Source: Sphaerodactylus townsendi
Lineage: Eukaryota
Assembly (NCBI RefSeq): GCF_021028975.2
Contig: NC_059435.1
Location: forward strand, 32,488,001 to 32,552,000
Reading direction: 5' to 3'
Length of the DNA stretch: 64,000 bases
This document shows positions 1 to 64,000 of the stretch, in pieces. Position numbers and translations under genes: made by a program. The first letter of the stretch is position 1. Each line of letters begins with the position of its first letter. The notes under the pieces are model-generated. The model ran no database searches. It saw nothing but the letters and a program-made list of their open reading frames with translations, and was not told the DNA's origin.

Positions 1-1480
1 TCTAATCATTAAAAAGCATGCCTTCAATTTGATGCACATCCAATCTTACAACAAAAATATTATATATCAGCAGATGGGCATCTTGAACATAAACTGATCA
101 TGACAATACTGAATAGTTATGTTGGGGAAAATGCTTAATGCTTCCATCGCCACACTGCAAAGAAAAACCTTGCTCAGTTTGCACTTTCCTCTTAATCTCC
201 TGTCTCTCCAAACCAACAGTCAAATTTGTCCTGCAGAATAAGAGTGTGACTTTGCATACAAAATGTGCTCCAACTGAGCCACTTCTGAGTAGCTGAAGAC
301 ATTTAAAACAGAGAAGCAATCGTGCCTCTAGGATCTAGCTCTACTGGTACAAATATTTCCTTCTGGTGTGTGATTGACTCCTTCTGAGCTATTGTTTCAT
401 GCTTGGTCCCCCTGAGCATGGCAGAGACAAAGCTAGGGTAGTACATTTCACTGAGCTCTGGTGCATTGACAAGAGTGAGTTTGGGGCTGCACAAGGTCAT
501 ACCAGCTTGAAAAAGGATGCTGCAGATTTCAGAAACTGTGAACAAAACTCACAACCGTTCAATAATCCAAATGGCACAACAAAAATTCCCCATGACCTTG
601 CAAAATAAATGTAACGTATACCGGTACTTATTTCTTGGTTAGTAATGCTTCATTAACCCAACAGCTGGGATTTGTTTAAACTTACCTGGTAAACCAGATT
701 TAAAAAACCAACAACTTTACAGGAAACTTATCAAAATAAGAATCGTCCAACCAAGACCTAGTAGATCTACACCAGCAGATAATGTATAAAGCAGCTGTGA
801 TCCATCATCTTGCATGCCTCTGAATATTTTAACAATTCAGTAAGGTTCCTTTTTTCCTTACTGAAGACCTTTTTATTTTACAAAGAAAGGAAAAAATGTA
901 ACAAGAGGAACAGCAACAGATGTGTTATTCATTTTTGTAATTCAGAATACATGGGGGTATAATTTTCTTGCTCCCAAATGTAGAATTCTGAGATTATACA
1001 AAGTGTACTTAACTTTGCAATTCCCTTACCGTCATTAATGAAGACCACTCTCCCCCTCAAAAATGTCCCCAATAGCATATCTATTAACATCATCATGCAG
1101 TTGAAATGATATCAAATTTAGGGAGTTTCCCTAAGGGCACTTGCAGAATGAAGATGTCTTCAGCACACCTGGCATCTGTCAACCACTTGGGGATGACTCT
1201 GAAACCCTCTGCTAGTACAAACAAAGGGCCAGTAGTTTTATGGATCAAAATAAGTGTTACTCTTCAAAGAAGGGAATTTAAAAGAATCATAGAACAAAAA
1301 CCACATAACCTGGAACTCATTCCATTGTAATGCTAAACTGTTGACTAAGAAGACCAGGAATCCATTACTAGAAATCTCTTACAGTGGCTACAGAAAACCA
1401 TGCTGCCACATATCAAGCCACATATCTGTACCACACTGATGGTAGAATCCTTTTTATCAGATCAACACAAATGAGCCAAC
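1..1480 (+). mobile_element. Highly decayed L1-like LINE, 3' part of ORF2
   Basis: Degenerate translation near 1225-1420 (LWIKISVTLQRREFKRIIEQKPHNLELIPL, then an LTVA-like stretch) resembles the reptile L1 ORF2 C-terminus. Many stops and frameshifts. Confidence 0.35.
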
Positions 1481-1793
1481 TGTCCCTGATTTAGACCATT
1501 CATCCTGGGATGGTTTAATTAGCAGTTCTCACAAAATCTGAAATCTGAGCTATGTTGCCCTGCCTGTAGATAATATTTAGGAACAATGCATACGATGGTA
1601 AAATGCATTGAACTGATATCATCTAAGTTCTCTAACGACCAGTCTACCAATCTGTACCTGAAATCACTTCAATAAACAGTTAAAGAACACAGATGTCTGA
1701 GTAACGGTAAGTAACTGCTACATCCTGGTGAAACTTTCCCACTTATAATAACACCAGAAAAGTGTGTGTGGATGTGAACAAATGCTCACTTAC

Positions 1794-1844
1794 TGTTGGT
1801 TGCATAACATATGACGGATGAGGCATCCATGAAGTACTCTGAAC
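1794..1844 (-). CDS. RBMS3: RBMS3 internal coding exon, 51 nt
   Basis: Branch-like gctaat, acceptor ggtgctttctgatatacag, donor ACA|gtaagt. Encodes VQSTSWMPHPSYVMQPT, symmetric phase 0-0. Confidence 0.95.
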
Positions 1845-1899
1845 CTGTATATCAGAAAGCACCATATTAGCATAAGAGCGTGCAAAACAACGACTGAGC

Positions 1900-2330
1900 T
1901 TTGAATAAAACATAGAACAGATCGAGTCCTTGGTGCTCCACTTTGGAAAGTGATGCTGTCCTAATTCCATACGTCAATCAAGTTGAAGAATTTGGTCAGA
2001 TTCTCCCCCAAGTTTGGGACTGTAAACTTTAATGGCAGAATCCATCTCAAGACATGAAAGGCAAGTCTGTACAAGACCGTGGCTGAACAAATCCCTGCCA
2101 ACCACAACAGAAGGGCTGACCAGAATGAGGATCTGTATTAGTCTACCCAGAAGAGAGAGGAAGTTGCAGGGTTGATGTCAGTGGCAAACAGTACATCAAA
2201 ATCAACCATGAACAAATAATCAAGGCTGCATATAGTGATTATTTCTGGCTTTCGCTGCCTCGGAGCTGAAGGGTGACTAGATGCCGGCGTCCTTGTCCTC
2301 TACATCAGCAGAGTTATCTCTTACACTGGC
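1900..2330 (+). mobile_element. Decayed RTE-clade LINE fragment (post-RT region)
   Basis: Frameshifted remnants resembling YLGS..., K.KLYKTVV and ..EERKL motifs of the RTE ORF C-terminus. Confidence 0.4.
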
Positions 2331-2745
2331 AAGAGGGGGCAAAGACACTGGTGTGAGGCTGTGCCACATTCAAACAATGATCCCCCCCCTTTGAATGGGG
2401 CCGATAGTTAAAAATAGAACAGTATCTTTCCCCCACTGACTGAATATTATTAGCTGTTTTCCAAGAAAAGTTCAGTTTCTCAACCAGTAATTTAACGGCC
2501 CCTAGATAATAAATTTGTTTTTGAAAAAAAAATTGAAAGTACGATTTTCTCTTCTTAGTGAGCCTTCAGACTTGAAGTCAGGTGCTGAACAGCAAAGTGA
2601 GGAGGTTGCATGCAGGGTCCAAGATTATATAGATGCAGGTCCATTCTCCTGCTTTTTAACTATTTCCTCACCAGAGCTCCAACAACAAGACTGATACTTA
2701 AGATGCAGTCCTAGGCCTCTTGTGGCTATCCTATTCCATGCCTTT

Positions 2746-3258
2746 AAGAACATAAGAACATAAGAACTAGCCTGCTGGATCAGACCAGAGTCCATCTAGT
2801 CCAGCACTCTGCTACTTGCAATGGCCCACCAGGTGCCTTTGGGAGCTCACATGCAGGATGTGAAAGAAATGGCCTTCTGCTGCTCCTGAGCACCTGGTCT
2901 GCTAAGGCATTTGCAATCTGAGATCAAGGAGGATCAAGATTGATAGCCATGTCCAAGCCCTTTTTAAAGCTATCCAGGTTAGTGGCCATCACTACCTCCT
3001 GTGGCAACATATTCCAAATACCAATCACATGCTGCGTGAAAAAATGTTTCCTTTAGTTAGTCCTAATTCTTCCCCCCAGCATTTTCAATGAATGCCCCCT
3101 GGTTCTAGTATTGTGAGAAAGAGAGAAAAAATTCTCTCTGTCAACATTTTCTACCCCATGCATAATTTTATAGACTTCAATCATATCCCTCCTCAGCCGT
3201 CTCCTCTCCAAACTAAAGAGTCCCAAATGCTGCAGCCTCTCCTCATAAGGAAGGTGCT
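2746..3258 (-). mobile_element. CR1 LINE 3' end (ORF2 C-terminus, 3'UTR and tail repeat)
   Basis: ORF LPYEERLQHLGLFSLERRRLRRDMIEVYKIMHG...TRTRGHSLK is the classic CR1 C-terminus. Ends in (aagaacat)n on the + strand. Confidence 0.92.
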
Positions 3259-3602
3259 TTAATAAGTGATTGCACATACATCAGAGAATATCACAGAAAC
3301 TCCCAGACATTTCATCCAATTATAAGAGGTGGTAAAAAAAAACTGGAGGCAATGCAAGCTGACCATTCATTAGCTGTTTGGATAAACAGGCATAGTCTTG
3401 TTCCTGTCATATTTCAGTATTAAAGTTCACTGTAGTAATTTCCATTATCAACTATATTTCTTGGAAGACATCTGAAATTTTCCTTATAATTTCACAGCAA
3501 GTCAAAGGTTCCCTCCACTACAAATTGGTAATGGCAAAAGGTAGAAAGGCATGATTGAATGCAACTGCAGTCGTGGTTACAGTATGTAATGAAAACTGCA
3601 GT

Positions 3603-3658
3603 TAATCAAAATTACAATATAATATTTTTATAATCAAAATTACAATATAATATTTTTA
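3603..3658. repeat. 28-bp perfect tandem duplication
   Basis: taatcaaaattacaatataatattttta x2. Confidence 0.9.
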
Positions 3659-4648
3659 TATCGAAGAGGAAGCCTAGAAAACGTTTAGTTGCTGTATTTT
3701 CTTCTTGTTGTAAGTGTTGATGAATAAAGTTTACAGCTAGAGGTCAGCAAACATCTGGCACCTGTCGATATGAATTCTCAGAATTCATACATAATAACAT
3801 GGTTATTAAATGAATAAACAATCTAAGACAGGCATAATCTATTTAAATATGGAACTGTGCCTTAAACTTAAACAGAACCAAACTTCTTCAACCACATTTT
3901 ATTGCTGCCTTTATTTCTTCTCTTTCATTTTCCTACTGCATAAACTTGAAATCAGCAAATCCTTTCATTCACTTAATATTTTGCCTCTTAACAATAAACT
4001 AGAATTCTTAAAGTACAATCCAGATCTGGGAGGTGGCTGGGGATGGTGCTGCTGCGTCACTGTCACAAGAGAGCTTTTAGGCAGCCGGGAAGGCAGAGAA
4101 ACAAAAAGCCTCCCTGGCAACCTGAAAGCCCCTCCATAAGGGAAAACAGACATAAGTCCATCCTCCCTGCCACCACTGTTCCCACGGCCAAAACCCAGTA
4201 TGGGTAACTAATGTCTGCTCTGCCTCCCGGAAGGCCCCTGGAAGGTTCCCAGTTGCAACGGCCTTCAAGTAGTGGTAGACAGAAGTCCACCTACCTTTTT
4301 GGCCAGCATAGATGCCACTTGCACTGGCCGGGAGAACAAACACAGCGCTGCAAGCCTGTGCCATCTCCTGTGGCCATTCAGCCCCACTCCTCTCTGGGCT
4401 GCCCAAGTTGCATTCAGCAAGCTATTTCACTCAATCTTGTTCCATTCCTTTCCTTAGTAAAGCCCTCAACCCACATGACTTCTATCCCATGATCTCAGAA
4501 CAGCCTTTTTCTGGTGATCAAAAGGAAACTTCTTCCCATTTTAACAAGCAAAAAAGCTGGTTGAAGCCATCCTTTTTTTTGTCCACTTGTTACCTCTCTC
4601 TCCACTTTTACTGACAACTTTGTAAACAAGAGCTACTCTAAACTCTCT

Positions 4649-4709
4649 CCCTTCCCTTCCCTTCCCTTCCCTTCCCTTCCCTTCCCTTTCCTTTCCTTCC
4701 CTTCCCTTC
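4649..4709. repeat. (CCCTT)n pentanucleotide microsatellite
   Basis: Read directly from the sequence. Confidence 0.95.
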
Positions 4710-5340
4710 TTTCTTCCTGCTTTCCTGTCCTTGATACATCAGCTGCTGTTCTTTTCACAGTGAAGTACAGCAGGGTCTAAAATATCAGAATTCCCCGAGA
4801 AAACATCAGCTTTGTCCTGATCTGTTGTGTCTAAATTCTCAGCATTTCTTCAACTTTCTCTGTGGCGATTGAACTGGAATCAAATCAACAATTTCCCCCG
4901 CAACACTTCTTGCAACAAATATCTTTCGAACAACTTGTTTATTCCATAGCAGCATTTCTTCTTCTTTGAGCTATCATCCTACTTTGGTCCAAGTGAATAC
5001 ATACCTGGTTATAGTCATTTGACTGTGTGACCCTGCCCTTTGCTTATGCATTAGTCAGGGGTATTTGTTTTAATATTGTAAGTAGCCAGGGAAAGGTGCT
5101 TGGCACGCGCATCAAGAGACTCAGAATACAATTCAGCAAAGGGCTTTTGTTCAAAACAGCTTTTGTTAAATGAATCTGTTTATGGGCAGATATGATAAGA
5201 AATGTCATCGGAGGTATTTGAGCATGTGATAAAACTAGCTAATGTTTTTGCACACATACAAGCATTTGTATTATTAAGTTAAAGAAATGTAGATCTATCA
5301 CATGGGTACAACATGGTTCATCAAGACAGCATTCCAGGAT

Positions 5341-5480
5341 TTCATTTATTTATTTATCTTTTCATGCATTTTATATGAAACATTTATTAGCTGCCTTTCT
5401 TCCTTACAGAGCTCAAGGTGGCTTCAGCATAGATAAAACACAAAAATAAAATAAAATAAAAACATTTAAAAAAAACAAGA
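5341..5480 (-). mobile_element. L2-type 3' tail fragment
   Basis: tttattt...gctgcctttctc...gagctcaaggtggcttca matches the reverse complement of the squamate L2/SINE 3' terminus. Confidence 0.55.
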
Positions 5481-6009
5481 TTTAAAGTTCGGGTTGTGTA
5501 TTCAGCCAAGTTTCTTCCCCTCCCCCTCACATGCTGACTGGCTGGCTGGATTTCAGAGGTGAAAGGTAGCACATATTTGAATGCTGAACTTAGCTTGGCT
5601 AGCCCAGTATTGAGCTGTGTGCCACCCCTGCCTCCAAAGTCCACCTGGACTCAGAGGCAGCAGATGGCACAAAGTTTAATGCTCTTGATCAGGCCAGGCA
5701 AGTCCAACTTGGGAGCAAGGGAGGATTGCCTCAGCTGGCTCATGGGCCTTACAAGCCCTCTCAAGGCAGTCACCCACCTCATTGCGGGCTTGTTAGTCCA
5801 GGCACAGCTCCCAGTGGTGCTCTTGGGCCACCTGAGGCAGCCACCCCCTCCTCTAGCCCCAGGCTGACCAAATGACAATTATGTTATATCTGGCCCTCAT
5901 AACAAACAAGTTTGACACTCTTGCCCTAATGTGTGCCTTGATGGACAATGGGGTTAGCTAATCTCCACTGCATCGCTCGAAGGTTATTTAATCAGCACTT
6001 TGAGCAGAC

Positions 6010-6580
6010 CATTAATTATCCTATCTGCATCCATCTCAGCAATCAGTCAGTATTCAAGAAAATAGTCCAGGCATCCTCTTAGCTTTTGATGACCCATCAA
6101 GTCTTTCTGATCTTATTGTTGGATCTTCAGAAAATCAATCAATTCTTTGTCTCTGACTTGCCTGCCACCGTGACTCATACCGCCCAGGACACATTTTGGA
6201 CCCATTTGGGGTATAAATATTGGTCCTTTGGTGTGTTCTGGACCCATGCATTCTTAGTTTCCGGAAACACTGGTCATGTTTCTCTTCATGCTGCCTTCAC
6301 TAGACATCCCTTCAAGACTGGCAACTGGCACCCATCCCAGAAACCCTATCGAATTTCCATTTTTTCCTTTTAGTCCTTGTATGCATTGTGTGCATGTGCT
6401 CACTGCCAAATGTATACTCTCTGTTTTCTAAACTTATTATTAATTAAAACACAATTTGTTAATTATACAACTCCCAGTTCATTTGAGAGTTTTTACCTGG
6501 GATTATCCTGGTATGCACAGGTTACTGAACCCACCTACCTCCTCTGCCTCTGTCTATGCAGCTAATTTCCCCCATTAAAA
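6010..6580 (+). mobile_element. Possible solo LTR
   Basis: TATA-like gggtataaat (~6209), later attaaa poly(A)-like signal (~6443) and a U5-like tail. Termini and TSD not resolved. Confidence 0.35.
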
Positions 6581-6599
6581 GTGGAGATCACCTATGTAG

Positions 6600-6930
6600 G
6601 CTAACAACGCTGACTTTGAAGGTGGCAGTGCAGAGCTGAATGATGGGCTCAGTTCAGCAAAGCCTGGTATTCAGCTTTGTACCACCTGCCACCTCTGAGA
6701 CCCTCGTGGAGTTCAGATGCGGATGGAATTTTTTGGGTTAGTTGCAGCTCCCTGAGAAGGTTTTTCCATAATCATGGGGCTGGCACTAAAAAGACCCTTT
6801 CTCATGTACCCAACAATCAAATATCTTTGATTGATGGGAGAGTCAGGAGGCTCCACAAGGACATAGTCATCATGATAGTACAAGGCAGACAGACCATTGC
6901 TTTTACACATACAGGAGAGCAGGAATAGAG
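6600..6930 (-). mobile_element. L2 LINE 3' fragment
   Basis: Minus strand reads ..GLFSASPMIMEKPS.., a decayed form of the L2 RAFSVAAP.LWN.LP terminus. Confidence 0.5.
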
Positions 6931-7810
6931 ACTTACAAAACTAGTTGAGGATACTGTAATACAGAGTGTTTATCAAAAACAACCTCTGACATGTTAGTTA
7001 TGTTAATTAAGATCAGAAATCTTAAATTTACATTGTTACCTATAGTGCTGGTTAATTTTAATGCAGGAGCAAGAACTAAAAAAATGGAAATAAGGTCCTG
7101 TTTGTATTTTATATGAAAAAAATTTCATTATAATACCACTGAAGTCATGAAAAAAAACCATGGATTTCCATTGAAAATCTACTAGCTGCACTTTTAAAAA
7201 ACTGACCATCCCAACAGGTATTCTAATAATGACTTGCCCACATTAGGTATTGGTATAGTAATGGGCTTAGGTTATATCTGCTGACAGGAGAAACACATTA
7301 TTATGGCAAAGTGTAGTTTACAGTCATGTAGTATAGGATCATGGCTTTAAGCTGGACTTTGGTTATGTAAACTGCAATGCAAGTATAAGCATAACAAAAT
7401 TGTTAATTAACTGAGTACTTCAAAAGAGAAATGTAAAAAGTACCATCTTTGGAGGGAAAGTACAAGCTCTGAACAAACATTTACAGTATGATAGAAACAA
7501 AACAAATATTCAAGAAAAATTCTACTCATCATGAAACAAAAAAAATCCCTCTACATTTGATAAACATCAGATGACACCAACAGAATAAAATGTGCTGAAA
7601 AGCTGACAAAATATGACAAACGAATGATAACTATCGTTACTTAGAGAAGCCTCAAGTTCTAGAAACATAGCAAGACTCCTACTAAAACAGTTGCCCAGCC
7701 AAACTGAGCAGCTATGTACTTTTTCCTTCCTTTACACTTCTCCCTTTTAAAACATGCAACTTATAAACATCGAGTTAGGGATATATGTGGCACATGCAAT
7801 TCCAACATAC

Positions 7811-7907
7811 CTGATATGTGGAGACAGGGGAAGCAGCAATGAATGGCGTGATAGATGTCTGTGGGATCATGCGGTTTGTTGCAATACTGTACGGTGAGGA
7901 ATAAAAT
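7811..7907 (-). CDS. RBMS3: RBMS3 internal coding exon, 97 nt
   Basis: Acceptor ttttgttttctgtttgcag, donor CAG|gtatgt. Encodes (G)[32 protein letters not shown]. The phase matches the 47-nt exon (GG|A). Confidence 0.97.
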
Positions 7908-8053
7908 CTGCAAACAGAAAACAAAAGGAAAATTCTTGAGGTGATGGATTGGCATGCCACAATGAGCTATTTCACAGCTATTACCAGTGCAAAACAAAAT
8001 GGGAACCATTATGAACTAATTAAAATCAGGTCTTTCCAAAATGGTATCTTTTA

Positions 8054-8515
8054 GGCCCATTCCACAAGGGCCAGTAAAGTGGCTGCATGCCAGTGGAGCC
8101 CGGGACCATTCGTATGCTTCCATTTGGGCAGCCCTGGAGCTGCTGTGGCCTCCTGTTCTTTCAATGGGAAACCTACTTTCTCTCCCTGCGGAACTCCGCA
8201 GGGATGAGGGGACATGCCCCCATGGTGATGGCCCAAGGGTTGGAGGACAGCGTTGGCATGCCTCCTCATCCCTGCGAAGCTGCACAGGAAGTTTTTTAAG
8301 AACAGGAGGTGCTTAAAAGTGGAGCTGGTGCAAAACATTATTTTTCAAAAACTTCGCTCATTGAGCGAGTTCGAAAAACAGTGCTTCCCCACCAGTTTGG
8401 GGGGGGGGAGCATGGCACTGCCTCGTTTTGGATGCGGCAGCTGTGCAAAGTGCGCGCCAGGAACTGTGTTTTTACTGTGCCTGGGGCGCTGTTTTTGGCC
8501 CGTGCAGAGTGGGCC
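8054..8515. mobile_element. PIF/Harbinger-like MITE
   Basis: TIRs ggcccattccacaagggcca / tggcccgtgcagagtgggcc, with 3-bp TSD TTA on both sides. Confidence 0.8.
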
Positions 8516-9377
8516 TTAACTTTTACATGTGGTAACTCTTTGGATCCTGGCCTTGATGTTGAGAGAATACCCCCTCCCCAAGCCTTTTATTAAAAAGTTT
8601 CAGATTTGTTCTTAGGCTTCCAGGAACCTCAAGAGCAAATAAACTCCGTCTAAAATCTATATTCCAAATGGAATAGATGTAATTAATGAGAGGCCTATGA
8701 GAGAATAAAGTAGAAAGAAACTCTGCCTGATTGGGTTGCTAACTTTAGTTTGGGAAATTCCTATAGATTTGGAGCAGTGCCTATGGAGGACTGCTGTCTG
8801 ACCCACCAGTAAGTTTGAAGGGCTCTAGTTCCAAATAGGAGATGAAACTGTTCTAATGCCATTATTTTGGAAAAAGGAGATTATTTGGTTCTTCCTGCAC
8901 AAAGGAGGATTGGGTACTTCAGAAGGTACTAGACCCCAGAAAGTGTTGACAACAAAAAATTACAATTTGATGAACTCTGCTTCTGATTATACAAATCATA
9001 AGCCACAGCTCTGCGGTTGTATGGTACTAATACAACATAAATCATTAAAACAGAATGAACTTCACTCGTGATTTACTGACATATTGATTATTAAATTGAT
9101 TTAAATGATTCAAACTTATTATTCAATGACAGTTGATTTGATTTTCTTCAGAAACTGGATTATTGATTAATACATTTCTAAAGCCTATGGATAATCAGTT
9201 TAAAAGAATTTAATGCAAGCAAATTAAACCCAAAGCGTATCATGCTTTAAGATACATGAGGAAATAACACTAACTTTAATTTAGCATTAAAAACTAATAA
9301 ACTAAGTTAGTGGGTAATGATATTTGTGATATTTATGATTTATGATGACTGTTTGGTTAATCTGAGATTTTATTCTT

Positions 9378-9380
<3 letters not shown>

Positions 9381-9426
<46 letters not shown>
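9381..9426. repeat. (AC)23 microsatellite
   Basis: Read directly from the sequence. Confidence 0.97.
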
Positions 9427-9428
<2 letters not shown>

Positions 9429-9529
9429 TACACTGCTTTTCTAATTTAGTTTTGCTTCATTGTTTGTTATATATATGATACTATTTTACTGTATGTGGTA
9501 TACTAAATTCCAATACCCACTCCAATACC

Positions 9530-9740
9530 CACTCACAGCACTGCAGCTTGCTGGGTGCCTTTGGGTCACTCACATACTCTCAGCCTTGACCCTACTTAAT
9601 ATTTAGAGGAGAGGCCTCCAAGGAATACCAGGTTCATCACATGGAGGCAGGCGATGGCAAAACATCTTTGAACGTCTCTTGCCTTGAAATCTATGGGGTC
9701 CCCATAAGTCAGCTGTGACTTGATGGCAAAACAAACAAAC
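9530..9740 (+). mobile_element. Squamate SINE fragment with Sauria/RTE-type tail
   Basis: Tail tctcttgccttgaaa..ctatggggtc.ccataagtcagctgtgacttgatggca is shared with the copies at ~16.5, ~17.5 and ~29.1 kb. Confidence 0.7.
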
Positions 9741-11314
9741 AAAAAGTTCAGAGAAATTCCTGAAGAGATCAAATATTGAAATCAAGAAATACTTGGGAAG
9801 ACCAAGGGCTTGGGGTTTGCAACCCAGACAAGAATGAACAAAGTGAATTTAAGGATTACCTGTAAATATTTAAGAGTTTGATAAGGAAGAAAATTGTTAA
9901 ACTACTGAAGAGGGAGAAGGTAGATATCTTCATATAAAAAACCAATTTTTAAAGAGGTGAATCCTGACTAACTGACAATTTATATATTTCAATAGAACTT
10001 TGCATTATTGATTAAAAATTCAAGTATATTTTAATAAATCAATATATCTAATTCTTAATGTGGTCAAATCTGGATACTTAAATCCAGAGATTGGAGTCAC
10101 GAATTGACAAGACCTATCTTTCAACAAACCTGAAAAACAGAAAAATCTGAAATTAAAATAAATTCGCCAAATTACAGCAGCAGCACTTGCAGCTTTAAGA
10201 AATTAAAGCCCCTCATAGCAATTTACCAAATGGATTGGAAAGGATTTAGAACAGAGTACAAAGTTGACCTTAACTTGGAATGTGGCAGACTGTCACTTAC
10301 CCTAAGTTTTGTTCTCTCCTGTACATCTATTCCCATCCTAATAACCTTCACTTAGCAAGACTTGGTAAGTGTAGCAATACCTTGTAGCCTATTGGTAAGG
10401 AAGGCATGTGTCCATCTTGGATACTAGGTGGCAGCCAGGTTGGCTGAAATGACTGACTGGGTGGTTTGTGAAATGAATAATATCTGAATTTAAGCAATAG
10501 AAGCCACGACAGCCTCCTAAAGAAAATATTTCTGAAAGCAAAGAGTGATCAACAAACCATGTGAAAAAGTTGGCTAAAGTATAAAAACAAGCTGTTATCT
10601 GGTCTACGTTCATGAATAGCTTGCTATTATAATAAATTTAATCTAGCTTGTCTATATGGTGATTTTTTTCTCTATTTGGAAAAAGCTTCAATTCAGCAAA
10701 ATGAAAGATTTGATTAAGGAGAATGTAGTTATCTCATGCTGAGAAATGCTGTCTAAAACGTTCCCGTTCAAACTGACTTGGTTTTAGTAATTTTGACTTA
10801 GATCATGTATTTAATAAGATAAGGATAAAATATGTCTCTTTGAGGAACAGCTTGGAATTTATAATTCTAATTATTGCAATGTATCAGAAAGGTATGGTAG
10901 GTAAACTATAGAAGCCATGTCTGGAATTGGACACTACGCTCAAAAAGTATTAAAAAAATTGGCAAAGGATCTTAGCTATGAATGAGAGTTAGGAATAGGT
11001 TTTTAAACATTCTTCTGTTGCAAAGGTGAGTTCAATCATTAAGTAAAATATTTAGTAGTATATGAGTCCTTATGCAGTAAGTAAACATAACAACAACTTC
11101 TGGTGCTGTAGACATGTACAGACATATTTTATATACATACTTCAGACTTATCTGTTGATGTGCCAAAGACCAACTTCAAGCAACACTAGGAGGGAATTAA
11201 GAATTGCCTGAATTTGCTATACTTTGGATGGTAACTGTACTTGTATATTTCTAGTGTCTAAAAATGCTTAGACAGCCTAAACCAAAGGTAGCAGAGTGGC
11301 ATCTGGGTACAGTG

Positions 11315-11621
11315 TACGGTGACCAGCCGTCCCGATTTTCGTGGGACACTCACGCTTTTGCGTAGAGTGTCCCGCGTCCCGCCGGGCTTATGCCATTGTC
11401 CCGATTAGGGACAATGGCCCGCAGCAGCACACTGCCTTTTGCGCGGCGCTCCCCGGTCAGGAAACAGGGAAGCGCCCCAGAAGGCACTGCGGCTGCCGCA
11501 GTGCCTTATGGGGCGCTTCCCTGTTTCCTGACTGGGGAGCGCCGCCGCAAAAGGCAGTGTGCTGCTGCGGGTGCGCGCGCCCCCCCCCCTGCTTTTTAAT
11601 AAGAAAAATCTGGTCACTTCA
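11315..11621. mobile_element. Young non-autonomous hAT (Tip100-like) element with large internal palindromes
   Basis: TIRs tacggtgaccag / ctggtcacttca. Exact 8-bp TSD GTACAGTG (11307-11314 and 11622-11629). CpG-rich interior. Confidence 0.88.
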
Positions 11622-13038
11622 GTACAGTGCCAACTTACTGTCTCCAAAGAGGCAAATGGCAGTGGAGGCACCTTTCTCCCCTGGGAAAGCCCATAACCAA
11701 AAATGTGTTTTTTTGGTAGCATGAATCTGAACTGCTGGGAGGGGACTTTCTTGGGTTGAATGTTTTTGGGGAGGCTCTGCCTCTGGGAATGCCCTCAGAA
11801 TGCACCCTTCCATTTGTGGTGGCAGCCAGCTGCCATAGGGCCCAGCTTCTGGGTTTGGGCACTGTGGCAGCTAGCTACTGAGATAAGTCCCTTAGATTTG
11901 TATGGCACTGGTGGCACAGACACTGGTTCAACCCTTCTGTCATTTCCAATACAGGTTCAGGCCCTCCCTATTTGGACTGAACTGCTAATTTCTGTTTTAT
12001 ATGCATTACATGCAAACTGAATATAAATTTTGATCTGAGCACACTATCTTGAGCACACTGATAGAAAGGTGGGATATCAATATAATAACTATACACTTTA
12101 ATAAATTATTTGAGGGACAGCCTCTTTCCCTAATCTCCACCACAACAACTTGGCTCAAGTCAGCAGGGGCTTCTGAAGGCCAATCACAGAACCTCAGCAT
12201 CATATTACTTTGACCACTGGCTCACACAACAAAATGATTATTAGAGGAGCAGTAAGGTTTGGGGAAATAATAATTAAAGAATATTCAATTAATTTAGGGA
12301 AAAAAGGTATCTAATTGTATGAAGATGGGTGTAGAGAAGAAAGGAAAGGCCAACAATTCTTTTCAGTACCTCAAATAAGATTTTAGAATATCATAGCAGC
12401 ATATTGGACTATGAAAGGAAACACAGAATAAAAAAATCTTTCCATTTCTATTTTCGAACAGCCTGTATAGCTTGACAAGTCATATTTGTGGCTTTAGTTT
12501 TCAACTGGAGCATCATAACATTTTGCAGGTGTTCGCTTTATGAGGTTATGAATAGGCAGAGAGACAATTTTAAATTCCACTAGTGCTCAGTGGGCACTGA
12601 ACAAAACTCTTCTATTGAAAACAGAAGGTGTTTAGAAAAGCATTTATACTTTTCAACTCACCAGTGGCATTAGCAAGTCATACACATTTTCCTTAGCACT
12701 GCTGTGCTGACCATTAAGAGTGACAAAGGCACCGCTCCTTTAAAAATATCCAGGACAGGGCTCAAATTTCTTACAGAACAGTGCTGCTGATATTTTCACT
12801 CACTAGAACATTAAAAACACTGCCAGTTGGGGCTATATAAATGGAAAATTGTTCAGGGTTTTAAAAAAGAAAGCTATGGGGGAACCTCATATTTGAGGCT
12901 TCCTAAGAATCTGTTTTTCATGAGTTCAATCACAGTTGCGACCACAATTGCAGGAAAAGCTAATTTCAACCAAGAATTTGATAGGCTGGGAATTATTTTC
13001 TTTTCTGCAAAAGAGATACATTTAACTAAATGGAAGCT

Positions 13039-13116
13039 TGTGAAATATTTATACACTGACACATAACGCAATTTAATATTTATGTGAAATATTTATACAC
13101 TGACACATAATGCAAT
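13039..13116. repeat. 34-bp direct duplication with 10-bp spacer
   Basis: tgtgaaatatttatacactgacacataa(c/t)gcaat at 13039 and 13083. Confidence 0.85.
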
Positions 13117-13149
13117 CACACTCTCCCTGAAGAGTCCATTGGAATGGAT

Positions 13150-13255
13150 AGCTTTACCAACAGATTAGACAGATTAATGGAGGATAGGTCCATCAGTGGC
13201 TACTAGCCATGGTGATTGAAGCCATGGGACCTTAGAGGTAGTAAATCTCTGAATA
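13150..13255 (+). mobile_element. CR1 3' end fragment
   Basis: gattagacagattaatggaggataggtccatcagtggctactagccat is a typical CR1 ORF2 end and 3'UTR. Confidence 0.7.
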
Positions 13256-13269
13256 TCTCTATCAATACC

Positions 13270-15380
13270 ACAAGAATTAGTATAAAGAATATGGGAAATA
13301 ATTGACAACCTTGTCCTTTTTTGTATCTGACATGGTTTAGTTAACAATTAACAATTATTTGTGCTGACTGTGAAATATAACTCAATTTCACTCATTTTGT
13401 AAACTTCTCTCCAAAATCCATATTTTCTAAAACCCTAAGACCAGTTCAAATGGTCAAATGCCGTCTCTATCTCTAGAAAAATCAGTGACTTGTCTTTTAT
13501 TCTGGTTCTCTAAATATTCCAAAATATCCAAAACCGTTCTAACATTGTCTTTTAACTTGACTTTTGGGTAAAATCAACATCAATTTTCATTAACAACCTC
13601 TTCTAGAACTATTTTCAATCTATCAGCTAAAATGGTTGGAAATATGTCATTATTCAAAAATGATTTTAAACTATAGTTTCTTGTCAAAGTTAAGCCTTGT
13701 CCTTCTTTAGGTATTAATGTTATATTAGCCTCTTTCCATGACTCCAGCATCTTTCCTCTTTGCAAGATGGAGTACACTATATTTTGCAGAGATTTTACAA
13801 TTTCACCTTCGAATCACTTATAATACAGTCTCAAAAATATCTGCATTAGGAACCTTTCTGGTTTAAATTTTTATAGCATCTGCCAGTTCTGTTATTGTTG
13901 AGTTATATTAATAATAAGTCTCTGTTCTTATGTAATCTTAGGTAGGTTTTGTTTTCTAACATATTCATCTATTTTTATAAATGGAACCTCCAGGACTTTA
14001 CATAAATGTGTATATTAGTTATAAATTGTTTTTTGAATAATCACATCATCTGTCAAAACTTTGTCCACTTCTTGTAACTGCAGTCTCATCTTCCTCTCTC
14101 TCTTTTCTCAATTTATATGCTAACCATTTACCTGTTTCTTTTCTGCAAATCCAAAATTCTTCTGCTTTGCATGCTTCAATTTTATTTCCTTTTCTCTCAC
14201 TGTTAACTGTTGTTACAAGATTCATATTTGCTGCAAGATCTTATCTCTTTGGCATTTTTAAATCTCTTTTTACCTCTTTTATCTCTTTGTTAATCTCTTT
14301 TACCTCTTTTCTTTTATCTCCTCTGAGATACTTTGTATTTTCTCTTGCCTCTTTTTCTTAACTTCAGAGTTACATCATATTATATAACCTCTAACAAAAG
14401 ATTTACTTGTATCTTAAAGCACTCTCAAGTCCATTTCCTTATTTAAATTGAGTTCAAAATTTCTTTGAATTCTTTTCTTACAGACCAGAATAATGTTCTT
14501 TTGAAGCAAGGCTTAATTTAATCTCCATCTGAAAATATTGGATTTTCTTTTACAAACCAGGCTCCCAGGATTATGATCTGAAACTGTCTTTGGTAAAATT
14601 TCTACCTTAGATACTGGGCAGTCCAATCCAGAACCCTGGGGCAGCCAGGAACAGTACCAGTGCAGCACTGCTCTGCCACCTCTAGAGGACTTTTCAGTGA
14701 CATGGAAATCCAAAACAAAAACAAAAAGTCTCCCAGCCACTGAAAAAAACTTTATTCGTCTCAATGGGCTTATGCCACCCAAAATGGTGGTGTAAATCTG
14801 TGCCCTGGGCACCAGCATCCTAGGAGGCAAGGCCAGGTGGAAGCCAACTAATGTCAGCTCCATTTCTGGCCATGTTTCTGGAACACCTCCATTAACTGGC
14901 AGAGAGCACCATGTTGGAGTGTCCCGTAGAAGGCCGTAGTGGCTGCCCACCAATGGATTTACCCCTCTGCTGGAGTAAGTGCCCTGGGGAGAGCAAATCT
15001 GGCAGCACAGGGCTCTGCTACCTCCACAACTGCCCTCACTCTCTTGCTTTGCATTGGGCTGTTATGTGACTAGACATCCAAATCATATCTATTCTTGAAA
15101 AAAAATCTGTATCTTTCTGAAAAACAGGTACACTCTCATTTTTTTGAATGTATGTATCAACCAAACCACAGTTGTCCATCAAATAAAAAAATGGTTTTGG
15201 TAATTTGTCTTGAGAATATGCGACAAATATAAAGCTAAGTTGAGTCAGAAAGCACCGTTATAGCTTTATGTGTTTATCTACGTAAGTGGAAGTTTTCCTT
15301 CAGTATATTGATTACTGCACATTCATGTAATTTTTCTTTTTCTACATATTTTCCTTTTATTATTGTATTGTTTTGTGAAA
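13270..15380 (-). mobile_element. Decayed L1 ORF2 (endonuclease to RT), interrupted by a MITE
   Basis: Minus-strand remnants SRIDMIW, ILPKTVSDHNP...RWRLN (APE endonuclease), SWKEANITLIPKEGQ...TILADRLK and RQGC (RT). Confidence 0.85.
14618..15061. mobile_element. Non-autonomous DNA element (cagcccaatc-type TIR) nested in the L1
   Basis: Ends cagtccaatcc ... gcattgggctg. Splits the L1 endonuclease reading frame. Confidence 0.6.
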
Positions 15381-15419
15381 AACTGTGTGTGTGTGTAAAG
15401 AAAACATTGTCAGGCTCTC

Positions 15420-15860
15420 ATCACAAGAAATGATCATGAGAAATGGTATTTGAAAATAGGCGGTAAGTGTACCATGGTATACTAGACTTTTCTCAAATGA
15501 AAAGCAAAATGAAATCAAGAAAATGTTACTAGCAGAAGGACATAACTGTCATTGGTTTTTTATGCATGTTTATTAGAAAGATTCAAAGCAGACACAAGGT
15601 CACACGGTGTGAATATTCTAAGACAGATTATGAAGTAGAACTAGGCATGACTGTTGATCATGTTATTGCAAAAAGGTATAAGCTTTTGCTAAAATATGAA
15701 ACAGAAAAAGAATGAGTGAAAGATTGTACAATAAAATGGCCAGTAATTTTGGGTAAAATATACAAATTGATCAATGGGAGAATATATAGGTAAATGGTCT
15801 CAAATTTACATCAAGTTCTAGAGAATTTTTATAAAATGTTGGTACGCATGGCACATAATA
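15420..15860 (+). mobile_element. L1 ORF2 C-terminal fragment in the opposite orientation
   Basis: IAKRYKLLLKYETEKE*VKDCTIKW...QIDQWENI...ENFYKML matches the reptile L1 post-RT region. Confidence 0.7.
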
Positions 15861-16384
15861 AGAGTAAATTTATTGTAACTACTTGCTAAGAAAGTTCATC
15901 TTCGATATACTAACATGATTATCTTTGTTTTATACAGACAGACTGAAAGGACAGATTTGAACAATAACAGTCTCACTGAACAAGCTGCCTCAATATACAA
16001 CAAAATTTTGTAGGACAGATTATTGCTGATGTCTAACAGACTGCTCATGTAATTCCATTTCTGCTTTGCAACAGGGTGAAGCTACACTTGGGGACTGCGT
16101 CATTTCTATGTTTTGCACAGGTCAGCTTTTTTTTTCCTCTAAGAGTTTTGCTGAAATTACTTTTCTACCAGAGGATACAATACCAAGACCTCATATTTAT
16201 TCACATGAAACAAACACAATAATATCACAACTAGTACGAGGGAACAGAACTTCTGAATGGTATCCCAGCCTAACCCAATGATGAAATATAACCAAGCTTG
16301 ATTAAAATAGACTTCTATTGCAGTAAGAAGTTAAGGAAAGACCAGTTGAAGTCAGCATATCTCTTTTACAATAAAATGGATAAG

Positions 16385-16585
16385 TGGTCCAGGCTAGCCC
16401 TATCTCATCAGATCTGGGAAGCTAAGGAAGCTTGGCCCTGGTAAGTATCAGCAAAGGAGACCACTAAGGAATTCTAGGGTTGCTCTGCAGAGGAAAGCAG
16501 TGGCAAACCACCTCTATAAGTCTCTTGCCTTGAAAACCCTATGGGGTCGCCATAAGTCAGCTGTTAGTTGACAATACTTTACACA
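16385..16585 (+). mobile_element. 5S rRNA-derived SINE (5S-Sauria-like)
   Basis: Head ccctatctcatcagatctgggaagctaag...ccctggtaagta...ggagacc resembles the 5S rRNA internal region, followed by the shared tail. Confidence 0.8.
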
Positions 16586-17499
16586 CACAAACAAACAAAA
16601 ATAAACAATCACACACTTAAGCTGTTGGGGGAACAACCCCATTGTGATCCAGACATAGTGTGGATGGGAAAGAGCCATCAAGAAGTTGATATCCAGTACA
16701 CCCTCTGTGCATGGGGATGATTTATTTTGGTACTTAAGAATAGAAATCAGGACTGACATACACTCTGGGACACCAAATGGAAGGTACCACAAACAGTTTC
16801 TGTTCAAGTCTACAGGCTGTTCTACCAAGGATATGGGCAAGAATTCTACAGATTAGACTTTTTTTACTCAGTTTTTATTCCCCTCCTTTAAAAACTATCT
16901 AGCCTGATGAAAGCACTGGAGAACTTAAAAGTTTGTACAGGATTTCATTTTATTGGGGGGGCGGGGGGAGGTTCCTTAATATGCATGACTTGGATATTCC
17001 TATACTAAGGAAACAATTCTGAACAAACTCAGAAATAAGTACCATTTTCTCCTAGGGGTTCATTCCCAGAAAACTGTTCTTATGTCTGCAGCCTAAGTGT
17101 CTTACTTTATACATGGTAAGAAGCTTTCTATTACAGAACCAAAAGTCAATGTTGCCATGCAATACTATGTGTCATACTGAAAGATATGCCTCTCTTACTT
17201 TTTAAGACCTGGAGATCTCAAACTTACTTCACAGTAGCAAAGTCACTCACTGTGAATGCAGCAGGAGTTAATAGAAAGAGAAGAAAGCCAGCACTTAAGA
17301 TGGTGAAAAATGTTTGTGAAGGAAAATACTTCATTCACACTATGATTTTCCAACATGAATCTCTCCTTTGGAGGGGGAATGTGTTAGGACTCACCTCTTG
17401 CCCACTTAGAAAAGGTAAGGCAGAAACATCTCTAAGGGAGAGGAAAATGTATTCACAAATCATAAATGTTTCAAAATGACTGAGCATCCAGTGTATGTG

Positions 17500-17646
17500 G
17501 AAAGTGCAATCAAGTTACAGCAGACTTATGGCAATTTTGTAGGATTTTCAAGGCAAGAGACTAACAGAAGTGGTTTGCCATTGCCTTCATTTGCATAGCA
17601 ACCCCAGAATTTTTTGGTGATCTCGCATCCAAATACTAACCAGACC
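17500..17646 (-). mobile_element. 5S-derived SINE fragment
   Basis: Reverse complement of the same head and tail (gacttatggc...ttttcaaggcaagaga...catccaaatactaacca). Confidence 0.75.
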
Positions 17647-18013
17647 ACCTACTCTAAACAAAATGCAATTCCTTTTGGAAGGCAGACAATAAAATTAGCC
17701 TTTCTATGGGCACCCTCAGGAAACTTGATCTTTCCCTCACTTTGGAACATGCCTGCCTCCTTCTGTCCAAGTGAGGCAACTATTCCTTCAGTGGTGACAG
17801 TAGTCCGGAAAGGGGAAAGCTATGTTTCCCATACAGTATAAAAAACTAAGAACAAGGAAAGAAGGATGGTATGAGGAAAACTTCAATAACTAGATGCTAC
17901 AAATAATAGGATGTAAAAATAAAATGCAAAACTATTACCCATCCATGACAACTTTTTTGGTCATATTTGGTTACAATATGCCTTAAAAAACAAGGAAAGT
18001 ATATGTTACTTAC

Positions 18014-18060
18014 CCATTCTGTATTGCAGCTGTGGGATCATACGTCAAGGCCATGCCAGC
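18014..18060 (-). CDS. RBMS3: RBMS3 internal coding exon, 47 nt
   Basis: Acceptor cccccaactgtgtgtag after a T-rich tract, donor GG|gtaagt. Encodes AGMALTYDPTAAIQN(G), in frame with both flanking exons. Not shown in the ORF track. Confidence 0.96.
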
Positions 18061-19140
18061 CTACACACAGTTGGGGGGAAAAAAGATTATTACTCTTTTG
18101 GTATTGTGAGCATGCACACCAGGCCAAGACAAAGGAGGGGTTGTTAGCGAATCCCAAATGCCTTTTTGTATAATAGTCTCTTAGTGCTTCTTCGAACCTC
18201 AAATAAATTGGCATTCATACAAGTGGGTATTCCCTTCCACAAGCAGGACAAAATATTCTTCCATTTATTTCGAAGGATTTTTTTGCTCCTCCTCCTAATT
18301 TCATCAGCATTAAAATTACTAAATTTGTAGTCAGTGAGTTGGATCCAAAGGCTCCATTGCATTATTGGTGGAAGGATGTTTTTTCTAATTCAAGGACCTT
18401 TGCTACACTAGAGCCAGAATGCTGCATTAGTGTAAGGCAGCTTGCTCAAAAGGAAGGCTCCACAATTAGAGAATTAGGATCTTCGCGGATCTAACCCCAG
18501 AAGTAGGCTTTAGTTCATATGGATTATAGGCTACAAAAATTATCATGATTTCATTCTGCTGGTTCCGGAAACTGGGTAATTTATTCTAGACATGATTGGC
18601 ATTGCAAACTACAAACCTTTTAAACCAAGCAAAATGTAAGCAGGATCACTCTTTATATTTTTGAGCCAAATGGCTTGATTTTATCATTGCTGAATCATCA
18701 CATTATGGTGGGATACAAGGACTGCTGATTTTGGGCAAAGTTACATACTGTGCCATTAACAAATCATCCTAGGATCTTGTTTGGAAAATGCAGCGCTAAT
18801 TTGTGCTGTACTGCCAGTAACTATAACTTTTGCCACGTATGGTGTTGCAGAAAAGAGATCTACTATATTATTTTCTTTTTTCAAATGCTATACTCCAAAT
18901 GGATGGCTTAGCCAGTGATCTAGCTATTGAAATGTCCTAAGGGATCATATTATAAAAGAAGCAAAGTTTAGAGTCCAATTCTTTGTGCCATTCTGGTGCC
19001 AAGCTATCATGACAATTGTATGGCTTTCTCTTCTGTTCATTCCATTGTATGGCTTTCTCTTCTGATTGACAGTGCAGCAAACCAAAGCAATCTGACAAAC
19101 GCTGTTTCATCAAAAGCATGTAAACTTTGCATACACTTAT

Positions 19141-19179
19141 CTCTTTCTGAGCCTTGGAGAGTGAATGCAAAACCCCTTC
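19141..19179 (-). other. RBMS3: Candidate 39-nt in-frame RBMS3 cassette exon (EGVLHSLSKAQKE) with non-canonical ATAAGT donor
   Basis: Acceptor tgtttttgttttag, 13 stop-free codons in phase 0-0 between the 107-nt and 47-nt exons, followed by GAG|ataagt, which matches the GTAAGT consensus except at +1. Confidence 0.55.
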
Positions 19180-19961
19180 CTAAAACAAAAACACTCATGA
19201 ACTTAAGTGCAGGGTCAACTCTTGAAGGCCTGTTGACAAGATGCATGATGAAGACTGGGAAAGCTGGCAAATGGGACAATCTACGAACCAGAAGTCCAAG
19301 CAGGAAGTGAAATGCCAGATGAGAAGCAACCAGTAGGAATCCGAAAATGAGGGTGAGTGGTTAAGATCAAAAAAAATGAAACAGAACAAATGAAACAGAA
19401 AAAGACAAAGCCCTTGACAACAAATAGTCCAAATGAGAAGCTCTTTGAAGAATAGGAACAGGGAACCCACCAGCCAAATAAGACTTAGTTTCAGAATTCA
19501 TTTAATAAAATAAGCTCCGCACAGCGGGAAAGTTAGCTTTCCTTTGATAATTTATTGCAGTTCACACTGAACAAAATATACCACAGTATTAAAAAAACAA
19601 GTTTACAAAAATTAGGCAGTAACTCAAACCTTTTGATGTGAGCTGCTTTGAGCACACAGATGTACAATTAAAAAGCCGAACGTTCTTCCTAGCAGAACAG
19701 CCTGAAAGACACCGTACTCAAACAGTGAGGAGCTAGAAAGCCAAGATCTTCAGGTTCACATCAGGACTACATGTGCAGGTGCAAGTTAAGATCTGAATAA
19801 AATGGCACAGAGGTAGGATTCCAGGCAATGAATTATTTAATGTTAAAGAAAGTAAAAAGAAAAGAAAACTACGTCCCAGGACATTGCATGGAGACAACAG
19901 TGGCAAAAATTTACCCTGCAATTGGATCTGAATATCCAAGACCTCAATATGGAATCTTTCT

Positions 19962-20150
19962 TTGTAACTGAATAAACAGGAATCCAGTGGCCCCTTAAAC
20001 ACTAGTAAAAGGTATTCTAGCATGAACTTTCATGAGTCAGAGCTCCAATGTATCTGGATCATGAGCTCTGACTCACAAAAGCTAATGCTGGGATAAATTT
20101 TGCTAGTCTTTCAGGTGCCACTGGACTCCTATTATATTTTTTTGCTACAG
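19962..20150. mobile_element. Penelope-like terminal remnant forming an imperfect inverted repeat
   Basis: Arms ccagtggcccc...tgagtcagagctc and gagctctgactca...ggtgccactgg. Resembles the squamate Penelope terminus. Confidence 0.6.
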
Positions 20151-20764
20151 ACTAAAGTCTAACTAGACTTTTCACAGTTGTTGTTATTCAAACTCTTATT
20201 ATTTTTCTGTTTTGACTAATACCAAGAGAAACAACAGCATGACCAAGGCTATATATCCTCTATAGTATACATTCTCCTAGAGTTAAAACAGAAGGCCAGT
20301 AAAACTGATTCTTTTTACTGGAATTTATAAACCACCACCTGTGCTTCATCCAGTGAATCTCCTTATGAGTCTGTACATAGATAGATACTATAGCTGTTGC
20401 CCTAAAGCCACTTATGAGGAAGCAAATTCCACTAAAACGAATAAAATTCAAAGCATCAGATCTGAAAGGTACTGGAAATTTCTTCTATGCCAAGGAATTT
20501 TCAATATGCAGCAGACTGTACTACAATTTTTAATAGCTCTGTGTTCTTCTACTCAGCTGTGTTCTCCCTCTCGCTCTCATGCAGACATTTGTGATTTATT
20601 CCACAACTGGGTTAAGGGTAAACAATTAAAATAATTAGACTACAAAGCCATGACTGTACTGTAGGTGTAATAAAAACCCTTGATGTTTCATTGATGCTAT
20701 GAATATGCATTGTCAAAAATTACAGGGCTAAAAGATGGCAGCTCTCAAAAATACCTACATCTGA

Positions 20765-20955
20765 AGGCTACCAGCTCCAAGATTACAAATTCCCAAAGAT
20801 TTGGGGGTGGATCCTGGGGAGAGTGCAGTGAGGGGAGGAGGGACCTCATTGTGGTATAATACCATAGAGTCCAACCTTCAAAGCACCCTTCTCCAAGGGA
20901 ACAGATCACTGTAATCTGGGTATCAGTTTTGATTCTAGGAGATCTTCAGGGTCCA
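20765..20955. mobile_element. hAT/Tip100-like MITE (ggttgccaac family), decayed
   Basis: Body tttgggggtgga.cctgggga...gggaggagggacctca...tataat.ccatagagtcca. A related copy is at 47508-47708. Confidence 0.6.
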
Positions 20956-21489
20956 TGTATGTGTTGGGGAGAGGTTTTTTTTTTTTTTTGGTAAATTTAC
21001 TACATGCTGACAGTCAATCTCATCACTAACTTTAACTCTCCAAAAAGAATTCATTTTAAAAAGCGGTTGAACAAAAATCTTTTCCAGCAGTTTTTCCCAA
21101 TCCATGAGTGTGACATGTTGATATACTTAACCTGTAAATTAGTTAAGTAAATTATATCCAGAAGCCAATAATACAAACAGCAGAATCAGTTCATGCATAA
21201 AGGGCTCCATATACATAAGGAAGTCCCCAAGTGCGAGGAAAAGGTGACCTTTTTAAAAAGAAAAAATCCTCAAAGTGTCCTGATGAGGACAAATTATGAT
21301 CCAGGGCACATTTTGGAAACAGTTGATAGGAAACAGTGGAACAGCATAAATTATCCTGCCCACACCCTGAGAACGACTAAATGTCTGAAGGGGACCACCA
21401 AACGGTTTGTCTGAAGGAGACCACCAAACGGTTTCCTGTTGCAGACTGAGGCCACAGTTATTATTGTGAGAAATCATAGAACCACCAGT

Positions 21490-22703
21490 GTAGAACAGGA
21501 CATGAATCCAGAATTGGGCCATCTGTCTGTCAGCTGATGAACACCCCTCCTTCCAGCCCACCTGGTGGGGGAGCAACTGTGGGATGGCAAGTTCAGGGGT
21601 CCCACATGGGTGTCATTCGATTCATGTTTACCTTGCCACCTTAGGGACAGAGTTGGATGCCAGCCCCCAAGCTAGCTGTAATGTAGACAGCTCTACCCTC
21701 AAGACCCCTTACAGGAGTGCTCAAGCCCAGGGAGGTAGGCATACAGGCTCAGCCACCACAAAACTGGATCCAGTCTAATGCCCAAACTGCCACAAGAGAA
21801 GGGCAACAGTCTCTCTCCTGCCAGCCCTTCTATGACTTCATCCAAGAAAGCAGGCCATCACAGATGCTATGAAGCCACACATCCTGGGTCCCATTCAGAA
21901 AGATGCATGCCATCCTCCCAAAATAGGGCCACCAGCATGAAGGAAATATCCAGGTGCTGAATGATGGAACCCACACCTGCCTCCACTACCCACCCAGCTG
22001 GTATGATCAATATCAGCCTCACAACACCAACTCTGTATGGCAAAATTATCCTGTGGCAGCTGCAACATTTCAATACATTGAACCAAGAGAGCCGTGGGCT
22101 AGGCAGGAGGAAACAATGAAACACAAATTCCCTTCCAGACTTTAGGTCCATTCATACAAGTGAAGTAATTTTCTCCCAGCTGGATGATCAGAGCCCCTGG
22201 TTTCTCCCACATGACAACCAGCCATGTGACAGTGGTTGCAAGAGCCTCTCAGAGCATTCCTCTGAGCCCAATCTGGATGAAGTTGCATAGATCCTAGCAC
22301 TGTGAGGGATGCTGTGGCCCCACTATACATGCTCTATACTGGCCTCCCAGAGCTAAAATAGAGTTAGTGAGTGGTTGAGGAGTAGAATGAATGTATACCT
22401 TAAAGGTAGAAGACCTTCAGTGCCCAATAGTCCAAAAGAAAGTTGCATCCATGACTGCACCTATGCAAAAAAAGTGCACCGCAGAATTCTTCAGCTGGAA
22501 TTCCAGAATGGCCAGGTACACCTGCAACATGTTAGTAAACTGAAACCCTGTGAGGAAAGTCCCATCCACATAAGTGAGGAGGGAGCAGACAATCCTTAAT
22601 CTTTTGGTCAGATAATTTGTGGTTGCCTGGGTTGGGCAAGGATACTTGTGTGAGTGTGTGCTTGCATGCGTGCGTGCGTGTGTGCCTGGGCTGGGCAGTG
22701 ATG

Positions 22704-22784
<81 letters not shown>

Positions 22785-24330
22785 GCTCACACCAACCTCC
22801 TGCCTCTTCATTCAGTCTTGGACTGCTGTACTACCATGTAGAGTTCCAATCCCTCAATCGTATTGTACCATTATGAAGCCTTATTGTCTGACCCAAGCAA
22901 TCACAGCTTGAAGCTGAGACCAACTCACTGCTGTGGAAAGTCCACAGAATGAAGGCAGCCTGGAAGAGAGCAGCCTTGAACCTGGACCAATAGAAGGCAG
23001 GCAACTGCTGCAAGAGTCCCTTGATAATTACAACAGGGATGGTCCTGCAAGCATCAGGTGACTGAGAAGGAACTCCTTTTTCAAACCTCAATGGCCTACC
23101 TGGAATTAAAAGACCTGCAGAGGTCAGTACAGCCAAGGGCCCTGCTGTAGAATGTAATGGTGGACAAATTAACCCCCATGGTCTTGGGGGCCATGCCTCT
23201 CTCCCTTGGGTGTGCCAAGTAACAGAGCCCCATTGCCTCCAAGGTTGAAAAGAAACTGCCTCCCCCTTCATCTTTTGAGAATGTGAGGAAGGCCAGTCTG
23301 TCCTGGAAGTAGAAAACCAGAGTAGACGGTGCAATGGAGCTGAGGATTCCCTGTATGATCGCCTGTTGCCACGTGCCCACAGCTCCTTTGGTAAGGGGTC
23401 TGGGGAATGGTTTCTGGAACCTCTATCTCTAAAAATGAGATATGGTGTCTATGATGCCATCTGTGCCAAGCTGATGCAATATACCAAGCTGAAAAAGAGA
23501 TGCTTACAGAAAGGCAGACCAGAATAAATTTGTGCACCAGATGCATGAGCATGAGACCTGTCAATTAATCATCCTAGCCACAGCCTGGTTGTCACACCAG
23601 AAGATGATCCACCTATCCCTGAAGTGGTCCTAGTCATCCTACCATATAGTAACAATGACCAGGATATGGAAGAACTTGAGGAAGGTGAGGTCCCTAAGTA
23701 AGCCATTGCCAGTACAGTGAGTGGGCCACCCACTTGAGTGCAGTTGTGCCTTATGAGGTAAAGCCTCATGTCTGCCTATCATCTGAGTGTACCTGAAAGA
23801 AACTCCCCAGTTCTCTCTGAAAGTTGGGATAGGTGGCCTGAACCATACCCATGTACACAGTGTATCCTGCCAACCAGTTATCAAAAGAGCACTCATGCTC
23901 CCTTTTTGGTCCTTACCTCATTAAATCATGGGCAGCACCTTCCATCCTTGGTCTTAAGGAAGTAAAATATATCCACACAATATTGAGGACCCATTGATGT
24001 ACCTTATGAGCAAGATGGATACCTGTGGGAGAGGTCCATGTGACTGCCATTGCCAGATGTACAGGGAGAGCAAAGCTGACTGTGCAACCAGTCTGGCTTG
24101 TGGCTACCAAAGTCCTGGAGAAGTACACCAGACTGAAGCGTAGGCTATCATGCCTGTGCTTGGAAGCCTGGTCAACCCCTCAGCAGGCCTTGTGTATGGT
24201 TGCTCAAGCTGGCCCAAGTCTGGTCACCCCAACCTGCCCAGTGTGAAGAAGAAATCCTTTCTCTGTGCTTGCTCCCCAGCTCTGCAGCTGCAAAAGTGGT
24301 CCCCAGTGAATTCTACAGGCTGTTGTTCTC
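21490..24330 (-). mobile_element. Decayed Ngaro/DIRS tyrosine-recombinase retrotransposon (possible gag remnant, RNase H, YR, SGNH-hydrolase-like ORF)
   Basis: Minus strand: RDLTFLKFFHILVIVTIW..WIIFWCDNQAVARMIN and LVHKFILVCL (DIRS RNase H). SSIAPST..CYLAHPRERGMAPKT..LSTITFYS and PDACRTI..AALFQAAF..SELV (YR N-part). DGTFLTGFQF..CIGA..RSSTFKVYI (YR catalytic end). LIIQLGENY and IIQHLDISF..LFWEDGMHLSEW (SGNH-like). Confidence 0.85.
22705..22782. repeat. Compound (CT)18(GT)21 microsatellite inside the YR region
   Basis: Read directly from the sequence. Confidence 0.97.
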
Positions 24331-26017
24331 CACACTTCTTTGCATGCCCTCAGCTTGTAATATCTAATCACAGCAAATATAAATGTATTTTCGCAGTTGG
24401 GTTTTTCGTTGTGAAGTGGCATAAAGATGATATGTGGTTACAGTATGCTTGATGGGTTAAGATTAACCAGTATGCTAAGTGAGAATTAATGGATATGGAT
24501 TCAACCCATTATGACCCCAATTAGATCAAGAAAATCATTTGAGAAACTATAGACATTTTCTCACTGCACAATTGAGTACCAGTGCAGAGGCCACTCATTA
24601 TACTCAAACAATCTTAACTTGGCCAAAATAAGTGTTTTGGCTGCAAGCCACAGACTATCAGTGAATGCAAGCAACAGAAAAAAATATAATTTTGGAAGGG
24701 AAAGAGATATATGGTACCCATCAGCAGAGTTGCGGGAGGGGGGGCAGGTCTAAGATCTCCTAACAGATAAGCACATAGATACAAGAATAAAGACTCAACC
24801 AGTTCTTAGACTGACTCATTCCTAACCACAGAGCACTGTGAAGCAGAATCCAATATAACCTGTCTGCTTGGAAGCACAAAAAAGCCTGTTCCTGAGATAT
24901 AAATGCGCCCAACAGAGACCTACTAATCGTTTCTAAATGCCTGCTGCTGGTAGAGAGAAGAGGATTGGCACAAGGATCAACGACTTTGACTTTCCTGCAG
25001 CTATTGACTTTACAACCAAGTGGGGAAATCCCAGTCTCCCAAATGACCTTTGTATATTTTTCTCTCTAAATTGCTGGAGGGCATTGAGCAGAATAGTAAT
25101 GAATGGTAGGTCAAAAATGGAAGACTGTTAAAAGAACACTTGCAGGATAAGAAAATTCTGGGGTCCTACACTTTAAATTGCTCATTTTTTATTCTCCTGG
25201 GTAAACATTTGTAAGGACTGAATTGTGAATGTCTTTCTTTTATAAATTAAAGCATAGGTTTATGCACTGGCCTAATACAAGATGAAAACATTAGAAATTG
25301 GCCAGGAAAAAAGGAAGGAAGCATCAACAATCTTTCACCCATAGTAAGCTACTTAATTTCAACCCAATTCAGTTTTAGGAAGCTGATGCTCAAAAATCAG
25401 TCATCATAACTGTGGTTCTCTCTCACTTTGTGTATGATGTAAGAACAGAGAACTAAAAAAAGATTTCTTTTTTGTGTGATTTATCCAAGTCCACCCTAGT
25501 TAGAATTGTTAGCAAATAAGATCCAGCAATACAACAATAAACCTTTTCCTCTTATACATTTTACTATCTCATGAGGTTCTGGTTTGCGAACCAAACATTT
25601 TTATTATATATATTGGGGGCACAAATGGAATAACCTTCAATAGTGCTTGGAAGACTAGTAGCTGAATCAAACATGACCCTCCCCCCACAAATATTCTGTT
25701 TTTAAGATGAAATCCTATAGGCAAATTCCTTAAAGATTAAATAAGTTCAGCTTTGAATTTCAGAATGATGGCATTCTCTGTTAAATTTCTTGGCTGTATA
25801 CAGGAAATATTTTAGGATGTGCATATGCCATGTAGAGTGTTTGTGAAGAACTGATACCATAGTGTTCATGCTAATGTCATAAAAACCAATTAAACCAAAC
25901 AAACATTGATGCAAATTTTCAAGGTACACAGGCAAACAATGTATTATAGATCCACCTTGAGCTGAGTTGCACCTTCTAAGTAAACTGAAATTAATGGACT
26001 TAGAAGGGTGTATCTCT

Positions 26018-26512
26018 GGCCCTTTCCACATAGCAAATTCTGAGCGGGTTACAGCCAGGATTAACGAACCTGGAATAGTCCTGGGCCCTTTGCATGCCTG
26101 GCTGCCCTGTGGAAAGCCAGCATACCAGCCAGGATGCGCCTTCACATGGAGGTGCTTTTTAAAAATAACTTTCAGAAACTTACCTCCCTCTGATGCAGCT
26201 ACACAGGCAGCCACACAGATGCTTGCTGGAGCCAGCAGTGCCTGCATGGCTCCGCAGATGGGAGCCGGGAGGGGAAGAAAAAAAATGCAGCCGCATAACA
26301 CACTTTGCAGTTGCGGCCGTTCGCTCAGACACAGCTGCAGGGCAAGTTAAAACAAAACAATTCCACATAGTGTGACTGTTGTAAAACCTGGTGTGGGGTG
26401 GGGGTCACATGTTAATCCGCGTTAGGATCGGGATCTGTGAAAAGCTAACCCCCCCAACCCGGGGGCTTTTACCAGTGTTGTCCTGGTTTAATTGGCCTGT
26501 GAGGAAAGGGCC
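26018..26512. mobile_element. PIF/Harbinger-like MITE
   Basis: TIRs ggccctttccacatagc / gcctgtgaggaaagggcc, with 3-bp TSD TCT. Confidence 0.78.
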
Positions 26513-26626
26513 TCTGCTTAGGATGGCACTGTAAGGCATTTTATTTTATATCCTGCCCTCCCTGGCCTGGCCTGGGCTCAGAGGGGCTAACAGACATGAT
26601 TAAAATAGTCATACAATACTTTAGAC

Positions 26627-26834
26627 CAGTGATTGCCAAAGTGGGCGCCACCGCCCCCCGGTGGGTGCTGCAGCGATCCAGGGGGGCGGTGATGGCCACA
26701 GGTAGAAACACTAATACATATATCTTTCTGTTTAATTGCTATAAAAATTTTTTTTAAAGATAATTTCCAGGGGGCGCTAAGTAATATTTTTTCTGGAAAG
26801 GGGGCGGTAGGCCAAATAAGTTTGGGAACTACTG
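26627..26834. mobile_element. hAT-Charlie-like MITE
   Basis: TIRs cagtgattgccaaagt / agtttgggaactactg. Exact 8-bp TSD CTTTAGAC. Confidence 0.88.
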
Positions 26835-28989
26835 CTTTAGACAGTTAATAATTAATATCTAAAACAAATTGTAAAAAAGAGCACCATTAACCACTAAACT
26901 CCTGATGGTGATTTAGATCAAGTCATATATTTTACTTTTTCAGGACAACTGAAAATATGCATCAGGCACTCCCTCATCAGGTACTTAAAATAAATGATTA
27001 CCTTTGTCTTGTAGGATAGTAATTAAGATTTCAACATAGCCATATTTAACTCTGGGAGTTTGAAAGGAAGAGATTAACAACCCCCCCCCCCGCCCCCCCA
27101 ACATGAAGCTCTACAGCAAGCAGATTAGGGGCGGCATAGAAAGATACGGTAAAGCCCTATTTCTATTTTTTTTATAAATTAAAAAATCCTGGCATTGTGT
27201 TTCAAATGCCTGTTTCAACTTGTGATCAACCAGTTGGAAGGTGATCCCTATCATTCTCACAGGTTGGCATCTTTCGCACAGGAGGCCAATTCATAACCAG
27301 AGGGAAATGTAGGGTGGGCTGGCAATGGGTTTCTCCAGCTGTAATGGAAGATAATTTGTTATGGCACATGTTTAAAAGCATGAGGTGTCTTTACTGCTCT
27401 TTTGAAAACTCTGAACATGGTATGTATCATATTCACACCTTTTGGGGACTGAAAAGAAACTTCACTGGACAATATTCTTGGGTTTAGTTAAATAAAAAAA
27501 ATACATCCTTTGCTCTAGAATCTAAATAATAATGCCCCAAATTAGAATTAAATGTAAGAAATTCCACCAATAGGACAAAATATGAGAGCTGCATCTTTAT
27601 GCAGATGGGTTGGTCCCATGTACACAAAGAAGGATGAGCAGATTTAGCTAGGTTACGGCTCAGTGACTTTGTGTATGAATCAGATTCCTAGGTCTCATGA
27701 TGCTTCCCATTAAAAGTGTAATAAAAAGGAGGAGTTGGGATGAATTCATCCCTTTCATACTTCTTAAAGATATACTGAGAGAATTATAGGCATTTGAGGA
27801 CCTAGATAGATGCATTAAAGTATATCACCACTAATAAAAATTATTATTCTGGTAGTTTTCAACCGTATTTTGCCAAGGCTGCAACAGGAGGTTTGACATA
27901 AAAACATGAAAAGCTCTAGAGTCTGATCACTATGATTAAATGATAGTATTTACAAACTTGAAAATCACTTGAGGAGTTCAACAGGCTTGACATTCCCCTT
28001 TCAATACTACTGAAAGGTCTGAAAAAATCCATACATGTGTTCTACTTAATTTCACAGATGTAAGAATAAAAAAAAAATTATGAGCAAGTAGCACTAAATC
28101 CCTATATGCTCCATAATCATCCTAGGTTTTACTGGTTGTTTTTAAACAAGAAAGGGAACACTTTTCTGTTCTCTGCAAATATCAGAGGCAGAAGAAAAAC
28201 AAAATTAAGAAAGCAATCCTAAATAGGTTCATTTAGAAGTAAGTCCCATTCTATTCAGCGGGTTTAATTCCAGGAATGCTGTTTCTCAGACTGCAGCCTA
28301 ATACAATAATCCCATCTCATAATGTGAATGCCTTCTCTCTGGAACATTGTCTCTTATGAAACACAACAAGTATGAATGAACATTAACAAGACTCACTGTC
28401 AATACCTTACTATTCACAGATTTGCTTAGTAACATAAATTATGGCTAACATAATTTGACAAAAGGCATTAAATTAAAAGGTATTCAAGATGCTGTTACAT
28501 TTGTATTTGAATAAAAAATGATTGGATGCTATTAAGAAATGAAGAATCAGCCCTGAGTATTAAAATATAATAAAGAAAAAATATTCAGATAAATGACTAA
28601 TTAAGTGAATATGTATTGAGCCTCTAATTGATTTATTATGTAAGTGGACAGTTCTTGAAAAGAAGAATTTTGATGTAAACTTGTAATTTTGGGATGATAG
28701 CCATTCTTCAGTGCAGGAAGCAAGTACCCAATTATTTCTTCCTTGCACACAGATGAATAGTCAGATACACATGTTTTAATAATAAGTTATATAGATACAT
28801 TCTAGCTGACTTCTGCTGACTTGGTTAAGAGCCTAAGGATTATACTGGATTCAACATTATTGCTGGAGAACTTAATACAGCTTGAAAATACACTTCCAAC
28901 TCAGTTTAGTCTACTAGACAACCTTGGCTTGGGCAACTTGGCCAGCTGATGCAGAATGTCCCAGCTTGGTTTTTATCAAGAGATAAATG

Positions 28990-29165
28990 CCCTGACATGG
29001 ATAGCATCATCAGATCTTAGAAGGGTGAGCCCTGGTTTGTGTTTGGCAACCTCCAAGGAATGCCAGGGTTGTGATGTGGAGGAAGGCAATGGAGAATCAT
29101 TTCTGATTGTATCTTGCTTTGAAAACCCTATGCGGTTGCCATAAGTCAGCTGTGAATTGACTATC
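28990..29165 (+). mobile_element. 5S-derived SINE
   Basis: catcagatcttagaag...ccctggtt head and gaaaaccctatg.ggttgccataagtcagctgtga tail. Confidence 0.72.
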
Positions 29166-29319
29166 GTGTAGTCAGATAAAGTCAAGCTGAACCCCCCTCC
29201 CCAAAAATCCCCCCGGCTATCCAGGCAGAGCCAAATAGCCAAAGCCTTAAAAATCCAAATATCATTTTGTGATCAACCAGTTGGAAGGTGATCCCAAGAT
29301 GCCCAAGGTGGCTTCAGAG

Positions 29320-29620
29320 GCAGCACTTCCAAGCTGAGAATCTGTCTTTTCAAGGGGAGTATAACCCTATCCAAGACAGGAGAGATTAAAAGTCCCCAGT
29401 CTGCCTTTCTACTAACCCTGAGAATCTTTGACTTCTTAGGATTAAATTTCAGATTGTTCATCCTTATGTAGTCCATTACTGCCTGCCAGAGAACATCAAC
29501 AGCATCCTTGTAATCAGGTGGAAAAGAAAGGTAGAGCTGGCTATTATCTGTATATTGGTGACATCACAGCCCATACCTCCTGATGACTTCTCCAAGAGGC
29601 TTCATACAGATGTAAATAGC
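29320..29620 (-). mobile_element. L2 LINE RT fragment
   Basis: QYTDNSQLYLSF (YADD-like) and MNNLKFNPKKSKIL...PVLDRVILPLKRQILSL. Confidence 0.8.
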
Positions 29621-31976
29621 CTTCTGAATTTAAAATCATCTATTTAATTTTCTTTACATCATTTTTAGTCTGCCTTTCTCACTTGGACTCGGGGGATTAC
29701 ACAGAGTGAATCAATACAATTGACAGGATGGAGTTTTCAATAAATTATACATTAGGATTAGGGTTGTAGAACTAGTCAGAACTTTGAAAACAAAAACTGA
29801 AGCAAGGCATAAGCATAAGTCTTAACATGACACATTAAATTACAAAATTACACAGTAGGTTCCTCATTATTGAGGTAACACTGACATGAAGTTTAAAAAC
29901 AGAATGCACATCAGGCAAGCCTAGTAGTAAATACTATTGGGATAACACTAGAATTCACATCTCTGGTATATCCAAAACATACTGTACAGTGTGCTAACCC
30001 TCAAGGTACAATGGCATTGTGTCACAAATTGCTTTGTGCGTCTGTGCTGTTTATTGATCCAAACTTCAGCACAGACCAAGATAAATGACATGATGGGCAG
30101 CCCTGGTAGATAAGCATGGATTTATAGACTGTTTAAAATAAAAAGTTGTAAACCCTACAGAGTTGTCATTAGCAAGTGCTATATAAATCTGTCTACAAGG
30201 GGCTTTCTGTGACAGTCTATCTTATCAAGGCCTTCTTGGGGAGTCATGATTGAGCACATTTTTAAAATAATAAACCATAAAGGCTGTAAAAGAAGACTAG
30301 TTTTCTTGGGTCACTAGCATAACAAAGTATAATGACCTCTTTGAGGCTATATCAATTTCCCATGTTAGTGTTGCTGCCACACTGGTGGCTCGGTGTGCAC
30401 TAAAAATACTGGGGAAATTTGTGTTGGAACAGAACATGGTAACCCATTGAAAAAATTAGCAACTTGCATGCTTTTAAGAATGACTTCCTTGTTTGGTTCA
30501 ACAGGTCACTGATGGGGCTAATGTAGGCTCTGTCCTAGACTAATGGCCCACAAAATATGTGCCAACACTACCAAACTATATTCTGATTTGAAGATGACAA
30601 AATGTGGTTTAAAAACTGCTAATCACAAATGAAAATTACCAATGATGAGCAATTTTTAACATTTAAAAAAACACCAAACAAAAGAGGAATTCCTTTGTGA
30701 TGGCATTGCAGATTTACGCTGCTGTCACCCAAACAGCACATTTCAAGGCTTTTTTTATTTCAACATGAGAAAATTTTAATTCATAATGGCTTTCAGAATG
30801 TAAAGGGTTTGAACAACCAGGTTTAACCTAGTAGTTCAAATGGCTCAATGTGTAACTAATACTCAAGGGGAGGGGAGGTTACAAAGATCTCCCTTTCTAA
30901 TTCCTCACTCATGCTGAGCACATACAGAGTTACTTTATGTCTGGACACATGGTAAGGGTAAGAGACCTTTTTCACCTAAATGTTTAGAAGGGAATAAATG
31001 AGGGGGAGCAAATTAAAATTAACCTGTTCTAATGGCCTGATGGGAAATGACTGAGAAACCATAATAAATATTGCCTCTTGTAGAAAACAGAACTTGTAGA
31101 TATGGCCAGACCTGACATGCTTTTCTCAGGCACAAAGTCAGGCCTGAAGACTTCTTTTCTTCATAAAATTCCTAAACCATAATATCAAAAACACTAGTTA
31201 TAGCTCATCTCCACACAGAAAAATCCTGTGACAATAAGAGAAAAATGGACTTGCTGACTGTAGGTTTTTTTTTCCAGATAGTATGCTCCACAAGATTAGG
31301 TGTTACTAGTGAGCCAACTCTGGGTTGGGAAATTCCCAACTCAGAGGTAGAGGTTGGTAATTCTGCTTGTTTCCTACATCTAATTGGTATCACTCATCTT
31401 ATATGGGTTTTTGTCCATATGGGTTACCCAACACCTGCCTTCAGCTTTTGGGGCTCACATGAAGTTCTTGGAGGAAAAGGAAGGTGGGAACAAACTATCT
31501 CCAACCACACATTTGGCAGGTAGCAAACAGGACTCAACACATTATCGTAAAATGAGGTACTTTCCCTTTCATGAGTATTACAACTTGGGATATCACTCTG
31601 ACTCATGTATAATCTGCTGACTTGAAGGCTGCATTTTGCTGATTTAGCACTGCTCAGAAAATTTCAGTTAAAACTAGCTTAATATTTAAGTGCACTCCTG
31701 TAGGCCAGGTTCTCTCTGTGGCTACAGAATGATGCAAGGCAGAATGATGTAACAAAGCAAATTAATGTGCCTTATTCCTTAGTAACATAGCAGGCCAATC
31801 CTAAACAGACTTACACACTTCTAAGCCCATTAACTTTAAGGGGGGGCTTAGAAGGGTTTAATCCTGTTTAGGATTGCATTGTTCGAGATATTTATCTTCT
31901 TTTATAATGATCTTGTAAATCACAAGACTGTCTACCTAAATGTGTGAGGAAACTATTTCAGGTAAATATTACTCAC

Positions 31977-32083
31977 CTCTCCTTCTCTCGGCCACGGCCT
32001 CCCATTCTGTGTGTACTTGCTTTGATTTTGCCGTTTCTTCTGCCCTCCATCAGCAAATTTGCACAGCAAAGGCTCCGTTGGGG
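31977..32083 (-). CDS. RBMS3: RBMS3 internal coding exon, 107 nt (end of RRM2 and linker)
   Basis: Acceptor gttcattgtattcacag, donor GAG|gtgagt. Translates (A)[35 protein letters not shown], the RBMS-family motif after RRM2. Phase 1 in, phase 0 out. Confidence 0.97.
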
Positions 32084-32534
32084 CTGTGAATACAATGAAC
32101 ACAGTCTGCATTAGCAACCTTCCACAGATAGTAATTACAGCAGCATGTGTAATGTTTCTGTAATGTTCATCTTTTGAAGTAAAATCCTGCCTCCTGCAGA
32201 TTTTTTGGGGTATGTATGTGTGCACAATTTAACCCTGACAGTTGTTCTTGTTATAGGTTTTTTAAAAAATAAATACTTCCAGATCTTTGAAAAATGTAAT
32301 CAACAATGAAAAAACAATCAAATAATTCAAATGTAGAAAAATTAAGAGGGAAGTTTATAATATGATGAACAGTGGAATAAATCTTTTCCTTAATACTAGA
32401 ATTCAAGGTCAGTTACTTTGCAATGAAATTGTTTCACAGTAGACTCAGGAAAGACAAAAAGAAAACCTTCACACAATGTACAAACTAACTTGGGAAATAC
32501 ACAACCACAGGATGTATGATGGCCATTAGTTTTT

Positions 32535-32900
32535 GTGTGTAAAGTGCTGTCAGGCTGCAGCTGACTTATAGTAACCTCATAAACAAACAGAGGTGGGTGG
32601 CCAGTGATGAAGGGAGCAGGAACTGCGCCCAGGGAATCAACTGCCTGCGCCCGCCCTTCCCGCTCCCAAAACACCCGATACACCCCTGGCCCCACCTCCC
32701 CATGGGACTGCAATGGCGGCGCCCGGGACAAGCCGTCTCAGATGTCCCCATTGCAGCTATGCCCTGTGGGTGGCCATTGCCTTCCTCTGCAGAGCAACCC
32801 TGGAATTCCTTGGTGGTCTCCCATCCAAATACTAATCAGGACTGACCATGCATAGCTGCTGATACCTGACAAGATCGGCCTAGCTAGGGCCATCCAGGTC
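32535..32900 (-). mobile_element. 5S-derived SINE carrying a nested hAT MITE
   Basis: ggtggtctcccatccaaatactaatcagg...caagatcggcctagc is the reverse-complement 5S head. Tail at ~32540-32590. Confidence 0.75.
32602..32766. mobile_element. GC-rich hAT MITE nested in the SINE
   Basis: Ends cagtgatga.. / ..ctatgccctg. Exact 8-bp TSD TGGGTGGC. Confidence 0.8.
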
Positions 32901-33955
32901 ACTGCAGTCACTAGTTTAGCTTCAAAAAAGGGATAGACAAATTCACAGATGCTATTCTTATCAACAGTTATTAGCCATGAAATCACTATGGAACCTTCAT
33001 ATAAAGAGGCAGAATGCTTGGAGACAAACAATAAAGAAGGACTGCTGTGTGTATTTTCTGTATTTCACACTTGTGTATTTCCTGTAAGCCACTGTTAAAA
33101 ATGTGATGCTTGATTACATGGGCCCTAGGTCTAATGCAGAAGGGTTGTTCTTATAATCAGTATGAGATTTCTCAATTGGAATTATAACACATCGAATCAC
33201 AATGGACATTGGTACAATAATAAACACTGCTGCTCTTTTTTTAGTGGGAGGGAAAAAGCCCAATTTAATAATTTTTGTCTCTCTGCACCACAGGCTTACA
33301 TATTTGAGCAAGCAAAATAAATACAAGTAGATGAAAGGAGACTTTGCCAAACAATCAAATTAGCTTAGTTCCCCCTATTAAATCCTTATAGCTTAAGACA
33401 GCTGGCATATGACCTTCTTAATGCATCTGAGGTGAGATCCCAGTCTTTCATCATGAAACAGCCTGTACAGTCAGTGCATTACTATTCAAATGAATGTTCA
33501 AAAGGCTGGAAGCCACAGTTTGCATGAAAGACTATCGAAAGAAAAGGCAAAATCATTCCTAATTTGTCAAACTTGGATCTATTTATAATATTTTTGTCAG
33601 ATTTTAACACTAGAACATCCCTGTGCTTGTATGTCTGTCTGTGTATTCAATCGGAGAGCTTTACTAAAAAGGCACTGAGATCAATTATGACCAAATTACA
33701 GTGAATGGAGGTAAAAATCAATTTGTGTCTGACAATTTGGAGTTGAAAGGTGATGGGCTTTTGTATTTTCGGTGTTTGACAAACTACAAGTTACAAATGT
33801 ACGTAGGTAAGGTAGGATCTAAGATCATTTCAGAGGGAAGCCATATAGATTCTGCATGAGAACAGAAAGATTCGAGTCCTGTAGCATTTTAGACACCAAC
33901 AAGATTTTCTGTTTATCAGATTTTGAAAGCCAAAACTATCTGATGAAGGAAGCCG

Positions 33956-34880
33956 TCATGGCCCAGTGAAGCTCACCTGAGCCCAGGTATTCTGAGGACT
34001 CCTGAGACAGAGAGCCAGATGGCAGTATGGGGCTCCACCCTCAGCCAGCAGCAGTGGAGCTGCTGGAGGAGACTTGAGACAAAAGCTTCTTCAACAACTT
34101 AGAAAAGCTCCACCTGATGGCATTGTGCCCACACAATAGTAGCAAAGAGCACACTCACTTTGCTGCCATCACTGTGACAGAGTGGGCACATTAGTGTGCT
34201 CCCACCTGCATTAGGTCATAATCACTTCAAGTTTTTCTCCACTTGTGTCATGGTCCAACAAGGCTCAGTTATGTCCAGGGACTCTTCAGATGAGAAATCA
34301 GATGGTGGCATGGCATTCCACCCTCAGCAGGCAGCAGTGGAGCTAAGGAGGAGGCAGTCCTGATGGGGTCAGACCCAGGGTCCAACTGGGAACTAGCACA
34401 AAGGCTGTGGGGTTTGAACCCAGAGCTACAACTAGGAACCAGCATAGAAGCTCTTCACCCCCCCCCCCCCCCCCGATGCTAGGCCAGCTGCAGGAAGCCT
34501 TGTTTTCTCTCCACCCCATCATACCCCAAGCTCCATGAGCATCACCAAAGAAAGCTGTGTAGTGACCTGCAGGGCAGGAGCCCAGTACCTGCAGTACTCC
34601 AGCCTCAACAGCAAAGAGGAGTACTTGCATGAGCAGGGCTGATGCAGTGGCAGGGCATCTCCAGCCACCTGAGCTGTGACCTGTTTAAAAGATGCTGGGA
34701 TATGGGAAACTGCATGGAAACAACATGTCTACTTGTCATTGACGTTGCCATGTTTGCTTGTGTTGTCTGTTCCATCCTGATCTTGGTCTGTAACTTCAGA
34801 TTTGTGTTTGTTGCATTATCTCCATGGACCTAACTCCCGTGAGTGAGAATCTTCCATGCTGACCTTGGAATTAGACTCTG
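33956..34880 (+). mobile_element. LTR-like sequence with an internal partial duplication
   Basis: Two related starts (cgtcatggccc ~33956, tgtcatggtcc ~34246). Repeated cagatgg...tccaccctcagc..gcagcagtggagct. tttaaaag TATA-like motif. Follows a Penelope-like remnant (~33830-33950). Confidence 0.4.
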
Positions 34881-35095
34881 ACTACTGAGTACTGTCTCTA
34901 TGTGTGCATAGCAGGGGTTTTTTTCTCATAGGGAGTTTTGGACACAAATAAAAGAACATTCATCCCAGATAGATGTTTTTTCAAACATGAGGTGCTCCCC
35001 AAGTTAGCATGGAGGTGCCCAGGATTGGTGAGGGTAGGAAGCTGAATGTGGAAGCTGGGAGTAGTAGGATGAATGTCGAAGGAGAGAGAAAGGGG

Positions 35096-35276
35096 CAGAA
35101 GTGTAGCAAGGGGGGAAGCGCCAAGTGCACGGGTGTGTCCTCCGCCCCGCCCACCCTGGAACGCCCCTGTCCTACCCTGGAATGTCCCTGCCCTGGAAAG
35201 CCACGCCCCCGCCACACCCCCACAGGGGTGTGCGCCTGGTGCGTCTCTCCCCCGCCCCTTTGGAGCTACATCTCTG
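35096..35276. mobile_element. GC-rich hAT MITE (cagaggcgtagc family)
   Basis: Ends cagaagtgtagc / gctacatctctg. TSD GAAAGGGG / GAAAGGGA (7 of 8). Confidence 0.75.
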
Positions 35277-36132
35277 GAAAGGGATGAGGATGTTGAGGCA
35301 AGGCTGCACTCCTAGTGAGCAGGGAAGGAATAGGAACTGCCTCTCTCACACCCCTAAGGAGCAGGGGAAAAGAGGGACCCAACAAGTGGGTGACTGGGGA
35401 AAAAGGAGAAAAAGAGAAGGTAATGAGTGAGTATGTGGGAGACTGGAAGGACGCAAGAAAAATTAATGAGTGTGTCAGAGAGAGACCGGAGGGACGTCAC
35501 TAAGCAAGAGAAGTTGAGGACAGTTTGCATGTATGTACACACATGGGGGCTGAGGGGTGGGTGGGAGAGGAGTGGAGAACAGAGAGAGAAATTAAGGATA
35601 ATGTGCGTGTTCATGACTAGAGGAACACAAGAAGAAACAAATATTAACAGCAATGTGTGTGTGTAAGATATAGGGTATGGGAGGATGAGAGTGTATGTGC
35701 ATGCTTCAGGAGGCACTGGGGATACAGAAAGAAAAGTTACAGCAAAAGGCTGGATCCATTCAGCTTCTAGGCTGGTGAAAAAGGATGGCAGACTCTTTCT
35801 GAACACCACAAAAACACTGCACTGAGAATCCTGGAACCTGCATATAAAAAAGCAAAGCAGGACAGGGACTATAGTATGGAAGAGAACTGGGTTAAATATG
35901 CACTATAGTAGTCATCTTTCATCATAAGACTAACTCCTGGAATAAACTCTGAAATCAGAATTCAAATTATGGGAGTGGGGAAGCAGAGAAGGTCCTAACA
36001 GAAAAACACAAACTCTGCCTCTGGGTTGTCTAATTTTTAGTCTCTCCCAGTAATTCTAATAAGCTGCAGCATCATGTCTGTTTCTGGTGGCATCTATCTA
36101 CCTGCCGCAATACCCCTCTTCCCCTTTGTTAT

Positions 36133-36576
36133 GGCCGTTTCTGCACGGGCAAAAAAAGCTGGTAAAACGACAGTAAAAACAGCGTTATGGGCGGAGCGTT
36201 CGCATGGCTGTCGCTGCAGAAATGACGCTGCAGCAATGCGGCAATGCTCCAGTGGCCCCACAATGGTGTATTTGAAAATAGCTCAACAAGTGAGTCTTTT
36301 CAACAATGATGCTCTGCAGCCAGTGTCGTGCAAAACGCCTGCCAGGAATCAGTGCCGCAGAGCCTGCCCTTCACAATGGCAGCTCAGACTGGCCAATTCT
36401 GGTGCCAAATACCTGTGATGTCTACCATGGGGAAAAAAAACGCCATTTGCAAAGCGCAGCCATGCGAAGCGCCGCAGTTCAGCCAATGCGCTACCTGTCC
36501 CGCCCATGCGAACGCTCTGTTGCTGCAGTGTTGCCAATAATGGCACAATGCTGTAATTGGCTGTGCAGAAATGGCC
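36133..36576. mobile_element. PIF/Harbinger-like MITE
   Basis: TIRs ggccgtttctgcacgg / ctgtgcagaaatggcc, with 3-bp TSD TAT. Internal inverted gcgttcgcatgg / ccatgcgaacgc. Confidence 0.82.
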
Positions 36577-38384
36577 TATGTTTGTGAAATGTGATACACA
36601 AGGAAAACGCACCATATGCTAGACTCACCCAACAGAGAGTCCCCCAAGGAGGAGGCATCAACTTAGATGTATAATGCCCTAGACAAAATAACATTTGCAA
36701 GCATCTCATCTAGTTCTGGTTTGGAACCTACTGTGCTGCTATCTCTTAAATTCTAGATTTAAATTTTCATGGCTTTATTCATTGTTTTTATTCCTTGTTC
36801 TGAATGTTCACAGTGAAAGAGACCAGAATAATATAAACATTTCTTCTGTGGAAGAAGTTCTGATTTTCTTTCTGCCTTCAGTGCCTGTAATCCAAAATAT
36901 GCAAGGTTCAGTTCTTTGTGTGGTTCCTGAGATTCCTTTGAAGTGGACCCACCAATTTTGAACTCAGTTCCCCTATTGGTATTCAAGATCGTGTAACAGT
37001 AACCATAGGGATCAGACAGTATCACCACAGCGCAAGGTATTTCCTGCTTGGTGGAAAATTCCCTTGGCTAGTATATCTAGTCAACTTTGAGTTAGGCAGG
37101 ACTCTTGCAGTGTGGCAAGTGACTCTGTTTGACAGCAGAGTATCTCATCAAATCAGGTACATATGGGAAGAGGAACAGGAAGGAAGGCTAGAGATAAATT
37201 CCACTTGGAGTCATAACCTGATGGATCTATATTAAGTAAATGAAGCAATGCAGAGCTGGAGACCAGACAGCATTTCTCAGCCGAGAAGAACATAATTCAG
37301 AAATTGAAGCAAGGGGATCATGAGAATTCTAAAACAGATATAGGGGCAACAGCCTTCTGAAATGGTAGCTAAGGGGGCTCATCATATGAGACAGAAGGAC
37401 AGATATACTAAAAATTTAACTAACAACAACTGAGTGCATCTATCTACCTGCTGTGAACCAGGATCCTTAACTTATTCATGTCTGAAGCTATGTTGGAAGA
37501 TCCCAGAAAATAACCTTATGTTGTCACTGTAATGCAGCATTTCCACTAAACAAAGTAGGTCTTACTTCCAAGAAACATGCATAAGATTAGGCTGTCTTTC
37601 ATCTAGATGCAGGATGATCTAGATGCAGGATTATATATGTATGGATATATACACACACACACACCCTACTACTATGGTACCAACATCAAAGACCATAGCC
37701 TAACAATATTGTATTCTTTTCTGAACACTTGAACCTTTTAACCCATAAAGATATGCTAAAAGATAGTTCAGTATTTAATAGTATTTGGAATAAGAAACGT
37801 TGGCTCATTTATATTTAAATAAGTGTTCCTCATCAAAGACTGGCGCTCGCCTATAACCACCAGGTTAAATGTACATTAGAGTTCCAAACAAAACAAGGTC
37901 TCCATTTTTCTGGAGATTTTATATTTATCTCATATTGTCTGGGGACGGGCGCCCCACCTGTCCCAGACTGCAGCCTCAACAGGGGTATGCGGGGGCATCC
38001 GAGCAGCCCTGGATCTGGAGCCCTTTGGGTGGGGCGGCTGCATGCCAGGCAAGGTGAGAAGGAGGGAGAGGCTGACCTCTAGCCAGAGCCCTCTTGGAGG
38101 AGTGGTCACATACCAAGGAATGCAAGGAGGAGGGGGAGGCAGTCCTCAAGGCTGCCTCCAGGATCATCCCACCTGAGTCAGCCACCACATAGGGTGGGGG
38201 CGAAGACAAGAAAGACAGCAATCATGAAGGGTTAGGAGGGATGGCACAAACCCCTCCTGGAGGGGGGTGGAGGAGGCACAGCACCATACATATATATCAG
38301 CTTCAAAATCGGATTTCTAGAGTACAAAACTTGTGTTATGAACATGAAAATTAGCCCTCTGGAGCTTATAAGATTGCTGACTGA

Positions 38385-38483
38385 AACATATGACATCAGG
38401 TTTAGCTCAGCAGTAGATGCCTGTAACATATGACATCAGGTTTAGCTCAGCAGTAGATGCCTGTAAGCAGTAGATGCCTGTAA
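38385..38483. repeat. 40-bp tandem duplication plus partial third copy
   Basis: aacatatgacatcaggtttagctcagcagtagatgcctgt x2, then aagcagtagatgcctgtaa. Confidence 0.92.
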
Positions 38484-41400
38484 AACTCTGTTTTAAAGGT
38501 CTAGTGCATATAACATATGGAAGAAGGGATAGAATCACAGAATTCAGAGGGCAATGAGCTTCCTAATATGCTGTCAATAAAAATGAGTAACCCCAGATAA
38601 GCAACTTTGTGAGCAGGGTAGAAAGAACTGGGAAGGAAGATGGAGGAGTGTTATAGGATCCTTGTACTTTGCTTGTCTCTGATGATCTAAACCTGTACTT
38701 GTATTACAGGCTGAACGAACTGAACAGGAAAATGGGACTGAAAGGGTATGCCCAAGCCCCATGATGCTTCAGTTTTCTTAACTAGAAGCAAAATGGAAGT
38801 TGAAAATGCCTTATAATGACGAGCCTTGTTAAATACATCCTGATTTTATAAACTCCACAGTTGTTCCGTTGACTCCATTTAAGCAATGCTAGACGAACCA
38901 GCGACGGTTCTGGAGTTTCTAAAAGAAAATAAATAAATATGTATCTTGCACAGTTCTCTGACCTCTGCTAGTAAAGTCATAAATTACTTTCTTTGAATGA
39001 AAAATGACGCCATATTATTTTACTGGTATGCTATTACGGAAGAGAAACAAAGTCAGTTTTCATCAAATTATACCAGTAGAGTTTAAAATGATTCCATGTA
39101 CTTTAATTTACAGCTCAAGATCAGATACCAACAGCCTGTGCTACTTTCTAGTTCACATATAATGGAAGTAAAATGAATTTCTAGTAAGAGGTGACCCTAC
39201 AAGCACTTGTGGTCAGCTGCTCCACAGCTCAGCGTTCTCTTTAGTGCTCTCCTGAGGGAAAAAAACAGCTGAAAATGCAAGCTTTTTATGGTACAAAAAT
39301 GCCTCATTGTTTCTACCTTAAATCTATTTTATCATTCTAATAGCTTTTGGTATTGATCAACATACTATTATCCTATCAGATGTCATGTAGCACTTAAGCT
39401 GATAATGTTGGAACTAAAATGAAAAATGAATTGTGACTCACCTGATATGGGATATTTAATGTAGGCACTTAAGAAAACATTTCTACAAACAATAATACCA
39501 TCACATTCATTTCCTTCCTGTCTAGTATTACAGGAACTACTATCGCTAAGGGGGAGAAAACACATATGTATTTTCAATAGAAATCAAGGGAAATTTGGCA
39601 AGCAACTTTGTGAATAAAGGGTGATTCTCCTTCTTAAATATTTATAATTAGTGTAAACACTGTTTTTGCTAATGAAGACAGTCTGGACAATTTTGCACTT
39701 ATTTCCAACATTTGTACAGTTAGGGCCAGCAAAGCATATGAAATCTAATATATATATAAACTAAGCAAGGAATGAAAGTGCAATGTTTTCCTATCAATTT
39801 ATTTATTTCAAGCATGTGTATTTCAGTACTATACTGGACTTTTTTAATGCAAGAAATGTTTGCAAAATCAAAACAGTAAGAGTCTATGCACATTCAGAAG
39901 ATTGGATCAACATACAGTTGTCAGCGGTGTTGAAATGAAAGGTGGAAGAGGATATGACAGATGCTACTGACCTGAGGTTCTTAGCATTCAGTTTGTCAAC
40001 AGACAGATAAACAGAGACAAGAGGTCTGCAAGTGTAGGTGCATATTCCATTAAGGCCGGCAAGCTTATTAGAGAGCAAAACTGCCCAGTCCACTCAAATT
40101 AGGAGCAATTCAATGTCTCCTCATTTTTGTGACTGAAAGCAACCCACACCAGCTAATTGCTTTTTTGTGTTTTGTCCTGATAAAGGAATTAATCTACTGA
40201 ATTATTCTAGAGATAACGAATAATCCAAAATAAAATGAAGACATTCATAATTGTAGGTCATGCACAGTGGAATCAAATTTTGTAAGAGGAAACAAAACCA
40301 TATAAGGCTGAGTTGTGGAACTGGAGGTCCCCATTATTACAGGTAAAAAATGTAGGTACCGGTACAAGAACAAATGCCAGAATACAAGGAAAGAACTGGA
40401 AAGGTAGTGTTGGAGGTTCAAGAAAGTTGTGGGATATGGTTGAACTACTCAAATTTAAGTCAACTTAAATGTGGGGAAAATTATGTAGGTGTTGATGAGC
40501 TGCTATATACCAATTATCTCACATGTAGCAGATCTATAGGTAAAATCCTAAGCATTAAAAGTTGTTATTAATAGCCTTTCTTACTTGGACAAGATGAATT
40601 ACGATACTTGTAAACTTTCAGTCAATCAGTAAGCAGTTTACAAGATGTTACATTTGAATCTGACAGCAAAGATTCCTAGTAAAACAAAATAATTAGGCTG
40701 GGATTGTGGAATAGGGGGGAAATAAACAATGCTAAGTACTATTAGACTCAGCATACACTGTCATTTGAAACAATATAAAAATAAATGATTATATTATGGG
40801 TAGAGAGTCATGACATAATTCTGATCTTGTGATTATGGTAATTCTAAGACAATCTACTCAGAAGGTGATCCCATTTATTTAATAGTGGATTTTTTTAAAA
40901 AAATTATCTGTGCTGGTAGCCTTCAATTAGTAGGAAACCTCTCATTGGATCATATGAACTAAATGTGAACTGCTCAGCTCATGTGAATTGATCTATATAA
41001 ATATCATAAACAATGGGAAGCACTATTGATCATATCAGAGAGGCAAGCACAAATGAATCCATTTGATTCTAAAGACATGCGATGGGAGAGGAAGCAAGTC
41101 GGGGCAAGATTTCTTGTCCTGAAATTCAGGCTGAAGTGCTTCCTCTTGCCCTGCCTGTATTCTCTTTTTCTCTGTGGAAAGCAAGAGCACTTCTGAAGCA
41201 ACTTTTGCGCCAGAGCAGGGCAAGGGCGGGACAAAGCCGGAGGTGGGTTATTGGCCAATAACAAGTGCCTCTCAAATACTTGTCAATCTGAGCTGTGAAA
41301 ATGCCTTCATATCAAATACAGATATCAATTTTTAAGCAATAAATTTTCTGTACCTTTCCAAGAATAAAAAACTGGCTTTCCAGCATGAATCTGCTACATC

Positions 41401-41888
41401 TGAGGGGTTTTTTTTGTAGGGTACAGGGAGTGGGGACTAGGATAGGCATGTTAAAAGGTCTATGACTCATTTGTTATTTGGAAAACAGTGTACCAGAAGG
41501 AAGAAAAACTTCTAGGGCATCAATGTATTTTCTAATAAAGGTAGTTCCTAAATTAAGGTCCATGAAAAAAAACAGTCATCAAGAGCAAAGATGGACCTGC
41601 CTACCTATACCTATGAATCTTTGTAAAGGGATTGATTCAACAACAGCCAACTACCAAAAAAAAAACAAAAAACCTCTAGCGTGAACCAAAACCATTCCAA
41701 GAATTAATTATAATGTAGTTAGGTTAATTAAAATAATTATTTGTTTTTAAAATAGTAGGTGCTCTTTTATGGCACGTTCATACTTCATTATGTGATTCCC
41801 TTCACTGCTTTCTTGGTATCGCACACCTAAAGTTATATCATTAAGTCCAAATCACTCCAGTGCTTCAGGTTCTCCCTCCCACTCCAGG

Positions 41889-42018
41889 GCACATGCAGAA
41901 TAATGCACTTTCAATCCATTTTCACAATTGTTTGCAAGTGGGTTTTGCTATTCTGCACAGTAAAATCCAACTGCAAACTGCATTGAAAGTGCATTATTCT
42001 GCATGTGCGGAAGAGGCC
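41889..42018. mobile_element. Short palindromic MITE (Harbinger-like), left end eroded
   Basis: Perfect 27-bp inverted arms gcacatgcagaataatgcactttcaat (41889-41915) and its reverse complement (41982-42008). Right end gaagaggcc. Confidence 0.75.
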
Positions 42019-45000
42019 TAGGTCGAATATTGGTTCAGACATTCAACTAGGTTTTGAGAGCAGTTTCTTTTTAACGTGAGTTTTCTTCTGAAATCTCTGC
42101 ATGTTTGGATAGGTGAGTCTGCTTCCAAAGAATGTTTAGTGATGTATCAGCAATTCACCGCAGACTTGCAATTTATTCAGATGTCCTTCCCACTATAGGA
42201 GAAAGAAATAACCTGACATGCTAATGGATAGGTTTCTATTTAAACAAAAAGGTAGGAAAGGAGAGGGGGAGAGTTTAAGAAATAGCCTTTTAAAACCATG
42301 TTTTGACTTTCCCTCCTTGAATTCCCCTGACAAAAGTCATGAGAGAGGTGACAGGAAACCCAACATTAATTCTGCAAGTTCTAACTAGATATGCAGGACA
42401 ATCTAAGTGTAAGGAATGGAAGAGGAATGCAGAGCAAATAGGCAATTATTTGGAGTAGAAGAATTCTGTGCCTGATGATGAGCTGCCTGTTTCAGGTCTC
42501 CAATATTGGTTCTGCAGAGACTGTAATCTTGTATGGTGATGCCTGCATTCAATCTTAATGCCTGATATTGAGTGATGGGAAGCTACAGGGATTCATGTGA
42601 GATTCACTGTTAATGGGTTTAACTCAATTGGTGTGCTGGCCTTGGAGATTTCATAAATATGAAGCCTATTCTACGTGATGAGAATAACATCCAGTCAATG
42701 CGCACGAGGCTCATCTTGCTGTTAATAAGGTGCTCTTTTGCCGTAGTTTTGGCTTTTAATGTTGTGCCCTTTCACTATCCACCAAATGCAAAAAGTCTCT
42801 ACAGAGGAGAAAGATAATAGCAGTGAAAGACTGTTCAAAGACTAATCAGAATGGTGGCAGGAATGAACTGTGACACATCATATTTTTGACAGCATGAAAG
42901 GGAAGTCCTTGATAGGCATTGTGGTGATGCAGATGGTGTGTATTAGATAATGAAGCCTGAAACAGAGAGTGGGTTGGATCAAAATGACTGTGAGCCAAGC
43001 TCCACTTGGGAAACATAACTTTCCAGCCTATTTCTCTCACTTTAGCCAACTGTGCCTCTGAAAACTGCCCTGGGCTTTAAGGGAGCTCTCAGGTATAATG
43101 ATGTATCCAACCTGGAGGTCTGCAGCGAAAAGGAAGAACTGGTGAAAACTGCCCCATTCCTCCTCCATTAGGGTAAGTGCCCTTCCTCTTGTGGAAAATG
43201 ACCTTCAAGTACCATTGGTTAACAGGTTGTTAGTTATTTACTGTGGGAATAAAGAAAGTCAACAAAGAAGGTGGCAGGCAATGGAAACAAGGAAGCGGTG
43301 GCCAGGCAGTAGTTCTACCAGTTCTGTTGTTACATTAAACATGATCTGGAAGGCTTTAAAAAAATTAGCAGTGAAGATCTATCTATCTTTAATCCAGTGA
43401 AAAAATGCTTGACCAAAGATGGAAAACAAGCAAACAAACAAAATGTGCCAAAAGTAGGTTGCAAGGAAGCAAACAAGGCAGTGGCGGGCTGGCAAAATGG
43501 TGGACTGTCTCATCTCATTTAGGGATGCTTTGCAGCATGAGACTTCCATTTGGAATGGAAAACTGAAGGGAAATGCAACTGTGAAGCAAACAGCGCTACT
43601 TCACAAACAGTAAGTGCACAAAAGGCCTGTAATTTCCCTTTACTCAAATCACAATGTGTTTAAACAGGAAATTTTCTTCATTCAATCCTATCCATTTTTC
43701 CTCCCTATGACAACCCTCATCTTACATGGCCATTATACAAGCAGGTCCCAAGATTCTCAGCGTAGGCTTTTTTTGGTGGCCAAAAAGGACCTCTCCTTCC
43801 ATTTTCACTAGCAGAAAAACTGGTTGGATCTAACCCAATATTTTGTTGCTGGGAAAATTAAATTGTCACATAATGTGCCAAATTATAATCTCACATAGAA
43901 ACAAGCATCTAAGCAACAACAAAATAGCTTAATCATGACTGTAAGTGGCCATCCAAACAGCATATTAAGGCATGTTCTTGGAGCAGTTCCCCACAGAGAA
44001 AAGAGGCTGTTGGAAATGGAGTTGGAAATATTGTTGGTCACTGTTTCCGTGCATTCACAGATAGGGCTAATCCAGGCAGAAAACAGGTCCATATACTCCT
44101 GGAAGGAGAATTGTGTGAGGTTCTGCTGATTCTCTGCTCCTGATCAACTTCGCTACGAAAAGATTTGAAAACACAATCAACCTGCTTTTTTTCAATTTAT
44201 TTTTGTGGATGTGAGCTTTCAACCCAGCCTATCACAAAAAGCTTTAATATACCAGTATGCAGAACTCAAATAAAGATCTATGGGCGATACAAAAGTTCAA
44301 CACACCATGCTAGATAGGTTGCTTCATGAAAACAAGAGAAACATTGGAATTCTTTGGGAGGGCAAAAAATGCTACTTAAAATTTTCTAAAAATCTTGACA
44401 AACTGAGGCTGAATCCAAATTTTACCAGGTTTTTTCTAACTTGCACACTCCTACTTGTCATGAGACTGGACCTGTCAGAGTACTGAATCTTGAAGGTATG
44501 GCTCCTTTGAGAGACTCTGTGTGAAGAATTATGACCAAACTTTCCCAAAGATCTGGGGCAAAGAACAACTAAATGCACTGGATTTAAAAACTATACTATA
44601 CTATGTATGAAAATTATTACATCTTTTTCACATACAGGATATTGTTCTTTAACTGACCAATATATTGTTTAAAGTTGCACTTTTAATGTTATTTTTCTTA
44701 CATTGTGTGGATTGTTACACTTCTAAATTGCCTGTGAGGAACCTCAAGCATAAGGGGAATAATGTTTTAAATAAATAAGAATCTACCACTAAGTATCAAA
44801 ACTGAACAACAAACCGTCAGATAACTAAAACATTAACATAGACTTGGCTATGGACCAGTAATCTTACTGGACCAATGATCTGACTCTGTGAAAGGCAGCT
44901 TTGTATATTCACCAGTTCTGAACACTGTATTGAGATTCACAACACAGTCGCCCAGTAAGCTTCATGAAAAAGTTAGGATTTTAACCCAGGTTTCCCAAAA

Positions 45001-46225
45001 CTTTAGATAGATTGATAGATCCATCCATGCATCCATGCATCCATCCATCCAGACAGACAGACACTAAAAACTGATCAACACTCCCTACTGAACACCCAAC
45101 CTTTCTTTGTGAAGATATTTTCCAAGTGACTCTCACTTTGGGTCTCTTCTGTTTTATACCTGAGAATAGACTTCAGAAATGCAGTTTTCTCTTCCATCCC
45201 TTAGGAAGACAATAAAAAAGAATTCCTGCACAAAACTGGGATATTCGCAGACTGACACTCTCATATATTTCCTTAGCAGCTATGCCACATTAGCCTTGAT
45301 TCTCCATTTTATTCTTCCATACAAGAAAAAACTAAGCCTCTGCTTACTGGCAGAAGTGGTTCTTTTGACTTTTTCAAATCCACTGTTGGATTCAATTCCT
45401 CAAGTTTCTCAACAGGTATCCGCACTGCCAAAGCAGACTGTGTCTCCAACCATCTATTAGAGAAGGTTCATATAGAGCCAAAATACAATATTACTCAACT
45501 TTGTTTTTTGGGGTTGTATAAACAAATTCCATCCATCCCTGTGATGGAGTTTACTTTCATGGACTGATCAACGTGACTGTATATTCTGTTGGGATCTTGT
45601 ATATAATAGACTGCTGGTAAGCATCTTTGACATACATCATGAAACACCCAAAGAAATAAGATAATATTTGTGCAACTGCTTCATTTCAGGAAAGCCCCTC
45701 TACAGGTGCCAGCTAGGAAAGAAGGAAACAAAATCAATAACAATGCAACTACATTATTACATTAATCATAACAGCTGGCCAATTGTTCTGAATTCCCACA
45801 ACCATGTACTGTTTATTGAATGGATGATATTGTTTTTACTGCATTTTCTTCTGACAGTCCAAGTGTTTGCATTGTCTATGCATTTTTTCTTATTTTGAAA
45901 TCTGCCCTGAGTCTCAGAAAGATGGACTACAAAATAAATAAAAATGTTCCCTCAGTCAAAAATTTAATTTCTAGTTATTCCAGAGAACTGTGAACAATGA
46001 CACTAAGAAAACAGTAATGATGGACTCCCCTCCCCCCCAAGACAAAAAAATAAAGAAAAAGAGGAGAATCACAAGGAATTTGTGGGGAGAGGTCATCCCA
46101 TCCCTACTGCCTTTGATCCCCTCATCTCCCCTTTCTCCTACCCTTCTCTATCACTCCTGTTTCTCTTTGTAGGGATTTCTCACAGAGAGATCTCATCCCA
46201 TCCTTTTATATTATTTCACCCTTCA

Positions 46226-46516
46226 GAAGTCAGCGTGGTATAGTGGTTAAGAACAGGTGGATTCTAAACTGGAGAACCATGTTTGATTCCCCACTCCTCC
46301 ACCTGAATGGCAGAGGCTTATCTGGTGAACCAGAAGTGTTTCCACACTCCTACGTTCCTACTGGGTGACTTTGGGCTAGTCACAGTTCTTCAGAACTCTC
46401 TCAGCCCCACCTACCTCTCAAGCTGTCTGTTGTGGAGAGAGGAAGGGAAAGGAGCTTGTAAACCATCTCCTTACAGGAGAGAAAGGTGGGACATAAATCC
46501 AAACTCTTCTTCTTCT
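46226..46516 (+). mobile_element. tRNA-derived squamate SINE (Squam3-like)
   Basis: A-box tggtatagtggttaag, B-box-like gtttgattcccc, core ctgggtgactttgggctagtcaca, and (ctt)n tail. Confidence 0.85.
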
Positions 46517-46854
46517 TTTCCCTTCCTTGGGATACCCCACCTTGGGATACCCCACCTACCTTTATTTCCTTGCTCCCTACCTATCCCTTTTTAACCCCTC
46601 CTCATTCTCTTGTCCCACCTCTCCATAATGGCTATGTAGTCTCTTATCTTCCCCACCCACTTGCTTTCTTGCTTGTCAGCCAACTCAGCTGTCCACTTTG
46701 TTGTACCACAGCCACCTCCGCCAGCCAGGCTCATACTCATGGCAGTACCTCCTCCCATTTCCACTGGTTCCTACTGCAACTCTACTGCCATCGGAGCCCT
46801 TCGGGGATCGGGCGGTATAAAAGCCGAATTAATAAATAAATAAAATAAATAAAT

Positions 46855-47066
46855 CAGAGGCAGAGCAAGGGGAAACTGCACCTGGAGGGCGCACATGCCC
46901 TGCACCCTTGCTGCAGTGTTGCCCGCCCCCGCCCCACCCCAGAATACTCCCAGAATGCCCTGGAATACCCACCAATTCCCCCTCGATGTTCCAGCCATGC
47001 CTCCACCACTGCTCCACCCGGATCGTCGCTCCTCCCTGCCCCCGTCCCGTGGGTGATACGCCACTG
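46855..47066. mobile_element. GC-rich hAT MITE
   Basis: Ends cagaggcagagc / gatacgccactg. TSD ACTGCCAT (46784-46791 and 47067-47074), with a short L2-like tail wedged at the left junction. Confidence 0.75.
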
Positions 47067-47507
47067 ACTGCCATTCTCCCTTACTTATACTCCTTCATCG
47101 TTTCTTCCCTGCCATTTTCTCCTCCATGCAGAGGCTGCCTTTGCCAGTCCTTTGTCTTTCTCTTCCTTGTTCTCCCTCCCCCAACAGTTCCTGTCAAATG
47201 CGCGCCACGCACGCATACGCGCACGCGCACACACACACACTCTTTCTTGTTCTGTTCTCCAAAGCCATCTGACACAATCCTGTGACATAGATTAGGCTGA
47301 AAGTATGTGACTGGTCAAAATTTACCCAGGGAGCTTTTACAGCAACATGGGGATTCAAGCTAGGTTTCCCAGACCCTACTTTGAAGCTCTAACTGCTAAA
47401 CCATACTGATTATGATAGTATGGCTGCTGTACAGTAGCAAGTAGCCAGACTTAGGTGGGTCAAGCAAATCAGGTGGCAGCAAGTCACTCAGTGGTTGCTT
47501 CCAGGTC

Positions 47508-47708
47508 TAGAGTTGCCAACCTTCAGGTTGGACCTAGATATCTCCAAGAATTACAACTGAACTCCAGAGATCTGATCCCCTGGAGAAAATTATTGTTTTG
47601 TGGGTTAGAATCTATGGCACTATATTTGGCTCCCTTTCCCAAACCCTGCCCTCTTCAGGTTCTACCACTAAATCTTTAAGGATTTCCCCATCTGGACCTA
47701 GCAACCCT
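47508..47708. mobile_element. hAT/Tip100-like MITE
   Basis: TIRs tagagttgccaac / ctagcaacccta. Confidence 0.65.
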
Positions 47709-47837
47709 AGAACTTAGGCCCAGTCCAAATGAGCTCTCCCTCAAAGGCCAAAATAGCCCTAGAAATGGCCCTGTCACCATCCCCCTGCCTTTTACTAGCA
47801 GAACCAAGTTTGCAATCTGTGGCTGCCTAACAACGGC

Positions 47838-47891
47838 CACTGAGGGAATCTATTCCACTGAGGGAATCTGTTCCACTGAGGGAATCTGTTC
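47838..47891. repeat. 18-bp minisatellite, three copies
   Basis: ccactgagggaatct(a/g)tt repeated three times. Confidence 0.9.
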
Positions 47892-48577
47892 TTTAAAGTG
47901 TGAGGTGGTCCTTTTATCATTTTGGGTTTTTTAACCCCCACCCCAATTATTTATTAGATTTCACATTTTTCTGCAAAGCTAGGTTTGTAGAAAGATCAGG
48001 TTTGTAGAAAGATCTATCTTGCCCATTCACAGTTCAAGTCACTTGATTTAACTGTCCTCAGTGATTTACCAGGAGCAGGAAACAGAAAATAAATAATGGT
48101 ATGAATGAATCATGCATAGTTGCCAGAGCTCTGGTCTACCCTTCAGAAACAACCTTCTTTTGCATTCTCTGTATCATTGCCCTAGACCACCTTTTCAACT
48201 GTGCACCAAATCAATCATTGTATCACTTGATAAATAGCATACAGATAATATACTTATTCAGCCTTTCTCCTATCATGACAAAATACATGCATCCCCTTGT
48301 CAGTAGTATCAGAGAGCCTACGCAATATTGACTAAAATACTTACAAGATATGAAGAGATACAAGGTGCTTTCAAAGGTATTACAGATAATATTATTAGCT
48401 GTTGCTTTAATCTGGTAAAGTGTGTAAGGCATTTATAGTATCAATTTATTACTAACTCCACCAAAAGATTCAGGTTCAGAAGGCGTACGTCCTTTTGCGT
48501 TGAAATCACAAGGTAAAGTTAATACTTCTAAAATATCCACGCTTTCTGCATGTTAGATACAACACTGAAGCAATAGG

Positions 48578-48785
48578 AAAGGCCATAAGTCAGTGGTGGA
48601 AGATCTGCTTGGTCTGCACAAAATCCCAGGTTCCATCCCTGGCATGTCCAGTTAAAAAGATCAGATAGAACATGATGTGAAAGATGACTGCCTGAAACCC
48701 TGGAAACACTGCCAGTCAGAATAGACAAAACTGGCCTTTGTATACCAAGGATTTGACTGGGTATAACACAGTTTCATGAGCATTC
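48578..48785 (+). mobile_element. tRNA-derived SINE with CR1-type tail (Squam2-like)
   Basis: tcagtggtggaa...cccaggttccatccctggca head and gaaaccctgga...tgccagtcagaatagac...gtataa tail. Confidence 0.7.
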
Positions 48786-50070
48786 ATAAGCTTCTAAACA
48801 CGCATACATTTCTTAGAATCTGAAAATCCTTCAAATTAATTCTTCTAGACTGGAAGTGATTGTTACTTTAGCAGACTTTTAGATTTAAACTCTAGTGGTC
48901 ACAACGTCTATTCATAATCCATAATCCATAGGGGGTGTGGAGGGTTAAGTTGCATTGAAAGTGGTGGAAGGCTGTACTGGCATTTGTGACCCTGGCACCG
49001 AGGAACTTACCCTGGCGACCAGCTGCCACAGCACCCAAACCCGGAAGATGGACCCTAAAGTGCCACTGCAAATGCTTCCACTTGCTTGGAAAGGAGCAAA
49101 GATGACTTTGGTTGGCTCTCAATGCACTTTCATCCCAGCAACACCCCCTTCCAGAGGCACAAAGTTATGCCACCAGAACAGGTAGCATAAGTCATTTATT
49201 TTTACTATGGGCTTTCCAAGGGAAGGAGTTTCTTTTCTCCCACAGCACCTGTGCAGCTGGTTGCCATTTTGGAAGCAGCATGGTGGTGTCATCCCTGTAG
49301 TAGTAATGGGAGATTTCAACTAATATTTTTTGGAAGTCAATCAGAAAAAGTCAATAACATTTTGGTGATTTTGATCCATAGAAATGTTCCCACAGTAGTA
49401 AACATTATTGAATGTTTTGGCAACTTTGCTCCTAAATCTTGCATATTCCTCTGACTTGAAAATAGAATTTTAAGATTTCTACCTAACTCTAATGCTACTG
49501 ATGATGTTGTATGCAATTTATTTGGTGCTTATATTTGCGGAAAATCAATCTGTAAAGCCCTCCTTTATTAATACAGGTCATTCTACAGAATCCTAACATT
49601 GATTGATCTCCATTCTTGACTTTTCTTAAAAAGGTCCCTGGTGTGGTGAAGAAGCTAACTAGGAACTAATATGCATTGTAATCCCTCATATATTTTCTTG
49701 TTCAGACAAATGAAAGTTGGCAAATGTTTTGCTCAAGGAAATTACTTGTGTTACAATGAAATAAAAACATGGTATTATCACTCTTCCTTATACTGATAGA
49801 GCTTTTAGAGAGTTTGTGTTTTCTCTTTTTCTGGTAAAATATTTCCCCTAAAGTTAAAGCTCATTTGTTATACCTGGTTTAGTGCTACTGGAATGTGGTT
49901 GTAATGTGAGTTTGCAAGATGTTTGTCAGCTGTCAGAAGCTGATATGCCAGAAAGCTTAAAAGCTGGGAAAAGTGTACAAGTAAAAGGATTTTAATCATT
50001 TGTTGAGTCTTCCTAATGGCCAATGTAATGGATAGGGTTATGGCTATCAGTGTTTTTTTTTAAAGGCTCT

Positions 50071-50208
50071 TAGAATCATGGAATCATAGAGTTGGAATAG
50101 AAAACAAGGACCATGCAGGAATACATAATCACCCCCTATCATGCGGGAATACACAATCACACTCTTGACAGGTGGCCATCCAGCCTCTGTTTAAAAACCT
50201 CCAAAGGA
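50071..50208 (-). mobile_element. CR1 3' terminus
   Basis: tagaatcat.gaatcatagagttggaa tail and gacaggtggccatccagcctctgtttaaaaacctcca. Confidence 0.8.
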
Positions 50209-52299
50209 AAAAACCCTGATGTTTTATCTGACTTTACGGCTTCTGCTTCTCTCCGCCTCCCCCTAGCCACTCCTTGTAGACATTTCTGGGAGATCGACAG
50301 TTGGCTTTTCTAAAAAGACAAAAATTAACACAAACAAGCCATAGCAGCAGTGATGGCCCGATAAAATGATTTTAAAAATCAAAGTTTTTTTTAAGTAGCA
50401 ACCCAGAAGAGGGGACAGGCAAGCTGTGCAGCAGACAGTGGGGCACTTCCTCATGTATAAACAGAGATATGCAAGGACCCCACTGCAACCCCACCATGAA
50501 GTGAAGAGCCTCGGAGAAAGTGCTCCATTCATAATGGGCCCCAGTGACAAAGACAGAGTATAAGGGAAATAAATAAAGAACAGCATAAACAAAAATCTTG
50601 ACACACAATGCTACTGTCATCCAACACTGCTGTCACATATTAAGCAAGAGTTAACTCCTTGCCACAGGACAGCATACATATGATGCATGATCAGGTTCCA
50701 CTTACCATGTCTTTTTATGGCCTGTATTTAAACTACTCAATATGAACTGTGCAAGCAGATCAGGGGGATAGGGAGGCAAATGCCCTTGGCAGCATACAAG
50801 TGAGGGGGAGCAGCAGCAGCAGATTATATAATGAAAAAATACGTATACAATACAAGGGGTGTCAATTTGTATTTCTCTCCCCCACTTCAGACATACAGAT
50901 ATGGTCCTGGGTGCAAGATGCATTTCTGGAGATGATCTGCAGATCAAAATGGAAACTGGGGAAACAAAAGTTCACTTAGAAGGGAAGATAGTCAGAATTC
51001 CAGATGAAGGTCCATTCCTCTCTCCCCGCCCCAGCCCCCCATTAATCCAGCCAGACAAAAGGAAAGTTTGAAAGCCGATAAAAGACATGACTGAGTCAGA
51101 CGAAGATGGCATTTAGGAGAGGGAAAAAGTTGAATGTTTGCTTTAAGAAGCAGCTGTTTATGCAGTTCATTTTTGCTTCAAAGGTTCTGAGATGAAAGCT
51201 CTTTTCTTCATTTAATGTCGTGCATTCCATTGTAACATCACAGCCTTGTAAGCCTCTCCAGCTTATCCTCTGTAACTCATCACTATCATCAAAATGTTAA
51301 CATGAAGGACCCAGAAAGCATGCAGCCTCTCAACATCTACACAAAACTACCTTTGTCAGGCCACTGGAGATTGCATTTCCCCAGTGCAAGGTGCAAAAGA
51401 TCCCCTTGCTTTGAATGACAGCTACCCTGGCAAGTACAGGTGTTTTCAATGTCCACCTTACAAGTATCAACATTCTTCCATTATATTATAAATTGAGTGG
51501 TAACTGGAAACTCTGCCTCAGCATTTTCAGCACACAAGGGCTTTCATAATGCCGATTCTACAGCAAAGCGTGGCATTCCATCTATTTTATATTTTAATAC
51601 TGTATTTCAAGGCCGTCTCGCAAATTTTTGAGACTGCTGGAAATAAGTAGTTAAAATGCTCAACTGCCAGTTAGCATTTTATATGCTATTTCACTCCGAC
51701 TTTCAGTCTCTTTGTTTATGTTCTTCTTGTTTGCCCAAGTTGAATGGAGCATTATTTAGAGCAGCTGACCCCAATCTTGTCTCCAGTATCATATGATAGG
51801 ATCATCAAAAGTCCAGGGCCAATTTCACTCAAAAAGACTCAATGTAGGTTATAAATCAAACTTATAAATCGATGGGAAGTCCTACCGGCAGTGGCCAGGG
51901 AGTGACTTTGCCAAAGGGAAATTCTGACTGCCACTCAGTTGAGGAGGCAGGGCAATTCTCATCCTCATGTGAAACCACTTCGAGGTAGTAATGGAGGCAA
52001 CCTCAGTCAAAACCATTGTTATGGCCTTAACAGGGGTAAGGGTTTTATTGAAGGGAATCTCCACCAGCTGCTAAAAGTGTAACAGCACACATAGGATTTT
52101 AAAAGTAGCAAAGGGGAATGAGCTCTCACATTGGCAGATCAGGAGAGGGGCCAAGAGGAGATCTTTTAGACTGTATAATATGGGGAAGGAATTCTGGCAA
52201 TGAATATTCCACAGAGAAGCGAGAGTCCAAATTGAATTTAAATGTTTTATATAAATTTGTTCAAAAATACACACACACAGTAAGACATAAGGGCACATA

Positions 52300-53260
52300 C
52301 ATTCAAGTTTCCTAGGATATAAGCAGGTTTGAATGATAGATTGGATGATAGAGAAGGGAATGGGGGTTGTTGTGGGGTAATACGTTACCTAACGATTCTT
52401 AGAAGGGTAGAAGTAGAAGGCAGGGATTCCATGCCAGCACAGAAACCCAATGAAGGACGAATTCATGTCTCACCACCAACAAGAACATGTGGCAATGAGC
52501 AAAATGTTGCAGGTGAACTAAACTTTTATAAAGTGGGTCGTTCCTTGGTGGGAAAGGAACCAATCACGCTAAGTTTCACATCTGTGCTGGGTTTGGGGGT
52601 GCTGAGGTAATTAGTCAGCTCATCTACTGCTAAACCTGGGACAATGGGGCCAAAATTGCTTTGTTAAGCTAAACAAGGAAACGCTGAAAGGCTTCCATGC
52701 AGATTAACTCTTGAGAGTCACTGCCCAGGATATTCAGATTTAGCTGAGACATTTAGATCAGGATAAGGTGAGTGGTTTAGGAGTCATAACAAAGGTAGAG
52801 GAGATGCAGAGAAGCAACCCTTTGTTGCTAACTTGGTTTCCAGAAGAGATAGGGAAATGCAGAATCTGATACTGAGGTGGCTTTCCATATTCTTTGTCTT
52901 TAACAGTTTCTATAGCAAGGTGTGGTAATCAAGCATTCTAGTTACTCAAATGAGACCTCCAGGTTATGCTGGAGTAACTCATTATCTTAGCTTTTGTTAA
53001 AGTAGTTTTGACCTTTTGGCTGTGGTCAGATGATCATGCGGCTACCTACACCCATAGGAGTGCTTTTGGCAACTGGCTTTTGCCAATATGATTTTTAAAG
53101 CAGAAATGTATATAAATAATATTCTGGGGGTCCTTTGGGTCGTTACACCATGTTAATATGTTGCTGACTGGATCGTTGAACCTGTTGATGTCAGTGAGGG
53201 AGACCCTGAAGTCAATAGTGTTGACTGAAATACTTATTGCTTGACCACAACTTTATGGCA
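52300..53260 (-). mobile_element. Highly decayed LINE 3' region (RTE-X-like)
   Basis: Remnants LPKALLW.., KVQNYF-like and a degenerate terminal segment ending in an RITP-like stretch. Many stops. Confidence 0.35.
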
Positions 53261-54096
53261 CATATATGTAAAGTTGGTGATTCCCTTCTGCGCTCTCTCA
53301 TCTGCAGTCACCAGTTAATGATGAACCCTGCCCTTTATAATTAAGGTCTTGCTGACATAAGAATGAATACACAGTGAAGAGTAAACCCATAACTTCATCT
53401 GACTGACTATGGGAGCAGACATTCTGGATTTTACAGGTGGGCTGCTAACATAATGGCATAAATTACTTTTGATATTAATAACATACTTCTTTTTTCTGAG
53501 AAAAATGAACAACTGAGCCAACCACCTAATCACCTGAAATAATAGATAAAAGATCTCGTTTACCATTCATAATGCAAGCATACTCCAGGGAAGCAATACC
53601 CTTTCTGCCAAATGTGTGGCAGTTTACAAACAGAATTGACTTCAGATCATTTGAAACTACACAGCATCTCCCATTGGGAGCACTGACTGCAGCTACAAAT
53701 GTTGCTGGACTTTTGAAACAACTTCGCACTGTTACCTAAGGAACAGGGGGATGTTTACATATGTGGCCATATGTATATATATGTGGTCATATGTACACAC
53801 ACCTCAAATTCTAAGCCTTTGGGAACCTGATTGCAAACTGAAGCAGTACCTTCCACATAAGAAATGAGACCACTGTTCTAAAAAGGTTAACTTTTATTAA
53901 CTACAAATGGATAGATTGAAGGCAAAACAGAAAGGCAATTCAAAAGACAGATGACAAATATAGTTGGTAAGTTTAAAAAAACCCTTCAAATATCAGCACT
54001 GCCTCCTAATCAAACAACTACTTGAGTCTTTGATAATTAAGATGCCCAGTTATGTCCAACCCATGGTCAGCCTATGAAAAACTGTGTGAGTGTATA

Positions 54097-54226
54097 CAGG
54101 GCGTAGTGCCCAGGGTGCGGGTGTGTCTTGCACCGGGGGTGTGGCAGGGACGTTCCAGGGCGTGGCATGGCAGGAGCACAGGTCACACACGTGCCCTGGG
54201 CGCAGTTCCCCCTCGCCACAGCTCTG
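54097..54226. mobile_element. GC-rich hAT MITE (same family as 35096 and 46855, reversed)
   Basis: Ends cagggcgtagt / ccacagctctg. The body is the reverse complement of the aacgcccctgccacaccccc motif. Confidence 0.65.
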
Positions 54227-56419
54227 GATGTATGTATTTTTCTAAAGAACATGGAAGAAGGATTAGATGACAAATGGAAAGACAGGAAAAATAATGAGAG
54301 GCTGAGGTTCGAAGAGAGAGTTATTATGCTAGTGATCTGGAAAGGCTTTGGGAGAGAAAAATGAGGCTCCATAGCAGGAACCAGGAACTGCACCAGAACA
54401 ATGGGGAGGAAACATGACCTGTCCAATGTGGTTAAATCCCAGACCATATATATATATATCTCATTTTTCACCTTGAGGGTGGACTGGTATGTCTAATGAT
54501 AGTTCCTGGATTCAGACTGAATTACCATATCTGCTAGCTTTAGGCTTCAGATAAACTCTCCCCCTTTACTAGTGTCTATCTTGGACAAAAGCTAACTATT
54601 ATAGGAGATAGCCATGAAATTTTGATTAACTCAAGCACAACGACTCGATTTTTGCTTACAGATGTGTTGGCACTCAGCTACAGGAGACAAATTTAGCCAT
54701 TATGAATAACTCAGGAAAGAGGCTAGATTGCTCTCTTTGATGTACTGATACCATCCAAAACCCCTTAAGTCTTCTGTATTACTTGTTTTCCTCTGTTACA
54801 AATACTGACCATTCTTCAGGTGGCCAGAATCTGAAAAGATCTTAGCTTATCAGGAAGTTTTCCTTAAGGAGGAAACCTCCTGCAAAGAGTACCCGAAAAT
54901 CTCATCTTGCAGCCTACCAATTTAAGTTGCCATATTTTGAACCCTAAGTCTAATCGGCACTGCTTCTCTCCCAGGCCCATTGGCATGTGTACTCTGAGTC
55001 TGAGGTGTGGTTATTTTTACATGGCTACTTCCCCTAATTCAAGGGCAAAATTAGGTGGCTAGATGTTTATAAGAATCCTGAGTGTATTTATTTTTATTTT
55101 ATTTATTTATTAAACTTTTATACCGCCCCATCCTCCAGGGGCTCTGGGCGGTGTACAGCATAAAACATGGTAAAACAAGTCACTAAAATCTTTAAAACAG
55201 CGGTAACAAACATTAATAGTAATCCATAAAATAGCTTAAAACTCATAAAACAGCAAAAAACCATAATACATAATAAAAGGCGTCCGACCCCAATTTAAAA
55301 CCTACCCCCATGAGGGGGGATGGCAGGGACATTGTAGGGACATTGTTCCATATACACATGTATGGAAACATGGCTTTGTTACCCAGACTCCACTAGGGGA
55401 GCTAAAGAGTTGGAATAGTCCCTTATATGGAAGGAAAGGTGCAATTCTCCCGGATTTGTTGAAGAGTCTGAAGCTGTCGATAGTTCACTTTAGAAGGATT
55501 CCAAGTTTGTTATAAAGTATTTATCGATATTCCAGGTATGAAAGGGAGGATTGTGTTTACATTGGTTGGCTAACAGTTTGTATTTTGGTTTTCTGTTATG
55601 AATGTTGCAAGGGATATGTGAATTTTCCCAGATTTGTTGGAGCGCCTGAAACTATACATAGTTCATCTCAAAAGGACTCCAAGTTTGTTATGAACTATCT
55701 GTTGATATTCCAGGGCTATTTTGGAATCCTTGAAGAAAGAACAGATGGCTCAGCAAAGGCAAAGTAAAACTGCAAGCCTATATATCTTTAAGGAACCCAG
55801 CTAGACAAAAGCCAGAAAAGGACTGAGATGTGGCTGCCACCCGGTTGGGATCCACGGTTACTGCACAAGATTAATGGTTTCCTCCAACAGGTGGGTTGGA
55901 GGAACGTTTCACTGGGGGACAGCACTCGGGCTGCCCAGTGTTCAGATCAGATCCCATGCTGCGCCTCACACTTCTTTTCATCTGCTGTCAAATAAAATGG
56001 TTTGGCTATGGCCAAAATTTTAACCCACAGTCAAGAGTGTTGTGTCATTAATTTTGGTTGGGTGGGCTCTTGAGTGGTAACATTCCCACCCTCGGGTGGC
56101 AAACTGCAAGCCTATATATCTTTATGGAACCCAGCTAGACAAACGCCAGAAAAGGACTGCAAGTCTGTTTGAGCACAACAGGCCTGAACTATTATATGTT
56201 AATTATTATTTTCTATATTTGATTTCTGTTCATTATTTCTGTTCTGTTCATTATTTCTTTTGAATGAGAGAGAAAACAAGTTGGAAAATTGTTTATTGTA
56301 ATTTTTGTAAGTGTTCAGTGTCACAAGGTGGGATCACAGTGTCAAAAAGTGAACTCTTTTTGTTTTTAATTGAGAACAATATCCCTCTTGAAATTAAGCT
56401 GGGTTACAGAAATGCAAAT

Positions 56420-56437
56420 TGGCACCCGAACAGTGAC
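56420..56437 (+). promoter_or_regulatory. Primer-binding site, tRNA-Lys type
   Basis: tggcacccgaacagtgac matches the tRNA-Lys(UUU) PBS TGGCGCCCGAACAGGGAC at 16 of 18 positions, just after the putative LTR end. Confidence 0.8.
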
Positions 56438-56497
56438 AGTGCTACCTTATGACCTGAACATTTATATCAATACATTATCCTTTAAATTATTTGTAAA

Positions 56498-57870
56498 ATG
56501 GAACTGTGTGAACTCTAGATCCAGATTGCTCTGTTAGACTGAATGGAGTGTTGTCTGATGCAGATTTAGAATGTTCTTTAAGTAATCATGGTACTGTTCG
56601 CAAATATAAAAGAATACTTGGTACTAAAGTAGAGATGATTTTATGAGTTTGAAGAAAAAGAGTTTGAAGAAAATTGAAGAAAATTGAAGAGTATGAAGAA
56701 AAAAAATTCTGTTCAGTTACTGGCAAGGGCTTGTAACACCTCTAAGTTAGAAAACCAGTGGGTAGTAACACCTATAAAACAAAGCTTAAACCAAAGTGCT
56801 CCACAGATGAATGTTAAGCCAACAGGTAGCTCCTCAAAGCCAGGAGAGACAGCAGGAAGGATACTTGTCCCCATCTCTGTTGGTAGAGATTTCTTAGTAG
56901 AGGAACCTGAAAGAGTGCACAAAATGGTTGTGGGCCATGCTATAAAGCTGTTAGAAACAGAGAGAAGCAGTTACAACCATGATTCCTATAGATTAAGATT
57001 TTTTCTGGAAAAATGCCAAAACCAGCAGGAGAAGTAGATTTTGATACGTGGAGATTGCCAATTCAACACTTATTAGAGGATTCTGAGATATCTGCCGCTG
57101 GGCAGAAGTACAAGTTGCCAGAGAGCTTATTGCCTCCTGCTCTGAATGTAGCCTTATATGCAGGAAGTTGTGCCACAGTACAGGATCGTTTAGAGGAATT
57201 AGAAAACACTTTTGGAAATACTGCAACTGAAGATGATTTATATGCACAGTTCTTGGAAACAGTTCAAAAGAGTGCAGAGAAGCCTTCAGAGTATTTTTGT
57301 AGACCGAAGTGCTGCTAGAGGAAAATAGTAGTGAAGGGAGAAAATTTGCAGGACAAAAATGACTTATCCTTGATCAGGCAATTTATTCATGAATGCTGGG
57401 ATGGAGTTCTTATTATGCAACTCCAATTTGAGGGATTGTTTAAGTAACAGAGATACAACATCCATCTCTTATTCAAAGATGTTGTATAAAATCTATCCTA
57501 TTGAGGAAGAAAATGAAGCAAAAACATGTAGAAAAGCAAAACATATGAACAAGTCAACTTCTAAAGTATATAGCAAATTCTGTCACTTAGGGGAGCCTAA
57601 AATCATTGAAGAAAATAGAATAGAAGAGAAAGTAAGCGTCGCCTTCCTAAGTAGAAGATTAGCTCGTTTCGAAAGTGTATTTGCCAAACAAGTGAATAGT
57701 CAAAGAAAGGATAATAAAATGGAAGATAACTCTCCTGTGAAAAGTGCAGCTCCTTTATCTTTACCCAGGCTCCAAAGAAAAAATAATTTAGTAAATGGTA
57801 TTTTTGCTATCATTGCGGTCAAGATGGACATACTCAAGTTAAGTGCACTTTCCCATCCAATGCAGAATTA
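56498..57870 (+). pseudogene. Decayed PNMA-like gypsy gag with CX2CX4HX4C knuckle
   Basis: YRLRFF / MPKPAGEVDFDTWR...LPESLLPPAL...LENTFG...DDLYAQFLETVQKSAEKPSEY (PNMA/gypsy capsid). CYHCGQDGHTQVKC at 57805-57846. Several frameshifts and stops. Confidence 0.85.
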
Positions 57871-57999
57871 GTGCAAATGAAATGACTTTCCAGCAATGGG
57901 AGAAAAGAAAGTGTCAAACAGGCTGAGACTCAAAAGAGGATTGTAGCCAGTACATCAAAGGAGTTGGATGTGGACCAGATATTAACATAATTAGCAGGA

Positions 58000-58135
58000 G
58001 ATCCATATTATTTCCCTGTTTTTGTAGAAGGGGTGAAGTGTGAGGGTCTTATTGACACTGGATCTCAAGTTACTTGCATTACAGAAGAATTTTATTCCCA
58101 ACACCTGTCACATATTTTGCTGCAGCCCTTGAAGC
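58000..58135 (+). pseudogene. Retropepsin (aspartic protease) N-terminal half
   Basis: PVFVEGVKCEGLIDTGSQVTCITEEFYSQHL, with the catalytic DTG at 58054. Confidence 0.88.
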
Positions 58136-60529
58136 TGCACAACTGTACGATGAATATGAATGAATGGTTATTGCTGTGCTCATGAGAATTACTAAAATCA
58201 TTTAGTCCATATTACCAATTTTCACAAGGGAAGGTTTCAGAAGTTAGGTATGCATGTTCTCTTTTCCTTTGACAAGGCTGCTTTAAAGATGGTTAATCCA
58301 ACTAATGGAATGAGACAAAAAGGGATGCCCTATTCGGAAGACAGGATAGAGAGAAGAGCAGTGTCAAAGCATCTCTCTAAAATCTTTGACAGATTAATCC
58401 AACATTACGTGATAGATAGAAATGTTACTCATATTGCAGAAAAACCACCAGTATTTGGGCACTGGAATTTTAAATGGTAAAATTAATTTTCCTCTTTTTT
58501 TAAAGTCTTCTTTCTACTTACAAGTGAGAGTTGCTTAGTGTGAATGACACATACTATTCACACTAATCTGCATCTCAGGCATTTAAATTCAAAGCTGGGT
58601 ATAAATAATTGCACTTCTTTAAGGTCAATGAGCAGGTGAAATTTTTAGAGAGAGAAAGCATCCATGATTCAATTACTGTAATGTTTTTGAATGAGGTCAC
58701 CAATAACTCTGTCACCACATTCAAAGGCTGCTATGAAAATGAACAAAATCGGTAGCTTATTTTTGCTTATGTTGTGTATTGTCTTTTCAGACAAAGATAA
58801 TAGATTTGAACACACAATTTTATTCTTATTAATAGAAAGCATTTGCCTGGATTAAAGTCCATTGAGGGCTATTTGAAACACCATCTTCTCCAAGGTAATG
58901 GATTAATACACACACATACATATACCCGCAGGAGTCAGTTTGACTGACTCAGCCTTCCATCCTTCCAAACTATCTCATAAACACAGTTAACCATAAACTG
59001 CATGTTGCAACGACCACAATGTTGCAAAGTCCACAATGGCCTGGTGCTTACTGAGGGGACTATCTTTGCCTTTATACAAACACACATCAGATCACTACAT
59101 GGCTACAGACAAAGAGAGATCACATGAGACAATGGCCAGTTTTGCACTGCAGAAATGCTCCGTGGTATGTCCACTGGCTTCCCACCTGCAAGCTCCTTGC
59201 CCATGGGGAGGCACAGGAAGGTGGGGATTCTCTTGTTTGGTGGGGCGAGCCTGAGCAGCGAGGTGGAAAAAATGGCCCCGATGCTGCTGCTGTGAAGTTC
59301 TGCACAGCAGGAAAGTCTCCAGAGCAACAGGGGGGCATTCAAAAATAACCTCCATTTTGGCGGTTCTAGAAAGCCACGGAGCAAAGCCAATGCTCTGGGA
59401 TGGCACCAAGGCAACAGCATGGCAGACACACTGCATTAACAGGTGCAGTACAGAACTCTCCATTGTATCGGGGCATTCCCCATGCCAACAGAGGAGCAAT
59501 TTCGGCATGCAAAACCAGCCAATAAGTTATAATTTGCTTTCATCTTGTGTCACCAAAGTTGATTTCAGAAGCCATACTGAAAAATAAAAAAACCAAAGTC
59601 AGAGTAGGGAGAAAGCAGGCCTTAATATGACAACATCCATTGGGCAAAATCAGAAAGCAAAGGCTCAAATTAGCTTAAGAGTAAGTACATGCAAAACTAT
59701 ATGCTGTCGTACATGATCTTGCTTTATCTGTGACCACATGATGAGATCTGTGGATTCTAACCACTTCAGTGAGATAACTGCTACCATAAGGCTAACTGTT
59801 AGAAAATCCTGGTAACCAGGTAGGACAGCGAAGTTTTGCTCACTGCACAATTGGATTCTACAATGAATAAGGTGATGAAAAAAAACCTGCTGAACAGGTT
59901 CCATTTAAGTAGTGTACCATTTTCACCCTGATTACCAAATACCCGATTTATTCTGTTAAATAAGAAAAGATTCTTGTTTCCTTCCTTTGGGTCTCCTGTA
60001 GATTACTGATTCAGCTGATGGCCTCAGGTCAGGATGCATCCTTGACACATGAATTAATAGCTATGCTTTCTTTTCAGCCAACCCTACATTAATGCAACAG
60101 GAAATTAACAACTACACACAAGTATATATAGCTTTATATCCTGCAGGGACAAGCTGATTATCCTCAATTAGAGAAAAATAAATTAGAGTTTACAATTTGC
60201 AATGTTAAACTTCCATAAAGGAGAAACTTTCATTATCCTCTGAGGGTCAAGAGAATCCTTAGGGTACTAATGAAGAATTTGCAACTAAAAGCAATAGGAT
60301 TAACATAACAGACCTCTGAGATCAATAGCTGCTGTATCAAGAATGATTACCAAATCAGAACTGAAGGCAACTGATGGCAGGCGTGTGGGTTATTAACAAA
60401 GCCTCATCATCATCACAGAACACACTGGGGAATAAAGGTGGCTTGTTATGAACCATTCATGGGAACTTTAAGAAGAGATAAACCTGCTTGCATCTGTTGC
60501 AGCCTAGATGCTTAGATTGAATCAGCTGT

Positions 60530-61800
60530 CATTTGAAGATGCTACTAGAACACAGTCTGGTCCTAGTTGTATGGGTAAATTTTATCAGGTGATACTTGTT
60601 GAAGCTTAACTGAGTCCAGGCTCTATATTTTTGTCCCTTGTTACTGAGAGCATATAGCTGGATTTGATTGATTGAGTTGGTCAGGGTGGTAATAAATACA
60701 TCTCTGCTGTATGGTGTAATTCCAACCACTTTTAAAGCAGTCATGAAGCCCTTACTGAAGAAGAAGTCTGAATGACCAAAATAATTTCCATATAATGGAC
60801 AACAATTTCCATCCTTGGTCAATCTGCTCAAGAAAATGATGGAGCTATGCAGTTTCAGGTAGTATTGAACAGGACAGATGTGCAGACATGCAGACCTATT
60901 TCAGTCTCGATCTTAGTCCAGGTATGGGGTGGAAGTGGATTTGATCATGCTGACTCACAGGAAAGTGACAAAGTGGCCCCCTTGGTCTCTTGGCTCCACA
61001 TCCTCTTAAACCCCTTGGATGATGTCACTACCATTGACGACAGTATCCTTTTGGGAAGTTTGGCTGGCTTAGAAGTGGAGAGAGCAATATGTTTTATTCT
61101 TCTGTCATTATCTAGCTGGTCAGTTTCAGGAGGTGATGCTACAGGTCTGTTGCTCATCCTGTGACATTTATGTGGGGTGGGCAGGGAGTACTTCAGGAGT
61201 CTTTCTTGCATCCCATGCTGTTTAATATCTACACAAAAACATTAGGAGAGATTCCCCTTAGATTTGAAGTGAGGTGCCACTAATATGAAGATGGTACCCA
61301 GGATCTATTTCTCCTTGACAGATGAGTCAGGAGAGCCTGTGGAAATGCAGCAGTGGACAGGTCCACTCAGAAGTTTCTTTGTCTGCAGGTCCTAAGGGAA
61401 GTAGGATCCATGGGATCTTCCCATGAAGCCTATGAGCTGCACACAGCCTTGGGCATAATGGAAACCATGGGAAGCTTTTCCTCTGAAGAAACCTCTGAGG
61501 AGTCTTCATCCCATGCATTGATGGGGCTAGGGCAAACCTTGAAAGATTGCCACCTCCCACAATGTAGATTATATGAGTTAAGATTGTCTTCCCAAATCCT
61601 GTCTCTATAGAAGTCAGGCAGGTGACAACTAGGGGCAGGGATCTTTTTCAATAGCAGTGACTTGCCTTTGGAAATCCTGGCTTCTTGAGCTTTGGGCACC
61701 AGGCTGAAACATTTCCCATTACCCAACCTTTCATTTGAAGGGTTCCATCTTTATAATTGGTTGTTGTTATGTCCATTATGTTTTCAACAATTATTTCATA
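60530..61800 (+). mobile_element. Decayed L2 LINE (RT and 3' end)
   Basis: VVINTSLLYGVIPTTFKAVMKPLLKK, TTIDDSILLGSLAGL, PMLFNIYTKTLGEI..RCH*YEDGTQ (YADDTQ-like), then an L2-like 3' end near 61610-61800. Confidence 0.8.
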
Positions 61801-64000
61801 GATCCATTTTAAGCTGCCAAATATTGTTTTATACAGATTTTAAGCTTCTTGTGGGTTCTTGGTTTGCTTTAGGACTTGCTTTAATTTTAATAATTTTATG
61901 CTTATTGTTTTATGATTCAGGAGTTGGGTTTGTGCGGTGCCTCAAGGAATAACAGATCCTCAAGGAATCTGAAGAAGGAACTTATACATTTTTGAAAGAA
62001 AGATTATGGGACATTGTTTTACTCATATGAAGTGTGGGCAGCTGAATGGAGAAGCAGCTTGTCATTTTGATTGTGGGCACTCTGTATAATGTCTGCAGGA
62101 AATATCAGGTCCCAGCCAGACGTTACTAAGAAGTACAGCACCTGGGATGAAGGAAATTCAGGCATATTTGGCTAGTGGTACTTCCTGAAGTAAGATCTGA
62201 AGTGACTTTCAGCATAGCCTCCTGCTACTGTCAAGCAGTGACAAGCATATATATTTTCTCTGTCTCTTTAAAGAGGCCTGCTGCTCATTGCAATAATACT
62301 TGGGTATCAAACTGGAAAAAACAAGATGATTTCTTAGGTAATTTTAAAGTGATTACTGGAAGAACAAAGATTAAGGTTGGGTAACACTCACTGTCAGAAC
62401 CAGCAGAACCCAAGTTCAAAATAGAAGGAAAAAAATGGTGGCTCAGACAAATTACTTGCACCCTTAAATGGCCTTCATTCTTATTGTGTACATATGAAAA
62501 ATGCTGTCAAGTTCATTTTCTGATATGAATATTGTCATCTGGAAAAGCCACTTTCTGAGGATACTTGTAAACAGGCAGAAAACTCCATACATTCTTAGTT
62601 TTTATCTTTTAAACAAAAAGAGAGAAGCAATGCCCGAACAATAACCTCATATAGCAATATAGCAATATAGCTCTATACATACAGATCTCAATTTCTGTAT
62701 TCATACAAGACTCTATGCTCCCAATGCATAAAGAAAATGTCCCTTTTTTGCCTGGATTGATAATCTGGAGACAAAGCAGCAGCCCATTCTGCTGTTGGAT
62801 AAACTATTTGGATGTCCCACTGTGTACTGTCTGCTTGAGGTATTTCTTCTTGGGAGAGGAGAAGCATATTCTTCTGGTTTTATGCTCCATTGCCCAACTA
62901 GCTATAGCAAAACTTCTAGGCAGGCAAAACTTCTAGGCTCCTAATTTGCAACACCAGTTTTCTAGCACCATATTATATATTTAGTCTCAGAAGAAAATCC
63001 CTACCAATTATTTTAGCTATATTCAAAAAAGCAGAACATGGCTTGTCTATAAATGCTTAATTCAATGTTCAAAATTGCTAAATCTTAAAGCAGTAACAGA
63101 AATTCTACAACTGCAGCTTATCAACATGGTCTATTCTTAAGCAGATCTACAGAGCTGGATTAGGATTTGTACACAGGCCATATTGTGTATATATTATGCG
63201 ACTAGAACAAAGACACCCTGAGAAAATGCGGAAAGCATATTGTAAAAAAAAATTTTTTTTCAATGAAGAACAAAGACTTCAAGGAAAAGACAACATCCGG
63301 AAGGAAATGGCTGATGGCATTGAAAAGATGAGTCATTCCAGAGACAGATTTAGACATATAGATAAGACTGTGCACGCTGAGACAGAAGTGTCAGAATAGA
63401 CTACATCATACATACATAAAAAGGGGGGGGGGAAAGGGAAAGAGTCCTACCTTTCCACAGTTAACGAGTCTCCTTGCCTACATTCCTGCCCTTGTCTAGA
63501 ATGTAAACTCTCCATGTAAGTGAATGTTAAGAATTTTAATGAAGTGTATACTTTAAACTGAATTATGCAGGACAACAGCAGGATAGCAACAGATGTAGAG
63601 ATCTGTGGGTGACATGCTTAGTTTCACTTGATGAATGTTTGTTTTGTTGTTCTGAAAAATTAATGTAATTAAATATTTAAGGAGAACAAGCAAAGTCTAA
63701 ATTGACTTGGGATGGATTCCTTTCTTCCAAGAGCACTTAAAAATAAATAAATATGTCAGCTGCATTTAAATTAAGAGAGGGTTTTGATCTTGAACCATCC
63801 GCTTTTATTGCAAACATTATTTTGTTGTCTCAGCAAGTCATCTACATATTGGGTGAAACTGTTTTCATTCTTAGCTTTACCAAGGTAACCAGGTGAGGTA
63901 GAAGGAACATTGGCTAATTCTTATTAGGATGGAACAAAATTAAGACGTCACAACATATCATCTGCATGATTTATATATTTTTGGTGGGCTAAACCTATCA

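What the first reader, a model, noticed from the sequence alone, without database searches (positions are those of the whole stretch)
19135..19195. Frame-preserving 39-nt RBMS3 cassette-like exon with an ATAAGT donor (GT to AT at +1)
Seen: on the minus strand, tgtttttgttttag|GAA GGG GTT TTG CAT TCA CTC TCC AAG GCT CAG AAA GAG|ataagt. This is a good acceptor, 13 open codons in phase 0-0 that would slot between ...REGE and AGMALT..., and a donor that fits AG|GTAAGT at every position except +1. It is not a U12 AT-AC site (ATATCC). Inference, four options: (a) an ancestral alternative exon inactivated in this lineage by one G>A change; (b) a donor restored by A-to-I editing (AU to IU, read as GU), making inclusion editing-dependent; (c) use of the in-frame GT 6 nt further on (AGT|gtatgc), giving a 45-nt exon; (d) a polymorphism or assembly error. 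I recall mammalian RBMS3 isoforms differing by about 13 aa, but I have not verified this.
Basis: partly seen in the sequence, partly recalled or inferred. Interest (0 to 1): 0.75.

Follow-up and report, generated by a model that had tools for sequence, protein, structure and literature searches.

The report
Likely silent exon look-alike, gecko RBMS3
A 39-base stretch inside an intron of a gecko's RBMS3 gene looks like a small optional exon with one wrong letter at its splice signal, but it is likely unused intron DNA: the wrong letter is shared by related animals, a second animal of the same species lacks the other splice signal, and nothing shows RNA editing repairing it.

Summary
The sequence is as described. 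The A at donor +1 is genomic: contigs of a second conspecific and two related organisms keep it, so it is not an assembly error. That conspecific has the acceptor AG changed to TG. None of 457 retrieved proteins has the peptide. Exon shapes this good, with at most one mismatch in GT, occur about 0.9 times per 64 kb of sense strand. Editing is poorly supported: disfavoured 5'-G context, a 12-bp helix only, fold z -1.25. The downstream GT is weak. The gecko segment matches it in length and phase (chance about 0.01-0.03) but not in sequence. Verdict: unused pseudo-exon, likely chance (0.6), possibly a dead relic of that cassette (0.27); editing-dependent use about 0.04. No RNA data were available, and the +1 base in the most distant relative was not visible. 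The scan had not noted this elsewhere.

The parts
19180..19207 (-). Acceptor-like region: possible branch-point-like motif at 19207-19203, T-rich tract, AG at 19181-19180. The AG reads TG in a second individual of the same organism.
   Evidence: (run X3, T>A at 19181 on the + strand, contig depth 32)
19141..19179 (-). 39-nt stop-free phase-0 segment (pseudo-exon body)
   Evidence: one listed, synonymous change at 19150 in organisms C and E; peptide in 0 of 457 proteins
19135..19140 (-). Donor look-alike ATAAGT (A in place of G at +1)
   Evidence: base unchanged in runs X3, X4 and, by counts of change kinds, in X6, X7
19129..19134 (-). In-frame GT 6 nt further on (would give a 45-nt exon); weak donor
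   Evidence: -1.74 bits, 150 of 732 intron GTs score as well
19130..19247 (-). Predicted irregular hairpin enclosing the segment; its outer 12-bp helix pairs 19247-19235 with 19141-19130 and puts the +1 A opposite 19236
   Evidence: z -1.25 for the hand-picked 128 nt, z +1.40 for 281 nt
31977..32084 (-). Upstream RBMS3 coding exon, donor GTGAGT, phase 0 at its 3' end
18014..18060 (-). Downstream RBMS3 coding exon (47 nt), canonical AG and GTAAGT

Best explanation
The segment is likely an unused pseudo-exon: intron DNA of the gecko RBMS3 gene that happens to carry a good acceptor, 13 open codons and a donor one base from consensus, and that the spliceosome likely skips because the intron would have to start with A. 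Shown: the sequence; that the A is genomic and shared by relatives; that the acceptor differs in a second conspecific; that such shapes occur about once per window. Inferred: that the upstream exon (31977) joins directly to the downstream exon (18060) as in other lizards, that the segment is not spliced in, and that it arose by chance rather than from the amniote cassette.
For: Base rate: 13 exon shapes of this quality with at most one mismatch in GT in 928 kb, 0.9 per 64 kb of one strand. No sense-strand excess of A+1 donors: 9 vs 8. Acceptor AG is TG in run X3, same organism label, another sample; it is the only substitution of that run in 901 nt. 0 of 457 retrieved proteins carry the peptide; 376 join the flanking exons directly, including 19 of 23 lepidosaur proteins picked by source name. 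No protein hit for the read-through frame (weak evidence). No excess conservation in organism C: 1 listed change against 0.78 expected. No homology to the amniote 13-residue cassette: BLOSUM -1 to -14, codon-profile rank 2488 of 13877. [quoted passage not shown]
Against: A 39-nt exon shape in this particular 13.9-kb intron, where a 39-nt amniote cassette sits, is expected only 0.012-0.03 times by chance. With A at +1 specifically it is unique in 928 kb. The single listed change in relatives is synonymous, and organism E has no deletion in 19126-19237. The +1 A lies in a predicted 12-bp helix, true of only 12 of 150 random intron A's. No RNA was examined. The acceptor variant comes from one contig, so zygosity is unknown.
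Confidence: 0.6

Rival explanations
1. Dead relic of the amniote 39-nt RBMS3 cassette. The exon would have stayed in use while its peptide drifted, then lost its donor by G>A before organisms A, B and C split; it is now silent and decaying, as the variable acceptor suggests.
For: A 13-residue insert at this junction occurs in 30 placental-mammal proteins and 1 bird protein of 457. The mammal and bird versions look homologous (BLOSUM up to 27, shuffle P 0.00025). The gecko segment has the same length, phase and last residue; chance 0.012-0.03. No better candidate exists in the intron (best codon-profile score 9.3, null median 10.4).
Against: It shares 1 of 13 residues with the bird version, whereas mammal and bird share up to 6 of 13 (P 0.004 at equal rates). 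Gapped codon-profile score is matched by 56 of 555 intron tiles. No lepidosaur protein among 23 has any insert here. The bird insert rests on one computed gene model. No mammal or bird intron DNA could be obtained.
Confidence: 0.27
2. Low-level real use without editing, either by the in-frame GT 6 nt on (45-nt exon) or by direct use of the AT donor through strong U1/U6 pairing at the other positions.
For: The frame stays open through the +6 GT. Unedited AT-AG introns exist in human, e.g. ACTR10 (PMC4176328, passages read). Donor positions other than +1 score 7.8 bits.
Against: The +6 GT scores -1.74 bits and 150 of 732 GTs in the intron score as well. The acceptor is lost in X3. No protein carries either peptide.
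Confidence: 0.08
3. Editing-dependent exon: ADAR would convert the +1 A to inosine within the hairpin that encloses the segment, creating a working donor.
For: Precedents: GPR81 (PMC526178, passages read) and three AT-AG sites with A>G mismatches (PMC4176328, passages and Table 2 read). The A is predicted paired in a 12-bp helix with probability 0.75-0.97. The A is kept in three organisms.
Against: The 5' neighbour is G, which ADARs disfavour (PMC9638939, abstract read; triplet GAU). The hairpin is not unusually stable: 21 of 200 shuffles fold as well for the hand-picked 128 nt, 184 of 200 for 281 nt. No listed inverted repeat within 16000-23000 covers the site (25 of 76 pairs shown). The best distant duplex is matched or beaten by 43 of 60 control A's. 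The acceptor is lost in a conspecific. A+1 donors are not enriched on the sense strand.
Confidence: 0.04
4. Assembly error or private variant at 19140; the true base is G and this is an ordinary exon.
For: The best-holding run X1 gave no cover at this place, so the likely source sample was not checked directly. An earlier scan note reports sequence errors elsewhere in this assembly (e1-9516502, untested).
Against: Contigs of X3 and X4 span the site with no other letter. All T>C changes of X6 and X7 (5 of 5 each) are listed and none is at 19140.
Confidence: 0.01

Closest known systems
Intronic pseudoexons (e.g. ATM and CFTR cases, PMC1935003, one passage read)
   Same: Exon-sized intron segment with splice-site look-alikes, one base from activation, no evidence of inclusion.
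   Different: Frame-preserving and sits in an intron where other amniotes have a cassette of equal length; no activating allele seen.
13-residue RBMS3 cassette of placental mammals and one bird (stored proteins P0065, P0062, P0329, P0261)
   Same: Same gene, same intron, same length, phase 0-0, same last residue.
   Different: No detectable peptide or codon-level similarity; donor has A at +1; position within the intron could not be compared.
A-to-I-created donors: GPR81 (PMC526178); C14orf37, NUP210, CRYZL1 (PMC4176328 Table 2)
   Same: Genomic AT where GT is needed, in an otherwise good donor.
   Different: Those have measured editing (57% for GPR81, in paired Alu repeats). Here no RNA evidence, only a 12-bp predicted helix and a 5'-G neighbour.
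Unedited AT-AG intron of primate ACTR10 (PMC4176328, passages read)
   Same: AT donor that would derive from an ancestral GT.
   Different: ACTR10 has spliced reads and GT in other mammals; neither is shown here.

Membership tests
Functional cassette exon | Junction reads or transcripts including it | not testable with these tools
   No RNA holder listed; this blank is no evidence either way.
Functional cassette exon | Canonical donor dinucleotide in the genome | tested here: not met
   AT in the window and in runs X3, X4, X6, X7.
Functional cassette exon | Splice sites fixed in the species | tested here: not met
   Acceptor AG reads TG in X3; one contig, zygosity unknown.
Functional cassette exon | Conservation above intron background | tested here: inconclusive
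   1 listed change vs 0.78 expected in organism C; low power; most rows for organism E not displayed.
Functional cassette exon | Peptide present in annotated isoforms | tested here: not met
   0 of 457 proteins; only 1 isoform from the matching assembly (P0157) was among them.
Orthologue of the amniote 39-nt RBMS3 cassette | Same intron, length and phase | tested here: met
Orthologue of the amniote 39-nt RBMS3 cassette | Peptide or codon-level sequence homology | tested here: not met
   BLOSUM -1 to -14; rank 2488 of 13877
Orthologue of the amniote 39-nt RBMS3 cassette | Aligned position and flanks in intron DNA | not testable with these tools
   No mammal or bird RBMS3 intron DNA was obtained; the genome tool holds no relatives.
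A-to-I editing-created donor | A>G mismatches at the site in RNA | not testable with these tools
   No RNA run listed.
A-to-I editing-created donor | Long, stable duplex around the A | tested here: inconclusive
   12-bp helix, 12 of 150 random A's match it; z -1.25 and +1.40; no distant partner above controls.
A-to-I editing-created donor | Favourable 5' neighbour | tested here: not met
   5' G; disfavoured per PMC9638939 abstract.
U12 AT-AC/AT-AN intron | U12 donor consensus after the AT (recalled: ATATCC) | tested here: not met
   Sequence is ATAAGT.
Pseudoexon | Exon-like signals at a frequency expected by chance | tested here: met
   0.9 per 64 kb of one strand.
Pseudoexon | Not included in normal mRNA | not testable with these tools
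   Inferred only.

The most novel reading that the evidence does not exclude
The segment is the gecko descendant of an amniote-wide 39-nt RBMS3 cassette whose donor mutated from G to A and is now switched on by A-to-I editing inside a 12-bp hairpin that encloses the exon, with an acceptor-loss allele segregating in the species: an old, non-repeat exon turned editing-dependent in a reptile.
Probability: 0.03. Interest if true: 0.65.

Novelty: not a real feature. Interest (0 to 1): 0.14.

Why it matters
As an unused look-alike it matters little. If it is a relic, it would record recent loss in geckos of a small RBMS3 cassette kept in mammals and at least one bird, a modest case of exon death. 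If editing revived it, it would be a rare editing-created donor outside repeat pairs and outside mammals. The by-product of most use is that a 13-residue RBMS3 cassette appears homologous between mammals and a bird; four searches (listings only) showed no title or abstract opening about it.

Tried and rejected
Sequencing-run search: no RNA holder listed. Run X8 covered only pieces beside the segment, two with loose ends suggesting similar sequence elsewhere, but three searches of the own genome gave one match each, so a repeat origin was neither shown nor excluded. For run X9 (organism E, 118 substitutions) 98 table rows were hidden, including all 12 of its T>C changes, so its base at 19140 is unknown. 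Protein searches with the 80-codon read-through frame found nothing (only lengths 141-2000). A metagenome pattern scan found nothing. A metagenome scan with P0065 returned 33 loci, none an amniote RBMS3 intron by its listed identity and range. A search with P0157 did not return the other isoforms of the matching assembly. A profile search built on junction peptides was not done, so transcripts of other lizards with an insert here remain unsearched by that route. U12 splicing was rejected from the sequence. A remnant of the amniote cassette elsewhere in the intron was sought and not found. Supplements of PMC4176328 (full list of non-canonical sites) were not read; its main text has no mention of RBMS3.

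Full report
Observation. The minus strand has a T-rich tract, AG at 19181-19180, 39 nt of stop-free phase-0 codons (19179-19141) and ATAAGT at 19140-19135. The flanking exons 32084-31977 and 18060-18014 match lizard RBMS3 proteins at 100%, and ten RBMS3 exons map in order across the window and neighbouring stretches. The genome is 1.81 Gb, and contig C11 has the same length as the contig listed for protein P0157, which its source names as Sphaerodactylus. I therefore treat the animal as a dwarf gecko. The description is confirmed.

Is the A real? Nine runs hold the region, none on record as RNA; I laid eight of the nine. X3 (same organism label, other sample) and X4 (organism B) span the site in one contig each with no other letter at 19140. 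For X6 and X7 (organism C, 24 changes in about 1200 nt) the table was cut, but all five T>C changes of each run are listed and none is at 19140. For X7 two changes (one A>G, one C>T) are unlisted and could lie anywhere; X6 has three unlisted. X1 and X5 gave no cover, X8 only neighbouring pieces. X9 (organism E, 118 substitutions and 73 gap bases) spans the site, but its 12 T>C changes were all among the hidden rows, so its +1 base is unknown. An assembly error is thus very unlikely, and the A predates the split of A, B and C.

Is the segment under constraint? X3 differs from the window at one position of 901, and that position is the A of the acceptor, giving TG. This is one contig at depth 32, zygosity unknown, but it shows an acceptor-less allele in the species. 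A lone change hitting one of the four splice dinucleotide bases has a chance of 0.004, so it is an odd coincidence on any reading; it argues against a needed exon. In organism C the 39 nt carry one listed change, synonymous, against 0.78 expected; the 128-nt hairpin region carries one against 2.6 expected (P 0.28). This shows no excess conservation, with low power.

Is the shape more than chance? I scanned 464 kb of RBMS3 region on both strands, using pyrimidine counts for acceptors and recalled human donor frequencies. In-frame, stop-free shapes of 21-150 nt with a donor as good as this and at most one mismatch in GT number 13, or 0.9 per 64 kb of one strand. With A at +1 only this one passes at that threshold (3 at a lower one). 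AG|ATAAGT occurs 9 times on the sense and 8 on the antisense strand. A reader looking for near-perfect exons in a 64-kb window would expect about one.

Proteins. Among 457 proteins retrieved, 376 join the two flanking exons directly and none holds the gecko peptide. Of 23 lepidosaur proteins picked by source name, 19 join directly, 3 skip further exons and 1 does not cover the junction. Only one isoform from the matching assembly was retrieved, so its annotation was not fully checked. Searches with the read-through frame found nothing.

The amniote cassette. The mammal and bird inserts look homologous (BLOSUM 12-27; shuffle P 0.00025 for the best pair). The gecko segment has the same length, phase and final residue, and a 39-nt shape this good in this 13.9-kb intron is expected only 0.012-0.03 times. 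Against homology, it scores -1 to -14 against six insert variants, shares 1 of 13 residues with the bird version (P 0.004 if the rate were as between mammal and bird), and ranks 2488 of 13877 positions on a codon profile; with gaps 56 of 555 tiles score as well. No other place in the intron resembles the cassette (best 9.3, null median 10.4). The two improbabilities are of similar size, so the relic reading stays a serious rival. My weighing (judgement, not computed) is about 2 to 1 for chance, because an exon dead long enough to lose all similarity should also have lost its splice signals, and one alive until recently might appear in other lizards' isoforms.

Editing. Donors created by A-to-I editing exist: GPR81 (PMC526178, passages) and three AT-AG sites (PMC4176328, passages and Table 2), which also reports unedited AT-AG use. 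Here the A sits in a predicted 12-bp helix closing an irregular hairpin around the segment. 12 of 150 random intron A's have a helix this long, and the fold is not unusually stable (z -1.25 for a hand-picked 128 nt, +1.40 for 281 nt). No distant partner beats controls (43 of 60 as strong), and none of the 25 longest of 76 inverted repeats covers the site. The 5' neighbour is G, which ADARs disfavour (PMC9638939, abstract). Editing is not excluded but has little support.

Downstream GT. The in-frame GT scores -1.74 bits against 7.81 for the A-site ignoring +1/+2, and 150 of 732 GTs in the intron score as well.

Mechanism. Most likely the spliceosome joins 31977 to 18060 and ignores this segment, because U1/U6 recognition and first-step chemistry need G at +1 (established knowledge) and the nearby GT is weak. 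The segment then drifts, as the acceptor variant suggests. Non-use is inferred, not shown, since no RNA was available.

Literature and earlier notes. Searches on RBMS3 with splicing, a 13-residue isoform, editing or gecko (listings only) showed nothing on this segment. PMC1935003 (one passage) states that pseudoexons may outnumber real exons tenfold. The scan's own notes hold nothing near this place and only loose analogues.

Verdict. Sequence confirmed; not shown to be an exon. Chance pseudo-exon 0.60, dead relic 0.27, low-level unedited use 0.08, editing-dependent 0.04, assembly error 0.01. Interest 0.14.

Noticed in passing
RBMS3 intron 31976-18061; stored proteins P0065, P0062, P0063, P0325, P0329, P0261: A 13-residue cassette in this intron appears homologous between placental mammals (30 proteins) and a curlew (1 protein); this gecko has no recognisable copy.
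   Followed up: partly
window 19015-19064: 29-nt-period tandem duplication that varies among relatives: 29 bases left out in organism B, 17 in organism C, several short gaps in E.
   Followed up: no
window 19975-20133 and 16438-16589 / 17492-17643: Inverted repeats: 71-nt arms at 80% with a 17-nt loop about 800 nt upstream of the segment, and 152-nt arms at 76% in the next intron; better predicted ADAR substrates than the donor site itself.
   Followed up: no
window 19179-18937, minus strand: The frame stays open for 80 codons past the acceptor; no protein homolog found.
   Followed up: yes
stored proteins P0157, P0060, P0422, P0420, P0061: Two gecko models skip three exons after 31977; three other models (monitor lizard, goshawk, sloth) appear to skip only the 47-nt exon and continue in a shifted frame.
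   Followed up: no
stored proteins P0064, P0201-P0203, P0253, P0012: Other lineage-limited inserts at the same junction: 31 residues in Chinese alligator, and 14- and 20-residue inserts in birds that look like donor extensions.
   Followed up: no
window 19049-19133 and 19200-19237: Run X8 has contigs that match these stretches at about 90% and run on into unlike sequence, hinting at old repeat fragments; own-genome searches gave single matches.
   Followed up: partly
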